From a bacterium (GTDB taxonomy: Bacteria > Patescibacteriota > Patescibacteriia > UBA10025): DNA of 64,000 nucleotides. The number at the start of each line of letters is the position of its first letter. Within the stretch, counting starts at the first letter, position 1. Of this stretch, positions 1 through 64,000 are shown one piece after another. The stretch is taken from positions 3,447-67,446 of the forward strand of contig JAKAGM010000001.1 in the NCBI GenBank assembly GCA_021815445.1. The letters are read 5' to 3'. Position numbers and translations under genes: made by a program. The notes below the pieces were generated by a model, which had not been told where the DNA came from, searched no databases, and worked only from the letters and a program-made list of their open reading frames with translations.

Positions 1-52
1 AAGACATGCAGACTCAGATTTTGTTCAGTTAGCGGATAAGAATCATGCCCGT

Positions 53-718
53 ATGACAAAAAAAGAAAAAATCATACTTCTCATCCTGGTAGGCGTTACG
101 ATTGTCGCGGCAGCTGTGTTCGTAGGAATCTACAAATATAACCTCGGCGGACTCATACATACCGCTCCCGGAAATAGCAACCGGAACACAGCGAGGATGC
201 CACTGCCTGAATCGAGAACAATCACCCCGCAAGACCGCAAGGATCTCGGCTTGGCGGAAGGTATTGACGGGGTGATCAAGTATGCGTATAAACCGGATGG
301 CAGTGTGATGTCGTACGTGGAGATTACCAAAGATACGCGGCCGGCTGATGACGACGGCGACGGTCTCTCCAACGATCTGGAAGCTAAGCTGGGCACCGAC
401 CCGAAGAACCCGGATACTGATCGCGATGGACTGCTTGATGGCGATGAAGTCAGGATCGGTACCAACCCGAAGAAAGTGGATACCGACGGAGATAAAGTGA
501 ACGACGGAACGGAAGTAAAATATTGTCTCGACCCGCTGAAGCTCGATACTCTGGGAAACGGGAAAGGGGATGCGGCGAACCTGAAGGCTCACCCGGAAGG
601 GTTTTGCAGTACGGCCGCGTCGCCTACAAATTCTGCCACGAATAGTGACAGCAACGCCAGGGTATTTATTGAGAACGTCAATTCCACACCGAGCGTTCAA
701 ACTAACTCGGCGCAGTGA
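53..718 (+). CDS. membrane-anchored protein with thrombospondin type-3-like Ca-binding repeats
   Basis: ATG at 53. An N-terminal hydrophobic anchor (ILLILVGVTIVAAAVFVGI) is followed by repeated DxDxDG..D..E units (DDDGDGLSNDLE, DTDRDGLLDGDE, DTDGDKVNDGTE). Confidence 0.6.
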   Translation: MTKKEKIILLILVGVTIVAAAVFVGIYKYNLGGLIHTAPGNSNRNTARMPLPESRTITPQDRKDLGLAEGIDGVIKYAYKPDGSVMSYVEITKDTRPADDDGDGLSNDLEAKLGTDPKNPDTDRDGLLDGDEVRIGTNPKKVDTDGDKVNDGTEVKYCLDPLKLDTLGNGKGDAANLKAHPEGFCSTAASPTNSATNSDSNARVFIENVNSTPSVQTNSAQ

Positions 719-745
719 TGCATAAGTATGCTATACTGATTCATT

Positions 746-1351
746 ATGGCTGACAAAAACAATATCCACCCCGAAGATATATTTGGAGGGCAAGAAAAGC
801 CGGCGCCTCTGGGGGACGTCGTCCAAAGGAGCGCCCGAAGGACAGCAATCGGGACACAACCGCCTCAAAGAGCGCCGTTGTTGCCGCAGGCGGACAACGT
901 ACCGCCAAACAGGAAATTCATTTACCTCGGGGCCGGTGTCGGGATAATCGTGCTCGTCGCGCTTGCGGTATATTATGTTACGGCGAAACCGTTCGCAAAT
1001 AAAAATGCTCCGGCAAATACGAATTCCGCCACGCCGGCCGAGACGACGATCCTGCCCTCGAAAGTTACCCCTCCCGTCAATGTGGCGCAGGCAGATACCG
1101 ACAAGGACGGGCTTACAGACCAAGAGGAGGCTCAGTTGGGCACGGATCCCAAGAATCCTGACACCGATGGCGACGGATTGTCAGATCATGATGAAGTGAA
1201 AATTTATCACACCAACCCTCTGAAAAAAGACACCGACGGTGACGGCGTCAGCGACGGGGATGAGGTGAGGCAAGGCACAAATCCCAACGGCCCCGGACTC
1301 TTACGCGACCTCCAAAAAGGGATACAGGGAATTTCAAACATCGCCCAGTAA
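746..1351 (+). CDS. membrane-anchored protein with thrombospondin type-3-like repeats (paralog of 53..718)
   Basis: TM segment (IYLGAGVGIIVLVALAVYYV) followed by DTDKDGLTDQEE, DTDGDGLSDHDE and DTDGDGVSDGDE repeats. Confidence 0.6.
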   Translation: MADKNNIHPEDIFGGQEKPAPLGDVVQRSARRTAIGTQPPQRAPLLPQADNVPPNRKFIYLGAGVGIIVLVALAVYYVTAKPFANKNAPANTNSATPAETTILPSKVTPPVNVAQADTDKDGLTDQEEAQLGTDPKNPDTDGDGLSDHDEVKIYHTNPLKKDTDGDGVSDGDEVRQGTNPNGPGLLRDLQKGIQGISNIAQ

Positions 1352-1363
1352 CGCCAAACGAAT

Positions 1364-2494
1364 ATGCCGGATGACACCATGCCCCCGCAAAATAACCAAC
1401 CCGCGTTTCACGCGATGCCTGAGAAGTATTATCTCGGCAAACAGCCAAAGGCAAAATCAAAGCGGCTGCTGGTTACGGTAATCGTGCTGGTAGTCATTGC
1501 GCTCGGGTTAGGAGTCGCGTATTTCTTTACCCGAGGGATGAATAATGGTCGCACAACGAATATAACAGCCAACTCTCTCTCGCCCGTGAATCAGGCAACC
1601 CTTAATCGGAATGCGAATAGGAACATAAATGCTCTGGCGCCGGCAAACGCAAATCTCAATACAAACACTTTGACTTTCCTGAACACCAATAGTACTCAGC
1701 TCAACACCCAGCCGACCAACACCGCGGGGCCTGTTATCAATACTGTGACCAATTCATTGTTTTCCACAAATACGAACACCGCTACGATAACCAACGTCGC
1801 CCGCCTTGCGGATTCGGTAGACACCGACCATGACGGGCTGACTGATGTGGAGGAGCTTCTCTATGGGACAAACAAAAACCTTGCCGATACCGATGGTGAC
1901 GGTTACTCGGATGGTGTCGAAGTCGCCGGAGGCTACAATCCCCGCAGCGCCGGCCTTATCATCTCTACAAATCTGGTAAAAGAATACGTCCATCCCATGT
2001 TCGGTTATAAGATACTCTTCCCGTCGACCTGGATCCAGAATCCGAATCCGCAAACATCGAACGGGGTCATTTTTTCAACGTCTACAGGCGAGTTTGTGGG
2101 AATAGATGTCGAAAATAATACAGCAAAGCTTTCTGCACGAGACTGGTATCTCAAAGCTTCCCCCGGAATAGATTTGCGCTCGGTCACCACTATCCAAAAT
2201 ACTGCGAAAACGCTCGAAGGAGTCCTGAGCCTTGACGGGCAGACGGCATACTATACGGCAGGGGAACGCGCGTATATCATTTCGTACAATACCAATCTTT
2301 TGAGTACGATAAATTTTCGGACGACATTTGAGATGATGTATAAAAGCTTTTCCCTGACTCCCGTAGTCCTCACGAACACAAACTCCGGCGCGAACACGAA
2401 TGCTGGTACTGCAAATACAAACTCAAGCCTCAATTCAAACGCAAATACCAACAGCAGCACGCCGACAAACGTCTCGACCAACACGGGATATTAA
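1364..2494 (+). CDS. membrane-anchored protein with an Asn-rich linker, TSP3-like repeats and a C-terminal globular domain
   Basis: TM anchor (LLVTVIVLVVIALGLGVAYFF), N/T-rich low-complexity stretch, DTDHDGLTDVEE and DTDGDGYSDGVE repeats, and a second N-rich tail. Confidence 0.6.
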   Translation: MPDDTMPPQNNQPAFHAMPEKYYLGKQPKAKSKRLLVTVIVLVVIALGLGVAYFFTRGMNNGRTTNITANSLSPVNQATLNRNANRNINALAPANANLNTNTLTFLNTNSTQLNTQPTNTAGPVINTVTNSLFSTNTNTATITNVARLADSVDTDHDGLTDVEELLYGTNKNLADTDGDGYSDGVEVAGGYNPRSAGLIISTNLVKEYVHPMFGYKILFPSTWIQNPNPQTSNGVIFSTSTGEFVGIDVENNTAKLSARDWYLKASPGIDLRSVTTIQNTAKTLEGVLSLDGQTAYYTAGERAYIISYNTNLLSTINFRTTFEMMYKSFSLTPVVLTNTNSGANTNAGTANTNSSLNSNANTNSSTPTNVSTNTGY

Positions 2495-2507
2495 CGCGAA
2501 AGGCGGT

Positions 2508-2981
2508 ATGCTCGATATAGCGTTTCGCTCAGTACATGGTGTTCGCGGCCCGCGTGAGGCTGTTACCGGAGTGCTGGGATGCGCAGCGCGGGTACCTCTG
2601 GTCAGGAAAAAACTTACACAAAGAACTCAGAACAGTGTCACGGTTATTTTTTGCGGGATATCCACAATTCGCGCATTGAACTTCCGTTATCGCAACGTGC
2701 GGAAACCTACCGATGTTCTGTCATTCTCATACCCGTTTTCGCGCCGAGATTCCCAGCATGGAGATTCAGTATTCCTTGGCGAGATATTTATCTGTGTCCC
2801 GATTGCCCGTCGGCAGGCTCGTGAATACGGACATTCCATGCGCGCGGAGATTGAGTTGTTGGTTGTGCATGGTTTATTACACATTCTTGGCTTTGATCAT
2901 ACCACTCGATCCGGGGCCCGGAAGATGAGGATAATCGAGAATAAAATTCTCCGGCGGACTGTTTCGAGAACCGAACATTAG
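2508..2981 (+). CDS. ybeY: rRNA maturation endoribonuclease YbeY
   Basis: Metal-binding motif HGLLHILGFDH. The start is refined from the track ORF (2400) to the ATG at 2508, which follows aaaggcgg; the upstream part overlaps the previous gene. Confidence 0.85.
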   Translation: MLDIAFRSVHGVRGPREAVTGVLGCAARVPLVRKKLTQRTQNSVTVIFCGISTIRALNFRYRNVRKPTDVLSFSYPFSRRDSQHGDSVFLGEIFICVPIARRQAREYGHSMRAEIELLVVHGLLHILGFDHTTRSGARKMRIIENKILRRTVSRTEH

Positions 2982-3042
2982 GCCCAAGGGTTTGGGGAAA
3001 CGGTTTTCCTCGATGCTATGTACGTTTTGATATCATAATCGT

Positions 3043-3402
3043 ATGTTCCAATTCCAAAAACTGATCAAAAGTTTCCGCTACGCGTTTCGCGGTCTTTGGT
3101 ACGTGACAAAGCACGAACAGAGTTTCAGGCTGCACCTTATTGCCGCAGCTGTCGTTGTGTTTCTTATGCTGTATTTTCATATCACCATTAAAGAAGCCGT
3201 CATCCTGTCGCTCGTTATAGCTGCTGTCCTGGTTTTGGAGCTCATTAACACCATTTTTGAGAGCCTCGTTGATATGCTCCAGCCGAGGATTCATCATCTT
3301 GCCGAAGTAATAAAGAATATCATGGCGGCCACTGTCCTCATAGCCTCACTTGGAGCGCTCATTATAGGCATTCTCATCTTCGCTCCGTATGTTTTCCATT
3401 AG
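3043..3402 (+). CDS. dgkA: diacylglycerol/undecaprenol kinase family protein
   Basis: A 119-aa protein with three TM segments and a LELINTIFESLVD motif, in the classic position after ybeY. Confidence 0.8.
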   Translation: MFQFQKLIKSFRYAFRGLWYVTKHEQSFRLHLIAAAVVVFLMLYFHITIKEAVILSLVIAAVLVLELINTIFESLVDMLQPRIHHLAEVIKNIMAATVLIASLGALIIGILIFAPYVFH

Positions 3403-3533
3403 TATTCGATCACGAGTATGGCCACTCCGACGCTGAACACAAAATCTGGACACCCGTGCCGCCGTTGCGCGCTTTTGCATATTCATTTATACTGTTAGAT
3501 ATCAACATCTGTGCGTATTAAAGCATTCAGACT

Positions 3534-4784
3534 ATGCCACGAGACGAAATAATTACCGGTCTTGATATCGGTTCGATGACTATCCGGGTAGCAATGGGCC
3601 AGCTCGATCCCACGGGGCAGGGCATCCAGATTCTTGGGGCCTCAGAGGCCCAGGCTGACGGCCTGAGCAAAGGAGCAGTTACGAGCATCGAGGATGCGGT
3701 GTCATCTGTCTCAAAAGCTCTAGAGGATGTCGAGCGCATGACGGGCATCCCCGTCGAGAATGCGTTTGTCGGCATTGGCGGAACGCACATTTCAGCGCAG
3801 GAAAGTCATGGCGTTGTTGCGGTTTCCAAAGCCGACGGTGAGATCAAGGAGGAAGATGTTGAGCGTGTCGTCGAAGCGGCGCAAACCGTGGCGACTCCGC
3901 CGAATTACGAGATACTGCACGTGCTCCCGCGAAGCTTCATCGTCGATAACCAAAAGGGGATCAAGGATCCCATCGGTATGACCGGCATCCGACTTGAAGT
4001 CGATGCGCAGATCATTCAGGGGCTCTCGTCACAGATCAAAAATCTTACCAAGTGTGTTTACCGTACCGGCGTCGATATTAACGATGTAGTCGTCGGCGTA
4101 CTCGCGGCGTCGGAATCTGTACTGACCAAACGCCAAAAGGAGCTCGGTGTGGCGCTCGTAAACCTTGGGGGCTCCACGACGAGCGTTTTGGTTTTTGAGG
4201 AGGGCGACGTCATCCACGCGGCGATCCTGCCTGTCGGCGCGTCACATATCACCAATGACATTGCTATAGGACTGCGTACGTCCATAGATGTCGCTGAAAA
4301 AATAAAGCTCGAATACGGTACGGCAATTCCCGGAGATGTAGCCAAACGCGACGAGATCCGTCTCGAGGATATTAGCCAGCAGGAGACTGGTGTCGTCGAG
4401 CGCAAACACGTTGCCGAAATCATCGAGGCACGCTGTGAAGAGATTTTTAAGCTTATTGAAAAAGAACTTGTGAAGGTCGACAGGTCGGGTCTGCTGCCTG
4501 CAGGGGTGGTCCTCACGGGCGGCGGTGCGAAACTTCCCGGGCTTGTCGACATAGCCAAACGCGAATTCAGGCTCCCGGCTGTCGTCGGATTCCCCCAGAA
4601 CATCGCCCACACTCCTGTCGATAAGATCAATGACCCCGCGTGGTCGACTGCCGTAGGGCTTGTCGTCTGGGGAGCTTCGCTCTCCGCCAAGCACAGCGGA
4701 ACCGGATCGTCTCTTCCCCGGTTTTCTTCCGTTGCAGATGTCACCGGAAAGATGCGGAAGTGGTTCAAATCCCTTATCCCCTAA
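3534..4784 (+). CDS. ftsA: cell division protein FtsA
   Basis: Actin-like ATPase N-terminus ([16 protein letters not shown]) and GGGAKLPGL, immediately upstream of ftsZ. Confidence 0.93.
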
Positions 4785-4801
4785 AAATCCATACTGCACG
4801 T

Positions 4802-5977
4802 ATGAAAAGTCGTCTTAACGGAGGAACGAATGTGGAAATAAAACCTGACATAGAAACATTTGCCAAAATCAAGGTGATTGGCGTTGGCGGATCCGGTGGC
4901 GCGGCTATCGACCGCATGATTTCAGAAAAAATTCGCGGCGTTGATTTTATCGCCGTTAATACTGATGCGCAGGCGCTCCATCATTCCCGGGCCCCCCATC
5001 GCATCCACATTGGCAAGATGACGACAAAAGGCCTCGGTGCTGGTATGGATCCTGAGGTTGGGGCGAAGGCGGCCGAAGAGAGCAGGGACGAGATCCATGA
5101 GGCGTTAAAGGGCGCTGACATGGTATTTATCACCTGCGGTTTGGGCGGGGGCACGGGCACGGGCGCCGCTCCGGTGATTTCAGATATCGCCAAAGAGGTC
5201 GGCGCGCTGACAGTCGCCGTTGTCACCAAACCGTTCGCTTTCGAAGGCGCCCAGCGCAAGTCGATTGCGGAATCAGGCTATCATGAACTCTCAGACCGCG
5301 TGGACACGATCATCATGATACCCAACGACAGAATCCTCCAGATTGTGGACAAAAAGACATCCTTGCTCGAGGCGTTCGGGACAGTTGACGATGTGCTTCG
5401 CCAGGGTGTGCAGGGGATTTCCGAGCTTATCACTATCCCCGGCCTCATAAACGTTGACTTTGCAGATGTGAAATCAATCATGGAAGGGGCAGGTTCAGCG
5501 CTCATGGGCATCGGCCGCGGGACAGGGGAGAACAGGGCAGTGGAAGCTGCGAAGGCGGCAATTGACAGCCCGTTGCTCGAGCTCTCTATCGACGGCGCAA
5601 AAGGCATTCTCTTTACCGTTACCGGCGGGCCTAACTTGGGCATGTATGAGGTCAACGAAGCGGCCCGCGTTATTACCGGATCCGCAGATCCGAACGCGCG
5701 AGTTATCTTTGGCACGATTATCGACGAGGATATGAAGGATGAAATCAAGATAACAGTCATTGCGGCCGGTTTTGGCGAACGAAGTAAGACGAAACGCATC
5801 ACCCCTCAAGTATCAATGCAGGAACGAAGGCCGGAAATGCCCGCCCCGCAACCCCGACCGGTCCAGTCAACTCCTCGCGTCATGCCTCCTGTCCGGCCTA
5901 AGACTCCAGAGCAGCAAAAGACGGCCCAGGAAGAAGAGCTTGAGATCCCCGCGTTCATACGGAAGAAAATGATGTAA
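4802..5977 (+). CDS. ftsZ: cell division GTPase FtsZ
   Basis: [13 protein letters not shown] and the [12 protein letters not shown] tubulin signature, with a Pro-rich linker and a C-terminal IPAFIRKK peptide. The start is refined to the ATG at 4802; the track start at 4640 overlaps ftsA. Confidence 0.95.
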
Positions 5978-6472
5978 AACCGGAACATTCGACAGCTTTC
6001 ACACATGCACTCCCAACCCGAGAGTGCATTTTGGTAAGCCGACTTTTCCACAAGCAAAGGTGGCGCGATGCGTTTGCAGAGGATCTATCGACAGAGTATC
6101 CTTATTTTATGTAAATATTTTACAGAATATTTTTTTTACTTTACGATGTACATTGCTACCTCATCATCCGATATGCATGGGAGGTTGTCGGCACTCTTTG
6201 CTGTCTGCCTGGATGCTCGGACGACGGCGAAGTGCCTTGGCGGTTCATCTGTTTTCTTCATGTTTCTTGATATAGACCGCCGGAACTCTCCAGGCATCCG
6301 CCCGATAATCAGGAGGCAGGTTTTTATCTCTGCAAAATGCCTCTACAGGGTCCTTGAGCTCCCGAAATGCAGTTATCCACAGACTTTTTGTCTTCAGTAA
6401 AGCAGGAATCTTTTTTCCGACACTTATTTCTTCCAAGAGGTTAGCGCAAAAAGTTTAATAGACCCCAAAATG

Positions 6473-6500
6473 TTGACAAATCTATATATAGTAGTATAAT
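6473..6500 (+). promoter_or_regulatory. sigma70-type promoter of nrdR-nrdJ (TTGACA-16 nt-TATAAT)
   Basis: TTGACA at 6473-6478 and TATAAT at 6495-6500, about 40 nt upstream of the nrdR ATG. Confidence 0.7.
6479..6494. promoter_or_regulatory. NrdR box 1
   Basis: aatCTATATATAGtag. The core is a perfect palindrome that fits the published NrdR-box consensus acaCwAtATaTwGtgt, and it fills the promoter spacer exactly. Confidence 0.7.
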
Positions 6501-6510
6501 GACAGTTAGG

Positions 6511-6526
6511 GTACTAGATATTGTAC
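6511..6526. promoter_or_regulatory. NrdR box 2
   Basis: gtaCTAGATATTGtac, with one core mismatch to the consensus. Its centre lies 32 bp from the centre of box 1, about three helical turns, as is typical of tandem NrdR boxes. Confidence 0.65.
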
Positions 6527-6538
6527 TAAAATCCGATT

Positions 6539-6988
6539 ATGAATTGCTTATCCTGCGGCAAAGAAGACACGAAGGTCACTGATTCACGGGTAGTAAACGA
6601 TGGAATGGCGATTCGGAGACGTCGAGAATGCCAAAAATGCGGTTTCCGGTTCTCTACCTACGAAGAAGTTGAAATTTTAAATCTTTCAGTGGTCAAAAGG
6701 GACGGGGTCCATGAGCCCTATTCACGCGAGAAGGTTGAGCGCGGACTCAAAAAAGCTCTCGAGAAACGGCCGATAACGCAAGAGAAGTTCCGCATGCTCA
6801 TTGCAAACATTGAGCGGGATATTCAGACCGAGGCGAAATCCGACGAGGTGACCAGCAGCCAGATCGGCGAGATTATCATGCGCCATCTCAAAAAAGCCGA
6901 TAAGGTCGCATATATCAGGTTCGCGTCAGTGTATAAATCTTTTGAGGATATCGATTCTTTTAAACAAGAAATTAAAAAAATCACTTAA
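6539..6988 (+). CDS. nrdR: transcriptional repressor NrdR
   Basis: N-terminal zinc ribbon (CLSCG...CQKCGFRF) followed by an ATP-cone, directly upstream of the ribonucleotide reductase gene. Confidence 0.93.
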   Translation: MNCLSCGKEDTKVTDSRVVNDGMAIRRRRECQKCGFRFSTYEEVEILNLSVVKRDGVHEPYSREKVERGLKKALEKRPITQEKFRMLIANIERDIQTEAKSDEVTSSQIGEIIMRHLKKADKVAYIRFASVYKSFEDIDSFKQEIKKIT

Positions 6989-6999
6989 AAACCATCTTT

Positions 7000-9777
7000 A
7001 TGTCCTCTTCCGACGTATCTCCTACCCAAACAAAGGTTAAGGAGTCGGTGAGTGTGCTGACTCAAGAGCAGACTGCGGGGGCCGCGCACGCACGCGAAGG
7101 ACTCCATATGGATTATTTTTTTTCCCGCAAGGGTGTGCACCCCTATGATGAGATCGAATGGGAACTGCGCGAAGCCAAGATTGTCGGAAGCGACGGGAAA
7201 GTCGTTTTTGAGCAAAAAGATGTTGAATTGCCTAAGACGTGGTCGCAGCTTGCGACGAATGTTGTCGTATCCAAATATTTTCGCGGCAGGCTCGGGAGTC
7301 CCGAGCGCGAAACAAGCGTCAAGCAGATGGTATCGAGGGTAGCCGATACGATTGCCGCATGGGGGAAAGCAGGAGGCTATTTCGCCAGCGACGAGGACGC
7401 GGAGACTTTCCGCATGGAGCTTACGCATCTTCTCGTCTATCAAAAAGCGGCGTTTAACAGTCCCGTGTGGTTTAATGTCGGGGTCAAGGAACATCCGCAA
7501 TGTTCGGCCTGCTTTATCCTCTCCGTCCAGGATTCCATGGAGTCTATTTTAGATTGGATCAGGAAAGAAGGACTCATCTTTAAGGGCGGGTCCGGATCAG
7601 GCGTCAACCTCTCGACGCTCCGGTCATCGCGGGAACAGCTGTCCGGCGGCGGGTACGCGTCCGGTCCGGTCTCGTTCATGCGCGGCGCCGATGCTTCGGC
7701 CGGTTCCATAAAATCCGGCGGCACGACGCGCAGGGCGGCCAAGATGGTTATCCTCAATGTCGACCACCCCGATATCATTGAATTCATACATTGCAAAGAG
7801 GTCGAGGAAAAGAAGGCGTGGGCGCTCGGCGAACAGGGATACGATATGTCGATGAACGGTGAGGCGTGGAAGTCCATCCAATTCCAGAATGCCAACAATT
7901 CAGTGCGCGCGACGGATGAATTCATGCAGGCTGTTGAGAATGACGGTCTCTTTTCTACCCGCTCGGTAGGCAGCCACAACCCCGTAGACCAATACCGTGC
8001 CCGCGACATCCTGCGGCAGATATCCGAGGCGACCTGGGTATGCGGCGATCCCGGTTTGCAGTACGACACTACGATCAATGCGTGGCACACCTGTCCCAAT
8101 ACGGGCAGGATTAACGCCTCGAATCCGTGTTCAGAGTACATGCACCTCGATAATTCAGCGTGCAACCTCTCCTCAATCAACCTGATGAAATTCCTCAAGG
8201 ACGATGATTCTTTCGATGTCGGGGGGTACAAACGGGCGATAGATATCATGATTCTCGCGCAGGAAATACTCGTAGGATTTTCGAGCTATCCGACGGAGGA
8301 AATCTCGCGGAATGCCCATGATTACCGGGAGCTCGGTCTGGGATACGCGAACCTCGGCGCTCTTCTAATGTCATGGGGCCTGCCGTATGATTCAGACGCG
8401 GGCCGCGCGGTGTCTGCGGCTCTCACGGCGTTTCTTACCGGTGAAGCGTATGCGGAATCGGCGCGAGTAGCCGCTGTCGTCGGGCCTTTTGCCGGATACG
8501 AGAAAAATCGCGAGCCCATGCTCAATGTTATCGCAAAACACAAATTTCACCTGGATGATATCAACCGGCACTACGTCCCGGCTGAACTTTTTGCCGCCGC
8601 TGAAACCTCATGGACAGACGCACTGGAGCTTGGCAAGCACAACGGATTCAGAAACTCACAGACGACTGTCCTTGCCCCCACCGGAACGATCAGCTTCCTG
8701 ATGGATTGTGATACGACAGGCATCGAGCCCGACATAGCCCTGGTCAAATACAAGAATCTTGTCGGCGGCGGCGTCATGAAGATTGTCAACCACTCGGTGC
8801 CTCGCGCCCTGCACAGGCTCGGGTACAGCCAGGACCAGGTCGACGCTATCATAAGGTACGTCGACGACAAGGGGACTATCGAAGGAGCTCCGGAACTGAA
8901 AGAGGAACATCTCTCAGTTTTCGACTGCGCGTTCAAACCGGCGAATGGCGTCCGCTTCATCCACTACATGGGCCATATCAGGATGATGGGAGCCGCGCAA
9001 CCGTTTATCTCCGGGGCCATCTCAAAGACGGTAAACCTGCCGAAAGAAGCGACTGTCGATGATATTTCCACTGCGTATACCGAAGGGTGGAAGCAAGGCC
9101 TCAAAGCGCTCGCCATTTATCGCGACGGTTCCAAGCGCACGCAACCGCTCTCGACGGCCGATGATGATACGACCCAAAAGACGCGTGAGACAAAGCAAAA
9201 GTCATTGCGCAGACGGCTGCCGGACGAGCGCAAATCCATCACCCACAAATTCTCCGTCGGCGGCCATGAGGGGTACATCACCGCCGGGCTCTATGACGAC
9301 GGTACGCCCGGAGAAGTGTTCATTACCATGGCGAAAGAAGGCTCGACAATATCGGGGCTCATGGATGCCTTTGCTACCTCAATCTCCATCGGCCTCCAGT
9401 ACGGCGTCCCGCTCAAGACGATGGTCAATAAGTTTTCCCACATGAGGTTCGAGCCCTCAGGATTTACCGGTAACGCTGATATTCCGATAGCAAAGTCGAT
9501 TGTCGATTACATCTTCCGCTGGATGGGCAGGAAATTCCTCCCCCAGGAGGAGCAGGCGGAGGCGACAAAAGAAGCTGTCAAACCGATTGTCGAGAATGGC
9601 AATCATGACAGTGTAAAAGCAGAGACAGCGCCATCTGTTCCGTCCGCGTTCCAGCAAAAGATAACGTTCACCAACCAGGAGGACGCGCCTGCATGCCAGA
9701 CCTGCGGATCAATCATGGTCCGCAACGCGGCCTGCTACAAATGCACCAACTGCGGCGCTACAAGCGGGTGCAGCTAA
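7000..9777 (+). CDS. nrdJ: adenosylcobalamin-dependent (class II) ribonucleotide reductase
   Basis: A 925-aa protein with the NPCSEYMHLDNSACNLSSINL active-site region and a C-terminal Cys cluster (CQTCGS...CYKCTNCG). No separate beta subunit is present. Confidence 0.9.
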   Translation: MSSSDVSPTQTKVKESVSVLTQEQTAGAAHAREGLHMDYFFSRKGVHPYDEIEWELREAKIVGSDGKVVFEQKDVELPKTWSQLATNVVVSKYFRGRLGSPERETSVKQMVSRVADTIAAWGKAGGYFASDEDAETFRMELTHLLVYQKAAFNSPVWFNVGVKEHPQCSACFILSVQDSMESILDWIRKEGLIFKGGSGSGVNLSTLRSSREQLSGGGYASGPVSFMRGADASAGSIKSGGTTRRAAKMVILNVDHPDIIEFIHCKEVEEKKAWALGEQGYDMSMNGEAWKSIQFQNANNSVRATDEFMQAVENDGLFSTRSVGSHNPVDQYRARDILRQISEATWVCGDPGLQYDTTINAWHTCPNTGRINASNPCSEYMHLDNSACNLSSINLMKFLKDDDSFDVGGYKRAIDIMILAQEILVGFSSYPTEEISRNAHDYRELGLGYANLGALLMSWGLPYDSDAGRAVSAALTAFLTGEAYAESARVAAVVGPFAGYEKNREPMLNVIAKHKFHLDDINRHYVPAELFAAAETSWTDALELGKHNGFRNSQTTVLAPTGTISFLMDCDTTGIEPDIALVKYKNLVGGGVMKIVNHSVPRALHRLGYSQDQVDAIIRYVDDKGTIEGAPELKEEHLSVFDCAFKPANGVRFIHYMGHIRMMGAAQPFISGAISKTVNLPKEATVDDISTAYTEGWKQGLKALAIYRDGSKRTQPLSTADDDTTQKTRETKQKSLRRRLPDERKSITHKFSVGGHEGYITAGLYDDGTPGEVFITMAKEGSTISGLMDAFATSISIGLQYGVPLKTMVNKFSHMRFEPSGFTGNADIPIAKSIVDYIFRWMGRKFLPQEEQAEATKEAVKPIVENGNHDSVKAETAPSVPSAFQQKITFTNQEDAPACQTCGSIMVRNAACYKCTNCGATSGCS

Positions 9778-10208
9778 AAGCCGGATTAAAGGCGTAGTGG
9801 CAGACCTGCCCGCCGTATGAGACTACGGCAAGCGGGGCTTGCTCTGCGGCATGATTTTAAGAAACAATCCCAAAAAGCCCCGGAAGCAGTCACGCATCGG
9901 GACTTTTTGAATCATCCGGCGAAATATTATACTTCTTCCGCTGGAGCCGCTTTATCCGACCTGAGTTTATTGAGTTCGCTGCGCATTTTTGCGAGCGATT
10001 CCATCAGTCCCTCGAGGCCGAGATCAACATCTGCGGCTCTGAGGTTTGACAGATGATCCTTGAGTTCTTCCATATTTTTCGGTGTTTTTTACCTGTGAAT
10101 TAAACAGGCCAGTGTAGCAGAAATTGAAGTATTGTCAAGGGCCGCCTTTGCATTTACCGCCCGGGTGCAGTATCCTGAATCTTACCGGGCATTAAACGCA
10201 CGATACCT

Positions 10209-10808
10209 ATGACTTTCAACCAGCGCGACATAGAATTTCTCTACGAAATCGGCTCCCTGCGCAATGTGCAGAGGGGCTGGCGCCAGCATTTGGCAAAAGA
10301 CTGCGCCAACGACCTCGAGCATACGTACCGCGTCATATGGATAGCCCTCATGCTCGCGAGGAAAGAAGGGGTGACGGACGAGAACAAAGTTATTAAGATG
10401 GCGCTGGTGCATGACCTGGCCGAGGCGCGGACCTCTGACTTGAGCTATGTGCAGAAAGTGTACGTGAAAGCCGACGAAGACAAGGCGGCGCACGACACGT
10501 TCGACGGGACGAGCGTAAATGATTTTTACTCCGAGATACTGAGTGAGTTTGAAAAACGAGACTCATTAGAAGCAAAAATAGTCAAAGATGCCGACAATCT
10601 TGATGCGCAGATTGAGCTGAAAGAGCTTGAGGAAACCGGCTCGAAGATTGCCACGAAATGGATGGCCACTTTTCGCAAACTAGTCAGAAAGGAAAAACTC
10701 TACACCCGGGCGGCCAAAGACCTCTGGGATGCTCTCGACGAAGCTGATGTCGCTGACTGGCACATGAAGGCCAATAAATGGCTCAAGATCCCCGGCGCTG
10801 GCAAGTAA
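10209..10808 (+). CDS. HD-domain phosphohydrolase (YfbR-like 5'-deoxynucleotidase family)
   Basis: LEHTYRV...ALVHDLAEARTSD, an H...HD...D metal-ligand pattern. Confidence 0.7.
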   Translation: MTFNQRDIEFLYEIGSLRNVQRGWRQHLAKDCANDLEHTYRVIWIALMLARKEGVTDENKVIKMALVHDLAEARTSDLSYVQKVYVKADEDKAAHDTFDGTSVNDFYSEILSEFEKRDSLEAKIVKDADNLDAQIELKELEETGSKIATKWMATFRKLVRKEKLYTRAAKDLWDALDEADVADWHMKANKWLKIPGAGK

Positions 10809-10818
10809 GAGGCAAGTT

Positions 10819-11250
10819 ATGACAGTTGTCGATAAAAAGAAACGCGTTCTCGATTTCATCAAACGCCAACATGTAGCCGTGTTGGCGACGGTTGACGGCG
10901 TGCGGCGCGTACCCGAGTGCGCTGTCGTTGAATTCTCAGAGACGGATAACCTTGAGATTATTTTTGACACATTTTCCTCGTACCGCAAGTACGGAAATTT
11001 GCAGACGAACCAGCGCGTTGCGCTCGTGATCGGCTGCGAGGACGACGTCACTGTCCAGTACGAGGGCGTCGCCCGCGAGGTGACCGGTGACGAACTGAAA
11101 CGGTGCCAGAAAATTCATACGGCCAAGCTTCCCGGTGCGAAAAAGTTCACGACGATGGAAGACATCAGATTTTTTCGTATTACCCCGGTGTGGATCCGCT
11201 ACGTGAATGTGTCGCTCGATCCGTGGGAAGTCTTCGAGCTTTCATTATGA
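10819..11250 (+). CDS. pyridoxamine 5'-phosphate oxidase-like FMN-binding split-barrel protein
   Basis: A 143-aa protein whose VLDFIKRQHVAVLATVDG N-terminus is typical of the PNPOx-like family. Its stop overlaps the next start (ATGA). Confidence 0.65.
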   Translation: MTVVDKKKRVLDFIKRQHVAVLATVDGVRRVPECAVVEFSETDNLEIIFDTFSSYRKYGNLQTNQRVALVIGCEDDVTVQYEGVAREVTGDELKRCQKIHTAKLPGAKKFTTMEDIRFFRITPVWIRYVNVSLDPWEVFELSL

Positions 11251-11822
11251 AGAGTACTCCCAAAAAGAAGTTTAAAGTCCTGAATCGCGGACTGACCATT
11301 GCCTATATCGGAAACGGGAAAGGGAAGACAACCGCGGCTGTCGGCGCGGCAGTCAGAGCGCGCGGCTGCGGGATGCGAGTGCTTTTTTTGCAGTTCTATA
11401 AAAGTCCCGAATGGCCCTCGGGAGAACGGCAGGCTCTCGTGAAGCTGGGCGTCAAGGTTCACGTTGTCGGCGAGGGGTTTGTCGGCATCCTCGGAGACAG
11501 AAAAAAACTTGCCGTACACAAAAAGGCCGCGGAGCGGGCGCTGAGAGAGAGCCGTAGAGCCCTTGTTTCAGGCGCATACGACCTTATTATCCTCGACGAA
11601 GCTATTTCGTGCCTCGAGCAGAAGCTGTTTACGCCTGCCCGGCTGGCGACACTCCTGAAGCTCAAACAAAAATCCACAAAAGCATCTCATGTCCACTTGA
11701 TTTTGACCGGCCACAAAAGATTTCCGCAGATACTCAAGCTCTGCGACCTGGTCACTGAGATGAAGATGGTGAAGCACCCATATTACCAAGGGTTTTTGGC
11801 GGTAAGGGGAGTGGATTATTAA
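11247..11822 (+). CDS. cobA: ATP:cob(I)alamin adenosyltransferase (CobA/BtuR type)
   Basis: P-loop GNGKGKTTAAVGAAVRA, plus LDE and VTEMKMVKHPY motifs. The start is refined to the ATG at 11247 (ATGA overlap with the previous stop). Confidence 0.85.
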   Translation: MKSTPKKKFKVLNRGLTIAYIGNGKGKTTAAVGAAVRARGCGMRVLFLQFYKSPEWPSGERQALVKLGVKVHVVGEGFVGILGDRKKLAVHKKAAERALRESRRALVSGAYDLIILDEAISCLEQKLFTPARLATLLKLKQKSTKASHVHLILTGHKRFPQILKLCDLVTEMKMVKHPYYQGFLAVRGVDY

Positions 11823-11954
11823 CCACAAAGTACTATGGACACCCCAACACCTCAGCCCACCCCACAATCCTCATCAAGCACAATGATGCGAGTCATTTTG
11901 GTAATCATTCTCATTATCGTCGGCGCGGGCGCTTACTTCTGGTGGCAGAAAGGG
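11815..11954 (+). repeat. 140-bp direct repeat, copy 1 (leader plus first 40 codons)
   Basis: Read base by base, it is identical to 13371..13510. It begins in the last 8 nt of cobA. Confidence 0.95.
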
Positions 11955-13304
11955 CAAGCAAATACGAACAGTGCGAACCTCGTCCTCAATGCCATGAACC
12001 AGAGTACCAATGCGCCCTCCAACATCAATTCGGTTGCCAACGCGAACACCACCTTGAATACCAATATCGCCGTAAATGCCAATACTCCCGCTAATCTCAA
12101 CACGGCAGTAAACACCAATACTGCGGTAAACTCAAATACCAATACCGCAGTGGATACGAGCGGGTGGCTGGCCGAGACGGCGCGATGCAGTCATGAGCCC
12201 GTATCTCAGCAAAAGGAAAGTATCTTAACTGATAACTCTGACTGGCAAGTCATACGGGTATACAGGGGTGAGCTAAAATTCTCGTACGAAGTACCTTCTA
12301 GTGCAACTTTTAATACCGGTCTGGACAGATATACGAAAACTGGGTCAGAAGAGAGGGAAGTAATATCCGAAGTAAATCTAGAAGGTATGGCTATTGATGT
12401 TAGATGGTATAAAAACAACTCTTCGTTTGAGCTGTGGACTAGGGATCATGAGAATGAGATTTATACTTCCTATATTGCCAGCTCACGTGGCGCGGCAATA
12501 TCGGAACCAGAGCAGATAGTTGTTGATGGACGCAAAACAAAAACATATGAAGTTACGAGTCCTTTTGGGTTTAAGGTAATGCTGGTTTTTGTTGAGGATG
12601 GGGATAAAATATATCAAATAGAGGTTCGGGGGCCAGCGGAGAATATGGAAAACTTCAAAGGGGATATCAATAAAGTATTAATGAGTTTTCACTTTGAAAT
12701 CCCTGATCCAGGTGAATTGATATTTACCTATCGCGAAATTGATCTGTCCTTCAGGTATCCTTCATCCGTCGGCACTCCTCAGCTTGCATGGGGTACCCCA
12801 GTGAATAATAAAAATTGGGAGAAAGCTATGATTGAAGTAGGTCAGAAAGGCCAAAGTGCTTTTTCAATAACACGGGAAGCGGATTATTATAGCTCACATG
12901 AAAATGAGTGGCTGTATACTTTTTACGGGAAAGCGGTCGATGCTAAGCAGCCTCTTTCAGATTTAATCCTTTTTATAAGTAGAGATTTCAAAAATATTCT
13001 CGGTATTTCAAATAAATGTGGTTTCGTTGAGATAGTTGAACTAGACCAATATAATACTCAAACAGCGTTAATTTATCGAGCATTTGTTCCTCATCCTGAT
13101 TATAAGGTTGTATTAGCAACTTTCGTGATAAGTACATCTTTTCCTAATCTTGAAAATAGTAATATTGATCCTAATCTTGTGATAGCCAATGATATGCTCA
13201 ATGACATTAAAATGGGTACATTTCAACAAGATATTATTCAGAATTTAGACACATTTCGTGCGATCTTACCAACAATAAAAACTGCAACACCCCTACCCCG
13301 CTGA
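11835..13304 (+). CDS. TM-anchored surface protein with an Asn-rich linker and an AT-rich unique C-terminal domain
   Basis: The N-terminus MDTPTPQPTPQSSSSTMMRVILVIILIIVGAGAYFWWQKG is identical to that of 13391..14113, followed by an N-rich linker that ends in AVDTSGW. Confidence 0.7.
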   Translation: MDTPTPQPTPQSSSSTMMRVILVIILIIVGAGAYFWWQKGQANTNSANLVLNAMNQSTNAPSNINSVANANTTLNTNIAVNANTPANLNTAVNTNTAVNSNTNTAVDTSGWLAETARCSHEPVSQQKESILTDNSDWQVIRVYRGELKFSYEVPSSATFNTGLDRYTKTGSEEREVISEVNLEGMAIDVRWYKNNSSFELWTRDHENEIYTSYIASSRGAAISEPEQIVVDGRKTKTYEVTSPFGFKVMLVFVEDGDKIYQIEVRGPAENMENFKGDINKVLMSFHFEIPDPGELIFTYREIDLSFRYPSSVGTPQLAWGTPVNNKNWEKAMIEVGQKGQSAFSITREADYYSSHENEWLYTFYGKAVDAKQPLSDLILFISRDFKNILGISNKCGFVEIVELDQYNTQTALIYRAFVPHPDYKVVLATFVISTSFPNLENSNIDPNLVIANDMLNDIKMGTFQQDIIQNLDTFRAILPTIKTATPLPR

Positions 13305-13370
13305 CTTCGATGGCGACGGCCTTTCTTAATACTTGCTGCTAGGTTACAATGGATATGTAATCTGACAGTA

Positions 13371-13510
13371 ATTATTAACCACAAAGTACTATGGACACCC
13401 CAACACCTCAGCCCACCCCACAATCCTCATCAAGCACAATGATGCGAGTCATTTTGGTAATCATTCTCATTATCGTCGGCGCGGGCGCTTACTTCTGGTG
13501 GCAGAAAGGG
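13371..13510 (+). repeat. 140-bp direct repeat, copy 2
   Basis: Identical to 11815..11954. Confidence 0.95.
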
Positions 13511-14113
13511 GATACAAAAATAAACACCGCAAACATTGCCATTAATACTACCAATAGGAACACAAATACCGTCTCCAATGCCAATTCGGCTGTGAATACC
13601 AATGTTGCCTCAAATGTCAACACTGCCGCTAATCTCAACACAGCGGTGAATGTGAATGCGGGGGCAAACTTAAACACCAACGCGGCAGTGGATACGAGCG
13701 GGTGGAAGACGTATGAGAATAGCACGTATGGGTACAACATCAAATATCCAACAGACTGGAAGGTAGTTGAGGCCACGGGGATGCTTACAGAATTCTCGCC
13801 CACGAGCAAGGATTATACCGTCGAGGGCTCGATTGCCTACCCCGTGGGGATAACAGGCTATACAGGCGCTGCATCTGATTTCTTAAGTCAGGTGTCGTCA
13901 GATAAGAAGAGTTCAGTAACCATTAATAATCAGGCTGCCACAAAGGTCATAGGATATTCGAATTCAATCTCTTATGTCTTTTCTAATCAGGCGCGAGTGC
14001 AATATCTGGTAATTGGTCCAAATAGCGCGCTGTTAAATAACGTAGATGTTTCAGATCGATCAACAATAGAATCGATGTTTGAGGCAATGCTTCGGACGTT
14101 CACAATTCAATAG
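13391..14113 (+). CDS. TM-anchored surface protein sharing its N-terminal module with 11835..13304
   Basis: Same 40-aa N-terminus and an N-rich linker ending in AVDTSGW, followed by an unrelated C-terminal domain (YENSTYGYNIKYPTDWKV...). Confidence 0.7.
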   Translation: MDTPTPQPTPQSSSSTMMRVILVIILIIVGAGAYFWWQKGDTKINTANIAINTTNRNTNTVSNANSAVNTNVASNVNTAANLNTAVNVNAGANLNTNAAVDTSGWKTYENSTYGYNIKYPTDWKVVEATGMLTEFSPTSKDYTVEGSIAYPVGITGYTGAASDFLSQVSSDKKSSVTINNQAATKVIGYSNSISYVFSNQARVQYLVIGPNSALLNNVDVSDRSTIESMFEAMLRTFTIQ

Positions 14114-14197
14114 GAGGTAAGAATGCACTTTAACAACTGGTCTACCTGAAGGTCAGATAGAAACCACTATCCAACTCCCAAACTAAAGAGGTGTTAC

Positions 14198-16189
14198 ATG
14201 AGAACTGTAATGGTCGCTCTTGTTGCGCTGGTGCTGTCAGCTACCAGCGCTGTAGCAGTCGATCTAACGGAAACTGGATTTTACTACCCAACTGGCAGCC
14301 ACACATTAGGCAGCTATGCCGGATGGTTAGCAGTTCCGCCAGCTTACTTTGACGGCTACTACCATATCGGCAAAGATATTGACACCGGTGAAGTTGCGCC
14401 TGTGTACGCAATTTCGAATGGCATCGTGATCTACATCAGTTCTGGTGGATGGGGGACGAACAACAAGGGGGTGTTTGTGAGGCACACCCTTGTAGATGGG
14501 TCTCAGTTCGTTGCGCTTTACGGACACGTGAGAACAAGCAAGGTGGTGAATGACGCGGTACAAGCTGGTGTTCAATTTGCGACGATTGGGCCGTGGGATC
14601 CGACACATTTGCATTTTGGCATTCATCCTGGAGGGACTATACCCTCCGATCCATACGGTATGCTACCCTTGCCGGTGACATCGCCGTACAATGGCTGGCA
14701 GGATCCAATCGATTGGATTGCAACGCACAGTCCCGCTGGTGCTTACTCCTGCTCCTTCGTCTCCAAGTCTATCTCGCCTGCCGGTCCGTATGTTCCAGGG
14801 CAGACAGTTACCTGCCAGGTGAAGTTCAAGAACGAGGGTACGGCAACGTGGAGTAAGACAGGCGGCCAGTCGAATTACGTCGAATTGGGATCGTGCGACG
14901 GAAACGGAGGCATCGGCTACAGTTTCTTCAACTATCCCTGCACACTCCCCAATGACGGCCAAGTTCCATCATGGCTGAATTGCAAAGTGCCATGCACCTT
15001 CGTAGAATCCAATGTGCCGCATGGCAGTAATGCGACCTTCAACTTCACGGGTAAGATTAGGGACACGTTACCCAGTACATACAGCGTGTATTTCGGACCT
15101 GTCTGGAATAGCGCAATCATGTCTGGCTGGGTCGGGACGCATTACGCCGTCCAAGTCACCATCCCTGAGTCGTTCTCTACCATGACCCTTACCCCCATCG
15201 CAGGTGATTGGAACGGAGATGGAGTCTCCGAGGTCGGGGTCTATGCCGACGAGACGCAAACCTTCTATCTGGACACCAACAATGACGGGTATACGGAGTT
15301 GGAGCTTCATTACAGCTCAGCCGTAGACAAACCTTTGGCCGGCAACTGGGCTGGCGGCGGGTACTACGGCGTTGGTTTTTACCGTCCCGCCTATCGCACC
15401 TTCTGGCTGGATTATGACAACAACGGCCAGATGGACAATGGCATTGTGTTTGGTGACGGTGGAGACACGCCTTTGGCAGGTGACTGGCTTGGGAACGGCT
15501 ATTCCCGAATTGGCCTATACCGCCCTTCAACCAGGACATTCTGGCTGGACTACGACAACAACGGCACTGCAGACTTTAGCCGTGTCTTTGGAGATGCCAC
15601 GGACATTCCTATCACGGGAGACTGGGACTGTGACTTGGACTGGAACATCGGCGTTTACCGCCCGTCTACCAGGACGTTCTGGTTAGACTACAATAATGAC
15701 GGCTCGGCCGATTTCTCCCGAACCTTCGGAGACGCCGGTGATCTTCCCGTTGTCGGAGACTGGACCGGCAACTGCGGCACCAACATCGGCGTATTCCGCC
15801 CCTCCACCCAGGAATTCTGGCTCGATTACAACAACGACGGAACGGCTGACCGAGGGTTCCAGATCCAACGGATTATTCCCGGTTCGCCTAAGATCACGGC
15901 ACATGGAGAAGACAATACTCTGCCTCGGACATTCTCCCTGTCCCAGAATTACCCGAACCCGTTCAACCCGGGCACGACGATCAGGTACACCTTGCCGAGG
16001 AGTACCCACGTCGTTCTTTCCATCTACAATGTTCTGGGGCAGAAGCTGGAGACTCTGATTGATGAGCACCAGTTCGCCGGAGAGTATATCGCTTTCTGGG
16101 ACGGATCGCGCTTCGCATCGGGCATGTACTTCTACCGCCTCGTCACCGATCAGGCGGTGGAGACAAAAAAGATGATTCTTTTGAAGTAA
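14198..16189 (+). CDS. secreted M23 (LytM-type) peptidase-domain protein with tandem repeats and a T9SS C-terminal sorting domain
   Basis: Signal peptide MRTVMVALVALVLSATSAVA. M23 motifs HIGKD (HxxxD) and HLHFGIH (HxH). About five ~47-aa repeats (GDW.G.G...YRPSTRTFWLDY.N.G.AD). C-terminus QNYPNPFNPGTTIRYTLP...GMYFYRLV...ETKKMILLK. Confidence 0.8.
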   Translation: MRTVMVALVALVLSATSAVAVDLTETGFYYPTGSHTLGSYAGWLAVPPAYFDGYYHIGKDIDTGEVAPVYAISNGIVIYISSGGWGTNNKGVFVRHTLVDGSQFVALYGHVRTSKVVNDAVQAGVQFATIGPWDPTHLHFGIHPGGTIPSDPYGMLPLPVTSPYNGWQDPIDWIATHSPAGAYSCSFVSKSISPAGPYVPGQTVTCQVKFKNEGTATWSKTGGQSNYVELGSCDGNGGIGYSFFNYPCTLPNDGQVPSWLNCKVPCTFVESNVPHGSNATFNFTGKIRDTLPSTYSVYFGPVWNSAIMSGWVGTHYAVQVTIPESFSTMTLTPIAGDWNGDGVSEVGVYADETQTFYLDTNNDGYTELELHYSSAVDKPLAGNWAGGGYYGVGFYRPAYRTFWLDYDNNGQMDNGIVFGDGGDTPLAGDWLGNGYSRIGLYRPSTRTFWLDYDNNGTADFSRVFGDATDIPITGDWDCDLDWNIGVYRPSTRTFWLDYNNDGSADFSRTFGDAGDLPVVGDWTGNCGTNIGVFRPSTQEFWLDYNNDGTADRGFQIQRIIPGSPKITAHGEDNTLPRTFSLSQNYPNPFNPGTTIRYTLPRSTHVVLSIYNVLGQKLETLIDEHQFAGEYIAFWDGSRFASGMYFYRLVTDQAVETKKMILLK

Positions 16190-16224
16190 TTCCTTTGTGG
16201 GGGAAAGGATTAACTAGCCATCAA

Positions 16225-16258
16225 CCCTTGCGACAACGGTGCTGCAGGGGATTTTTTT
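16225..16258 (+). terminator. intrinsic terminator
   Basis: cccttgc...gcagggg stem (one mismatch) followed by a T7 run. Confidence 0.6.
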
Positions 16259-16339
16259 ATTTAACCTTCGCGATTCTGCGTTCTGTCTACCTCGGTTTGA
16301 GTTATGCACCATTGACTGGTTGAGCGAAACCCTGGTACA

Positions 16340-16525
16340 CTTCATCCACATTAACAACTCATAACAGGTAAGCCGGTGAGATTCCGGCACGGTCCCGCCA
16401 CGGTAATAAATAGTCCGACACCTTTTCGCCCCCTTACGTAGTAAGGAGCGGATAAAGCCAAATCATTCGAGCTTGAGCTCGAGTCCTTCGGGGAAAGGTC
16501 GGACGATACTTGCCTTAGTTTACAC
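16340..16525 (+). promoter_or_regulatory. cobalamin (B12) riboswitch aptamer
   Basis: aagccGGTGagATTCCggcaCGGTCCCGCCACgGTAA matches the conserved cobalamin-riboswitch core. gtccgac pairs with gtcggac, and a B12-box-like gtcggacgatacttGCC is present. The boundaries are approximate. Confidence 0.8.
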
Positions 16526-16535
16526 TGCAGCGCGG

Positions 16536-16561
16536 CCTTAGAAGGGAACTAAGGTTTTTTT
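16536..16561 (+). terminator. riboswitch expression-platform terminator
   Basis: ccttag-aagggaa-ctaagg hairpin followed by a T7 run. An upstream duplicate gccttag (16512-16518) can pair with ctaagg as an antiterminator. Confidence 0.7.
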
Positions 16562-16583
16562 AATTTAGTAACATCACTTTCAT

Positions 16584-17054
16584 ATGGATAAACCTCCAAT
16601 GGTAGTAGTCAAACAAAAAGCAAAAACGAATTATGCGGCACTCGGAATCATCGCCGTCGTGGCGGCCGGCGTATTATTTTTCGGGAATGCCTATAACAAA
16701 GGAGTAACCAATGACGCCCAGAAAGCGGGCGCAGGCGTTGTTGCCGGAGTAGAGTCAGTCCAGCAGGAAGCGACGCTCACCATCAACAACGGCAAAACCA
16801 CCCGCAGTATGGTCATGACCCTCAATCCGGGCGTCTCTGCGCTTGATCTCGTCATCCGGGCGGGAATGAGGGAAAACTTTACAGTCGAAACGAAGAAATA
16901 TGACTTCGGGACCATCGTCGAATCTATCGACGGCGTGCGCGGCGGCGACCAGAAGAAATACTGGCTGTACTATGTGAACGGCAAACAGGCGACAGTCGGC
17001 GCGGATGCGTACAAAGTGCAATCCGGGGATACCATAGACTTCAGATTCGAATAA
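16584..17054 (+). CDS. DUF4430 (transcobalamin beta-domain-like) putative extracellular cobalamin-binding protein
   Basis: TM anchor followed by ...DGVRGGDQKKYWLYYVNGKQATVGADAYKVQSGDTIDFRFE, typical of DUF4430. It is the first gene after the B12 riboswitch. Confidence 0.7.
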   Translation: MDKPPMVVVKQKAKTNYAALGIIAVVAAGVLFFGNAYNKGVTNDAQKAGAGVVAGVESVQQEATLTINNGKTTRSMVMTLNPGVSALDLVIRAGMRENFTVETKKYDFGTIVESIDGVRGGDQKKYWLYYVNGKQATVGADAYKVQSGDTIDFRFE

Positions 17055-17059
17055 TTTCC

Positions 17060-17584
17060 ATGAAAAAAAAGTACTCCATTGCCGTAGCTCTCGCATTGAT
17101 TCTGGTCGGGATGGCCGTCCGTCTCCTTCCGCATCCGGCCAATTTTACCCCCCTTGCCGCAATAGCGCTTTTTTCCGGCGTGTATCTTCCCCGCAGGTTT
17201 GCTCTCGTTGTGCCTCTCGCCGTGATGGTGGCTTCTGATGCGTTGATTGGCTTTCACAACCTCGTACTCTTTACCTGGGGATCCTTCGCGCTGATCGGAG
17301 TGATCGGCTGGTGGGTACAAAAGCATAAGCACGTCACTACGGTCATCGGCGGGGCGCTTGCCGGGTCTCTGCTCTTTTACCTCGTGACTAACTGGGCCGT
17401 GATGCAATTCGGGACTATGTACCCGCACACCATCTCGGGATTACTTGGCTCGTATGCTGCGGGGATACCTTTTTTCCGCAACATGCTTCTCGGAGACCTT
17501 TTTTACACGTCGACCTTTTTCGGGGCCTATGAATTGGCTGAGCGGCTGGGCGTGCGGATAGGAGCCCGCGCAGAAATTCGGTAA
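17060..17584 (+). CDS. small polytopic membrane protein, putative corrinoid transporter component (ECF-S-like)
   Basis: A 174-aa protein with about 5-6 TM segments and the motif RLLPHPANFTPLAAIALFSG. It starts 5 nt after the DUF4430 gene in the same riboswitch-controlled unit. The function is inferred from context only. Confidence 0.5.
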   Translation: MKKKYSIAVALALILVGMAVRLLPHPANFTPLAAIALFSGVYLPRRFALVVPLAVMVASDALIGFHNLVLFTWGSFALIGVIGWWVQKHKHVTTVIGGALAGSLLFYLVTNWAVMQFGTMYPHTISGLLGSYAAGIPFFRNMLLGDLFYTSTFFGAYELAERLGVRIGARAEIR

Positions 17585-17690
17585 CTCTAGGTCCCTTTCT
17601 AGGGTCCAAAACCCGGATTGAATTCCTGGCATAACTGTTGTTTTTCTTGAGAAATCTTGATATACTTGGGGGGTTCACACATATTGTCGT

Positions 17691-18620
17691 ATGGCTAATT
17701 ATCAAAACTATCGCAGGTACCGCAACCAAGGAGGGGACGGACGCCAGCGGGTGGGAAAGGCGGTACTTCTTTTGGCGGCCTTTCTTTTTATTTACCTGAT
17801 CGCGCGGGCAATCTTTGGCAGCGATAAAAACACCTCGATACTCAATACGCTGAATGAACCGCTTGCCAATGTCGGGTCTGCAAACACGGCAAATAACATA
17901 AATGGCATCGTCAATGGCGCTATCAACGGTAATAACAACAGCAATACCAACACAAACGTCAATGCAAGCCCTTCGGCTTCATCATCGACGTTTTCGGTTG
18001 CAAGCAATTGCGCCGCAGTAAAGTCGCGCGGGAGCGAAACGAAAAAAGCAGTAGCCCTCACCTTTAATGTCGGTACGATCAAAGAGGGAAGCATCGACGC
18101 TGTTTTGACCGGACTGAAAAACGGATCGGTGCCGGCGGCTTTCTTTGCGACAGGTGATGTCGCGTCGGGCAACGCGGCGCTTGTCAAGAAAATAGCCGAT
18201 GCGAATTTCCCGGTCTATAATTTCGGCAACAGCCTCGTGAAGTTTACCGACCTGCAAGAGGCGGGCATTACCGAACAGTTGACGAAAGCCGAAGCAAGCA
18301 TTTCAGCTGTTACCGGCGTGAGCACCAAACCGTTTTTCCGCCCCCCGTACAATGCCGTCGACGATACCGTGCTTGCCACTGTCAAGAAAGACGGGTACTG
18401 TCCCGTGGTCTCGACTTTTGATGCTCTCGACTGGAGCGCTGACAGCACGGCGGCTTCCTCGAAGGAGCGCGTGCTTTCAAAGGCCTCGAACGGGTCTATC
18501 ATCCTGATGCAAGCGTCGAACAGCATTACAGCCGAGATTCTTCCCGATGTGATCAGCGGCCTGAAGGCAAAAGGGTTTACTTTTGTAAGTCTTGATGCGC
18601 TTTTAGCGAGCTCATCATAA
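17691..18620 (+). CDS. polysaccharide deacetylase (CE4) family protein, TM-anchored
   Basis: TM anchor, N-rich linker, ALTFNVGT...FFRPPYNAVDD...ALDWS motifs. Confidence 0.75.
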   Translation: MANYQNYRRYRNQGGDGRQRVGKAVLLLAAFLFIYLIARAIFGSDKNTSILNTLNEPLANVGSANTANNINGIVNGAINGNNNSNTNTNVNASPSASSSTFSVASNCAAVKSRGSETKKAVALTFNVGTIKEGSIDAVLTGLKNGSVPAAFFATGDVASGNAALVKKIADANFPVYNFGNSLVKFTDLQEAGITEQLTKAEASISAVTGVSTKPFFRPPYNAVDDTVLATVKKDGYCPVVSTFDALDWSADSTAASSKERVLSKASNGSIILMQASNSITAEILPDVISGLKAKGFTFVSLDALLASSS

Positions 18621-18648
18621 TGTAACATAAGGAGGTCCTTTTGAGCCT

Positions 18649-19068
18649 ATGGCCGGAGAAGAAAAACAACAGTCTTCCACAGCTTTAAATGCCGGTCTCA
18701 TAGCCCTTGCCGCGCTTGTGATTGCGGGAAGCATCTTTTTTGCATTCCGACACAAGGTTGCGCCTGCGATGAACGCTCCATCAGCGGGGACAAACACCCC
18801 GGCGGCTGCGCAAAATGCCAACACGGGAAAATTTGAAGGCGATTCCATCACCGTGGGATGCTCCAGTAATGACGACTGTGTCGTCTGGGGGTGTTCAAGC
18901 CAGCTCTGCGGGAGAAAGGTGAAAGTGCAAGACTTAACAACGACGTGTGAATATAAGGACGTTTACTCGTGCACAAAGCTGACAACATGCGGATGCTTCG
19001 AAGGGGAATGCCAATGGCAGCAGACGCCCGATTATACTTCCTGCGTGGAGAAAAAGAAGTCTTCATGA
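18649..19068 (+). CDS. TM-anchored small Cys-rich (eight-cysteine-cluster-like) protein
   Basis: An AAGGAGG sequence lies upstream. TM anchor followed by CSSNDDCVVWGCSSQLCG...CEYKDVYSCTKLTTCGCFEGECQW. Confidence 0.55.
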   Translation: MAGEEKQQSSTALNAGLIALAALVIAGSIFFAFRHKVAPAMNAPSAGTNTPAAAQNANTGKFEGDSITVGCSSNDDCVVWGCSSQLCGRKVKVQDLTTTCEYKDVYSCTKLTTCGCFEGECQWQQTPDYTSCVEKKKSS

Positions 19069-19108
19069 AATTTTCAGGAAGCGATTTTATCCTGTATCTA
19101 TTGAGAAG

Positions 19109-19138
19109 TTGACAGTCTTTTTATCGCGAAGGTATACT
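19109..19138 (+). promoter_or_regulatory. sigma70-type promoter (TTGACA-18 nt-TATACT)
   Basis: TTGACA at 19109-19114 and TATACT at 19133-19138, upstream of htrA. Confidence 0.55.
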
Positions 19139-19176
19139 TTTTACCACATCGCGTAATAACGAAATACGAACGTTGT

Positions 19177-20442
19177 ATGGACACAAAACCTCAAGTGCAT
19201 TCAAAACCCCCGGAAATGTCTCTCAGCAAGAATCTGTTTGTAGTGGCGATAATCACCAGTCTCGTTATCGGCGGACTTTCAGGAGGTATTTTTGGCGTTG
19301 TGGCAACACAAAATCCCCAGTTTACCTCATGGATCCAAAAAAATGTCTTAAACTCTTCCCGGGCCTCTTCGACAGCAAATCTCACGGGCACCGGCAGCAC
19401 GCTCCAAGTCCAAGAGGATTCGGCCACTGTCGACGTGGTCAAACAGGCGACGCCGGCTGTCGTGAGCATCGTTGTCAAGCAGGACTTGAGCAAGCTCAAT
19501 AATAACAATACGTTCCCTTTTTTCAATTCGCCTTTCCAATTTAACGTTCCCCAAGGAGAACAGCAGATCGGCGCGGGAACCGGCTTTATCATCACCTCCG
19601 ACGGGCTTATCCTTACCAATAAGCACGTCGTTTCAGCCGGGCAAGACACCACGGGCAGCGCGACGCAATACACGGTCATCATGAATGACGGCAAGCAGTA
19701 TGACGCGACAGTCGTCGATACCGACCCGGTGAACGATTTTGCGCTGATTCGAATCAAGGCCACGGGGCTCCCCAAGCTTGACCTGGGAGATTCCGATACC
19801 GTCCGGGTAGGGCAGACGGTCATAGCCATCGGCAATGCCCTGGGACAATTCAGCAACACGGTGACGAAAGGGGTGATCTCGGGACTGTCCCGGACTATCA
19901 CGGCAGGAGACAGCCAAAACACGTCCGAAAGGCTGGAAAATATCTTTCAGACTGACGCGGCAATAAACTTCGGCAATTCGGGCGGACCGCTTCTCAACCT
20001 GGCCGGCCAGGTCGTCGGTCTCAACACGGCCATCAGCCAGCAAGGCCAGCTCATCGGATTCGCTATCCCTATTAACCAGGCAAAGACCGTTATCGCGAGC
20101 GTGCAAAAGTACGGCAAAATCGTGCGTCCGTACATGGGCGTCAGGTATGTGCAGGTGGATGATGCCGTAGCCGCTGAAAACAAATTAAGTGTCAACTACG
20201 GGGCGCTCCTGCTCAAGGGAAGCTCGGCAAATGAACCAGCGGTGATAGCAGGCAGCCCGGCGGACAAAGCCGGACTCGTGGAGAATGACATTATTCTCGA
20301 GTTTAACGGGAAGAAAATTACCGCTGATAACTCACTTGCGAGCGCCATCCAGAAGCTCAATCCAGGGGATACCGTCCAGCTCAAAGTTCTGCGCCAGGGA
20401 AAAGAAAAAAATATTTCGGTGACTCTCGAGGAGTTTAAATAA
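19177..20442 (+). CDS. htrA: HtrA/DegP-family serine protease with PDZ domain
   Basis: GTGFIITSDGLILTNKHVV (His region), D...ALIRI, and GNSGGPLLN (catalytic Ser), followed by a C-terminal PDZ-like region. Confidence 0.9.
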   Translation: MDTKPQVHSKPPEMSLSKNLFVVAIITSLVIGGLSGGIFGVVATQNPQFTSWIQKNVLNSSRASSTANLTGTGSTLQVQEDSATVDVVKQATPAVVSIVVKQDLSKLNNNNTFPFFNSPFQFNVPQGEQQIGAGTGFIITSDGLILTNKHVVSAGQDTTGSATQYTVIMNDGKQYDATVVDTDPVNDFALIRIKATGLPKLDLGDSDTVRVGQTVIAIGNALGQFSNTVTKGVISGLSRTITAGDSQNTSERLENIFQTDAAINFGNSGGPLLNLAGQVVGLNTAISQQGQLIGFAIPINQAKTVIASVQKYGKIVRPYMGVRYVQVDDAVAAENKLSVNYGALLLKGSSANEPAVIAGSPADKAGLVENDIILEFNGKKITADNSLASAIQKLNPGDTVQLKVLRQGKEKNISVTLEEFK

Positions 20443-20455
20443 TAACAAGAACGTT

Positions 20456-20938
20456 ATGAATATACGGGCAGAGGAAGAACTCGGAAAAACGCATTCCATG
20501 CACGAAGGGCAGGGAGATCAGGGTGCTGATACAGAGCACCAGGATTCCGAGGACGGGCATGAGGAAGAAACGAAACTTTCATGGGGTGAGCTTCATGATG
20601 CGCTCGAGGAGACATGGAAGATCGCGCAGGGCCTTACGGAGGACGAAGCTACCGGTTCAAAAGCGGCTGCAAAGCTCGGACAGCGTCTCCGGATGAAAAG
20701 CCAGGCGCTTTTTGATGTGTTAGAGGGGACATTGGAACTCGCAGGTCTCGACCATACGCGTGTGAGAGAAGCTATGGAGGATCTCGTATCGTTGGCTCGA
20801 AATCACCAAAAGGAATTCTTTGTCCATGGTCTCACGGACTCATCTGCGGCAAGCGGAGAACTGTTAAAAATCCACAACCAGTTCAAAAAAGGGCTTGGCA
20901 GCAAGGCAGAATTGGAAGAGCACCGGAAGGCCGCATAA
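20456..20938 (+). CDS. hypothetical acidic helical protein
   Basis: A 160-aa ORF with no recognisable motif. It is tightly spaced after htrA. Confidence 0.4.
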   Translation: MNIRAEEELGKTHSMHEGQGDQGADTEHQDSEDGHEEETKLSWGELHDALEETWKIAQGLTEDEATGSKAAAKLGQRLRMKSQALFDVLEGTLELAGLDHTRVREAMEDLVSLARNHQKEFFVHGLTDSSAASGELLKIHNQFKKGLGSKAELEEHRKAA

Positions 20939-21007
20939 GAGAACAACTATTTAGGAATAAAAAAACGGGGGCACAACTGTGTGTCCCCGGGGTATTTCGG
21001 TGCTTCT

Positions 21008-22357
21008 TTAGAGCAACGACAGGCACTGGTCGAGCTCATAATTCGTCACCGCTGTGCGGTAGCCGTCCCACTCGTGGCGTTTATTGTCAACCAGCGAGCC
21101 ATGAATGTGCGGGCCAAGCGTCTCCTGCATCAACGTGCTTGCCTCGAAGAGATCCGTTGCTTCGGCCAGACTGCCCGGAAGCGATCCGATGCCATGCTCT
21201 TTCAGCTCCGCTGTAGTCATTTCGAAGATGTTCTGTTCGATGGGCTCCGGCAGCTTATAACCTTTGTCGATTCCATCAAGTCCAGCGGCGAGCATGCAGG
21301 CGAAGGCGAGGTACGGGTTGCACGCCGGGTCGGCTGAACGAAGCTCGATGCGCGTGGCTTTTTCTTTCCCGACACGGTACATCGGCACGCGGACGAGCGA
21401 CGAACGATTTCTGCGTCCCCACGAGATGTAGACGGGCGCCTCATATCCTGCCACAAGGCGCTTATACGAATTCACCCACTGGTTGAGCACAAGCGTCATT
21501 TCGCGGACATGGGTGAGAATCCCGGCCATGAAAGAGCGCGCCAGTGCGGAGAGATTGTAGGGATCATCGGGATCGAAGAAGGCATTCTTGTCGCCTTTGA
21601 AGAGCGACATATGCGTGTGCATCCCGGAGCCGTTCTGGCCGAAGATCGGTTTGGGGATGAAGCTTGCATACGCACCTGCTTCAAGCGCGAGCTCTTTCAC
21701 CACAAACCTGTAGAGCATCGCGAAGTCAGCCATTGTTGATGCCTCCTGATATCGGAGGTCGATCTCGTGCTGGGAAGGGGCGACTTCATGATGAGAACAC
21801 TCGACCGGAATGCCGATTGCCTCCAGAGAAACCACGGCTTTTTTGCGCAGTCTGGTGCCCTCGTCCACTGTCGAGTAATCGAAGTACCCGCCACTGTCGA
21901 GGGGCGTGGTCCCGTGAGCGTCGCGAAAATAGAAGTACTCGATTTCCGGACCGCAATTGAATTTGTAGCCGCGGTCCGAGGCCTTCTTCAGGACACGCCT
22001 CAGAACCTGGCGAGGATCGCCATGGTAAGGAGTGCCGTCGGGATTGCAGATATCGCAGAACATCAAGGCGATCTTTTCCCCGCCGATTTCCCAGGGGATA
22101 ATCCGAAACGAGTGGAGGTCGGGCATTGCCATCAAGTCAGATTCTTCGATGCGGACAAACCCCTCGACGGAAGAGCCGTCAAAACCCTGTCCCTCTTCCA
22201 GAACTGTCTCCATTTCACTGCGAGTGATCGACATTCCCTTCATCTGGCCGAGAATGTCAGTGAACAGAAGGCGCACGTACCTAATCTTGTTCGTGTCGAG
22301 CGCATCGCGCGCCTGCTGCGAGTTGGTCACTTCGCGTTGTTGTGTACCCTGTTCCAT
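21008..22357 (-). CDS. glnA: glutamine synthetase type I
   Basis: A 449-aa protein with IRYVRLLFTDILGQMKGMSI, FDGSSVEGF, GSGMHTHMSLF and NPYLAFA motifs. Confidence 0.93.
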   Translation of the reverse strand: MEQGTQQREVTNSQQARDALDTNKIRYVRLLFTDILGQMKGMSITRSEMETVLEEGQGFDGSSVEGFVRIEESDLMAMPDLHSFRIIPWEIGGEKIALMFCDICNPDGTPYHGDPRQVLRRVLKKASDRGYKFNCGPEIEYFYFRDAHGTTPLDSGGYFDYSTVDEGTRLRKKAVVSLEAIGIPVECSHHEVAPSQHEIDLRYQEASTMADFAMLYRFVVKELALEAGAYASFIPKPIFGQNGSGMHTHMSLFKGDKNAFFDPDDPYNLSALARSFMAGILTHVREMTLVLNQWVNSYKRLVAGYEAPVYISWGRRNRSSLVRVPMYRVGKEKATRIELRSADPACNPYLAFACMLAAGLDGIDKGYKLPEPIEQNIFEMTTAELKEHGIGSLPGSLAEATDLFEASTLMQETLGPHIHGSLVDNKRHEWDGYRTAVTNYELDQCLSLL

Positions 22358-22625
22358 ACGAGCTCCTTTGGGTTAGCGGTTGGTTGCCTATATTGACAAT
22401 GATCCATTTTTCCTCGGAAAACGCGAAAACTCTCCGGTTTGAGCTTCCTTTTTTTACCCCTCCGACTCCGGGAAAAAAGGAAAAAACTCCGTTTGGAGAG
22501 TTTTTTTTATTCTACTTTGAATTGTAGATATAGAGAGTGTAGCAAGATTTTACCAGAGGGTAAAAGAGGGTTATCCACAGGCTCTTATTGCGTAGACAGG
22601 GAAAGCTCATGCCTCCGGCAGGGCT

Positions 22626-22727
22626 TACTTTTTGTGACCAAAAAGTAGGCAAAAAGTCTCGGGGTTTTCGATTCGCGAGAAAGTCAGATCCTTTTTCTAT
22701 CTCGGATTGGCTCAGCGAAAACCCCGA
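22626..22727 (+). repeat. intergenic repeat A with a long hairpin (upstream of prfB)
   Basis: cttttTGTGACc..AAAAAgTCTCGGGGTTTtCGATtcGCGAGA is shared with 23972..24018. tcggggttttcg (22659-22670) pairs perfectly with cgaaaaccccga (22716-22727). Confidence 0.6.
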
Positions 22728-22810
22728 ACCCCATATGTAGGAGTAGTATGGCGGGGTTTACCCCAAGGGCAGCGCTTGTTTGTTCGTCTTTTTTACTATA
22801 CACTTCCCCC

Positions 22811-23909
22811 ATGAACGAGATTATTGGGCAACTCAAAGAGCTTCAAAACAAAATCGCCCAGACCTGGGGGTTTCTTTGACCTGGACCAGACGCGGCAAAA
22901 AATCGGCGAACTGGAAAGTGAAGTAAGCGAACCGGATTTTTGGAAGGACACGAAGCACGCCAAGGCGAAAAGCCAGGAGCTCGACGAGCTCAAGGAAGAA
23001 GTTTCGCGTTGGGAGGCAATCAAAAAAGACGTTGATGACCTTGTCGACCTATCTTCGCTGGCCCACAAAGAGCACGATGAGTCCATACGCGGCGATGTCG
23101 AGAAAAAGTTCGCCGAAGTGACTAAACGCTTCAGGGAGCTTGAGTTTTACATCATGTTTTCCCAGAAGTACGATAAACGGAACGCGATTCTCGCTATCCA
23201 CGCCGGCGCAGGCGGGACGGATTCTCAAGACTGGGTCGCTATGCTTCTTCGGATGTATCTGCGTTTCTGCGAACGCAAGGGGTGGGTGGTAAAAATAGTC
23301 GATGAATCGTTCGGACAGGAAGCGGGCATCAAGAGCGTCACCATGGAAATCCACGGCCGATGGGCGTACGGACATCTGCGTTCTGAAGCGGGTGTACACA
23401 GGCTGGTGCGCATTTCACCGTTCGACGCTGAGAAGATGCGCCACACCTCGTTCGCGCTCGTTGAAATCCTGCCGGAGCTTGAAGAGCTTGAGGAGGTCAA
23501 GATTGACGACAAAGATCTCCGCATAGACACTTTTATGTCGTCGGGGAAGGGCGGACAAAGTGTCAATACGACGTACTCGGCGGTGCGCATCGTCCATATC
23601 CCGACCGGCATCATGGTTTCGTGCCAGAATGAGCGCTCTCAGCTCCAAAACAAAGCAACAGCGATGAAAATCCTCAAAAGCAAGCTGTATAAAATTACTC
23701 TTGAGAAACAGCAGGAAGAAAAACAGCAGTTGCGCGGCGAGTACCAATCGGCCGAGTGGGGGAGCCAGATACGTTCGTACGTGCTCCAGCCCTACCAGAT
23801 GGTGAAAGACCACCGGACAAAATACGAGGAGAATAATCCGGACGAGGTATTGAACGGGAAGCTGGAAGGGTTCATCGAAAGCTACTTGCGCTGGAAGGTG
23901 AAGAAATAG
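22811..23909 (+). CDS. prfB: peptide chain release factor 2, programmed +1 frameshift (join 22811..22876, 22878..23909)
   Basis: Frame-0 ORF MNEIIGQLKELQNKIAQTWGFL ends at an in-frame TGA. The +1 frame continues as DLDQTRQ... and carries the SPF and GGQ motifs. Confidence 0.93.
22866..22880 (+). promoter_or_regulatory. RF2 autoregulatory frameshift site
   Basis: GGGGG-TTT-CTT-TGA-C, an SD-like element 3 nt before CTT TGA C, with the same architecture as E. coli prfB. Confidence 0.9.
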
Positions 23910-23971
23910 CGGCAACACAAAAGCATCGGTTATTCAAAAAAACAACGACATTGCTTTGTCTTCGGCGGAGC

Positions 23972-24018
23972 GCTTTTTTGTGACTGAAAAAATCTCGGGG
24001 TTTGCGATGTGCGAGACG
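23972..24018 (+). repeat. intergenic repeat B (partial copy of 22626..22683)
   Basis: cttttttGTGACtgAAAAAaTCTCGGGGTTTgCGATgtGCGAGAc. It lacks the 3' arm of the hairpin. Confidence 0.55.
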
Positions 24019-24044
24019 GATCGAGGTTTGGGAATTAGAGTAGT

Positions 24045-24070
24045 GTATCAGTGTGTTAACACATTGATAC
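24045..24070. repeat. 26-bp GTTAAC-centred palindrome, copy 1
   Basis: GTATCAGTGTGTTAACACATTGATAC. The right arm overlaps a TTGATA-18 nt-TATAAT promoter (24064-24093). Confidence 0.85.
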
Positions 24071-24239
24071 ATACATAAAACTGTTTTTATAATGCATTGA
24101 CACTTGTGTGGGCGACTGCTACCATTGTCTAACCCTTTCGTACATTCGACATTCAAAAACATAACTACCAATAACAGTGCAGCCCTTTATATGTAGGCAA
24201 CACAAATTCTTAGTCCACGTTCTGAAGAAGGAGGATCAC

Positions 24240-24611
24240 ATGTCTAGAAAAGCGAAGTTCTGGATAACCTTAGTGCTTGGTCTCATCTACACCCTGTTTG
24301 GGTGGATGATGACCCATCATTTGCTGGCGGTCATCCTGACCTACGGCGCGCAGTCGGTGATTGCTGCGATCATCGCCGCGTCGTGCAACGAGCGCAATCA
24401 GCGTATCGGCGGCTGGTGGACGTTTGCCCAGGGTATGGCTTTCTGTGTCGTCGGCGGTTTCATCACTGGATTGCTCTACGTCTGGATCGCCTGCGGTCTC
24501 GCGGCAGTTGTCTACGGCGCTGGGATCGGAGGGATCAAGCTGGAAGAAGAGTTTCAGGAGAATCCTTCGATTCCAAAAGCACAACTGGGCATATGTTCAG
24601 TGTGGTGCTGA
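24240..24611 (+). CDS. small four-TM membrane protein, unknown function
   Basis: ATG at 24240 is preceded by GAAGGAGGA. The protein is hydrophobic and 123 aa long. The track start at 24177 has no RBS. Confidence 0.55.
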   Translation: MSRKAKFWITLVLGLIYTLFGWMMTHHLLAVILTYGAQSVIAAIIAASCNERNQRIGGWWTFAQGMAFCVVGGFITGLLYVWIACGLAAVVYGAGIGGIKLEEEFQENPSIPKAQLGICSVWC

Positions 24612-24733
24612 TGTGACCATCAGTATGTTTCTTTCGACCCGCTTATGAGTGGGTCTTTTTTTATGTGCTTGCCCAGATGAACGTTTTGTGATAGAATACT
24701 CCTGTTAGCAACTTTATTCATCTTACCGCACTT

Positions 24734-26230
24734 ATGGGTCCGGCAAGAGCTTTTTTGTATATTCTCATCAGTTTTATCCTCGGGGTGGGGACTCGTTCTT
24801 TACTGCCTATCCCAACGGTTTTCGCTTTGACTGTCAGTGTGGTGGCGTTTTTGGGCATGATAATTGCGTTTCGTCACGCGACGGCGCGGTTCATATTTCT
24901 CTGCGCGCTTTTGTTTGCTCTCGGCATATTGCGCTTTAACATTTCAGAACCGCGCAATGATTCTACTGCCATTCGGTCGCTGAATAATAAGGGAACTGTG
25001 ACATTTATGGGTGTTGTTGTGCAGGAGCCTGATGTTAGGCAAGACAGCGTTAAGTTGACGGTCTCGGTGCGAAAGGTCCAACTCAAAAAACGTGATGCCG
25101 CCTACCGTGGCAAAGTTCTTGTAACAGCTCCGCTATATCCTGAGATTGCATATGGAGAGGCGCTTCTCATAACCTGTACGTTCAAATCTCCGGAGCCTGT
25201 CCAGGACTTTGCCTATGACCAGTACCTGAGCCGATTCGGCGTGTATTCTCTGTGTTCTTTCCCCCGCATCAAACGTGTCTCATCAGGGCAGGGGAATCCG
25301 ATCATGAACAGTATTCTCAACGTTAAGCGTTTATTCACCAACCGCATCCAAATGGCCGTACCTGAGCCGGAAGCGTCGTTTCTCGGGGGACTTGTGCTTG
25401 GTGCAAAACGCTCAATACCTCAAAAACTTATGGATGCATTCGCTCGGACAGGGACGACGCACGTCGTGGCGTTGTCAGGGTACAATATTACCATCATCGC
25501 AGTATGTATCCAGAATCTCTGCCGAGCTCTGCGAATTCCAAAGCGTAAAGGGTTCTGGGTGGCGCTTGGAGTGATTGCCATATTCATCCTTATGACCGGA
25601 GCTCAGGCATCAGTCGTGCGGGCGGGGATTATGGGTGGTCTTACTTTGCTTGCCAACCGCCTCGGCCGGCTTTCACGGATTACCAACGCGCTCGTACTTG
25701 CCGCATTTTGCATGTTGGCCATCAACCCGCGCATCCTTGCTTTTGACGCCGGCTTCCAGTTATCTTTTTTGTCCACTCTCGGGCTCGTGTACTGTTCGCC
25801 GCTCATAGAGAAATGGTTCGTTAAAGTTCCCGATGTCCTCGGGATGAGGTCGAGCCTTGTTGCCACTCTTTCGGCAATGATGTTCACGCTACCGCTGATT
25901 GTCGCGACTTTCGGGAGGATTTCGCTTATTGCGCCGCTTGTGAACGCGCTCATACTTCCGTTTGTCCCTCTTGCCATGGGTGTCGGATTTGCTACGGGTA
26001 TTGCGGCGTTTGTCTGGCTGCCGCTCGGGAAACTGTGCGGCTGGCTCGCCTGGCTGGTACTACGTTCAATACTTTTGGTTATCGAAACAGGATCATCACT
26101 GCCTTTCACATCATATTCGCTGTCACATATTCACTGGGCGTTGATTATTGCATGCTATGCCGGTATTATTTTTGTCCTTTGGAAAAATAAAAAAAGACCG
26201 CGGGGCGATATCGTGCGCCCTGCGGTATGA
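24734..26230 (+). CDS. comEC: ComEC/Rec2 competence channel protein (DUF4131 plus Competence domains, no MBL domain)
   Basis: A polytopic 498-aa protein with GGLVLGAKRSIPQKLMDAFARTGTTHVVALSGYNITII and QASVVRAGIMGG, typical of ComEC. Confidence 0.85.
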   Translation: MGPARAFLYILISFILGVGTRSLLPIPTVFALTVSVVAFLGMIIAFRHATARFIFLCALLFALGILRFNISEPRNDSTAIRSLNNKGTVTFMGVVVQEPDVRQDSVKLTVSVRKVQLKKRDAAYRGKVLVTAPLYPEIAYGEALLITCTFKSPEPVQDFAYDQYLSRFGVYSLCSFPRIKRVSSGQGNPIMNSILNVKRLFTNRIQMAVPEPEASFLGGLVLGAKRSIPQKLMDAFARTGTTHVVALSGYNITIIAVCIQNLCRALRIPKRKGFWVALGVIAIFILMTGAQASVVRAGIMGGLTLLANRLGRLSRITNALVLAAFCMLAINPRILAFDAGFQLSFLSTLGLVYCSPLIEKWFVKVPDVLGMRSSLVATLSAMMFTLPLIVATFGRISLIAPLVNALILPFVPLAMGVGFATGIAAFVWLPLGKLCGWLAWLVLRSILLVIETGSSLPFTSYSLSHIHWALIIACYAGIIFVLWKNKKRPRGDIVRPAV

Positions 26231-26260
26231 ATTCCTTGATAAAACATTGACACTTGACTG

Positions 26261-27190
26261 TCAGGTTTTCTCGGCCCAGATGGCCTCGGCTTCCTCAAGA
26301 AGTTGGATTCCTTCATTCTCGGGGCGCTGGAAGATATTGCGTCCAATGATGCTTCCAAACCCTCCGCCATCTCTGATGGCACGGATTTCCGAGAGAACCG
26401 CGGCCTTGTCTTTTGCTTCGCCCCCCGAGAAGAGGACGATCCTCCGGCCGCCGAAAGCGGACTGTATAACGTGTTTGATACTGTCGACGAGCGCAGTATG
26501 AGGGATGTCCAGATCTTCGTAGAGTTTCGATCCCTCTTGCTTACCGGCGAAGTACAGACTTCCTCGCGGCGGCTTCACCTTGACGATGTGCGCCCCAAGC
26601 TGGCAGGCGATGTGCGCGGCGTAGGCGATCACATCCGTAGCCTCCTGTTTCGCCTTGGTGTCGAGGTTGCCGCCTCGCGGATACGACCATACGACGACGA
26701 CCAGCCCGGCTGCCTTGGCCTCTGCGGCGATCTCGCGAAGCTGCTCATACATTTCACGCGAACGCGGAGATCCGGGGTAGATCGTAAATCCCACGGCGCG
26801 ACAGCCCAGGCGCAGCGCATCTTGGACTGAAGCCGTTACGGCAGGGCACGGATCGCCGGTGGAGAGCAGGTCGCTGTTGTTGAGTTTGAGTATCAAGGGG
26901 ATTCCCCCTTTGAATTCTTCGAATCCGGCTTCCAGAGCACCGAGAGGAGCAGCGTGGGCGTTACACCCCGCCTCGATGGCAAGATGGAAATGGTATCTGG
27001 GGTCGTATCCTGCCGGGTTCTTTGCGAAACTGGCTCCCGGACCATGCTCAAAACCCTGGTCAACGGGCAGGATGACCAATTTGCCGGTGCCCGCCAGCCT
27101 GCCGTGGTTGAGAATCTGTGCAAGATTCGCCAGCACTTGCTTATTTTCTCCCCGGTACCACGAGAGAATTTTATCAACTGGTTCTGACAT
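26261..27190 (-). CDS. fbaB: class I fructose-bisphosphate aldolase (FbaB/DhnA type)
   Basis: GRLAGTGKLVILPVDQGFEHGPGASFAKNP...AIEAGCNA...VKVKPP is collinear with E. coli FbaB. The start is refined to the ATG at 27190, 6 nt after AGGAGG. Confidence 0.85.
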   Translation of the reverse strand: MSEPVDKILSWYRGENKQVLANLAQILNHGRLAGTGKLVILPVDQGFEHGPGASFAKNPAGYDPRYHFHLAIEAGCNAHAAPLGALEAGFEEFKGGIPLILKLNNSDLLSTGDPCPAVTASVQDALRLGCRAVGFTIYPGSPRSREMYEQLREIAAEAKAAGLVVVVWSYPRGGNLDTKAKQEATDVIAYAAHIACQLGAHIVKVKPPRGSLYFAGKQEGSKLYEDLDIPHTALVDSIKHVIQSAFGGRRIVLFSGGEAKDKAAVLSEIRAIRDGGGFGSIIGRNIFQRPENEGIQLLEEAEAIWAEKT

Positions 27191-27339
27191 ACTCTTCCTC
27201 CTGTTACGTGGTGGTTTTGGTGAGCGATGTTGTTTCATGTTATTGCGAGATCACTCTATCATGTACCGTCTTGAGCGTCAATATAAGAAAAACGACCGCG
27301 GATTAATGCGGTCGTGACGTATTCAGAGTGTGCCGAGGG

Positions 27340-28293
27340 TCAGCAGTTGTTCCTTCCAAACTGATGTTTGGTTTCCATGAAGCGGATAGTGCCTGAAGCC
27401 GAGCGTCCCATGATTGAGTAGGTCACGTCTCCGTGAGGAGTGGTGCGTACACCGCGGAGCAGATCGCCGTCAGTGACCCCGGTGGCAGCAAAGATCACAT
27501 CCTCACCGCTGGCCAATTCCTTTGCCGTGTAGATCCGATCGGGATCCGTGATGCCCATTTCACGCGCTCGTTCTTTCTGGGCATCATCTTTCCACTGGAG
27601 CTGGCCGAGTATCTCGCCGCCCATGCAGCGAAGCGCCGCGGCGGCAAGCACCCCTTCAGGCGCGGCACCGATACCCATGAGCACATCAACGGGACTGTCA
27701 GGGAGCGCTGTCGCTATAGCCCCTGCGACGTCGCCGTCCTGGATGAAGTGGATGCGGGCGCCCGTAGAGCGGATCTCAGCCACCAGATCGTTATGTCGAT
27801 CGCGCTTCAAGACGACCACTACCAGGTCGCGCATCGGTTTACCAAGGGCCTTGGAAATCCTCTGAAGGTTCCAGGTGGGGGACTCTCGCAGATTGATGAC
27901 TCCGCATGCTTTGGGCCCGACAGCAAGTTTCCGCATGTAGCCGTCGGGAGCATGGAGCAGAGTGCCGGGATTGCCTGCGGCTATCACGGACATTGCGTTC
28001 TCGCCGCCCTCGGCAGTCCGGTCCGTACACTCGAGAGGATCGACAGCGATGTCGAGCTCGAGGCCATGTCCGGATCCAACCTTCTCGTCGATGAAGAGCA
28101 TGGGAGCTTCATCACGCTCTCCCTCGCCGATGACGATAGTGCCTCGGATGTCGATGAAGTTAAATTCACTCCGCATGGCTTCGACAGCGGCACTATCAGC
28201 GGCATGTTTATCGCCCCGACCAATCCAACCCGCGGCGGCTCGTGCAGCCGCCTCGGTGACTCTGACAAATTCAAGTGCAATGTTTTTATCCAT
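27340..28293 (-). CDS. glpX: class II fructose-1,6-bisphosphatase GlpX
   Basis: LEFVRVTEAAARAAAGWIGRGDKHAADSAAVEAMR and GEGERDEAPML motifs. The start is refined to the ATG at 28293, after AGGAGG. Confidence 0.88.
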   Translation of the reverse strand: MDKNIALEFVRVTEAAARAAAGWIGRGDKHAADSAAVEAMRSEFNFIDIRGTIVIGEGERDEAPMLFIDEKVGSGHGLELDIAVDPLECTDRTAEGGENAMSVIAAGNPGTLLHAPDGYMRKLAVGPKACGVINLRESPTWNLQRISKALGKPMRDLVVVVLKRDRHNDLVAEIRSTGARIHFIQDGDVAGAIATALPDSPVDVLMGIGAAPEGVLAAAALRCMGGEILGQLQWKDDAQKERAREMGITDPDRIYTAKELASGEDVIFAATGVTDGDLLRGVRTTPHGDVTYSIMGRSASGTIRFMETKHQFGRNNC

Positions 28294-28394
28294 TCCTTTG
28301 CCTCCTGTTCTCGTGTTTGTAGGTTTGTTTTCCATAGTTCAGTCGTATTAAAATCATCTCATTTTTCGAAAGGTTTTGTCAACATCTGTAATGT

Positions 28395-29243
28395 ATGCGC
28401 TATATAAAAAAATACATTTACCTTGTGCCTATCGTCATACTGTTAATGCTCGCAGTAGGTTTTTTCGTATTTCGAGGCGACGGAATGCTCGTCGTCACCT
28501 TCCTCGATGTCGACCAAGGAGACAGTATCCTTATCCAAAGCCCTTCAAGCGCCACTGTCCTTATCGATTGCGGGCCGGACAGATCAGTGCTCTCGGAGCT
28601 CGGCCGCAGTGTGCCGTTTTATGACCGGACAATTGATCTTCTCGTCATCACGCATCCCGATGCCGACCATATCACCGGATGCATTGATGTCGTCGAGCGG
28701 TATCGCATTTCACGGGTGCTGATCACAGGCATTGCCTCAACAAGCAACCTGTGGTCAATTTTGGACGATGCCATAGAACGAAAACACATTCCCGCCACTG
28801 TAGCGCGGGCTGGTGAATCATTTATGTTTGATAGGGCTGTGCTGCGCGTCCTGTTTCCTCTTGAGGACGTTTCCGGCCAAACGTTTAAAAACACGAACGA
28901 CAGCTCGATAGTTGCGATGCTTGAGTATGGCGATGAAAGATTCCTTTTCACGGGCGATGCGAATGTCAGTGTTGAGCAGAAACTTCTCCAAGTGGGAACC
29001 AACGTGTCCGCCCAAGTGCTCAAAGTCGGGCATCACGGGAGCAGGACATCGTCATCACGGGAGTTTCTCGAAAAGGTGCATCCGGCTTATGCCGTCATCC
29101 AAGTAGGTGAGAAAAATAAATACGGACATCCGACTCAGGATGTTCTCGAAAGGTTGCGGCACATTGGAGCCAAAGTGTTGAGAACGGACAGAGACGGACG
29201 GTTAGAGATGAAGAGTGATGGAAGACAGGTGCGGGTTAAGTAG
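28395..29243 (+). CDS. MBL-fold hydrolase, ComEC C-terminal-domain-like, TM-anchored
   Basis: FLDVDQGDSILI...LVITHPDADHITG...KVGHHGS, as found in the beta-lactamase domain of full-length ComEC. Confidence 0.8.
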   Translation: MRYIKKYIYLVPIVILLMLAVGFFVFRGDGMLVVTFLDVDQGDSILIQSPSSATVLIDCGPDRSVLSELGRSVPFYDRTIDLLVITHPDADHITGCIDVVERYRISRVLITGIASTSNLWSILDDAIERKHIPATVARAGESFMFDRAVLRVLFPLEDVSGQTFKNTNDSSIVAMLEYGDERFLFTGDANVSVEQKLLQVGTNVSAQVLKVGHHGSRTSSSREFLEKVHPAYAVIQVGEKNKYGHPTQDVLERLRHIGAKVLRTDRDGRLEMKSDGRQVRVK

Positions 29244-29253
29244 ACTCTGAACT

Positions 29254-29784
29254 ATGTCGCGGCCCTTTCACTTACACGTAGAAGAAGGATATTATTTTCT
29301 TACTGCTCGGACTCAGCAAGGATACCCGTTTTTACATAGCCAAAATGCCAAAAGAATTCTCTTAGGATCAATTGAACAATCGGTTCAACAATGCACGATT
29401 AAACTTTTTGCGTGGGTAATAATGGATAATCATTACCACATTCTTATCGGTACCGATAGGGGGCAAAGAATACAACAGCTTATGCAGCTGATTCATGGAA
29501 GAAGCTCAAGACGTCTACGAAAGTTTAATCAAACGGAGGGCAGACTGATCAGTCTGCCCTCCACGGGGTGGAAAGTCTGGCAAAATTACTGGGACATATG
29601 TATCCGTGATGAGGCAGATTTCTTTACCCACCTGAACTATATCCACCACAACCCGGTCAAGCACGGATTAGTGAGAAGGATGGAGGACTACCCATTTTCA
29701 AGCTATAGACAATACGTTCAAACAGAGGGTTCTCAGTGGCTCGACAGCTCCTTTGAGACTTATCCCGTCATTGACTTTACATAG
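29254..29784 (+). CDS. IS200-like Y1 HUH transposase / REP-associated tyrosine transposase (RAYT)-like
   Basis: HUH motif NHYHILI, downstream YIHHNPVKHGLV with the catalytic-Tyr region, 176 aa. I saw no flanking terminal hairpins. Confidence 0.75.
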   Translation: MSRPFHLHVEEGYYFLTARTQQGYPFLHSQNAKRILLGSIEQSVQQCTIKLFAWVIMDNHYHILIGTDRGQRIQQLMQLIHGRSSRRLRKFNQTEGRLISLPSTGWKVWQNYWDICIRDEADFFTHLNYIHHNPVKHGLVRRMEDYPFSSYRQYVQTEGSQWLDSSFETYPVIDFT

Positions 29785-29820
29785 TAGTAACCTTTCAGCT
29801 GCCTGACCATTACGTCCGCC

Positions 29821-29849
29821 TTGACAAAAGTTTACAGTTCATGTACGGT
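29821..29849 (+). promoter_or_regulatory. sigma70-type promoter (TTGACA-17 nt-TACGGT)
   Basis: TTGACA at 29821-29826, followed by a 57-nt leader to the SPFH gene (RBS aaagagagg). Confidence 0.5.
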
Positions 29850-29906
29850 ATGGGGAATTTCTAAATCACAAACTGTTCATCACATTCAACAGAAAGAGAG
29901 GTTTGT

Positions 29907-30974
29907 ATGGCCGCGGATCCAAGCGCTGAAAACACAGGATCCCGCCCGGGGCGACTCAGTGCGCTTCGAGATTTTACTTCGCGTTTTAAACCCACATTCA
30001 AAGCCGATGATAAGGCAATGCTCTTACTTCGGCTGGTCCTCTTCGTCGCGTGGGTCGGAGCCACCCTGGCTCTAGCTTTCACGCACCCGTTTCTGGCCGT
30101 CACCTTGTTTGGCACGGTTATGTTCTTCTTCGGCACCGTCAAGGTGGACGAAGGCAACCGTGGACTTCCATCTCTGCTTGGCGGGCGCAAACCCGTAAGT
30201 TTGCCTGAGGGCCTGAAGCCAGTCCTACCATTTTTGATCACGGTGCGCAGTATTGATATCCGTGATCATCTGACGATGGTAACTGTCAGGCATCAATCCG
30301 CGGACGGTTTCTTTCATGATGTGCAGGTTGCCGTGCAGTGGCATGCCCCTCGACGAAATGATGAGTCTGGTCGATGGTTCGACGGTCGTCAGCTTCTGGC
30401 GTTCGACAACCTTGAACCAGGGGTTGCTGAGCGGCAAGTGATCGCGCTGACCGAACAGGCTACAGAGCCCACCATAGCTTCCTATGCCCACGATCAGCTG
30501 TCCGGCATTAATGTCTACCAGTTGGTGGACAAGCTCAAGGATGCTCTGGAAAATGGGGTCAGCCTTGACCTGGGCGCAATCTTCTCCCGGGACTCGGCAA
30601 TCGCCCTGAAAACCCGGGCGGACATGGCTCGCCAAATCCGCGATGTCATTTCCGTCCAGCTGAAGTCTGTCGGGATTGTTGTCTCGATGGTCGCTATGGC
30701 CGTCGTGAATCCCGACAAGACCATTGTTGACCTCCTGGAGGAAATCCAAAGGCAGTTTGTCGAGAAGTCCTCCCAGGCGCTCGATACCGCGGGTGACATT
30801 CAGAAAGCGCTTCAGTTTGTCGAGGCGGCTAAGAGGCGCGGCCAGGAAGTTACGCTGCTTGACGCGTATCGAACGATTCGCGACCTCGATAACCGGGAAG
30901 TTGCAGCGAAGCAGGGCCTCTCAAGTGCCCTCATTGAAAGTCTTGCGAGGGCGGTCAGCAGTCAGGCAGCATGA
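29907..30974 (+). CDS. divergent SPFH/Band-7 domain membrane protein
   Basis: Two N-terminal TM helices, then VKVDEGNRGLPSLLGG..PEGLKPVLPFLITVRSIDIRDH (the SPFH core pattern) and a long helical C-terminus. Confidence 0.6.
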   Translation: MAADPSAENTGSRPGRLSALRDFTSRFKPTFKADDKAMLLLRLVLFVAWVGATLALAFTHPFLAVTLFGTVMFFFGTVKVDEGNRGLPSLLGGRKPVSLPEGLKPVLPFLITVRSIDIRDHLTMVTVRHQSADGFFHDVQVAVQWHAPRRNDESGRWFDGRQLLAFDNLEPGVAERQVIALTEQATEPTIASYAHDQLSGINVYQLVDKLKDALENGVSLDLGAIFSRDSAIALKTRADMARQIRDVISVQLKSVGIVVSMVAMAVVNPDKTIVDLLEEIQRQFVEKSSQALDTAGDIQKALQFVEAAKRRGQEVTLLDAYRTIRDLDNREVAAKQGLSSALIESLARAVSSQAA

Positions 30975-31023
30975 TCTTTCAACTTCTTCGGGTGTGAGCG
31001 GCCCAAGGGTGTTCACCTCCCAC

Positions 31024-31053
31024 GGACTCGTGTATTTTGCGGGTCCTTTTTTT
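31024..31053 (+). terminator. intrinsic terminator after the SPFH gene
   Basis: ggactcg...cgggtcc stem (one mismatch) followed by a T7 run. Confidence 0.55.
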
Positions 31054-31095
31054 GTTCAAGTGGGATTACGAATCCCACCTACACGTGAGGCGGTC

Positions 31096-31125
31096 TTGAC
31101 AAGATCATGGTAAATGTGGTAAGGT
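31096..31125 (+). promoter_or_regulatory. promoter with extended -10 (TTGACA-...-TGgTAAGGT)
   Basis: TTGACA at 31096-31101 and TGgTAAGGT at 31117-31125. Confidence 0.5.
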
Positions 31126-31275
31126 GGGGTGCTTTTTATGATGCACAAAGTGTGTCTTAGGAAGCTTGTCAGGAGGGTAGTATTTGAATGCTCTTTGACA
31201 ATTGAATGAACAATCAACTTAAGTTCTCATAACTCATAGCTCACCCCAGATGCGGGTGGAAAGGAGTAATTCCTT

Positions 31276-31380
31276 ATGAACGCGCATGCGTTCAAAGTGT
31301 CTTTTGGCACTTGGTGCGCCAGGGCACCCGCAAATTCCTGGACGTTTCCACTTCCAACGCGGGAGGTGAGCGATGGTTGA
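31276..31380 (+). CDS. candidate small ORF (34 aa) in the operon leader
   Basis: GAAAGGAG lies 9 nt upstream of the ATG. The peptide is MNAHAFKVSFGTWCARAPANSWTFPLPTREVSDG. It is absent from the ORF track because it is shorter than 60 aa. There is no homology evidence. Confidence 0.3.
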   Translation: MNAHAFKVSFGTWCARAPANSWTFPLPTREVSDG

Positions 31381-31431
31381 GCAGTATCTTGGAATGGCGC
31401 AAGTTGTTGAAGCGGGAGGAGGTGATCCTTC

Positions 31432-32355
31432 GTGAGGGAAAATCCAGCTTTACCCTTCGGCACATTAATTCGATGGGGAATTTCTGCTGCCAGACGGCAC
31501 AGCGAAGGTGAATTTAAGGATGGCATCCACTTCCTACATGAAGCCGACCACATGCTCTTTGCTTTTTTGCGAGAGCTAACCGACCGCACACAAAGTCCAG
31601 AACTTCGAGCACTTTTGAATTCCGTCGTCGAAGAACTGGGCCATTCCATTGGAGACAGCGAAATGGTACAGCAGCGGAGAGACAGAGGCAGGGGACAGCC
31701 CCAAGGAGCCTCTGTACAGAAAGATCGTCAACAGAATGTTAAAGTTGGCGATTCAGCACGAGGCAGAGTAAAGGTGAACGATCTTTCGGGCGCCGGCGGA
31801 GACCGTCTCAGACATATTCTGCAAGTAATTGATACCAAGGATGCGGAGCGAGCTTCATTGGTTTGCGAGAAGCTTGATGAGCACAGTCAATCGGGGCTGC
31901 TGCATCTTGGTCAAAGTCTGATCGCAGCGGGTGGTACGGATAATGAACAAAAGGACCTGCTGCTGAGACTCCTCGGCATCGGTGTTGGTGAAGAAAAACA
32001 AGCACACTCGAACACCGAAGTGATTACGAGAGCCGCGGAAGTTCTTTCGTGGCTTTCACCCGAGACTAAGCTGAAACTTCACGCAGCTAAGGCAAGCAAT
32101 GAAGCGCTCGCTGCTTTGCATCCTCTGGGAGAAGATCGCGTGCGCAAGTTGCTTGACGAAATGGCGCAAGATCTGGAGTTTCTCGAACAGCTCGTTGCGG
32201 CTAAACACGGGAGAATCCAGAAGGGTTTTTCTTGGATAGGCCGCATGTTTCAAAACTTGCGCGGAACACCGGCAAGCACAGATCAAGTGGAGGCCGCGCG
32301 CGCAAGCAACCTTGCAGCATGGGCAGCGGTCGAAGCACAACGCAATGCGAGTTAA
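31432..32355 (+). CDS. hypothetical all-helical protein (307 aa)
   Basis: GTG start preceded by GGAGGAGGTGAT, an almost full anti-SD complement. No recognisable motif. Confidence 0.55.
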   Translation: MRENPALPFGTLIRWGISAARRHSEGEFKDGIHFLHEADHMLFAFLRELTDRTQSPELRALLNSVVEELGHSIGDSEMVQQRRDRGRGQPQGASVQKDRQQNVKVGDSARGRVKVNDLSGAGGDRLRHILQVIDTKDAERASLVCEKLDEHSQSGLLHLGQSLIAAGGTDNEQKDLLLRLLGIGVGEEKQAHSNTEVITRAAEVLSWLSPETKLKLHAAKASNEALAALHPLGEDRVRKLLDEMAQDLEFLEQLVAAKHGRIQKGFSWIGRMFQNLRGTPASTDQVEAARASNLAAWAAVEAQRNAS

Positions 32356-32408
32356 CTGCAACCAATCCCCGGTGACGACAATTGTCCCGGTGCAAACTGG
32401 AGAAATAC

Positions 32409-33023
32409 ATGGCTGATAAAAGTGATGAAAGGGAAAAGCGTCCCGACAAGGACGAAAGGCCGAAATCAACCGCCGAAAAGGTGGCTGAGATAGCGGCTGA
32501 TCCTGTCACAGGGATGCTCGAAGGATTCGCCCAGGCGTTCCGCGAAATCGTGATGGACAGATCCGTCGCGGAGCTTGTGGTTCTGTGGCTGATGGGACTC
32601 GTGACTACGAAGATTGTAGTTAACGGGATCTCAAACTTCATTCGCAATGATGCAAACCTCGTGGACATGAAACACCAGCACAAGATGGAGCTTCTTGGCC
32701 GCCTCACCGGGAACACTGAATGGTTCCTGAAGCAGTGCAAGAAGACTCTGATTGAATGCAAGGACTTCGTGTTCGACAGAGCGAGTAAGTATTACCAGTT
32801 CCTCAAGACCAAGGACACCGAAAGTGCGGCATGGATCACGACCCACGCAGATCGTTTTGCAGCGGATGCGGAACGGATCCGTTTGGGGAGGAAGCAGGTA
32901 AGCTTTCTTCACCCACTCAGTGTGTTCAACCGGAGATTGGTATGGCGTCGTCGCTTGTGGCCAATCTCAATCCAGACGATCACCGTACCAACAACAGCAG
33001 TCAATGCTCAGGAGGTAAACTAG
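32409..33023 (+). CDS. hypothetical single-TM protein (204 aa)
   Basis: ATG at 32409 lies 7 nt after GGAG. Acidic N-terminus and a TM segment (VVLWLMGLVTTKIVV). The R/W-rich C-terminal tail could reflect a frame problem, because ORF 32831..33283 overlaps it in another frame. Confidence 0.45.
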   Translation: MADKSDEREKRPDKDERPKSTAEKVAEIAADPVTGMLEGFAQAFREIVMDRSVAELVVLWLMGLVTTKIVVNGISNFIRNDANLVDMKHQHKMELLGRLTGNTEWFLKQCKKTLIECKDFVFDRASKYYQFLKTKDTESAAWITTHADRFAADAERIRLGRKQVSFLHPLSVFNRRLVWRRRLWPISIQTITVPTTAVNAQEVN

Positions 33024-33024
33024 C

Positions 33025-34995
33025 ATGTCGGATGCAAATTCGACTTCAACTGGCCCGGAAGACGGCGCTGATACCATTTCTAAAAAGCGCGGTCTCTTCA
33101 AGTGGCTGTTACACTTGTTTGACAAGGAAAAGATGGATCCGGCAGCTCGTGGCCTCCTCAACGAGATTGACACTGAGGAAGGCACCAAACCGGTATGGCT
33201 CCTATGGGGTGCGTTGGCGGGAATGTTCTTCGCCTTCACTCAAACCGGCCGGTCTGGCGTCGACGCTGGCTACCAGTTCGTGAATCGCGAGCTGCAGCGT
33301 TTTCTGGATTTCACAAAACGCATCGCAGTGTTTACGGTATGGTGCGTGCTTCCAGGAGCGTTCTCGTACGTATTCTGGCTCTTGATGGCGACATGGCTGC
33401 AATTCGATCCGTCGTTTTGGCTGTTCTGGTCGGGGATCCTGGTTGCTCTCGGATGGACTGTGTTCTTCACCTATTTGGTGGTCATCCAGAGCATCATTCG
33501 GCTTCTCAAAGTTCAGGAAGACCTGTCGACAATCGACACCAAAACTCCGGAAGGAAAGAGGCTGAAGGAAGAGCGACGTGCGGCACGTTTTGCTCTCGCT
33601 GGCGCGTTCTCGAAATCGATCCTGTGGTGTTGCCTCTATATCCTGTTCGGTATGCTGTTGCGGCCGTGGGAACATCTCCTCACGTTCGTTATCTTCAACC
33701 TTTCCCTCTTTGTGACGCTCTTGACGAAAGACTCGTCACAGCGGGGGCGTGAAGGTAAGTGGACGATCGGACATCTCATGGAAGCTGTGCAAATCGGCAG
33801 CATAGCCGCGGTATGCATTTTCCTGACGATTCACTACTGGAATGTTGGTCTTCGGCGCGCGGGTGGTCCCCAGGTTGCAAAAGTCCTCGATGCCCTTGCT
33901 GACGTGGGTATTGTCACTTCGGACCAAGTTCTCGGTTGGGCACCGGTGAAGAGACAGGTCGACTCACTGAAAGTCGTCCGTTCAAAAGCAGAAGATCGGA
34001 ACAAGGACGGTTTTGTCGATGCTCTCGATACCGCATTTGCCGTCATGGATATCGACGGTCGCGGCGGGATGCCAAATCTCGCCGATCTGAGAGCTTTCCC
34101 GCTGTATTTCAGGTCAACCGCTGACACCACCATCAGTGAGCTCGGTGACGGTACGATGGATACCACAATTGTACGTGGCCCGCGCGAGTGGACTCTTCAT
34201 GCCACTGTCGGACCCTACAAGCAGCCGGTCGGCGACTTCAACGGCGATTTCCATGTCAACATGGAGGACTCCCTAGATTTCGCAAATTATCTGCTTATGG
34301 GTGGACACCCGCCAATCTACCAGACCGATCCGGATATGATCCCCGCCGGCGACAGACCTCTCACATCCGAGCCTCCAAAGAAGGACACTCTCGTGCTTTA
34401 CGGATCCTTGGAGAAACCTGAGGCTCGCTATCCGTCAGCCGATGTGAGGGATCGCGCTGACAGAATCCGCCAGCTCGCGGAACGCCAAGTAGAGGGAGAA
34501 CAGCAGCGTGCGGTGGTCGTACCGTCGGTATCTGAAGTGCCGATGGCATACTCACCGCAAACGGTGAATTACAACGTGGATGCGAAGAATCCCGAGCCCC
34601 TCTCCATAGGGCGATTCCCCAGCGGTTCTGTGATTCACATCCTGGCCACGGGCAAGATCAGGTACGATAATTTACTCGCCCAAAGGTTCACGATCGGTCC
34701 CATCGGAGATCCCGAGCAGGGGCCGGTATGGAAGGCCAATGTTGCCGGCGAAGACTTACCGATCTGGCATGGAGCACTATGCATCGTGGTCCCGCCAGAT
34801 AAGTCCATCAAAGGATTCGTACCCCCGTCGCAACACATGCCCTTGAATTGGATAAGGGATGGTGGCGGCGTATGGATTGCCGACTTCCCTGTCTCAATCG
34901 ACGGGGAGTATGAGCTTGTCGTCGCAGACGGAGGATACGGCGACAATGACGGGTATTACGTGGCTACGGTCAAGTGGTCACGTCAGTCAAGTTAG
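33025..34995 (+). CDS. polytopic membrane protein with dockerin/EF-hand-like loops and a C-terminal PA-IL (LecA)-like beta-sandwich domain
   Basis: AGGAGG RBS. About 7 TM segments. DRNKDGFVDALD and GDFNGDFHVNMEDSLDFANYLL Ca-loop motifs. The C-terminal pattern ILATGKIRY...HGALCIVVP...YELVVADGGYGDNDGYYVATVKW resembles LecA. Confidence 0.6.
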   Translation: MSDANSTSTGPEDGADTISKKRGLFKWLLHLFDKEKMDPAARGLLNEIDTEEGTKPVWLLWGALAGMFFAFTQTGRSGVDAGYQFVNRELQRFLDFTKRIAVFTVWCVLPGAFSYVFWLLMATWLQFDPSFWLFWSGILVALGWTVFFTYLVVIQSIIRLLKVQEDLSTIDTKTPEGKRLKEERRAARFALAGAFSKSILWCCLYILFGMLLRPWEHLLTFVIFNLSLFVTLLTKDSSQRGREGKWTIGHLMEAVQIGSIAAVCIFLTIHYWNVGLRRAGGPQVAKVLDALADVGIVTSDQVLGWAPVKRQVDSLKVVRSKAEDRNKDGFVDALDTAFAVMDIDGRGGMPNLADLRAFPLYFRSTADTTISELGDGTMDTTIVRGPREWTLHATVGPYKQPVGDFNGDFHVNMEDSLDFANYLLMGGHPPIYQTDPDMIPAGDRPLTSEPPKKDTLVLYGSLEKPEARYPSADVRDRADRIRQLAERQVEGEQQRAVVVPSVSEVPMAYSPQTVNYNVDAKNPEPLSIGRFPSGSVIHILATGKIRYDNLLAQRFTIGPIGDPEQGPVWKANVAGEDLPIWHGALCIVVPPDKSIKGFVPPSQHMPLNWIRDGGGVWIADFPVSIDGEYELVVADGGYGDNDGYYVATVKWSRQSS

Positions 34996-35022
34996 TTGAT
35001 TGTGTCATTTCAATTGTTCAAC

Positions 35023-35055
35023 GGGGGACGAGTCTTTACGATTCGCCCCCTTTTT
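35023..35055 (+). terminator. intrinsic terminator
   Basis: GGGGG...CCCCC stem followed by a T5 run. Confidence 0.6.
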
Positions 35056-35224
35056 ATTTAGCGGCATCAGATGTTTGCATAATGGGTCATGCAGACATTT
35101 TTTAAGTTGAAATAAATTTTCGAGCGGCGATAGCATGTAAAAAACTTGGAAGAATTCTCACTTGAAATAATATGCGTTCCATGGTATACTGAGTCAGGAA
35201 ATAAAAAACCAAAACCATTATCCC

Positions 35225-38200
35225 ATGCTACGACGGTATCTCTTTTTTACCGCAGTGTTTGGCGCGATAGCCATCGCGATAAGCATTTTTGCTGTGCCTG
35301 TCGGCCATGCTGCTTACGGTGATACGTCAACATTTATAGGTCAAATCTATGCCGGGGATGGCGGTCAGGTGCTGGACGCGTACTTTGATTTTCCTGATGA
35401 CATGATCCTTGATGCATCCGGAAATTTTCTCATCGCCGATACGTATAACAATGTCGTTCGGAAAGTGGACGGCTCGGGTATCGTGAGCACGATGGCCGGC
35501 ACGGGGTCGACGGGATTCATTAACGGTGCGAGCGGGTCAGCCGAATTTTATCAGCCGCGGGCGCTTGTCGCCGCTGCGAACGGCGATATCTACGTTGCTG
35601 ATTCCGCGAACAACGCCGTGCGAAAAATAAGCGGAGGAATTGTTTCCACCGTAGTTTCATCGGGGCTGAATTCGCCTCTGGGGCTCGCACTTGCCGGTAC
35701 GGCACTCTATATCTCTGATTCAGGAAACAATGCAATCAAGTACGTGAGCACGAGCGGAGGCGCCGTCACTACGTTGGCGACTGGCGTGAATGATCCCCGT
35801 AAACTTATCGTCAGCGCCGACGGTTCAAAACTTTATGTTGCTGATAACGGGAATCACCGTGTTGTTTCCATTGCACTGCCCGGAGGAGCCGTCACGGTTG
35901 TCGCCGGGTCGGGAACGTCAGGGTATGTCGAAGGAACCGGCACGGCTGCCCAATTCCAAAATGTCTGGGGGCTTGTCCAGGATGGAACGACACTCTACGT
36001 CACCGATCATGACGGGCTGGTGACTGACAGGATTCGCACTATTAATTTAAATACCGGGACGACCGGCCTTTTTGCCTTTGACCAGTACCAGCGCACAATG
36101 CTCTACCCCGGGGCCCTTGTCATAAAAGATGGTTACCTCTACGCGATGATGACCGGTAGAGGCACCATTCAACGATTTCTCCTTACTGATTCCGCTACGA
36201 CAGACCACTTCGGAGGTGTGGAGGCCTTCAGCGACACGATAGGCACCAACGCATTGGTGGGCAGGCCGCTTGATTTGACGTTGTCTCCCGACGGGAAGTA
36301 CGTGTACTTTTCCGAGAACAACAAGGTACGGAAGTTTGATGCGACCACGGGCGAGGTGCTCACCGTGCTTGGCTCCATTACTGACGGGTACCGTGAAGGC
36401 ACGGATGCGTACCCGAGTCCCATGAGATTCAGCGGGCCTTTTGGCATCACCGTGAACTCCACAGGCACGCGGCTGTATGTCGCCGACAGGAACAATAACA
36501 GGATCCGGGGAGTGCTTCTTGACGCGACTCCAATTTCTTCGTTCCTGGTGAGCGGAGCCGGGTTGACGAATACGACCGGCACGCAGGACAACGGCTACCA
36601 GGAGGGCGTGAAGTGCGAAGGAGAACTTGCCCAAGGGGTGTCAGGATGCGCGTATTTCAAAAATCCTGCGGGTATAGTCATTGACCCGACAAACACGTAT
36701 CTCTATGTCACCGATACGGGGAATAACCGCGTGAGGAGAGTCCGCATCTCCGACGGCCAAACTTCACTCATAGCCGGATCCGGGACAGCGGGATTTGCCG
36801 ACGGCGCCGGTTCCGCGGCAAAATTCAACCGGCCATTCGGGATAGCGATTGATTCGGCGGGCAAATTCCTCTATATCGCCGATTCAAACAATCATCGCAT
36901 TCGCAAGATTGACCTTGCTACCAATACAGTCTCGACATTGATCGGAACCGGGGCCCTCGGCTACGCCAATGCAACCCCGTTGAATTCAGTGCTCTCGTAT
37001 CCCGAATATGTCGATGTCACCAGTAATGGCAATGTGTATTTTACCGAAGCGGGCTCCCAGCGCATCCGTGTGTTTGATATTGCCGCAAACGCAGTCAAGC
37101 TTGTCGCCGGCTCCGGCACCCGCGGCTTCCTCAATGGCGCCGCGTCGGTGGCGAAGTTTAACAATCTCAAGGGGCTCGCAGTAGATACTCAAAAGAACAA
37201 GATTTTTGTCGCAGATTCCTGGAACGACCTCATTCGCGCCGTCAATATTACCGGAGATATTCCGTATACTGACCCGGCTCCCGAGGTTGCGGCTGTATCA
37301 CCGAAAAACGTCAATCCCGCGTGGAACACCGGGTCGGGCCTTAAAGTCCAAATCACGGGAAAAAACTTTCGGTATAACGCGACTGTATTGTTTGGAAACT
37401 TCACTGCTGAGAAGACATGGGTAGTGTCGGGGACTGCGATAGTTGCGCAGCTCCCGCTTTCAAAGATGTCCCCTGGAATCTATGACGTCACCGTTCGTGA
37501 AGCTGACGGGCAGGAAGCGACGCTGGAAAAAGGGTTCAATCTTACGCAGACAAATAATGCTCTCTCAACCACCTACTTTGCCTATGCGGGAAAGAAGCAG
37601 GCGAACATTGCCGTGGCGCCGGGAAGTTCTTTCTTTGCTTTCTCCTCAACGTTGAGAGGAGGTTTCAATGTTACCTCGGGAAATGTGGCCGGGGACAGCA
37701 AAAGCGAAATCATTGTCGGGACGGGAAACGGTATGAATCCCGAAATCCGTGTTTTCACGAATGGAGGAAAACTTCTCAGCGCGTTTGCACCGTATAGCCC
37801 CTCCATTAAGTCGGGCGTGCGCCTCTATGTCTGCGATGTGAATGGCGACGGGGCGAAGGATATAGTCACAGTCCCCGGGCCGGGCGCTGCACCGCTCGTC
37901 AAAGTATTTTCGGGCGAGGGAAAATTGGAGTCAAGTTTTTCCGCGCTCGACGGAAAGTTTAAAGGCGGCGCGTTCTTGGCCTGCGGAGATGTGAATGGCG
38001 ACGGTGTCAGCGATATAGTCGTATCCGCGGGAAAAGGCGGGGGGCCACATGTCACCGCGCATTCGTCCTCCGGCAAAATCATAGCGAACTTTTTCGCTTA
38101 TGATAAAAATTTCCGAGGAGGCATCAGGGTCGCTACGGCAGATATTGACGGTGACGGCAAGGAAGAAATCATTACCGGGCCCGACAACGGCGCGCCGCAC

Positions 38201-38551
38201 ATACAGACATTCCAGTTCCGTTCAGGGATCGTCAAGCGCCTCAATCCCGGGTGGTTCGTATTTTCCCGTGATTATCGCGGAGGGGTTTCAGTCGCGGGAG
38301 CCGATGTCGACGGAGACGGGTCAAAAGAAATCATCGTCGGGGTAGGGGACAATGCGACGCCCCTGGTGAAAGTGCTCAACAAGAGCGGTACGCTTGTGAA
38401 ACAATTCTATGCTTTTGCCACGACCTTCTTGGGCGGTGTCAATATAGGCGGTGGCGATGTCGACGGTGACGGGCTGGACGAAGTTCTTGTGCTTCCTAGA
38501 AGCGGGGGAGGGCCGAATCTCCGGATTATCAATGTCGAACAGTTGAAGTAA
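35225..38551 (+). CDS. large secreted NHL-repeat / IPT-TIG / FG-GAP(VCBS)-repeat protein
   Basis: Signal/anchor sequence. At least 8 NHL units (YVADSANNAVRKI, YVTDTGNNRVRRV...). An IPT-like segment (VSPKNV...ITGKNF). Five or more FG-GAP units (GDVNGDGVSDIVV, ADIDGDGKEEIIT...). Confidence 0.8.
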   Translation: MLRRYLFFTAVFGAIAIAISIFAVPVGHAAYGDTSTFIGQIYAGDGGQVLDAYFDFPDDMILDASGNFLIADTYNNVVRKVDGSGIVSTMAGTGSTGFINGASGSAEFYQPRALVAAANGDIYVADSANNAVRKISGGIVSTVVSSGLNSPLGLALAGTALYISDSGNNAIKYVSTSGGAVTTLATGVNDPRKLIVSADGSKLYVADNGNHRVVSIALPGGAVTVVAGSGTSGYVEGTGTAAQFQNVWGLVQDGTTLYVTDHDGLVTDRIRTINLNTGTTGLFAFDQYQRTMLYPGALVIKDGYLYAMMTGRGTIQRFLLTDSATTDHFGGVEAFSDTIGTNALVGRPLDLTLSPDGKYVYFSENNKVRKFDATTGEVLTVLGSITDGYREGTDAYPSPMRFSGPFGITVNSTGTRLYVADRNNNRIRGVLLDATPISSFLVSGAGLTNTTGTQDNGYQEGVKCEGELAQGVSGCAYFKNPAGIVIDPTNTYLYVTDTGNNRVRRVRISDGQTSLIAGSGTAGFADGAGSAAKFNRPFGIAIDSAGKFLYIADSNNHRIRKIDLATNTVSTLIGTGALGYANATPLNSVLSYPEYVDVTSNGNVYFTEAGSQRIRVFDIAANAVKLVAGSGTRGFLNGAASVAKFNNLKGLAVDTQKNKIFVADSWNDLIRAVNITGDIPYTDPAPEVAAVSPKNVNPAWNTGSGLKVQITGKNFRYNATVLFGNFTAEKTWVVSGTAIVAQLPLSKMSPGIYDVTVREADGQEATLEKGFNLTQTNNALSTTYFAYAGKKQANIAVAPGSSFFAFSSTLRGGFNVTSGNVAGDSKSEIIVGTGNGMNPEIRVFTNGGKLLSAFAPYSPSIKSGVRLYVCDVNGDGAKDIVTVPGPGAAPLVKVFSGEGKLESSFSALDGKFKGGAFLACGDVNGDGVSDIVVSAGKGGGPHVTAHSSSGKIIANFFAYDKNFRGGIRVATADIDGDGKEEIITGPDNGAPHIQTFQFRSGIVKRLNPGWFVFSRDYRGGVSVAGADVDGDGSKEIIVGVGDNATPLVKVLNKSGTLVKQFYAFATTFLGGVNIGGGDVDGDGLDEVLVLPRSGGGPNLRIINVEQLK

Positions 38552-38579
38552 AAAGCGTTGAAAAAGGAATAGCGTGGGT

Positions 38580-38605
38580 ATATCAACGTGTTAACACATT
38601 AATAC
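38580..38605. repeat. 26-bp GTTAAC-centred palindrome, copy 2
   Basis: ATATCAACGTGTTAACACATTAATAC followed by ATTTCG, 24 nt upstream of the 38630 ATG. Confidence 0.8.
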
Positions 38606-38629
38606 ATTTCGAAAGACAAGAACAGATCC

Positions 38630-39280
38630 ATGAAAGCAAAAATACCGCTCACAAACACCACGGTTGCGGTCGTATGGTCGTTTGTTGCTGTCTTTTACGC
38701 CATAATCTTCACTACATCAAAGTATTTATTCTGGCAGAAACTTGGTGAAACAAGCATTTTGTTTGCTTTTATCATTATACTTTTACCATACTTTGTCGTA
38801 CTCTTTTTTATTGTTCGTTTTGTGAGAGAAGGGGTAGAAATAACGCGCAGAATTCGGGCAGACCTAGGGGAAGCGGCAGAATACGCCTCAGGTGACACGA
38901 TTACTTCACGGATGTATTTTATTATTCCTGCGCTCCAGGGCAAGTATGCAATCCCTGAGGAAAACGTGCTGACGTATTATCAAACCCATATCCAGGATAT
39001 CAAAACGCAAGCCGCAGGGTTTATGCATTTTGCTATTCTTCTGACCGTTTCAGGTGTGGCGATATCTCTTCGGGTAAATTCAGTTTCAGGAACTCTATTC
39101 GCGATTCTTATCGCTGTCATTGCTCTAGGTATGTGGGGGTGGGCCTTTGATTATCGCAGTATCGAGGCATTGCGTACAAGGCGATTCACGGGATTTTTGA
39201 GAAAGAATCCTAAACTCTTTGCTGTTGGGTTTCTGAGTTTAGTATGCGCGATGGTTTTACTGGCTGTAGTCGGGTATTAG
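38630..39280 (+). CDS. hypothetical membrane protein (216 aa)
   Basis: Four to five hydrophobic segments and no recognisable motif. Palindrome copies 2 and 3 flank the gene. Confidence 0.5.
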   Translation: MKAKIPLTNTTVAVVWSFVAVFYAIIFTTSKYLFWQKLGETSILFAFIIILLPYFVVLFFIVRFVREGVEITRRIRADLGEAAEYASGDTITSRMYFIIPALQGKYAIPEENVLTYYQTHIQDIKTQAAGFMHFAILLTVSGVAISLRVNSVSGTLFAILIAVIALGMWGWAFDYRSIEALRTRRFTGFLRKNPKLFAVGFLSLVCAMVLLAVVGY

Positions 39281-39320
39281 TGTACTTTGAGGGCCATGAT
39301 GTAGCGTCGCATATGTTAGT

Positions 39321-39346
39321 GTTCCGATGTGTTAACACACTAGTAC
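39321..39346. repeat. 26-bp GTTAAC-centred palindrome, copy 3
   Basis: GTTCCGATGTGTTAACACACTAGTAC followed by ATTTCG. The left arm is degenerate. Confidence 0.75.
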
Positions 39347-39508
39347 ATTTCGTAAATAAAAAATTCCAGCCAGCCTTTTATGTGCAAACAGGGGTTGTTT
39401 TTGTTTCAGTAAGCGTATAAACTACCGGCGGTAGAGATGGTATCGCGATGTAGTGTTTTGAGAATACATCAAGGGGTCATGAGCAATGTTTTATGCTAAC
39501 ATGATAAT

Positions 39509-40990
39509 ATGAAAACACGCCGATCAGGCATTCTCCTCCACCCGACTTCGCTCCCCAGTCCGTACGGCATTGGGGACTTTGGGCCGGAGGCGTACAGTTT
39601 CGTGGATTTTCTGAGAAAAGCCGGGCAAAAGTTCTGGCAGGTTTTGCCGCTCAGAATACCCGATGAAACCGGCTCCCCGTACGCGTCGTCGTCTGCGTTT
39701 GCCGGTAACTGGCTCTTGGTCAGTCCGGATCTTTTGGTCGCGCAAGGGCTGTTGCCTGAATCAGAACTCCCGCGCGAACGAAAGGTCGGTTTTGTGAATT
39801 ATGACAACCTGATTCACGACAGGAAAAATATGCTTGACCGTTCTCTGCGGTATTTCGACGATTCGGTATCCGAACGGCTTAAAAAAGCCTTCTGGGAATT
39901 TAAAAAGCGCGAGTCGTGGTGGCTGAGGGATTTTTCCCTTTTTATGGCCATAAAGGATTTTTTTGGAGGCAGATCGTGGCATCGATGGTCCGACGGTTTG
40001 GCGCGAAGAAATCCAGATACGCTCCGGTTATGGGCAAAAACTCTTGGAAATGGAATGAGAATATACGAGTACGGGCAGTGGCTTTTTTTCAGGCAGTGGG
40101 AGAGTTTGCGGGCGTATGCAAATCGTCGCGGAATCCAGATCATCGGTGACGTGCCGTTTTTTGTGCGTCACGACAGCGTGGATGTGTGGAGCCATCGCAG
40201 GTTGTTCATGCTTGATAAGAGGAATCTCCCGCGGGTCGTTTCCGGCGTCCCGCCCGACTATTTCAGTTCCCGAGGACAGATATGGCGCGACCCCCAGTAT
40301 GACTGGAAGGCGATGGAACAGGGGCAATTCACATGGTGGGTACAGCGTCTCGGGATGGTGCTGCGGCTGTATGATAAAGTCAGGCTTGACCATTTCCGCG
40401 GGTATGAAGCAGTCTGGCACATCAGACGGGGGAGTCTGACAGCGCGAAACGGGCACTGGTCTCCCGTGCCTGGCGATAAACTCTTTACTCGCATGTGCAA
40501 ATTTTCGAAACATATGCCGTTTATTGCGGAAGATCTCGGATTGATAACTGACGACGTAACCGCATTGCGGAAAAAATTCGGCTTTCCTTCAATGCGCGTC
40601 CTCCAGTTCGGTTTCTCGCTCAATGCCGGAAATCCGCACGCCATCAAAAACCTGCCTCTGAACGCGGTGGTCTACACAGGGACGCATGATAACAATACCG
40701 CGCAAGGGTGGATTCTCGATGATGCGCCCGCAAATATTCGACGGCACGCTCTCGCCGTGCTTAAAGCCGACAAGCGCACTTTCGCATGGAAGCTTATCCA
40801 AGCAGGGATGAAGTCCCGGGCTGATACGTTCATTGCGCCGCTCCAAGATGTGCTCGGTCTGGGCTCGGAGGCACGCATGAATACCCCATCGACAAAACGA
40901 AAAAATTGGCGGTGGAGACTCAAGCCCGCAGTCCTGACGGACCAGATTGCAAAGAAATTAAGGAAACTCAGCACAGATTCGGGCAGGTAA
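39509..40990 (+). CDS. malQ: 4-alpha-glucanotransferase (amylomaltase, GH77)
   Basis: RRSGILLHPTSLPSPYGIGDFG N-terminus, plus DHFRG, AEDLG and YTGTHDN catalytic-region motifs. Confidence 0.92.
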   Translation: MKTRRSGILLHPTSLPSPYGIGDFGPEAYSFVDFLRKAGQKFWQVLPLRIPDETGSPYASSSAFAGNWLLVSPDLLVAQGLLPESELPRERKVGFVNYDNLIHDRKNMLDRSLRYFDDSVSERLKKAFWEFKKRESWWLRDFSLFMAIKDFFGGRSWHRWSDGLARRNPDTLRLWAKTLGNGMRIYEYGQWLFFRQWESLRAYANRRGIQIIGDVPFFVRHDSVDVWSHRRLFMLDKRNLPRVVSGVPPDYFSSRGQIWRDPQYDWKAMEQGQFTWWVQRLGMVLRLYDKVRLDHFRGYEAVWHIRRGSLTARNGHWSPVPGDKLFTRMCKFSKHMPFIAEDLGLITDDVTALRKKFGFPSMRVLQFGFSLNAGNPHAIKNLPLNAVVYTGTHDNNTAQGWILDDAPANIRRHALAVLKADKRTFAWKLIQAGMKSRADTFIAPLQDVLGLGSEARMNTPSTKRKNWRWRLKPAVLTDQIAKKLRKLSTDSGR

Positions 40991-41305
40991 ATAAAAAAAG
41001 CCCCTCGCCTCAATGGTGGGTCTCATCGAGTACTCAAAGGGGCTTCTCGGGCAGCCGCGCAGGGTACGGAGTTTCATACCCACTAACGTCGCCAACGTTC
41101 TTCGCGACACCCGGTCGTTTCCAGGGAAAACCTGGTTCTGCTTGTTCTTGTCGGATAAAATAAATGTACCAATTACAAGCCTACCTTCGGTTGCCATTAA
41201 GGTCAAGTGGAATTTTTGAAATTAGTCGGACTTCTTTGTGGATCCACGTCAAACTCGCTAAGCACGACGGTACGGGCAGGCGGGGAGACTGTTTTCAGAA
41301 GTAAG

Positions 41306-41432
41306 CGGACCCAACCCCGTCATTCGCGAATGACGGGGTGGTCTTCTCCGTGATCCCGCACCATGTCGCTTCGCTCCAGATGCGGGACTTCGCAGGGAGG
41401 CATTTTCCTCAAACCGGACCCAAGGGGATTTG
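41306..41432 (-). pseudogene. degenerate partial tRNA-Asp copies
   Basis: 41410-41432 repeats 23 nt of the T-loop/acceptor/trailer segment (identical to 41568-41590). 41306-41399 carries TTGGGTCCG plus TCACGGAGAAGACCA and CTCCCTG, with a 39-nt hairpin inserted in the anticodon loop and the T-arm replaced by a 9-bp hairpin. Confidence 0.6.
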
Positions 41433-41572
41433 GTTCCGGGGTCTCGCTGTTCCTTCGGAACATCGCTCGACCCGTCTCGTCCCGCGCGAAGCAAAACTAT
41501 TTGCTTCGCTTGTTGACTCAACCCCCTGATCTTCTCGGGGATCTGTGCAAGTTAGGCGCATTGTTTCCAAAC

Positions 41573-41647
41573 CGGACCCAAGGGGATTTGAACCCCTGGT
41601 CTTCTCCGTGACAGGGAGACGTGTTAACCGGGCTACACCATGGGTCC
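41573..41647 (-). tRNA. tRNA-Asp (GTC)
   Basis: Manual cloverleaf: GGACCCA/TGGGTCC acceptor, GTGT/ACAC D-stem, TCTCC-CTGTCAC-GGAGA anticodon arm, AGGGG-TTCAAAT-CCCCT T-arm, discriminator G. No CCA is encoded. Confidence 0.9.
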
Positions 41648-41757
41648 GGTTTGGAAACAATATGTTAATGTGACGTTCACTACTTTACCAAGCGAAATGG
41701 GAAATGTACAGGGATAGCACAAAGAACTGTCACTGTCCGCCGGAGGGGCGGTTTTTC

Positions 41758-42105
41758 CTATTTTTTTGCGGCTTTCTCAACCACTGCGGCAAAGATTTGA
41801 GGATGGAATTCAGCAAGGTCAGCCAATATTTTTCTATTGAGCTCAATCTTGGCAATCTTCAGGAGATGAATTAATTTAGAATAACTCATCTTGTTCTGGC
41901 GAGCAGCGGCGTTGACTTGCATCGTCCATTGAGAGCGAAAGTCGCCTTTTTTCATCTTGCGATGCTTGTACGCGAAGGATCCCGCTTTTAGGTGAGCGAC
42001 TTTGGCAAGCCGGGGTATATTTTTCCTGCCCCACCTGTAGCCTTTTACTTTGCGCAGGAGGCGTTTTCTTTTTTTTGCCCTAATTGTTCCACGTTTGACG
42101 CGCAT
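41758..42105 (-). CDS. rplT: 50S ribosomal protein L20
   Basis: MRVKRGTIRAKKRKRLLRKVKGYRWGR... Confidence 0.95.
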   Translation of the reverse strand: MRVKRGTIRAKKRKRLLRKVKGYRWGRKNIPRLAKVAHLKAGSFAYKHRKMKKGDFRSQWTMQVNAAARQNKMSYSKLIHLLKIAKIELNRKILADLAEFHPQIFAAVVEKAAKK

Positions 42106-42110
42106 AGATA

Positions 42111-42308
42111 TTATCGGTAGGGGGTTACACGGCGAACAATCTTTTCGAATGAATGGTCAACATTTTTATCACGACGTTTCCGGCGTGTAACAATGCTCGA
42201 CTCTCGGGCGTTGAAATGGTCTTGGCCCGCTTTTCGCCTGATGAGCTTTCCGCGTTTGGTGACCCTGAAGCGTTTCGCAGTTGCTTTATGTGTTCTGAGC
42301 TTTGCCAT
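42111..42308 (-). CDS. rpmI: 50S ribosomal protein L35
   Basis: MAKLRTHKATAKRFRVTKRGKLIRRKAGQDH... Confidence 0.93.
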   Translation of the reverse strand: MAKLRTHKATAKRFRVTKRGKLIRRKAGQDHFNARESSIVTRRKRRDKNVDHSFEKIVRRVTPYR

Positions 42309-42313
42309 AGAAA

Positions 42314-42829
42314 TTATTTCTTTTTCATGAGAAGCATAGTCAGCCTGCCGCCCATTTTTGATACGTCCTGTTCTATCTGTACCGTGTCGCCGAATGAACG
42401 GGCAAACTCATGCATTTGGTCGATTGCCCGGCGCACATGTGCGCGTTCCCGTCCCCGTAAAATCATTTCCACCTGAACCTTATCTCCCTTTTCAAAAAAT
42501 TTCTCCGACTGGGCATGTCTCATCTCAAGATCGTGCTTGCCGATATTGATAGAGATACGGATGCCCTTTATCTCAACCCGTTTCTGTCTGGCCTTGTTTT
42601 TCCGTTCCAACTTCTCCTGCCGAAATTGGTAGGCGCCATAGTCCATAATACGGACCACCGGCGGATTCGCCAGGGGGGAAACCTCGATAAGGTCAAGCCC
42701 ACGCTCTTGTGCCATCTGGAGAGCGTCGCGAATAGAAACGACACCTATTTGGGCATCTTTTTCGTCGATCAACCTTACTTCCGGTACTCGAATCTGATGG
42801 TTCAGCCGATAGCGCTTAGTAGTACTAAT
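42314..42829 (-). CDS. infC: translation initiation factor IF-3 (probable ATT start)
   Basis: LDLIEVSPLANPPVVRIMDYG and other IF-3 motifs. The reading frame is open upstream of the track's TTG start and encodes ISTTKRYRLNHQIRVPEVRLIDEKD. ATT at 42829-42827 is the likely initiator, as in other infC genes. Confidence 0.85.
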   Translation of the reverse strand: MSTTKRYRLNHQIRVPEVRLIDEKDAQIGVVSIRDALQMAQERGLDLIEVSPLANPPVVRIMDYGAYQFRQEKLERKNKARQKRVEIKGIRISINIGKHDLEMRHAQSEKFFEKGDKVQVEMILRGRERAHVRRAIDQMHEFARSFGDTVQIEQDVSKMGGRLTMLLMKKK

Positions 42830-42840
42830 TGTTCTATGAA

Positions 42841-43110
42841 TTAATGATTAACTTTCTTGTAGGGGTGACCAAATTCGATCAAATTGAGTTTTTTGTCTCG
42901 CCGCCAGCCTTTAATCTGTCTTTCTCGGTTTCTTGCTTCTCGAAGAGTATCAAATTGTTCTTGATATACCAACTTTACTGGAAGCCTTTTTCTCGTATGT
43001 TCGGGACCCAACCCGAGATTGTGTATCTTAACTCTTACTTTAAGGTGGCTACTAGTTCCTGTATACAGCGAGTTATCAGAGCAAAGAAGGATGTAAAGAT
43101 AGTACTTCAT
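42841..43110 (-). CDS. GIY-YIG nuclease family protein (UPF0213-like, 89 aa)
   Basis: YYLYILLCSDNSLYTGTS...REARNRERQIKGWRRDKK. The start is refined to the ATG at 43110, because the longer track ORF runs into the tmRNA gene. Confidence 0.8.
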   Translation of the reverse strand: MKYYLYILLCSDNSLYTGTSSHLKVRVKIHNLGLGPEHTRKRLPVKLVYQEQFDTLREARNRERQIKGWRRDKKLNLIEFGHPYKKVNH

Positions 43111-43231
43111 ACTCTTGGTGCCCTTCGGTATGCTCAGGGCACCATTCGATTCAAGGCTGCCTTGACTTAAGGGGTTGTCGATCCTCCTATTGGTCGAAGA
43201 CCATGAGTGAGGAGCGTAGCGACGAATCGAA

Positions 43232-43631
43232 TGGTGGAGATGAGGGGAATTGCACCCCTGTCCAATATACGAACCAGTCAACGTCTCCAAGCTATCCTAT
43301 TTTAGCGTGGTCGATGGCAGAAGTCAAAATAGGAAAAAGGTCCTGCCATCCGAGTCTCGTGGTACGGCCGGGAGCAAGAGACACGCTCGTCGGTCGTCCT
43401 CCGTTTGTGACACCTCCGACCTTCTCAGGAGGAATCAGAAGGGGAGATGGTTATCGGTTTTTACGCGACAACAGGCGCAAAGGAAGGCGCAAATACGCTT
43501 GCAAGTGCGGTCTTCGCTTTGCTTACAAATGATTTGGCATTTGTCTAATTGGAGCCAGTTTAACGTCATGAACTGCCGTGGACGGCTTGCAGTTGAGATG
43601 GCAATGTACACTGTCGATTATAAGCATCCCC
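43232..43631 (-). ncRNA. ssrA: tmRNA (SsrA)
   Basis: 5' GGGGATGCTTATAATCGACAG... and 3' ...GGACAGGGGTGCAATTCCCCTCATCTCCACCA. The acceptor GGGGAUG/CAUCUCC includes a G3:U pair (alanine identity). It lies directly downstream of smpB. A candidate tag frame ends ...FAPVVA-UAA. Confidence 0.88.
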
Positions 43632-43665
43632 ATGATGCGCCTGATTGCGGAAAGGTTGAAAATGA

Positions 43666-44109
43666 TCAGTAGTCCAGCGCTTGCCTGATCCGCCGGTCAA
43701 CCTCGCGTTTCTTAATGGTTTCGCGCTTATCCTGTTTCTTCTTCCCGCGCGCCAAACCCAGCTCAACCTTGATCAAGCTACCCTTAGTATAGACAGAAAG
43801 CGGAATAAGTGTCAAGCCTGCCGAAGCCATCTTCCCGATCAATGATTTGATGTCCTCACGCTTCACAAGCAGCTTCTTTTCTCGGTCAGGATCCTCGTGG
43901 GATTCTTTCGAAGCACGCTGGTATCTCGCTATATGGCAGCCGATCAGCCAGAGTTCATTGCCGCGCATGCTCACATAACTTCCCATCAGAGTACAGTTGC
44001 CCAGCTTGACCGACTTTACCTCTGCGCCTCTCAATACAATACCGGCCTCAATTTTTTCGAGGATTGTGTAGTTGAAATAGCCTTTTTTGTTCTTAGCGAG
44101 GGTAGGCAT
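43666..44109 (-). CDS. smpB: SsrA-binding protein SmpB
   Basis: KNKKGYFNYTILEKIEAGIVLRGAEVKS...GLARGKKKQDKRE. Confidence 0.93.
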   Translation of the reverse strand: MPTLAKNKKGYFNYTILEKIEAGIVLRGAEVKSVKLGNCTLMGSYVSMRGNELWLIGCHIARYQRASKESHEDPDREKKLLVKREDIKSLIGKMASAGLTLIPLSVYTKGSLIKVELGLARGKKKQDKRETIKKREVDRRIRQALDY

Positions 44110-44184
44110 AGGAATATGAGTAGTATACAGGATTTTTGAACTGTGGATAATCGGGGTTGACGTCCGAAGTTGTTTGGGTGTAGT

Positions 44185-44210
44185 GTATCAATGTGTTAAC
44201 ACACTAATAC
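44185..44210. repeat. 26-bp GTTAAC-centred palindrome, copy 4
   Basis: GTATCAATGTGTTAACACACTAATAC, preceded by GTAGT as in copy 1, 22 nt upstream of the yerC-like ATG. Confidence 0.85.
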
Positions 44211-44232
44211 ACCTCAGCATGTACCCCATTTT

Positions 44233-44586
44233 ATGCCAAAGCGTTCGATAGACTGGAACAAAAGAAAAACAAGCGATCTCTTTGAAGCGGTTCTCGCGCT
44301 TAAAACGCAGGATGAGTGCAGGCGTTTTTTCCGTGACCTGTGCACGCTTGAGGAAATTGCCGCACTTGCCGACAGGTGGCAGATGGTCAAAATGATGGTC
44401 CAAGGATATTCATACCGCGATATATCGGCGAAACTCAAAGTGAGCACAACGACTGTTGCCCGTGTCGCGCAGTGGTTCACACGAGGCGAAGAGGGTTATC
44501 GGCTCGTGGTTAAGAGACTGGGGCTCACCAGACTGCCTGAAGCAAAAATTTCTTCAAATCATTATCACCACGCTTCTCTTCACTGA
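44233..44586 (+). CDS. TrpR-related YerC/YecD-family DNA-binding protein
   Basis: ECRRFFRDLCTLEEIAALADRWQMVKMMVQGYSYRDISAKLKVSTTTVARV, a Trp-repressor-like HTH. Confidence 0.8.
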   Translation: MPKRSIDWNKRKTSDLFEAVLALKTQDECRRFFRDLCTLEEIAALADRWQMVKMMVQGYSYRDISAKLKVSTTTVARVAQWFTRGEEGYRLVVKRLGLTRLPEAKISSNHYHHASLH

Positions 44587-44628
44587 AGAGGTGTCGTGAT
44601 GTGGTAGACATTTCACCGCATCCGGAGA

Positions 44629-44656
44629 AACCCCTTCAGTGCAAGAGGTTTTTTTT
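44629..44656 (+). terminator. intrinsic terminator after the yerC-like gene
   Basis: aacccctt-cagtgc-aagaggtt stem (7 of 8 bp) followed by a T8 run. Confidence 0.65.
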
Positions 44657-44874
44657 GATACATGCGTACCTTGAGAAAATCTTGAGACACGATGGGACGT
44701 GATGACAACCGTTCGCACCGAGAGAGGTGTATGTTGATGCGACAACATAAACATACCCCCTTCTCGTCATTGAGAAGAGCTTGTCGGACTGCTCCTGCAA
44801 TCCGAGACTGTCACCGTCCGGTGGCCGCCCTCACTCTCGAGCTTGCTCATGTTCATTTCATTTGGAGGTGTACC

Positions 44875-45972
44875 GTGTCAAAGCACGAAGCCAGCACGCA
44901 AACAGTGTTCGATCCAATCGGCCAGCGCTATGAAGGCCTCGCCAGGCCGTCAGGACTTCGATACGGCATTATTGAGGTAACAACCCGGTGCCAACTCGCT
45001 TGCCCAGGATGCTACATGGTTCGACGTGGCGCGCTCAATCACGGCAGTTTGTCTTTTGACCAGGCGGTCGGCGTACTTGACCGGTGCTGCGAATATACTG
45101 GCCGAGAGCTCGAAACAATGGACATCCTCGGCGGCGAGCCGCTCCTGTGGCCGCCGCTCAAAGAATACATCGTCGAGCTACTCAATCGCGGCATCAAACC
45201 TTGGCTTTTTACCAACATGCTGACGATCACGCCGTCACTGGCCCGGTGGCTCTTTGAGCGGAAGGTGCATATCACCGGCAAGCTGAACGTGGATCCGTCT
45301 GATCCTGCTCAGCTCTCTGTCCAAGCGGCGATGATTGGCCGGAACGAGCGCGTAGCCCGCCGAATGGCCGCGGCAATTTCTGTTTGGCTTGGAGTCGGAT
45401 ATCGCAACCCATTATTCCGGCTCCAAAATCTGGTTCGTCAGGCAAACATCGGATTTGTGCCCGATTACTACCGCTGGTGCCTCGAACAAGGGATTGGGAC
45501 GGATCTTGAACTCATGGGTTCCGGCGAAACGGTAGGCGCGGAGTACTATGCGGTGGCGCCGACTCCGAAACAAGTCGCCCGCATGATAGAAGCGATCCAT
45601 GCGGTTCGGCGCGAGTACGGTTTGCCGGAAGCTGAAGTGCTGATGCCCCACGTCTTTGGATCCTGCCCTTTTTATGACAAGGGGCTCTACTTCGCCGCCG
45701 ACTGTTCAATCCGTGCCTGTTCCAACTCCACGGTCACGCTTGCACACTTAAGCGACCAGGATCCGATCCGGAAAGCCTATGAGTCGCCGCTCATCTGCCG
45801 CCGGCTCAGCCTGTGCCGTGAGGTGGTAGGAGAGCCATGCCGTTCGTGCGATCGGTGGGAACGGTGCCGCGGTGGCTGCCGGGCAACCGTGGAAGGGATG
45901 GGCGACCCGTACGGCGGATATACGCTTTGTCCGCTTCCTTACCTCGGCAATGGTAAGCCCAAAGTCGGCTAG
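44875..45972 (+). CDS. radical SAM enzyme with C-terminal SPASM domain
   Basis: CQLACPGC (CX3CX2C) and the C-terminal CRSCDRWERCRGGC (CX2CX5CX3C) plus additional Cys residues. GTG at 44875 follows GGAGGTG. Alternative in-frame ATG starts exist at 44731 and 44737. Confidence 0.8.
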   Translation: MSKHEASTQTVFDPIGQRYEGLARPSGLRYGIIEVTTRCQLACPGCYMVRRGALNHGSLSFDQAVGVLDRCCEYTGRELETMDILGGEPLLWPPLKEYIVELLNRGIKPWLFTNMLTITPSLARWLFERKVHITGKLNVDPSDPAQLSVQAAMIGRNERVARRMAAAISVWLGVGYRNPLFRLQNLVRQANIGFVPDYYRWCLEQGIGTDLELMGSGETVGAEYYAVAPTPKQVARMIEAIHAVRREYGLPEAEVLMPHVFGSCPFYDKGLYFAADCSIRACSNSTVTLAHLSDQDPIRKAYESPLICRRLSLCREVVGEPCRSCDRWERCRGGCRATVEGMGDPYGGYTLCPLPYLGNGKPKVG

Positions 45973-46045
45973 GCAGCACGCAATAGTAGCGGGGGGCTGG
46001 AATAATGAACTTCTAAAGTTCCGGCCCCCCTATTTTCTCTCGACT

Positions 46046-46588
46046 ATGCGTCAAAAAATTATTACAACAGCTCAAAAGAAATTACTAGAGCTTAACCGCC
46101 GATACAACGGGTTCATGGCAGTCATCCTTGATAACTGGCGCGGTTATCGTTTTATTTACGACACTGTCGATGTTCGACGATGCCAGAATAATTGCACGCA
46201 GTGTCCGCTTTTCCGATTGTTAGCAAATGAAAAAGACGGCGCTTTTACAGCTCGCCTTCTCCGGGCGTCGCCTGCCGACCGCAGACTGTTCGGTCCCCAA
46301 AAGTATCTCAATTGTAAAACAATTTCGCAGTACCGAATGTGTTATAAGAATTTTATTGCTCAAAAAATAGCAACGCAAAAAGAATTGACGGCCGAATTAC
46401 GGCTTGTTCAAGGACTCAGGGTGCTCTACGCCAAAGAGCGAGATCCCTTGCTTGTCGAACAAGAGATAAAAAGGAATATTATCAACTTTTCTGCTCGATG
46501 GTCGCCACTCTCAGCAGCAGCCGGCAAGAGCCGGCGCAAATCATTTGACAGCTTGTTGAAAAAGGATTACACTTTATCCACATTATGA
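46046..46588 (+). CDS. hypothetical protein (180 aa), unknown family
   Basis: ORF refined to the ATG at 46046. It follows a GGGGGGCTGG...CCGGCCCCCC hairpin (45991-46030). CQNNCTQC motif. Confidence 0.5.
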   Translation: MRQKIITTAQKKLLELNRRYNGFMAVILDNWRGYRFIYDTVDVRRCQNNCTQCPLFRLLANEKDGAFTARLLRASPADRRLFGPQKYLNCKTISQYRMCYKNFIAQKIATQKELTAELRLVQGLRVLYAKERDPLLVEQEIKRNIINFSARWSPLSAAAGKSRRKSFDSLLKKDYTLSTL

Positions 46589-46689
46589 ATCTAACTTCAC
46601 TCCAACAGAAAAACCTGAAGATGTTCCGCTGGAACTTTCGTCACTATGGCGGCAGGGTTTCTTTACTGTTTGGAGTAGATATGGCGTAA
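46585..46689 (+). CDS. candidate small ORF (34 aa), possible modified-peptide precursor
   Basis: Its ATG overlaps the upstream stop (ATGA). The peptide is MNLTSLQQKNLKMFRWNFRHYGGRVSLLFGVDMA. An intrinsic terminator lies 30 nt downstream. It is absent from the ORF track because it is shorter than 60 aa. Confidence 0.35.
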   Translation: MNLTSLQQKNLKMFRWNFRHYGGRVSLLFGVDMA

Positions 46690-46719
46690 TAACGAATTCC
46701 AAAATATTCCACAGAAAGA

Positions 46720-46747
46720 AACCTCAAGCTGCCGCTCGAGGTTTTTT
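46720..46747 (+). terminator. intrinsic terminator closing the radical-SAM operon
   Basis: aacctcaag-ctgccg-ctcgaggtt stem followed by a T6 run. Confidence 0.65.
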
Positions 46748-46772
46748 GGTAAATAATTAATTTTAAGAAAGT

Positions 46773-47663
46773 ATGAACACACGCACGATTTTCATCGGAA
46801 CTATCGGCACATTCCGCGTCGAGATCCCGGTTATAGAAATAGGCTCAGGAGAGCCGAAAGGTTTGATTGTGGCCGTTCAACACGGGGGTGAGCTAAGCCC
46901 GTTATGGATTATCAAAGAACTTATCAACGCTCCCCCACGTTCGGGCGCCATGACGCTAATTCCCGTAGCAAATCCATTCGGATTCGTGTTTGGGGAGCGA
47001 AATGAGGTCATCGAACAGAAAGATCCGAACCGCCAATATCCGGGGAGGGCAAGCGGTGATTTCTCAGCCAGGATCGCGGATAAAATTTTTTCCCTGGCAA
47101 AGGAGGCTGACTTCGTTGTCGACCTGCACACGTTTACGCGCCAAGCTCCATTCCTTGTCGGCTATGAACGGGGCGGGATATCAGACGGTAACGATGTGGA
47201 AAAACTCATCCAACTGCTAGGGCCGGATGTCGTATGGACGGTTGATGAAAAGCAAGGAGAGGATAGGCGGTTTGCCGGAAGTTTTGACGGCGCTCTGGGG
47301 CGGGAGGGCGTCCCGTCGGTATTCATTGAAATGCCGAACTACCAGATGATTTCACAGGATCTCATTGTCCGTATCGCTTCCGGTATCAGAAACGTATTCG
47401 AAGGGTACTCGTCGCCTTTTCAAAAAGGGAAGGAGATCAAAAGGTTCTCGGCAAAGTATCTGTACGCGGATGATGCTGGGATCTTTGATCCGACGGTGAA
47501 ACCGCTTGAAACAGTTGTTGCGGGACAGGAGATTGGCACGCTTTATCTTCTGCCAAATTTCAAAAAGCAAAAGGTGATCACGCCCATCGGAGGGACGGTA
47601 CTCACGGTAAAAGGAAAGGATGTGATAAGGACAGGGACAAAACTTGCCAGTATCGGAGTGTAA
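46773..47663 (+). CDS. succinylglutamate desuccinylase/aspartoacylase (AstE/AspA) family Zn-hydrolase
   Basis: VQHGGE (H..E metal site), NRQYPG, VVDLHT, and a C-terminal hybrid-barrel-like tail. Confidence 0.7.
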   Translation: MNTRTIFIGTIGTFRVEIPVIEIGSGEPKGLIVAVQHGGELSPLWIIKELINAPPRSGAMTLIPVANPFGFVFGERNEVIEQKDPNRQYPGRASGDFSARIADKIFSLAKEADFVVDLHTFTRQAPFLVGYERGGISDGNDVEKLIQLLGPDVVWTVDEKQGEDRRFAGSFDGALGREGVPSVFIEMPNYQMISQDLIVRIASGIRNVFEGYSSPFQKGKEIKRFSAKYLYADDAGIFDPTVKPLETVVAGQEIGTLYLLPNFKKQKVITPIGGTVLTVKGKDVIRTGTKLASIGV

Positions 47664-47720
47664 ACCGCACGAAACAGAAAACAACAGAGAACGTTCACAA
47701 TTCACGAAAGGGGAGTGGTC

Positions 47721-49097
47721 ATGAGACCAACTCAAGAGCTGTTCAGCGATTTGCTGGCACAGGGATGCTCGTTTCGGTATCAGCCCGAGCGTTTCTGCGA
47801 ACTCGAAGGCGGAGGGCATCCGTATCCTTCACTCACACGTACAGTTTCCACACCTTCCGGCGACATGATCGAGGAGCTTATCCAGCCGGTGCTGCAACCG
47901 ATTGTCCTCGACCAACGTCTTGTCGCCAATGTACGGAAAGCTTCGGCGGCGTGGCCAACGTTTCTCGGGGTCCAACTCGAGCTTTTCCGCGCGGCGCAAA
48001 AAGGCGAGCTCAGCGGATCGGACGTCGCACTCATTAGGGGTATGTGCACCGAGCGGGAATGGAAGTGCGGACTCGTAGAGCCCGGCTACCGGACGATTCA
48101 CCCGTTTATCCGCCTGGACGCCGTGTTGACCGATGACGGTTTTAAAGTCATCGATATCAATTCGACGCGTCCGGCCGGCGTAGGGGACCTGCTCGGTTTC
48201 CACGTGGCGATGAACGGCAGTGATGGTTCGGGCATCAAACCGTTTCCCATCGGGTGCTCATTCAGCCGCATCGTGTCTTCGTGCGTGGGCGACTGGGCCT
48301 CGGCAAAACATCTGCCGGGCGAGTCGATTCCCGTTGATATTGTCGTGCGGCACACGGACGGTGACTGGAACAATTTCCGGAACCTGAGCCGCCAGCTGGC
48401 ACGTTCAGGCCTGAATACCCGGCTCATCGAACCAGATGAACTGAGGAGCGGAGAGCCAAGCGCCATTGTGCGGGGTCGCATCAAGGAAGGCGACCCGGCG
48501 TATGCCATCTTGCAGCAGGGTTACCCGAATGAGCGCTGCGTGATGTCTCCGCTCTATCGCCGTTTCCTCGGAAACAAAGTGTGGATGTATCTTTTCCGGA
48601 TTCCGCCGTTCTCCGAGCATTTCAAGCGGGTAATGGGCGAGGCATACCAGCTTTTTGACCGTCTGTTCCCGCCCATAGGGCTCTTTTCCGGCACCTCCGT
48701 TCGTTTCCCGGAAGGCTTCCTGGATATCGCGAAACTCGATCGGCAAGAATGGGTCCTCAAAGATCCGGCGAGCTCGTCAGGGCGCAGGATGTATCTCGGG
48801 TACCTGATGGGAAAGAAAAAATGGGCCGATGCGCTTGCGCAGATGCAGGACGGCTGGATCGTGCAGCGTTTCTACCGCGCGACCGAAAAACTTGCAGTTG
48901 CCGGTCCGTGTGGCGAGCCGATTGAAGAATCGCTCTTCACGAAGTACGGCATCTACATTTTCGGTTCGGAGCTTGCCGGACTGGAATTCAACGCCCGGAA
49001 AATGCCCGTTGTCCATGGTGCGCGGAATACATACTGCAACGCCGTGTACGAAACCGCAGGCCCCTCATCGTGCGCAGGAGAATTGGGGGCTCAATGA
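47721..49097 (+). CDS. glutathionylspermidine-synthase-like ATP-grasp amidoligase
   Basis: ATG lies 6 nt after GGGGAG. FKVIDINSTRPAGVGD, LGNKVWMYLF (compare LSNKAILPLLW in the GSP-synthase family), and EWVLKDPASSSGRRMYLG. Confidence 0.6.
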   Translation: MRPTQELFSDLLAQGCSFRYQPERFCELEGGGHPYPSLTRTVSTPSGDMIEELIQPVLQPIVLDQRLVANVRKASAAWPTFLGVQLELFRAAQKGELSGSDVALIRGMCTEREWKCGLVEPGYRTIHPFIRLDAVLTDDGFKVIDINSTRPAGVGDLLGFHVAMNGSDGSGIKPFPIGCSFSRIVSSCVGDWASAKHLPGESIPVDIVVRHTDGDWNNFRNLSRQLARSGLNTRLIEPDELRSGEPSAIVRGRIKEGDPAYAILQQGYPNERCVMSPLYRRFLGNKVWMYLFRIPPFSEHFKRVMGEAYQLFDRLFPPIGLFSGTSVRFPEGFLDIAKLDRQEWVLKDPASSSGRRMYLGYLMGKKKWADALAQMQDGWIVQRFYRATEKLAVAGPCGEPIEESLFTKYGIYIFGSELAGLEFNARKMPVVHGARNTYCNAVYETAGPSSCAGELGAQ

Positions 49098-49483
49098 TCC
49101 CCATGGTCAGCAAGTATTGGCTTGTCCGCGTTTGGGATATTAAAGATGTCCTGAGCGACTACGGGTTGACACCTGAGCAGACTGCGACTGTATGCGGTAC
49201 TATCGTGAACAACACGTGCATCCGCTTTACAATACAGTCGCAGTATCAGTGCGGAGTTGGCGAACCTCACGTAGTACCTTTTACCGGCGAGTACGTGGGT
49301 GTGTTTCCCGCCTTGATCCGATCGTCGCTCCTCGAGCACCATGTCATCCTCCGGCGATACAGGAGAATGATATTCCGACTCTGGAATCGGAAAGTCGCTA
49401 CTATGTATCTCGGGACGCTGGTGTGCGCGGAGCACTTTACGTACGTTAAGTCTATTCCCCTGGACTATTGGGGACCATGGTAA
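49094..49483 (+). CDS. hypothetical protein (129 aa) translationally coupled to the ATP-grasp gene
   Basis: ATGA overlap with the upstream stop. No recognisable motif. Confidence 0.45.
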   Translation: MIPMVSKYWLVRVWDIKDVLSDYGLTPEQTATVCGTIVNNTCIRFTIQSQYQCGVGEPHVVPFTGEYVGVFPALIRSSLLEHHVILRRYRRMIFRLWNRKVATMYLGTLVCAEHFTYVKSIPLDYWGPW

Positions 49484-49600
49484 CGCAAAGCAGAGTGGCA
49501 GTGGAACCTGATCGAAAGATTTGGGTCTGTAAGATCAGTAGGTTCCTCTGCACACTCTGCAGAATGCAGGCTAGGCGATCCGTCTCGGATTGTCAAGCCG

Positions 49601-49637
49601 ACAGGCAGAGCTTTTTTGAGCTATCTGCCTGTTTTTC
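49601..49637 (+). terminator. intrinsic terminator
   Basis: acaggcaga...tctgcctgt perfect 9-bp stem followed by a T5 run. Confidence 0.6.
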
Positions 49638-49666
49638 TTGACAACTTTTTACACGCAGTATACAGT
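49638..49666 (+). promoter_or_regulatory. sigma70-type promoter of the argS leader (TTGACA-17 nt-TACAGT)
   Basis: TTGACA at 49638-49643 and TACAGT at 49661-49666. Confidence 0.55.
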
Positions 49667-49683
49667 GCTCACAAACGCAGATT

Positions 49684-49740
49684 CCCCCCGTAGTGCAGTC
49701 TGGTAGCACGCTCGGTTCGGGACCGAGAAGTCGCTAGTTC
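49684..49740 (+). pseudogene. tRNA-Pro(CGG)-like 5' fragment inside the argS leader
   Basis: CCCCCCG-TA-GTGC-AGTCTGGTA-GCAC-G-CTCGG-TTCGGGA-CCGAG-AAGTC-GCTAG-TTC has canonical D and anticodon arms, but the sequence diverges inside the T-loop. I found no 3' acceptor strand. Confidence 0.55.
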
Positions 49741-49883
49741 TCCGCCACCTAAATATCCAAAGAGGCGGATCCGCCTCTGGCGGAAAATCCGGCTGGTGGC
49801 CCTCACTTTTTTCCCAATGATCGTTGCAGGACGGTCTTTTTTTCTTACCTCTTTCTCGATTCCTTGATATACTGTACACATCT

Positions 49884-51536
49884 ATGACGCTCAAAGGATT
49901 GATAGCGAGACAACTCACCAAAGATATTCTGGCGCTCTGGCCGGATGCTCGAGAAGCCCTCGAACAGGGTTCCTTTGTTGTTGATATCAGCTATCCGCCC
50001 GATTCGAAGTTCGGCCACTATACCACGAACATTGCCCTCCGGCTTAGCGCTGTTGCTAAAATGGCTCCCCAGGAGACTGCAAAAAAGATTGCTGATCGCT
50101 TCTCGCTTCCCGCTGTGCAAAAAACCGAGGTGGCGGGCCCCGGCTTCGTGAACTTTTTCCTCAAAGAATCCTGGCTTTCACGCCAGCCGGAAAAGATTAT
50201 CAAGGAAAAGAAAGCATTCGGTAAAAGCGTGCTCGGCAAAGGCCAGCGCGTTGACGTCGAGTTCATCTCAGCCAACCCCACGGGTCCGCTGACGCTCGGC
50301 AATGGCAGGGGAGCATTCATGGGCGATACATTGGCAAACGTTCTCTCGGCCGCAGGATATGTCGTGAAGCGGGATTATTATGTCAACGACATGGGCAACC
50401 AGGTCAATATCCTCGCAGAATCAGTCCTGCGCAGGTATTGGATTTCTCAGGGCATCCGCATGGAATATCCCGCATACTGTTATCAGGGGGAGTACATCGA
50501 CGATATAGCAAAAAGCCTCTACCTCCCAAATTACAATCTGGGGAAAACGTCGCTTTCCGACATTCGGGACAAGATCAAGGGGAGAATCCTCAAGCGAATG
50601 CTTGGCGGTATCCAACGTTTTGTCACGAAGCGGCTCGGGATCAAGTTCGATATGTGGTTTTCTGAACGGAGCCTCTATGTCTCGGGAAAAATGGACAAGA
50701 TGCTCGACACGCTCCGCTCGCTCGACCTCATTTTTGAGAAGGAAGATGCGATCTGGTTCCGTACGACTCAGTTCGGCGACGACAAAGACCGCGTATTGAT
50801 CCGCGCTAACAGCGAACCGACATATTTTCTCCCAGACATTGCCTACCATCACGATAAGTTCACCCGGAGGAAATTCAACAGAGTGATTAACTTCCTCGGC
50901 GCCGACCACGCGGGGTACGCGCCGAGACTGCAGGCGGCTATGAAGGCGCTCGGGCACGGCGGCAAGCTGGATATTATCGTATTCCAGCTCGTGAAGCTTA
51001 TCTCCGGCGGCAAGGAGGTCCGCATGTCGAAACGCAAAGGCATGTTTGTCACTTTCGAGGAGCTTATCGACGATGTGGGGCCTGATGCGGCGCGATACTT
51101 TTTCCTCATGCACGCGCCGAACACGCACATGGACTTCGATCTTGATTTAGCCAAGAAAAAAACGCAGGATAATCCCGTGTATTACGTCCAGTATGCTCAC
51201 GCGCGTATTTGTAGTATACTCAGGAATGCGAAAGGACTGCCGGTACTTCAAAAAGCAACGGTGGAAAGCAGCGTCCACCCAAGCCAGTTCAATCTGATGG
51301 TCAAACTTGCCCAGTGGCCTGAGATAGTCGAAGATATCGCCCAGACCTATGCGATGCACCAGCTGCCCACGTACGCGTATGAGCTTGCAACCCTTTTCCA
51401 TGAGTTTTATACTCATGTACGCGTGATTGACCAGGGTGCTGTAGCGAAAATGCCTTTTGAGCTTATCCAAGCAGCAAAAATCGTGCTCGCCAACGTGCTT
51501 ACCATGATGGGCATTTCAGCGCCTGAAAAAATGTAA
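49884..51536 (+). CDS. argS: arginine--tRNA ligase
   Basis: Start refined to the ATG at 49884. SANPTGPLTLGNGRG (HIGH region) and MSKRKG (KMSK). Confidence 0.93.
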   Translation: MTLKGLIARQLTKDILALWPDAREALEQGSFVVDISYPPDSKFGHYTTNIALRLSAVAKMAPQETAKKIADRFSLPAVQKTEVAGPGFVNFFLKESWLSRQPEKIIKEKKAFGKSVLGKGQRVDVEFISANPTGPLTLGNGRGAFMGDTLANVLSAAGYVVKRDYYVNDMGNQVNILAESVLRRYWISQGIRMEYPAYCYQGEYIDDIAKSLYLPNYNLGKTSLSDIRDKIKGRILKRMLGGIQRFVTKRLGIKFDMWFSERSLYVSGKMDKMLDTLRSLDLIFEKEDAIWFRTTQFGDDKDRVLIRANSEPTYFLPDIAYHHDKFTRRKFNRVINFLGADHAGYAPRLQAAMKALGHGGKLDIIVFQLVKLISGGKEVRMSKRKGMFVTFEELIDDVGPDAARYFFLMHAPNTHMDFDLDLAKKKTQDNPVYYVQYAHARICSILRNAKGLPVLQKATVESSVHPSQFNLMVKLAQWPEIVEDIAQTYAMHQLPTYAYELATLFHEFYTHVRVIDQGAVAKMPFELIQAAKIVLANVLTMMGISAPEKM

Positions 51537-51611
51537 ATAATCTGTAGGTGCAGAGCTTGCTCTGCGAGATGGCATTCAGGCGAGCAAGCTCGCCACCTAC
51601 GCGCCTATACT

Positions 51612-52751
51612 ATGAAAATAGGTATCGACAGCCGAACAATTCTGAATCCCGCATCCGGCGAGCGCGCCGGGGTGGGGCATTATACCTATTATTTAGTTAA
51701 AAACCTCCTCAAGATAGACACAAAGAACCAGTACGTGTTGTTTTTTGACTATCGCACGCAAAACACGAATGAGTTTCGCCAGAAGAACGTAATCATCCGC
51801 CACTTCCCGTTTTCGCAATACAAGTCATTCCTGCCTTTTGCGTATTCACACATGCTCATCTCAGCGTATCTGGTGAAATTCGGACTCGACGTGTACCATT
51901 CGCCGATCACCGCCTTGCCGCTGACCTATCCCCGGAAATCAGTCGTCACTGTCCACGACCTCGCTATTTACAAGAACCCGGGCTGGTTTCCTTCGCAGAT
52001 TTTTTCCACGAGACTCCTTGTCCCGCAGGCTTTGCGTAGCGCCGATAAGATTATCGCCGTGTCGGAGAGCACAAAAAAAGATCTCAAAGAACTCTTTAAC
52101 GTTTCAGACAAGAAAATCAGCGTGATATACGAGGGCGTCCGCGTCGAAAAGATACGCTTAAAGAAGCAGAAAGAAAACATTGCCAGGTTTAAGCTGGGCC
52201 CCAAGTTTATCCTTTTTATCGGCACGCTCGAACCGCGAAAAAATCTCGTGACACTTGTGCGTGCGTATAAGAAGCTCCTCACTTGGCACAAAGAATTTGT
52301 CAGGTACCCGCTGGTCATCGCCGGTCATCCCGCGTATAAATCGGAAGAGGTGTACGACGAAGTGAAGGAACTAAAGCTCGGCAAGCTCGTCAAGTTCATT
52401 GGATATATTACGCACAATGAGAAAGTAGACCTCCTCAAAGCGTGTTCCTGTTTCATTAATCCCTCAAGTTATGAGGGATTCGGACTGACGCTGGTCGAGG
52501 CAATGGCGCTGGGAGCTCCCGTCATCACGAGCGGCATTTCCTCAATGCCCGAGATTGTCGGCAAGGCCGGCGTGCTAATTGACCCTGAAAAAGAATACGA
52601 GATTGCCGCGGCGATGAAAGAAGTTCTTTCGAACACCCGTCTGCGGAGCAAGCTCAAAAAGCTCGGCATCGAGCAGGCGGCAAAGTTCTCTTGGGAAAAA
52701 TGCGCACGCCAGACACTCGCCGTCTACAAGGACGCGGGGAAGAAAAAGTAA
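51612..52751 (+). CDS. glycosyltransferase family 4 (GT-B, group 1)
   Basis: EGFGLTLVEAMALGAPVITS motif in a 379-aa protein. Confidence 0.85.
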   Translation: MKIGIDSRTILNPASGERAGVGHYTYYLVKNLLKIDTKNQYVLFFDYRTQNTNEFRQKNVIIRHFPFSQYKSFLPFAYSHMLISAYLVKFGLDVYHSPITALPLTYPRKSVVTVHDLAIYKNPGWFPSQIFSTRLLVPQALRSADKIIAVSESTKKDLKELFNVSDKKISVIYEGVRVEKIRLKKQKENIARFKLGPKFILFIGTLEPRKNLVTLVRAYKKLLTWHKEFVRYPLVIAGHPAYKSEEVYDEVKELKLGKLVKFIGYITHNEKVDLLKACSCFINPSSYEGFGLTLVEAMALGAPVITSGISSMPEIVGKAGVLIDPEKEYEIAAAMKEVLSNTRLRSKLKKLGIEQAAKFSWEKCARQTLAVYKDAGKKK

Positions 52752-52847
52752 CTGGAATTGCGCAGGCGTGATGTTTAGTCCATTGTTCAAAAACTATGGG
52801 GTTAGTTTGGTATGGTATACTAGAAATAAGAGGATAAAAAACTTCCT

Positions 52848-53468
52848 ATGAGCGCCGACCAACTCAGGTCAACGTACAACACCATCGCAGCCGACTACCA
52901 CAAGGAACACATCACAGATGCCTGGAACAATGATTACATCGTGCTTTTTTGCTCGTTATTACCCGCAGGTGCGCATGTCCTTGACCTAGGGTGCGGGCCG
53001 GGCACTGACACGAGTACATTGGTGAATGCAGGGTTCAAGCTGGACGGATTTGACCTTTCAGATGAACTCTTAGCTATTGCGAGAACAAAAAATCCCTCCG
53101 TGGCATTTACACAGGGAGACATGCGCAAACTACCCTATACGCCAGGTATGTTTGATGGTGTTTTTGCTAAAGCATCGCTCCTCCATATCCCAAAGAAAGA
53201 ACTTCCTGCAGTCCTCCAAGAAATTTGGAGAGTCCTGAAGCCAGGTGGAATAGTGCAGATCTCGGTAAAGAAAGGAGAAGGGGAAAGCGAGCTCACCGAA
53301 GACGACTACGGGTATTCCTACACACGTTTTTTTGCCTACTGGACGAGTGAAGAAATGCGGTCAGCATTGAATCTTGCGGGGTTCAGCGTCGAACATGGCA
53401 CGGAGACTCCGATACCAGGCAAAAAGACTGTCTGGATCAAGCTGGTTGCTAGGAAAAAAGCGGGATAA
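52848..53468 (+). CDS. class I SAM-dependent methyltransferase
   Basis: VLDLGCGPGTDT (motif I) and LKPGGIV. Confidence 0.8.
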   Translation: MSADQLRSTYNTIAADYHKEHITDAWNNDYIVLFCSLLPAGAHVLDLGCGPGTDTSTLVNAGFKLDGFDLSDELLAIARTKNPSVAFTQGDMRKLPYTPGMFDGVFAKASLLHIPKKELPAVLQEIWRVLKPGGIVQISVKKGEGESELTEDDYGYSYTRFFAYWTSEEMRSALNLAGFSVEHGTETPIPGKKTVWIKLVARKKAG

Positions 53469-53469
53469 C

Positions 53470-54009
53470 ATGCTCACCATCATTTTCGAATCTCACGGTA
53501 CGACGTTAGACAATGAGGCCGGCCTTTCCTCGGGTATTTTTGACGTACAATTGTCTGAGCTTGGCAAACGCCAGGCGCGGGAGTTGGGCGACCGGTACCG
53601 CACCACCGACCTCGCCGCTGTCTATTGTTCAGATTTACAACGCTCGTATAAGACTGCCGAAATAGCGTTCAAAGGAAAGAGCATCCCTATCATCCATGAT
53701 GCGCGGCTCCGCGAGTGCGATTACGGAACGTTCACACGGCGTTCGGTCAAAGAGGTTGAAGCACTCAGGGGCGCTCATGTCCATAACCCGTTTCCCAATG
53801 GAGAAAGCTATGAACAGACGACGGCTCGAATGAAAGATTTCTTACGCGACGCGTTGCGCGCCTATGACGGCAAGACAGTCATGATTATCGGTCACCGGGC
53901 GACCCAGTACGGACTTGAACATTGGATTCGCCAAGTTCCTCTGGAAGAAGCTGTCATCGCGTCATGGAAGTGGCAACCTGGGTGGACGTATCAGCTTGAA
54001 GAAATTTAG
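53470..54009 (+). CDS. histidine phosphatase (phosphoglycerate-mutase-like) family protein
   Basis: Start refined to the ATG at 53470. ESHGTTLDNE N-terminal motif and IIGHRAT. Confidence 0.7.
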   Translation: MLTIIFESHGTTLDNEAGLSSGIFDVQLSELGKRQARELGDRYRTTDLAAVYCSDLQRSYKTAEIAFKGKSIPIIHDARLRECDYGTFTRRSVKEVEALRGAHVHNPFPNGESYEQTTARMKDFLRDALRAYDGKTVMIIGHRATQYGLEHWIRQVPLEEAVIASWKWQPGWTYQLEEI

Positions 54010-54122
54010 CGCAGGCCCGCTTCGCCGGATTTCAGCGAGGCGAGCAGAGCCGCCTGCGCTACGTGGTTAAAATAACCGAGCGCGCCCGGCCCTGGGTGCG
54101 CGAGAAAAAATAAGGACAAGAC

Positions 54123-55112
54123 CTAGGAAATAGTTTTTACCAATAAATAGACAGCACCTCCGACGAGCGCGGCGCCGGGGATAGTAAGAAGCCAGGCCCA
54201 GACAATCCTCACCGTAATATCCCATCTCACCGCGGAGATCCGTTTTGCCGCGCCCACTCCGGAAATGGCGCCGGTGATGACGTGCGTCGTGCTGACCGGC
54301 GCGCCGAGAGCAGTGGCGACAAAAATGCTTATCGCGCTCGCGGTCTCGGCGCAGAATCCGTCTAGCGGCCGCAGCTTGGTAATTTTCTGTCCCATCGTTT
54401 TCACGATGCGCCAGCCTCCCGAGAGTGTACCGAGTGCGATAGCCGTGTGAGCACTGAGAACAACCCATAGCGGGACGTGGAAACTTTTGAGAAATCCAGC
54501 TGTGACAAGAAGGCTCGTGATGATACCCATGGTTTTTTGCGCATCATTCCCGCCGTGGCCTAAACTGTAGAGCGCGGCGGAAACCAGCTGGAATCGCCGG
54601 GACCATTTCGTGATGACCGCGGGACGCCTGTTCCGCACCATCCACATCGTGATAACCATAAAGAGGAGGCCCAGAACGAGGCCAATGCCCGGCGCCAGGA
54701 CAAGGAAAACCAGCGTTTTTATCCACCCGCTGGCAATAATAACGCCGAATCCGCCTTTTACGATAGCCGCTCCCGCGTATCCTCCTATCAACGCGTGGGA
54801 TGAGCTTGTCGGGAGCCCGAGATACCAGGTGAAAAGGTTCCAACTGATCGCGCCAAGGAGCCCGCCGAAGATGACCTTAGGCGTGACGAGGGAGATATCA
54901 ATAAGTCCCTTGCCTATTGTCGCCGCGACGGCAGTGCCGAAGATAAGAAAAGCGACGAAATTGAAAAATGCCGCCCACGCGACAGCCTGCCGGGGGGTGA
55001 GGACGCGCGTGGAGACAATTGTAGCTATCGAGTTCGCCGCATCGTGGAGGCCGTTTGTGTAATCAAACGCTAGCGCGATCAGGATGATGATGACCACGAA
55101 GATGAGGTTCAT
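54123..55112 (-). CDS. pitA: inorganic phosphate transporter, PiT family
   Basis: FDYTNGLHDAANSIAT and GHGGNDAQKTMG repeats in a polytopic protein. Confidence 0.9.
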   Translation of the reverse strand: MNLIFVVIIILIALAFDYTNGLHDAANSIATIVSTRVLTPRQAVAWAAFFNFVAFLIFGTAVAATIGKGLIDISLVTPKVIFGGLLGAISWNLFTWYLGLPTSSSHALIGGYAGAAIVKGGFGVIIASGWIKTLVFLVLAPGIGLVLGLLFMVITMWMVRNRRPAVITKWSRRFQLVSAALYSLGHGGNDAQKTMGIITSLLVTAGFLKSFHVPLWVVLSAHTAIALGTLSGGWRIVKTMGQKITKLRPLDGFCAETASAISIFVATALGAPVSTTHVITGAISGVGAAKRISAVRWDITVRIVWAWLLTIPGAALVGGAVYLLVKTIS

Positions 55113-55128
55113 GCTCGTTGTCGCTCCG

Positions 55129-55755
55129 CTACGCTGTCTTAATTACGATGCCCTCAATAACGTTCGCCACATCCTCGCAGCGGTCTGACGCAATCTCGAG
55201 CCGACCGTAGATTTCTTTGAGCCTGATCAGGTCTTTCAACTGCTCTACCGTTTCCGCATGTTCAAAAAGGGAAGCTGTTGCAGACTGACAGATGAGGTCG
55301 GCCCGGTTTTCAAGCGTGTTGATCTCCTCGCAAAACGAGTGGACGTGTTCAAGCGTTTTGAGCCGGGCAATCGCCTCGTAAATCTGGCATACCGCCTTGT
55401 TGATTATCGTTACGAGTTCTACCAGCTGGGGTGTCGGCTCTTTGATGCCAAAAAAATTCAGTCTGCTCGCCACTCCCTCAATGCAGTCGAGCACATCGTC
55501 GAGTCCGCTGGCAAGCTCGTGGATATCTTCCCGGTCAAACGGGGTGATAAACGTTTCGCGCAGACGGGTAAAAATATCATGGGTGATGGCGTCCCCCTCG
55601 TGCTCGATGTGTTCGATTTTCCTATATTTTTTCTCGATGTCGACATAGTTGTTCACCATCTCGTCGAGCGCTTCAATCCCTTCTTTGACTTTATTCGCTT
55701 GCAATTTAAAAAGCTCAAAGAATTTTTCCTCCTTTGGCAAAAGATTAAATTTCAT
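55129..55755 (-). CDS. DUF47/PhoU-like phosphate transport regulator
   Basis: A 208-aa helical protein in the usual pairing upstream of pit. DREDIHELASGLDDVLD motif. Confidence 0.8.
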   Translation of the reverse strand: MKFNLLPKEEKFFELFKLQANKVKEGIEALDEMVNNYVDIEKKYRKIEHIEHEGDAITHDIFTRLRETFITPFDREDIHELASGLDDVLDCIEGVASRLNFFGIKEPTPQLVELVTIINKAVCQIYEAIARLKTLEHVHSFCEEINTLENRADLICQSATASLFEHAETVEQLKDLIRLKEIYGRLEIASDRCEDVANVIEGIVIKTA

Positions 55756-55845
55756 AGGTGCCCGAGAATATTGAATAATTCTACATTCTTTATATCATAC
55801 TTTTTGACCTCAGGTCAAAGCAAAAAAAGAACCTCACCAGGAGGT

Positions 55846-56343
55846 TCATGGCCAAGGTTCGATGTGTTCGGGAAGCTCAGTAACTTCTTCGAGATGATAC
55901 CAGAGAATTGTTTTCTCGCTGGTATTGTCGAGATGAAAATGTCCGACGAATCGCTCACCGAGCAGGAGCATAGGCAGGAAGTAGCTGTCGTTCGACCACA
56001 TGTCCGGGTAAGGGATTCCGTCGAGGGAAAACCAGCCAGGAATCATCTCGTCGGTCTCGCGGGGTTCACCGGAGAATTCCCGGCTCGAGAACACGTGGAG
56101 CTCGACTTCGAGCGGACTCTCGGCGTAGGTGATGAGTACCACGCCGTGCTTTGTGAGATTCCGGGGGCGTATTCCGCTTTCGTCGAATGTCTCACGCACT
56201 GCTGTCTGTTCGATAGTCTCGCCGCTTTCATTGTGGCCTCCGTACCCCGTCCAGAGACCGGCTCCAAGGCGGACTTTCTTATGTCCCAGCAAAATGTGCG
56301 TCTCCGTGAGGAGGAAGCACAGTGTCATTGCAGTTGGCGGCAT
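55846..56343 (-). CDS. NUDIX hydrolase (MutT-like)
   Basis: Nudix box GGHNESGETIEQTAVRETFDESGI. GGAGG lies 4 nt upstream of the ATG. Confidence 0.85.
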   Translation of the reverse strand: MPPTAMTLCFLLTETHILLGHKKVRLGAGLWTGYGGHNESGETIEQTAVRETFDESGIRPRNLTKHGVVLITYAESPLEVELHVFSSREFSGEPRETDEMIPGWFSLDGIPYPDMWSNDSYFLPMLLLGERFVGHFHLDNTSEKTILWYHLEEVTELPEHIEPWP

Positions 56344-56553
56344 GCACCCTCCTTTTCAGAGAATTGTGTGATGGATCTTTATAAAGATCAAATCGTACAG
56401 GTTCTTTTAACCACGGGCTGGAGAATGTGTCAATATCTTCCTTTTTCGTAGCAAGGACCTTTAGGTCCGACGCCCCAACTACATTGTTGCTGTGGGTCTA
56501 AAGACCCTTGCTACACAGTCGATGTTCCGCTACACTGAGTGTACTTCCCTGAT

Positions 56554-59553
56554 ATGGAAGCACCACAAAAGCCCGTAAAAACCCGCGCGTCTGTTCCAAA
56601 CTTCCCCAAACTTGAGGAAGGCGTTTTAGATTTTTGGGATAAAGAGCGGATTTTCCAAAAGACGCTCGAAAAGACGGCCGGCGGAAAACGGTTTGTTTTC
56701 TTTGAAGGCCCGCCGACAGCGAACGGATTGCCCGGCATCCACCATGTGATTGCGCGTGCGTTTAAAGATATTATCGTCCGGTACAAAGCGCTCCGCGGTT
56801 TTTTTGTCGAGCGCAAAGCCGGCTGGGACACGCACGGCCTGCCTGTGGAAATCCAAGTCGAGAAAGCGCTGAAACTTTCCGGGAAAAAACAGATCGAGGA
56901 CTACGGGATAGAAAAGTTTAACGCGAAATGCAAAGAGAGCGTTCTGGAATACAAAAAAGAGTGGGAAACGCTCACCAAGCGCATCGGATTTTGGCTCGAT
57001 ATGGAGCATCCATACATGACCTATACGAATGATTACATCGAATCGCTCTGGTGGCTTATCAGGCAGATTTGGAGCAAAGGGCTGCTCTATAAAGGACACA
57101 AGGTAGTCCCGCACTGTCCGCGTTGCGGTACGGCGTTATCGAGCCACGAAGTGGCGCAGGGATATAAGGATGTGACTGAAGATTCTGTCTTTGTGAAATT
57201 CGAGGTAAAAAATCCAGAAAGGGTTGGGATGAAGGGCCCATTATTTATTCTTTCATGGACGACTACACCGTGGACACTGCCGGGGAATGTTGCGCTTGCG
57301 GTGGGAGCGGATATTAAATATGTTGCAGTCACGATTGGTAGTGAAACATATATTCTTGCTGAGGACAGGGTTAGTTCGGTAATTGAATTTCCACTTGGGA
57401 AAAAACTTGAGTCAGAAAAACCCTTAGACCCGAGCACAAAAATACAAAAGGGCTTAAAAGGAAAAGATCTCGTCGGACTGGAGTATGAACCCCTCTATCC
57501 AGTAATCCCCCTCGAAGGAAAAAAAGCCTATTACGTCGCTCCGGCAGACTTTGTAACCACTGATGAGGGAACGGGCGTGGTGCATACCGCTGTCATGTAC
57601 GGCGAAGATGACTACACTCTCGGAGAAAAGCTTGATTTGCCTAAGCATCATACAGTTCACCGCGACGGTACATTCACCGACGAATTGCCAAAATGGAAAG
57701 GCATGTTTGTCAAAGATGCCGAGAAAGATATTATTGAGGATCTCCGTTCACGAGGCCTACTTTATAATGCGGTTTCGCATACACATTCATACCCCTTTTG
57801 CTGGCGATGCGGCACGCCGCTTCTCTATTACGCGAAAGACAGCTGGTTTATCGCGATGTCAAAGCTTCGTGAACAACTGGTGGCGAATAACCAGCAGATC
57901 AACTGGGTTCCGTCACATATTAAAGATGGCCGGTTCGGAGAATGGCTCAAAGAGGTGAAAGATTGGGCATTCTCGCGCGAACGGTATTGGGGGACACCAT
58001 TACCTATTTGGGAGTCAGCTAACGGCGAAAAAATCTGTGTCGGTTCATACGAGGAACTCCGTTCCTTAGCGAAAGACAAATCATTGGTGGGGGAGACATT
58101 TGACCCTCATAGGCCGTTTGTCGATAACATAACTCTCGTCAAAAATGGTAAAGAATATACACGCGTGAACGAAGTCATCGACGTGTGGTTTGATTCGGGA
58201 TCGATGCCGTTTGCCCAGTGGCACTACCCGTTCGAAAACGCTGAGCGGGTTGACGGCGGACTCAGTTTTCCCGCCGACTATATTTCAGAAGCGATTGACC
58301 AGACGCGGGGATGGTTTTATACCCTTCTCGCAATTTCCACATTACTCGGCAAGGGCGCTCCGTATAAAAACGTCATCTGCCTCGGGCATATTTTAGATGA
58401 AAAAGGCCAGAAGATGTCGAAGTCAAAAGGAAACATCTTGAAACCGTACGACGTGATTGATACATACGGGGCTGACCCGCTCCGCATGTATCTCGCCACG
58501 ATGAACCCGCCGGGCGAACCGAAGCGGTTCGATACCAAAGGACTTGATGAAGTGGTCAAAAAATATTTCTTTACGCTCTGGAATGTCACTGAGTTCTATT
58601 TGCTGTATGCTAGCCATGGTCCGGCAGCCGAGATTAAGCCGGTGGACGTTCTCGACAGGTATATCCTTGCGCGGCTGGCACAGCTCGTGGAGCAGGCGAC
58701 ACGGGCATTTGACGCGTTCGATGTCTATACAGTCGGCCGGAAACTGATGGAGTTCGCCACGGAGCTGTCCACGTGGTACGTGAGACGGTCGCGGGAACGG
58801 TTCAAACATGGCGGCGAGGAAGCCCAGCAGGCTGTCAGCACATTGGGGAAGGTGCTCAAAACCCTCGCGCAACTTATGGCCCCATTAACGCCGATGTACG
58901 CCGATATTATCTGGAAAAAACTCGATCCACAGGCAGTTTCCGTGCACTTGAGTTCGTGGCCGGAAAGCGGGGGAGACGCAGATGAGGATTTACTCGATGC
59001 CATGGAAACAGTGCGCCTCGTCAGCGAGCTTGGGCATGCCCTGAGAGCCGAACACGCTTTGCGCGTACGCCAGCCATTGCCGCAGTGCGTGCTCATCGGC
59101 AAACGGATTCCCGACGCATTTATCCGCCTCGTGGCAGAAGAGCTTAATGTAAAAGAGGTTAACTTTGGCACCAAGGCTCCTACAGGCACAGAGTTCGCCA
59201 AAAAAGAATCTGGCGGACTCACCGTGGTTCTCGATACCACCATCACTGACGAACTGCTCCAGGAAGGGATGCTGCGAGACATCATTCGCCATATCAATGC
59301 CCAACGCAAAGCACTCGGTTTTACACTTGCAGACACCGCGTGTATCACGTACGTTACGGAAGATGAAGATATTGTGAAACTCCTCGAACACTTTACCGAT
59401 GTATTACTCAAAGACACGCTGTCGTCTACGCTGCAGCATGCCGAGTCCGAGGAAAAGCTCGCCGGCGCCGGTGAGCCGCTCAAGGTGAAATACGGCACTG
59501 TGCGTTTTGGGTTGGAGAAAATTGCCGAAGCTTCATCCCGCTCAAACAGCTGA
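56554..59553 (+). CDS. ileS: isoleucine--tRNA ligase
   Basis: PPTANGLPGIHH (HIGH-type) and KMSKSKGN. ATG at 56554 is preferred over the track's GTG at 56539, but the start is uncertain. Confidence 0.92.
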   Translation: MEAPQKPVKTRASVPNFPKLEEGVLDFWDKERIFQKTLEKTAGGKRFVFFEGPPTANGLPGIHHVIARAFKDIIVRYKALRGFFVERKAGWDTHGLPVEIQVEKALKLSGKKQIEDYGIEKFNAKCKESVLEYKKEWETLTKRIGFWLDMEHPYMTYTNDYIESLWWLIRQIWSKGLLYKGHKVVPHCPRCGTALSSHEVAQGYKDVTEDSVFVKFEVKNPERVGMKGPLFILSWTTTPWTLPGNVALAVGADIKYVAVTIGSETYILAEDRVSSVIEFPLGKKLESEKPLDPSTKIQKGLKGKDLVGLEYEPLYPVIPLEGKKAYYVAPADFVTTDEGTGVVHTAVMYGEDDYTLGEKLDLPKHHTVHRDGTFTDELPKWKGMFVKDAEKDIIEDLRSRGLLYNAVSHTHSYPFCWRCGTPLLYYAKDSWFIAMSKLREQLVANNQQINWVPSHIKDGRFGEWLKEVKDWAFSRERYWGTPLPIWESANGEKICVGSYEELRSLAKDKSLVGETFDPHRPFVDNITLVKNGKEYTRVNEVIDVWFDSGSMPFAQWHYPFENAERVDGGLSFPADYISEAIDQTRGWFYTLLAISTLLGKGAPYKNVICLGHILDEKGQKMSKSKGNILKPYDVIDTYGADPLRMYLATMNPPGEPKRFDTKGLDEVVKKYFFTLWNVTEFYLLYASHGPAAEIKPVDVLDRYILARLAQLVEQATRAFDAFDVYTVGRKLMEFATELSTWYVRRSRERFKHGGEEAQQAVSTLGKVLKTLAQLMAPLTPMYADIIWKKLDPQAVSVHLSSWPESGGDADEDLLDAMETVRLVSELGHALRAEHALRVRQPLPQCVLIGKRIPDAFIRLVAEELNVKEVNFGTKAPTGTEFAKKESGGLTVVLDTTITDELLQEGMLRDIIRHINAQRKALGFTLADTACITYVTEDEDIVKLLEHFTDVLLKDTLSSTLQHAESEEKLAGAGEPLKVKYGTVRFGLEKIAEASSRSNS

Positions 59554-59558
59554 ACGCC

Positions 59559-60314
59559 ATGGCAACTTTTTCTACTGAAGGCGTCGTGCTCTCCCATTCG
59601 TCGCCTACCGATTCAGGAAGGCTAGTGACGCTGTATACCTGGGGGCACGGCAAGCTCCAAGCGCGCCTCCGTGGAAGCCATAAGACACTCAGTAAGCTCG
59701 CAGGGAACATGGAGCCGTTTTGCGACGGGCTTTTTTTCCTTGCCCACGGGCCGGGCGGGTACACTGTTATCGGCGTCGATGCCGCCTCGCCGCGGAGCGC
59801 GCTCAAGCGAAAGCTCCAGACGACGGCCGCTGCAAGCATCGTTGCGGAAGCTGTCATACGCCTTACGCATGACCAGCAGCCTGACCGCAGGCTTTTTGCC
59901 GTCGTACAGTCCGTCTTTTCTTTTCTTGACCAGAAAGCGCTTCGGACAGGATCTCTCTTGCTCCTCATCACATGGTTTTTCCTCCGTTTCTTTTCTTTGC
60001 AGGGAAGCGGACTCGAGTTTTCACAATGCGTGCGCTGCAGGAAAAAGCTCACCCCCGGGACGCTCAGCATTAGTTTCTCGCTTGGCGGCGCTCTCTGCGG
60101 AGAATGCGGGAGACTGACTTCCGATGCGCAAGCTTTGCGGGCTGATACGCTCAAGCTTTTTCGCCTCCTCAACGAGGCTCCGCTCGCTGACGTCCTTCGT
60201 GTAAAGACTTCGACAGCCAGCCTTGTCCAGGCGCTCAACGTCGTTTCACGGCTGTATCGCTATCACCTCGAGGATAGCTCGCCGGCGCAACAATTCTTTC
60301 AGGCGCTCTCCTGA
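59559..60314 (+). CDS. recO: DNA repair protein RecO
   Basis: OB-fold N-terminus (EGVVLSHSSPTDSGRLVTLYT) and a CVRC...CGEC zinc motif. Confidence 0.85.
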   Translation: MATFSTEGVVLSHSSPTDSGRLVTLYTWGHGKLQARLRGSHKTLSKLAGNMEPFCDGLFFLAHGPGGYTVIGVDAASPRSALKRKLQTTAAASIVAEAVIRLTHDQQPDRRLFAVVQSVFSFLDQKALRTGSLLLLITWFFLRFFSLQGSGLEFSQCVRCRKKLTPGTLSISFSLGGALCGECGRLTSDAQALRADTLKLFRLLNEAPLADVLRVKTSTASLVQALNVVSRLYRYHLEDSSPAQQFFQALS

Positions 60315-60349
60315 GCAGTTGTTTATGGCACCGCTCCCTGCTATACTTT

Positions 60350-62335
60350 ATGCGTACCGAGCGTATGAAAAAAAACTATAAACCATTCACTCCCCCCAAG
60401 CGCCAGGCTTCGGAGGAGGAAGATGCAGACAAGGAACAACATATCCCGATACGCGATGTCCGCACTGATGACGTTCCCCGATCCGGCGTGAGGAAATTTT
60501 CAGTCAAGCGCATCGCTGAGATTTACCAGGACGACGGCAAGCTTCCTGACATGTCAAAAATAGTCCGCAAGGATCCGCACAGAAAGCGGACAGTATTCAC
60601 TTTGATCATCGTCGCGCTTGTGGTACTTCTCGGAGCTTCACTCGGGGGTTTTTATCTTTTTAACCAGAGTCGCAATACGTTCTCGGGAAACAACATTAAT
60701 GTGACCGTCAAGGGGCCGCAACTGGCGACATCAGGTGATGACATGACGCTCACTGTTACCATCCACAATGGCGAGAAGATCTCCCTCACGCATGGGGAGC
60801 TCACTGTGCTGTATCCTACGAATTTCCAGTTTGGCTCCGCCCAGCCGTCTCCTCTGGCTGACCGCCAGAATATCTGGGAGGTCGGGGATGTCGGTGCAGG
60901 GAAAGATATACAAATTGTGTTGCGCGGATCTCTTGTCGGGGAAGTGGGGGACAAGAAGCTTTTCTCTCTCACATTCGCCTATGTCCCGCAGAATTTCAAT
61001 TCCGAGTTTCAGGAATCCGTTAATTTTACCGTTACGCTCGGCTCATCAATCATCAGCTTGAAGCTTGATGCCCCTTTGCGGGTCGGTGTAGGGAAAGACA
61101 GCGAATTTAAAATTACTTACCGCAACGAGTCAGATAAAGATATTGATCGTGTCCGCATCCAGGCGACCTATCCTGACGGGTTTTCTGTCATCAGCAGCGC
61201 ACCGCAAGCCAAAGAGGGGACAAACGTCTGGGATATCGACAAGCTGAAAAGCGGGGAGAGCGGCACCATCTCCATCCACGGCACGTTGGCGGGCAACGGA
61301 GGGGAAAATAAGGAGTTTAAAGTACAGGCAGGTCTACTCGCCCAGGACAATACCTTCCGCCTCCAAGTGGAAAAATCCGCGCTTATTCTCCTGCTCAAGC
61401 CGGAGCTTTCGCTCACCCTTACGGCGGGCGGCAGTGAAAAAGGCGGTATCGCCGCACTTGGGGATCTCATTTCATATTCCCTCGCGTACACTAATAACGG
61501 CGATGTCGAGGTGAAAAATGTCGAAATCACCGTCACGCTCGCGTCTCCTATTGTCGACTGGGATCATATCATCGACCCGCAGAAAGGCAAAATGGATGCT
61601 ACGACGATTACCTGGACATCCGACCAAATTGCCGCGCTGGCTTCAGTGAAACCGAACGAAGGCAGTACAATTACTTTTTCGGTGCCAGTCATGTCCGCGC
61701 TGACCGCCAAGACGCTTGCGAAAAACCTTTCACTTATCGCGAGCGCCAAGGCAAAGTCGCAGAAGGTCACTGACCTCGAGGGGCAGGCATTTGAGACCGA
61801 GAGCAACACGACGGTGACGAAGATAGCCAGTACCTTCACGTTCAAGGCCGAGGCGCGGTATTACAATGACGAATTTCTCCAGGTGGGTTACGGTCCGCTC
61901 CCGCCCACTGTCGGTCAAAAAACCACCTACAGGATTTTTTGGAACCTTGCGAATACGAGCAACGAAGTGACTGACGTTGTGGTAAAGACGACGTTGCCGG
62001 ATAATGTCATCTGGACGGGGACGACATCGGTGTCTGCGGGCGAGAAGCTTGTCTATGACGATGCCGCGCGCACAGTAACGTGGAAAATCAACAGAATCCC
62101 TGTCGGCGTAGGGATTACTCTCCCCGAGCTTGAGGCGTACTTCGATCTGACGGTGACGCCCACCTCAGCGGATGTCGGCAAAATACTCGTCTTGAGCGAA
62201 AAGTCCGAGGCGACGGGCGTCGATTCATATACCGAGCAGAAGCTCGATATCACGAAGGAGCTTCTCACCACTGACTTAAGCTCAGACCCCAACGCCAAGG
62301 GAAAGGGGATAGTCGCCGAGGCAAAGACGCCGTAG
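60350..62335 (+). CDS. TM-anchored large surface protein with DUF11/CARDB-like beta-sandwich repeats
   Basis: TM segment (VFTLIIVALVVLLGASLGGFYLF) followed by repeated units of the form ...ITYRNESDKDIDRVRIQATYPDGF... and ...YTNNGDVEVKNVEITVTL... Confidence 0.6.
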   Translation: MRTERMKKNYKPFTPPKRQASEEEDADKEQHIPIRDVRTDDVPRSGVRKFSVKRIAEIYQDDGKLPDMSKIVRKDPHRKRTVFTLIIVALVVLLGASLGGFYLFNQSRNTFSGNNINVTVKGPQLATSGDDMTLTVTIHNGEKISLTHGELTVLYPTNFQFGSAQPSPLADRQNIWEVGDVGAGKDIQIVLRGSLVGEVGDKKLFSLTFAYVPQNFNSEFQESVNFTVTLGSSIISLKLDAPLRVGVGKDSEFKITYRNESDKDIDRVRIQATYPDGFSVISSAPQAKEGTNVWDIDKLKSGESGTISIHGTLAGNGGENKEFKVQAGLLAQDNTFRLQVEKSALILLLKPELSLTLTAGGSEKGGIAALGDLISYSLAYTNNGDVEVKNVEITVTLASPIVDWDHIIDPQKGKMDATTITWTSDQIAALASVKPNEGSTITFSVPVMSALTAKTLAKNLSLIASAKAKSQKVTDLEGQAFETESNTTVTKIASTFTFKAEARYYNDEFLQVGYGPLPPTVGQKTTYRIFWNLANTSNEVTDVVVKTTLPDNVIWTGTTSVSAGEKLVYDDAARTVTWKINRIPVGVGITLPELEAYFDLTVTPTSADVGKILVLSEKSEATGVDSYTEQKLDITKELLTTDLSSDPNAKGKGIVAEAKTP

Positions 62336-62532
62336 GAACATTGAGCGTAGAAGTATTTATTTATCCCACCACTCCGAGCTTGCCTGCCCGCCCCTGGAGG
62401 GACCCGGAGTCCCGTTGTCGTACTTCGGAATGCTGAGCCCAATAGACAGTCTTTGCTGCGGGAAAAAAGTGTGTGTAACAAGGACCTTTAGGTTCGTAAG
62501 CCAGCGGCCATTTTCGCCAGCTCTTGGCAGTC

Positions 62533-62561
62533 TTGACAAAAACCCCAGGATATGATAGTAT
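62533..62561 (+). promoter_or_regulatory. promoter with extended -10 (TTGACA-...-TGaTAGTAT)
   Basis: TTGACA at 62533-62538 and TGaTAGTAT at 62553-62561, followed by a leader of about 140 nt. Confidence 0.55.
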
Positions 62562-62708
62562 ACGCGGTTACGCTAGTACTTCTTTATGTTCTTTGATAAC
62601 TCGCTTACGCAGTTAGTTCGCAGTTAACGCACAGCAGTAATTGGACATAACGTCCATCGTCTCCAACAAACGGTCTTCACCGCATGGTGCAAGGCTAAGG
62701 GAGGTCCC

Positions 62709-63731
62709 GTGGAAAGCAAGAGTCACGTAGTTGTGGTCCCCAACGAGCTGACCATTGACAAGATGTTTTCACTCTTTGTGTACACGAGGGAGGTTCTTGG
62801 GTTTACCCTCGAACAAATGGACATCCACTTCGAGGATGAATATCTCGGGAAGGGTATTCCTGAAGGCATCCCTGACATTGACGTCAGGCAAAAGTACAAC
62901 AAGCGCGGGTTCGGATCCGCGCTGGAGTGCCTCGCCAGGGTATTTCCGAAACTCCACCGGGTACTCGGCATGGATCACCTCATTGATATCCTGAACAGGA
63001 ACAACAAGACAGGATATCTCAAATCTGACTCGTTGAGCCTCGTATGGCTTATTCGCCAAATGCCCCGCCTGGCTCACAACTGCTCACCACGGCAGCACCG
63101 GCTGTACATCATCGGACTATTCTGGTCGGTGTGCGAGATCTACTTCGCTGCCGCACAGAACGACGAAAACTGTGGTCTTGATACCGTAACCTCGCTTCAA
63201 AACCCTTTCACGATGGAGGGGTACATGAAGATGTGGGACACCATCGAGTCGGCGTATGAGGGCGATCCGCGCTTCAGTGAGTTCGACGAACTGTTCACTC
63301 GGGCTGACGCACGCGAGGAGCAGGCCCAGGAGCGAGCGATCGCAATCCAGCCGACGCACACCTTCGAGGTGAGATCCATCAACGGCGGCAAGGTTGTCGG
63401 TCACTACATCGAGAGCGATGACGATCGCGTCCCGCGCCGGTATTTTCACCTACATCCTGAAGTTCTGGTGCTGTTGGCGCGGAAACCGGAAAAGCGGAAC
63501 TACGCCGTGTTTACTCGCGGCAGTCAGAACCTCAATCCGTTGTTCCAGGCTCTCTCGAACCAGGAGCCGGATCGCTGGGATCTGGTTCCCGGAGGAGGCA
63601 GTGCAATGCTGCTCAACGGATCCAGCACTCGTGCGCGCCAGGCTTCGGACTTGAAGCCATTGGAGCTGATTGAGCTCGTCACCACTCATCTCCGGTATCG
63701 GTCGCGCAGTGAGGCAAGGCGGCGCAAGTAG
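62709..63731 (+). CDS. hypothetical soluble protein (340 aa), no recognisable family
   Basis: GTG start 4 nt after AAGGGAGG. The gene has its own promoter and terminator. Confidence 0.55.
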   Translation: MESKSHVVVVPNELTIDKMFSLFVYTREVLGFTLEQMDIHFEDEYLGKGIPEGIPDIDVRQKYNKRGFGSALECLARVFPKLHRVLGMDHLIDILNRNNKTGYLKSDSLSLVWLIRQMPRLAHNCSPRQHRLYIIGLFWSVCEIYFAAAQNDENCGLDTVTSLQNPFTMEGYMKMWDTIESAYEGDPRFSEFDELFTRADAREEQAQERAIAIQPTHTFEVRSINGGKVVGHYIESDDDRVPRRYFHLHPEVLVLLARKPEKRNYAVFTRGSQNLNPLFQALSNQEPDRWDLVPGGGSAMLLNGSSTRARQASDLKPLELIELVTTHLRYRSRSEARRRK

Positions 63732-63757
63732 CGTCGCGCGTAAGCAAGTTGGACATG

Positions 63758-63804
63758 GCCCGGGGTCACGAGACATTTCGTCTTTGTGACCGCCGGGCTT
63801 TTTT
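63758..63804 (+). terminator. intrinsic terminator
   Basis: gcccggggtcac...gtgaccgccgggc stem followed by a T6 run. Confidence 0.65.
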
Positions 63805-64000
63805 CTTATTTATTAAGTCCACCAGTTTGAGCTGGTGAATTAGTTTTTATAGTATTAGACTGTGAGCGTCGCTGTGACTTGGAAGAAAGAAAATAACTGC
63901 CCCTCCGGGGCGGGCTCCACTTTTCTTTGCTCGTCCAAAAAAAAGTGGAGAGAAAAGAAAAGACGTCGCGGCGCAAACTCGGCCGTTTGGTCTATATCAT

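Follow-up and report, generated by a model that had tools for sequence, protein, structure and literature searches.

In the 64,000-nt stretch of DNA analysed here (the window), positions 49684–49801 of the forward strand hold all of a tRNA-Pro(CGG)-type gene, interrupted in its T-loop by a 44-nt palindromic element, called E here. The gene is likely to be a transcription unit of its own that is decaying. Annotation pipelines would miss a tRNA-type gene built in this way. A previous sequence-only reading had taken the region as a ~220-nt argS leader that opens with the 5' two-thirds of a tRNA-Pro(CGG), itself broken off in the T-loop. The D arm and the CGG anticodon arm are indeed present, but there is no break in the T-loop, since the tRNA resumes at 49785–49801. 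The features of the locus are as follows.

49601–49636, forward strand: hairpin and T5 that end the upstream unit, ACAGGCAGA...TCTGCCTGT TTTT (read from the sequence)
49638–49666, forward strand: sigma-70-type promoter of the tRNA unit, TTGACA-17-TACAGT (promoter scan)
49684–49740, forward strand: tRNA-Pro(CGG)-type gene, positions 1–56 (partial Rfam hit; ARAGORN after excision; orthologue in L014)
49684–49690, forward strand: acceptor 5' strand
49693–49709, forward strand: D arm
49711–49727, forward strand: anticodon arm, with anticodon CGG at 49718–49720 and with U33 and G37 present
49728–49732, 49733–49737 and 49738–49740, forward strand: variable loop, T-stem 5' strand and TTC
49741–49784, no strand assigned: element E, long-loop form, between C56 and A57 of the T-loop (flank-constrained pattern; L014)
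49741–49746, 49747–49763 and 49764–49769: TCCGCC, AT-rich loop ACCTAAATATCCAAAGA and GGCGGA of E
49770–49775, 49776–49778 and 49779–49784: TCCGCC, TCT and GGCGGA of E
49785–49801, forward strand: tRNA-Pro positions 57–73 (ARAGORN cloverleaf after excision; pair counts)
49785 onward and 49789–49793, forward strand: AAAT, the rest of the T-loop, and T-stem 3' strand CCGGC
49794–49800, forward strand: acceptor 3' strand TGGTGGC, followed by N73, a C at 49801
49807–49812, forward strand: first T-run, 6 nt past the tRNA 3' end (read from the sequence; not kept in L014)
49819–49843, forward strand: predicted intrinsic terminator of the tRNA unit, GATCGTT-GCAG-GACGGTC then T7 (terminator scan)
49865–49873, forward strand: argS extended −10 element, TGaTATACT (alignment of 10 argS upstream regions)
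49884–51536, forward strand: argS, arginyl-tRNA synthetase, 550 aa (Pfam Arg_tRNA_synt_N, tRNA-synt_1d and DALR_1)

ARAGORN calls no tRNA in the native sequence. When 49741–49784 are deleted in silico it calls a 75-nt tRNA-Pro(cgg) with a complete cloverleaf, and the same is seen in L014, the one relative that carries an orthologue. The Rfam tRNA family (RF00005) does match part of the native sequence, over model positions 7–64 at 18.9 bits (E = 0.33; 601 nt, 4227 families), but this is below the gathering score of 29 and the native sequence thus fails the family threshold. In the window and L014 together 92 per cent of the cells of the named cloverleaf are paired, as against 33–44 per cent in slid controls. 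Folding energies were not clearly better than those of shuffles (z = −1.2 for 176 nt; z = −1.8 for the 123-nt gene) and were left out of the evidence. The palindrome GAGGCGGATCCGCCTC (49762–49777, unique in the window) and the hairpin TCCGCC-TCT-GGCGGA (49770–49784) lie where they had been noticed, while the supposedly T-box-like string AAATCCGGCTGGTGGCCC turns out to be what is left of the tRNA's T-loop together with the 3' strands of its T-stem and acceptor stem, and a proposed long-range pairing of GCCACC with GGTGGC is not retained in L014.

Several other ways to account for a broken tRNA were considered and rejected. Truncation by a deletion is contradicted by L014, in which the same insertion is followed by a matching acceptor strand. 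A split or trans-spliced tRNA was sought through its 3' half CTAGCCGGGGGG with up to 2 mismatches; nothing meaningful was returned, and the 3' part stands directly after the insertion. A Y-RNA or YrlA-like module has no Rfam match here, and the neighbouring proteins carry neither a TROVE nor any other Pfam domain. Features of tRNA introns are likewise absent, with no bulge–helix–bulge motif and no Rfam intron match; the junctions (UUC with UCCGCC, and GGCGGA with AAAU) border a plain 6-bp helix, and a group I core would not fit into 44 nt.

The flanks of the gene place it apart from argS. The promoter that had been noticed is present and matches at 10/12 positions; 4 such sites occur in the region against 0.8 expected from shuffles. 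It is homologous to TTGACA-17-TATAAG upstream of the tRNA genes in L014 and L015. To its left, the hairpin at 49601–49636 marks the border of a variable spacer and is matched nearly base for base in L011. To the right, the gatcgt/acggtc hairpin (49819–49836) is followed by T7 as described; this predicted terminator is conserved in L015 and L013 with a compensatory stem change and is present in L014. The first of the two reported T-runs exists as well, one base to the left of the 49808–49813 given for it. Further downstream, TGnTAtACT or TGnTATAAT is found 8–22 nt before the argS ATG in most of the 10 regions, whatever sits further upstream, and since the element of the window ends 10 nt before the ATG, argS is predicted to have a very short leader or none. 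Instead of a ~220-nt leader, argS has a conserved extended −10 to itself, and a conserved terminator precedes it. The suggestion of a decayed tRNA-Pro fused to the argS promoter region came close as far as the decayed tRNA-Pro is concerned, but the gene is neither truncated nor fused and has its own promoter and terminator.

Comparison with relatives indicates how local this arrangement is. Among the argS upstream regions of 10 relatives (48–74 per cent ArgS identity), an interrupted tRNA-Pro is found only in L014, where the promoter and leader are homologous and E is inserted at the identical T-loop position. L015 has an intact tRNA-fMet and tRNA-Phe at this place with the same promoter and terminator, and L013 perhaps a decayed tRNA remnant. 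There is no tRNA at this position in L011, L005/L012, L004, L001 or L002, and L010 covers only 190 nt upstream. The tRNA-Pro of L014 is followed by two more tRNA-like genes, making an array of three odd tRNA-like genes; one of the neighbours carries a second, GGATCC-centred double-hairpin type in its D arm. A second protein search for closer relatives of L014 returned only P0008, with 89 per cent identity and an N-terminal truncation.

These data bear directly on the proposal that the locus is a cis-regulatory leader of argS (T-box-like, attenuator or tRNA-mimic) that would govern read-through at the T-runs in response to tRNA-Arg or ArgRS. It was a natural idea for hairpins with alternative pairings and then T-runs, in front of an aminoacyl-tRNA synthetase gene of the same orientation, in which CGG, an Arg codon, could in principle kiss a tRNA-Arg(CCG) anticodon. 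We regard it as largely refuted and give it scarcely any credence. The T-box model (RF00230) has no match in 49400–50000 at E ≤ 10 with permissive filters and none at the gathering threshold in the whole window, and inspection showed no Stem I, specifier loop, distal platform or T-box antiterminator bulge. With argS on its own conserved promoter after the conserved terminator, neither a T-box nor an attenuator fits, and the presumed leader is not conserved before argS, being common only to L014 (perhaps with a decayed remnant in L013), where two further tRNA-like genes come next. On inspection, the CGG sits in the 7-nt loop of a tRNA anticodon arm. Identity of tRNA-Arg requires C35, and with G35 in the CGG triplet the locus is not an ArgRS mimic; an operator like that of thrS is further disfavoured by the ~165 nt and two T-runs that lie between the CGG arm and the ATG. 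The cloverleaf and E explain every feature, and the hairpins are a repeat known from unrelated contexts, ORFs included. We thus see no T-box, attenuator or tRNA-mimic control of argS at this locus.

Whether the tRNA is still sound is a closer question. G35, G36 and G37 are present, and the anticodon loop (TTCGGGA in the window, TTCGGGG in L014) is that of bacterial tRNA-Pro identity. The stems and 3' end of the window copy are less orthodox. Mismatches occur at 1–72 (C.C), 4–69 (C.U) and 52–62 (A.C), the discriminator is C73, and CCA is not encoded at the 3' end (49801). The C1–G72 pair and A73 of the bacterial tRNA-Pro identity set are absent, whereas G72 and A73 are found in L014 and in 9/9 intact tRNA-Pro genes of the fetched loci. 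To judge from the three stem mismatches and the missing G72 and A73, the window copy is probably a decaying pseudogene. At the same time, stem pairs 2–71, 11–24, 29–41 and 49–65 show compensatory double changes between the window and L014, and these four pairs, together with U33, CGG and G37 in both, indicate that the structure was selected during much of their divergence.

The covarying pairs, and the rank of CCG as the commonest Pro codon in the window genes (218/510), leave room for a gene that is still a functional tRNA-Pro(CGG), with E a T-loop intervening sequence that is either cut out (with or without religation) or tolerated as a T-arm extension. Removal would be modelled, by analogy, on the RNase III excision of rRNA intervening sequences that leaves base-paired fragments. 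We think this unlikely, but it has points in its favour. The promoter and terminator are kept and the anticodon-loop features are intact. In the window and L014 the stems of E agree at 24/24 positions, against 67 per cent identity for the tRNA body, a pattern that a single old insertion followed by plain neutral decay would not give. Another contig (L039) has a tRNA-like gene interrupted by E in which all stems are perfect and CCA is encoded, and introns are known to conceal tRNA genes in Patescibacteria (PMC13011429). Against a working tRNA stand C1.C72, C4.U69 and C73, where every intact tRNA-Pro examined has G72 and A73, and the 52–62 pair, which is broken in both orthologues. The 6-bp stems of E are short for RNase III, on inspection and general knowledge, and neither a bulge–helix–bulge motif nor a ribozyme-sized structure is present. 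Other E-bearing copies are degenerate duplicates, the locus is lost in relatives, and E in ORFs is overwhelmingly found in one phase that encodes small residues, which implies that it is translated there and not spliced out. On the side of a working gene, no second tRNA-Pro was found in ~76 kb of the 0.88-Mb genome (the window and 12 kb beyond it); the 12 kb beyond the window hold neither a tRNA nor E.

The decaying, E-interrupted gene that we favour can be pictured as an independent unit between the terminator of the upstream gene and argS. RNA is probably still made from its promoter and would end at the conserved hairpin and T7. E would remain in this RNA, as implied by the in-frame copies that encode Gly, Ser and Ala in proteins, and would block the elbow of T-loop and D-loop, so that the RNA would no longer be a working tRNA. 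The gene would be decaying, with three stem mismatches and G72 and A73 gone, and argS would be transcribed from its own extended −10 promoter beside the ATG, free of control by the tRNA/E unit.

The nature of E is best judged from its other copies. The core of the family is 30 nt, TCCGCC-N3-GGCGGA-TCCGCC-N3-GGCGGA, also written TCCGCC-N3-GGCGGATCCGCC-N3-GGCGGA; with the first loop left open the pattern is TCCGCC..GGATCCGCC-N3-GGCGGA. E is single-copy in the window and in the ~76 kb of this genome examined. In metagenomes, a pattern with constrained flanks matched 109 times; with the window and L014 counted in, the distinct contexts number 92. Because that sample was chosen with fixed GTTC and AAAA flanks, the target preference rests on ~11 unselected copies, and these mostly have TTC^AAA-like flanks too. 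Further copies lie elsewhere in the same loci and in 2 viral contigs. E occupies GTTC^AAA-type sites in settings of three kinds, namely tRNA T-loops (in genes or in partial copies), repeats resembling GTTCAAA, and housekeeping genes, in which it lies in frame.

The tRNA contexts number 29 among the 92. Intact T-loops read GGTTC directly followed by AAATCC, and E-bearing ones GGTTC-E-AAATCC; in 6 contexts a tRNA was called only once E was removed. Some 18 or more are duplicates of a tRNA 3' part that carry E and lie beside an intact tRNA, and E-bearing full-length copies in L062, L056 and L082 are visibly degenerate, those of L062 and L056 adjoining intact copies. The AT-rich long-loop form, which is that of the window, occurs in tRNA contexts in 9/9 cases, compared with 19/77 for other E (p = 1.5e-5), and this restriction hints at a specific association.

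In protein genes E is found in 33 long ORFs, in 24 of them in the phase that gives F-[SAxGGSAxGG]-K/E, with TTC for Phe before the insertion and a codon for Lys or Glu after it. Those checked with Pfam encode IF-2, Mfd, HsdM, a Pol X-type polymerase, MiaA, a penicillin-binding protein and an ADP-forming acyl-CoA synthetase. For MiaA an empty site is known: L024 reads RQMTWF and then KK (TGGTTT^AAAAAA), and five other loci have the filled form RQMTWF[SAxGGSAxGG]K. When the 2411 ORFs of the E-bearing loci (~0.9 Mb, E flanks only) were clustered all against all, no transposase recurred, and the only recurrent small ORF family, GIY-YIG-like by its sequence motif, follows tRNA arrays and not E. In its distribution and sites E behaves like selfish insertion elements such as REPs or the Rickettsia palindromic elements, and it may be mobile. 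The family of tiny palindromic elements is widespread and apparently undescribed; the literature, searched on the motif itself and on T-loop or palindromic insertions among the Candidate Phyla Radiation/Patescibacteria, yielded nothing relevant except a paper on group I introns.

The tRNA contexts could also be taken to mean that the unit encodes a tRNA-like small RNA with a non-decoding role, such as a decoy or platform for ProRS, tRNA-modifying enzymes or an E-binding protein, in which case E-bearing T-arm and 3' acceptor copies beside tRNAs would have a function and not be junk. The strong promoter and the terminator around a predicted ~130-nt RNA, stem pairs that covary, a long-loop subfamily confined to tRNA contexts, the three odd tRNA-like genes of L014 and the recurrence of a tRNA plus an E-bearing 3' copy in many unrelated contigs would all suit such a role. 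It is nevertheless quite improbable in our view, given that there are two orthologues only and the locus is gone from close relatives, that folding is not exceptional, that there is neither an Rfam family nor an associated protein gene, and that E is also scattered in ORFs and simple repeats.

The partial copies invite comparison with integration into tRNA genes. Direct repeats of the tRNA 3' part, trailer included, flank segments of 31–156 nt that end in E, and in L078 these repeats are 42/42 identical. It could be proposed that site-specific integration into tRNAs, with attL/attR-type duplication of the tRNA 3' end, left the E-bearing partial copies and, by the same token, this locus as scars, with E as part of the integrating DNA and not an independent insertion element, and the E-free partial duplicate of a tRNA-Asp 3' end in the window, 158 nt from its gene, could be counted in support. 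We hold this to be very improbable, as there is no integrase near these E sites, the segments that would have been integrated are tiny, ORFs contain E as a clean insertion of 30 nt and an empty site is known, and the window has no second tRNA-Pro copy or 3' repeat near the tRNA-Pro locus. Apart from this locus, Rfam finds a tmRNA and the tRNA-Asp in the window at the gathering threshold.

It is a bolder thought, and one that we consider doubtful as a whole, that E and the GGATCC-centred D-arm type form a new class of tiny, site-specific Patescibacteria elements that homes to the most conserved tRNA motifs and, at the same time, that long-loop T-loop-interrupted tRNA-Pro genes are still expressed and used. 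If so, use would come about through removal of the hairpin (perhaps giving a two-piece tRNA) or through a new tRNA-like role, and such removal would make E, to our knowledge, the first intervening sequence in the T-loop of a tRNA from bacteria. E recurs in many uncultivated small-genome bacteria, in which split T-loops could make tRNA complements look incomplete, and IF-2, Mfd and MiaA are among the core proteins that gain SAxGGSAxGG loops from it. E can serve as a convenient marker of tRNA pseudogenes and of tRNA genes that are hidden, and as a test case for whether a structural RNA tolerates such an insertion or has it removed, or whether the insertion is lethal.

Known systems resemble the locus and E in part. 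Like T-box leaders (RF00230), the locus lies upstream of an aminoacyl-tRNA synthetase gene and has hairpins and then T-runs; unlike them, it has no covariance-model match and no Stem I or antiterminator, and it is not conserved with argS, whose promoter is its own. Partial tRNA copies at genomic islands and prophages share with the E copies the order of an intact tRNA and then a direct repeat of its 3' end, but the E repeats are 31–156 nt apart, an integrase is absent and E sits exactly in the T-loop of the second copy, and the tRNA-Pro locus of the window has no repeat at all. Patescibacteria have tRNA genes with group I introns at 35/36 that standard tools miss, and these introns are self-splicing ribozymes in the anticodon loop whose splicing has been shown in vitro (PMC13011429). 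In both cases an insertion hides the tRNA, and ARAGORN needs E removed; E differs in being 44 nt long, in the T-loop, with no ribozyme fold and no sign of removal. Hairpin insertions are also found in terminal helix loops of a structural RNA in the case of rRNA intervening sequences, which are removed by RNase III. Both these and E are hairpins in terminal loops, but removal is documented for the rRNA ones and the stems of E are only 6 bp.

Among mobile repeats, REP/BIME sequences (RAYT) and hairpin MITEs derived from IS200/IS605 are tiny hairpins, often in tandem, that insert beside a short specific sequence. E is similar in its tiny hairpins, in the lack of an evident target duplication and in its short specific neighbouring sequence. 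REPs, however, are extragenic, have a GTAG head and co-occur with a RAYT gene, whereas E lies inside genes, with no recurrent Y1/HUH transposase in the ~0.9 Mb of E-bearing loci. Rickettsia palindromic elements are abundant in both intergenic and protein-coding regions (PMC1779305), and like E they are short palindromic repeats found between genes and in frame in housekeeping protein genes of reduced genomes. They are 100–150 bp long and belong to Rickettsiales, while E has a 30-nt core and is found in Patescibacteria-type contigs; the likeness claimed is one of description. The two identical 6-bp hairpins, the GGATCC centre, the marked GTTC^AAA preference and the link with the tRNA T-loop are particular to E. 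If E is indeed undescribed, it would represent a compact parallel to the Rickettsia palindromic elements in a second reduced-genome lineage.

The segment upstream of argS is of an ordinary kind, namely a tRNA gene struck by a small repeat. It belongs to a Patescibacteria (CPR) bacterium akin to Kerfeldbacteria, and independent ENA and Logan assemblies contain identical sequence. Its features, in forward-strand coordinates, are as follows.

49638-49666: promoter TTGACA-17-TACAGT, 10/12 positions matching (promoter scan)
49684-49801: tRNA-Pro(CGG)-type gene, cloverleaf by ARAGORN after excision of E
49741-49784: E, a 44-nt insertion splitting the T-loop between C56 and A57
49819-36: terminator-like hairpin, then T7 (terminator scan)
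49865-73: extended -10 box of argS (alignment of 10 relatives)

Promoter sites of this type number 4 in the region against 0.8 expected from shuffles. From 49690 a tRNA-like D arm is followed by an anticodon arm bearing CGG as its triplet, and the Rfam tRNA model aligns at positions 7-64 with 18.9 bits (E=0.33; 601 nt searched against 4227 families), short of its gathering score of 29; on the native sequence ARAGORN calls no tRNA at the locus. Because a tRNA-Pro(cgg) is called once E (TCCGCC...GGCGGA) is deleted in silico, both here and in the argS relative L014, the gene is a full tRNA gene split by a 44-nt insertion and not the "half molecule" of the sequence-only reading. That reading had rightly noted the promoter, both arms, the hairpin with its T-run, the palindrome GAGGCGGATCCGCCTC and the overlapping TCCGCC-TCT-GGCGGA, the last two being single-copy within the window and belonging to E. 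Its T-box-like string AAATCCGGCTGGTGGCCC is the remainder of the T-loop with the 3' strands of the T-stem and acceptor stem, and its GCCACC/GGTGGC pairing does connect the acceptor strand with part of E but is lost in L014. All of its items are explained by the anatomy of tRNA plus E, and a decayed tRNA-Pro, the nearest of its options, makes sense only with the insertion added. Folding energies compared with shuffles (z = -1.2 and z = -1.8) give no clear excess stability.

The decisive comparison for this anatomy is L014 (GCA_043809205.1; ArgS identity 66%), in which a promoter and leader homologous to those of the window come first, then the 5' portion of the same tRNA-Pro-like gene with an insertion at the identical point, and then AAAT, the 3' T-stem strand, CAGGGCG as pairing partner of the 5' acceptor strand, and A73. 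At the same position the relative L015 carries ordinary genes for tRNA-fMet and tRNA-Phe under the window's promoter type, and shares with the window the terminator GATCGT..ACGGTC and its T-run; in L013 a decayed tRNA remnant precedes that terminator. No tRNA stands upstream of argS in L011, L005/L012, L004, L001 or L002, and L010 covers just 190 nt there. Judged against every intact tRNA-Pro gene of the fetched loci, acceptor pairs 3-5 are flipped to C-G from G-C in the window (49684-49690) and L014 (2460-2466), and the L014 5' acceptor strand, CGCCCCG, is that of the L015 initiator tRNA (tRNA-fMet) at the same position, which could reflect a chimeric origin or coincidence. Between the upstream ORF and a terminator at 49601 lies a conserved hairpin of ~70 nt (49493-49561, flanks 49484-49582; CAGAGUGGCAG-UGGAACCUGAUC...GAUCAGUAGGUUCC-UCUGC-ACACUCUG), also present in L011 and L005/L012 with 4 covarying pairs among 3 sequences; it matches no Rfam family and may represent a small RNA or a structure of the 3' UTR.

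A conserved extended -10 box (TGnTAtACT/TGnTATAAT) lies 8-22 nt before the argS ATG in most of the 10 aligned relatives, whatever stands further upstream, from which we infer a dedicated argS promoter and a leader that is very short or absent. The tRNA unit would be a separate transcription unit ending at the conserved hairpin and T7. An argS leader or T-box-like sensor is thus unsupported, given this promoter, the ordinary, decayed or absent tRNA of the relatives, and the lack of a match to T-box or any further Rfam family at the locus even at E<=10. ArgRS recognition needs C35, and because the anticodon-like loop has G35, a tRNA-mimic operator of the thrS kind fails on identity.

The pattern GTTCTCCGCC-N(5-35)-GGATCCGCC-NNN-GGCGGAAAA, with GTTC and AAAA flanks fixed, matched 109 stretches in JGI/ENA metagenome contigs, and a shorter pattern for the core gave hits in 2 viral contigs; distinct contexts number 92, counting the window and L014. 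The usual form is exactly 30 nt, TCCGCC-N3-GGCGGA-TCCGCC-N3-GGCGGA. Twenty-nine contexts involve tRNAs (33 tRNAs in all, 12 of them tRNA-Pro), and in 26 of them a same-strand tRNA ends <130 nt upstream of E; in six loci (window, L014, L062, L082, L039 and L056) the tRNA call spanning the junction appears only once E is removed. At least ~18 tRNA contexts show an intact tRNA and, 31-156 nt further on, its own partial 3' copy with E in the T-loop. Many further copies lie in GTTCAAA-type simple repeats, and 33 lie inside long ORFs; among the ORFs checked with Pfam are IF-2, Mfd, HsdM, a Pol X-type polymerase, MiaA, a penicillin-binding protein and an ADP-forming acyl-CoA synthetase. The phase encodes F-[SAxGGSAxGG]-K/E in 24/33, and so strong a preference for a single benign phase argues for translation of E within proteins and hence against its removal from RNA. 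MiaA without E, in locus L024, provides a clean empty site (RQMTWF^KK; DNA TGGTTT^AAAAAA). Some 11 extra copies in the same loci, whose flanks were not selected, mostly still have TTC^AAA-like flanks, and no recurrent transposase was found among the ORFs of E-bearing loci. In contigs from viral collections E has different flanks (L017 387-419, from IMG/VR, and L016); in L017 it sits at the extreme end of what we take, from the translated sequence, to be a group II intron reverse-transcriptase ORF, immediately before domain V.

Other repeats and RNAs occur in these settings. Downstream of the window's intact tRNA-Asp gene, at 158 nt, lies a partial duplicate of its 3' end and trailer (41400-41444 against 41558-41602, minus strand, 80% identity), with CCGGAAC in place of GGGGTTC and a GTTCCGAAGGAAC hairpin adjoining; the layout of a tRNA plus 3' copy recalls the E-bearing loci, though E itself is absent here. 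A second GGATCC-centred double-hairpin element, TCCCGA..TCGAGGATCCTCGA..TCGGGA, occurs in L014 (2609-2661), L020/L093 and L024/L042, adjoining tRNA genes in the other loci; the L014 copy interrupts the D arm of a tRNA-like gene at TAG^CTCAG, its removal giving a poor tRNA-Glu(ttc) by ARAGORN, so that the L014 array upstream of argS comprises three consecutive tRNA-like genes, all abnormal. Small GIY-YIG-like ORFs (80-125 aa; motif read from sequence) separate or flank tRNA genes in 9 E-bearing loci (L020, L093, L059/L087, L073, L109, L032 and others), L093 reading tRNA-Thr, ORF, tRNA-Tyr, ORF, tRNA-Thr, tRNA-Trp; they follow tRNA arrays, not E, and could represent free-standing homing-type nucleases. 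Also present in the window are the following.

24040-24071, 38575-38606, 39316-39347, 44180-44211: four intergenic copies of a ~30-nt palindrome, GTGTATCAATGTGTTAACACATTGATACAC, possibly an operator or a repeat of terminator type
43232-43631, minus strand: tmRNA gene (Rfam 86.7 bits), its encoded tag AKSFVSKAKTALASVFAPSFAPVVA seemingly longer than typical tmRNA tags

There is reason to think that the split gene is a recently inactivated, decaying tRNA-Pro gene, which is the likeliest reading and a probable one. Counted for it are the window's stem mismatches (1-72 C.C, 4-69 C.U, 52-62 A.C), its discriminator C73 in contrast to the G72 and A73 carried by L014 and 9/9 intact tRNA-Pro genes of the fetched loci, an insertion between 56 and 57 that should block formation of the T-loop/D-loop elbow, the visible degeneracy of the other full-length E-bearing copies, two of which adjoin intact ones, and the decay or loss of the locus in relatives. 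The same points weigh against an interrupted tRNA that still functions, which we consider unlikely, although the two orthologues differ by compensatory double changes at 4 stem pairs, both retain U33, CGG and G37, and their E stems are identical at 24/24 positions while the tRNA bodies are just 67% identical. A working product would also suit the prominence of CCG, the top Pro codon in window genes (218/510), and the confinement to tRNA contexts of the E form whose first loop is AT-rich (16-26 nt, usually starting AC; L020, L056, L059, L083, L115, L118, L124, L014 and the window), 9/9 against 19/77 for the 30-nt form (Fisher p = 1.5e-5). Across ~76 kb of genome scanned for tRNAs, only tRNA-Asp and tmRNA were found.

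Group I introns in Patescibacteria tRNA genes occupy position 35/36 of the anticodon loop (PMC13011429), and E, in the T-loop, is unrelated to them in kind. Our literature search found no paper describing the motif, which does not prove that none exists. Among selfish palindromic repeats the closest in behaviour are the Rickettsia palindromic elements, which occupy intergenic and protein-coding regions (PMC1779305), and REP/BIME repeats are also similar; E differs from such repeats in its 30-nt form with twin hairpins around GGATCC, its apparent GTTC^AAA target and its affinity for tRNA T-loops. The repeat family and its T-loop targeting appear to be new, though of the selfish-palindromic-repeat type.
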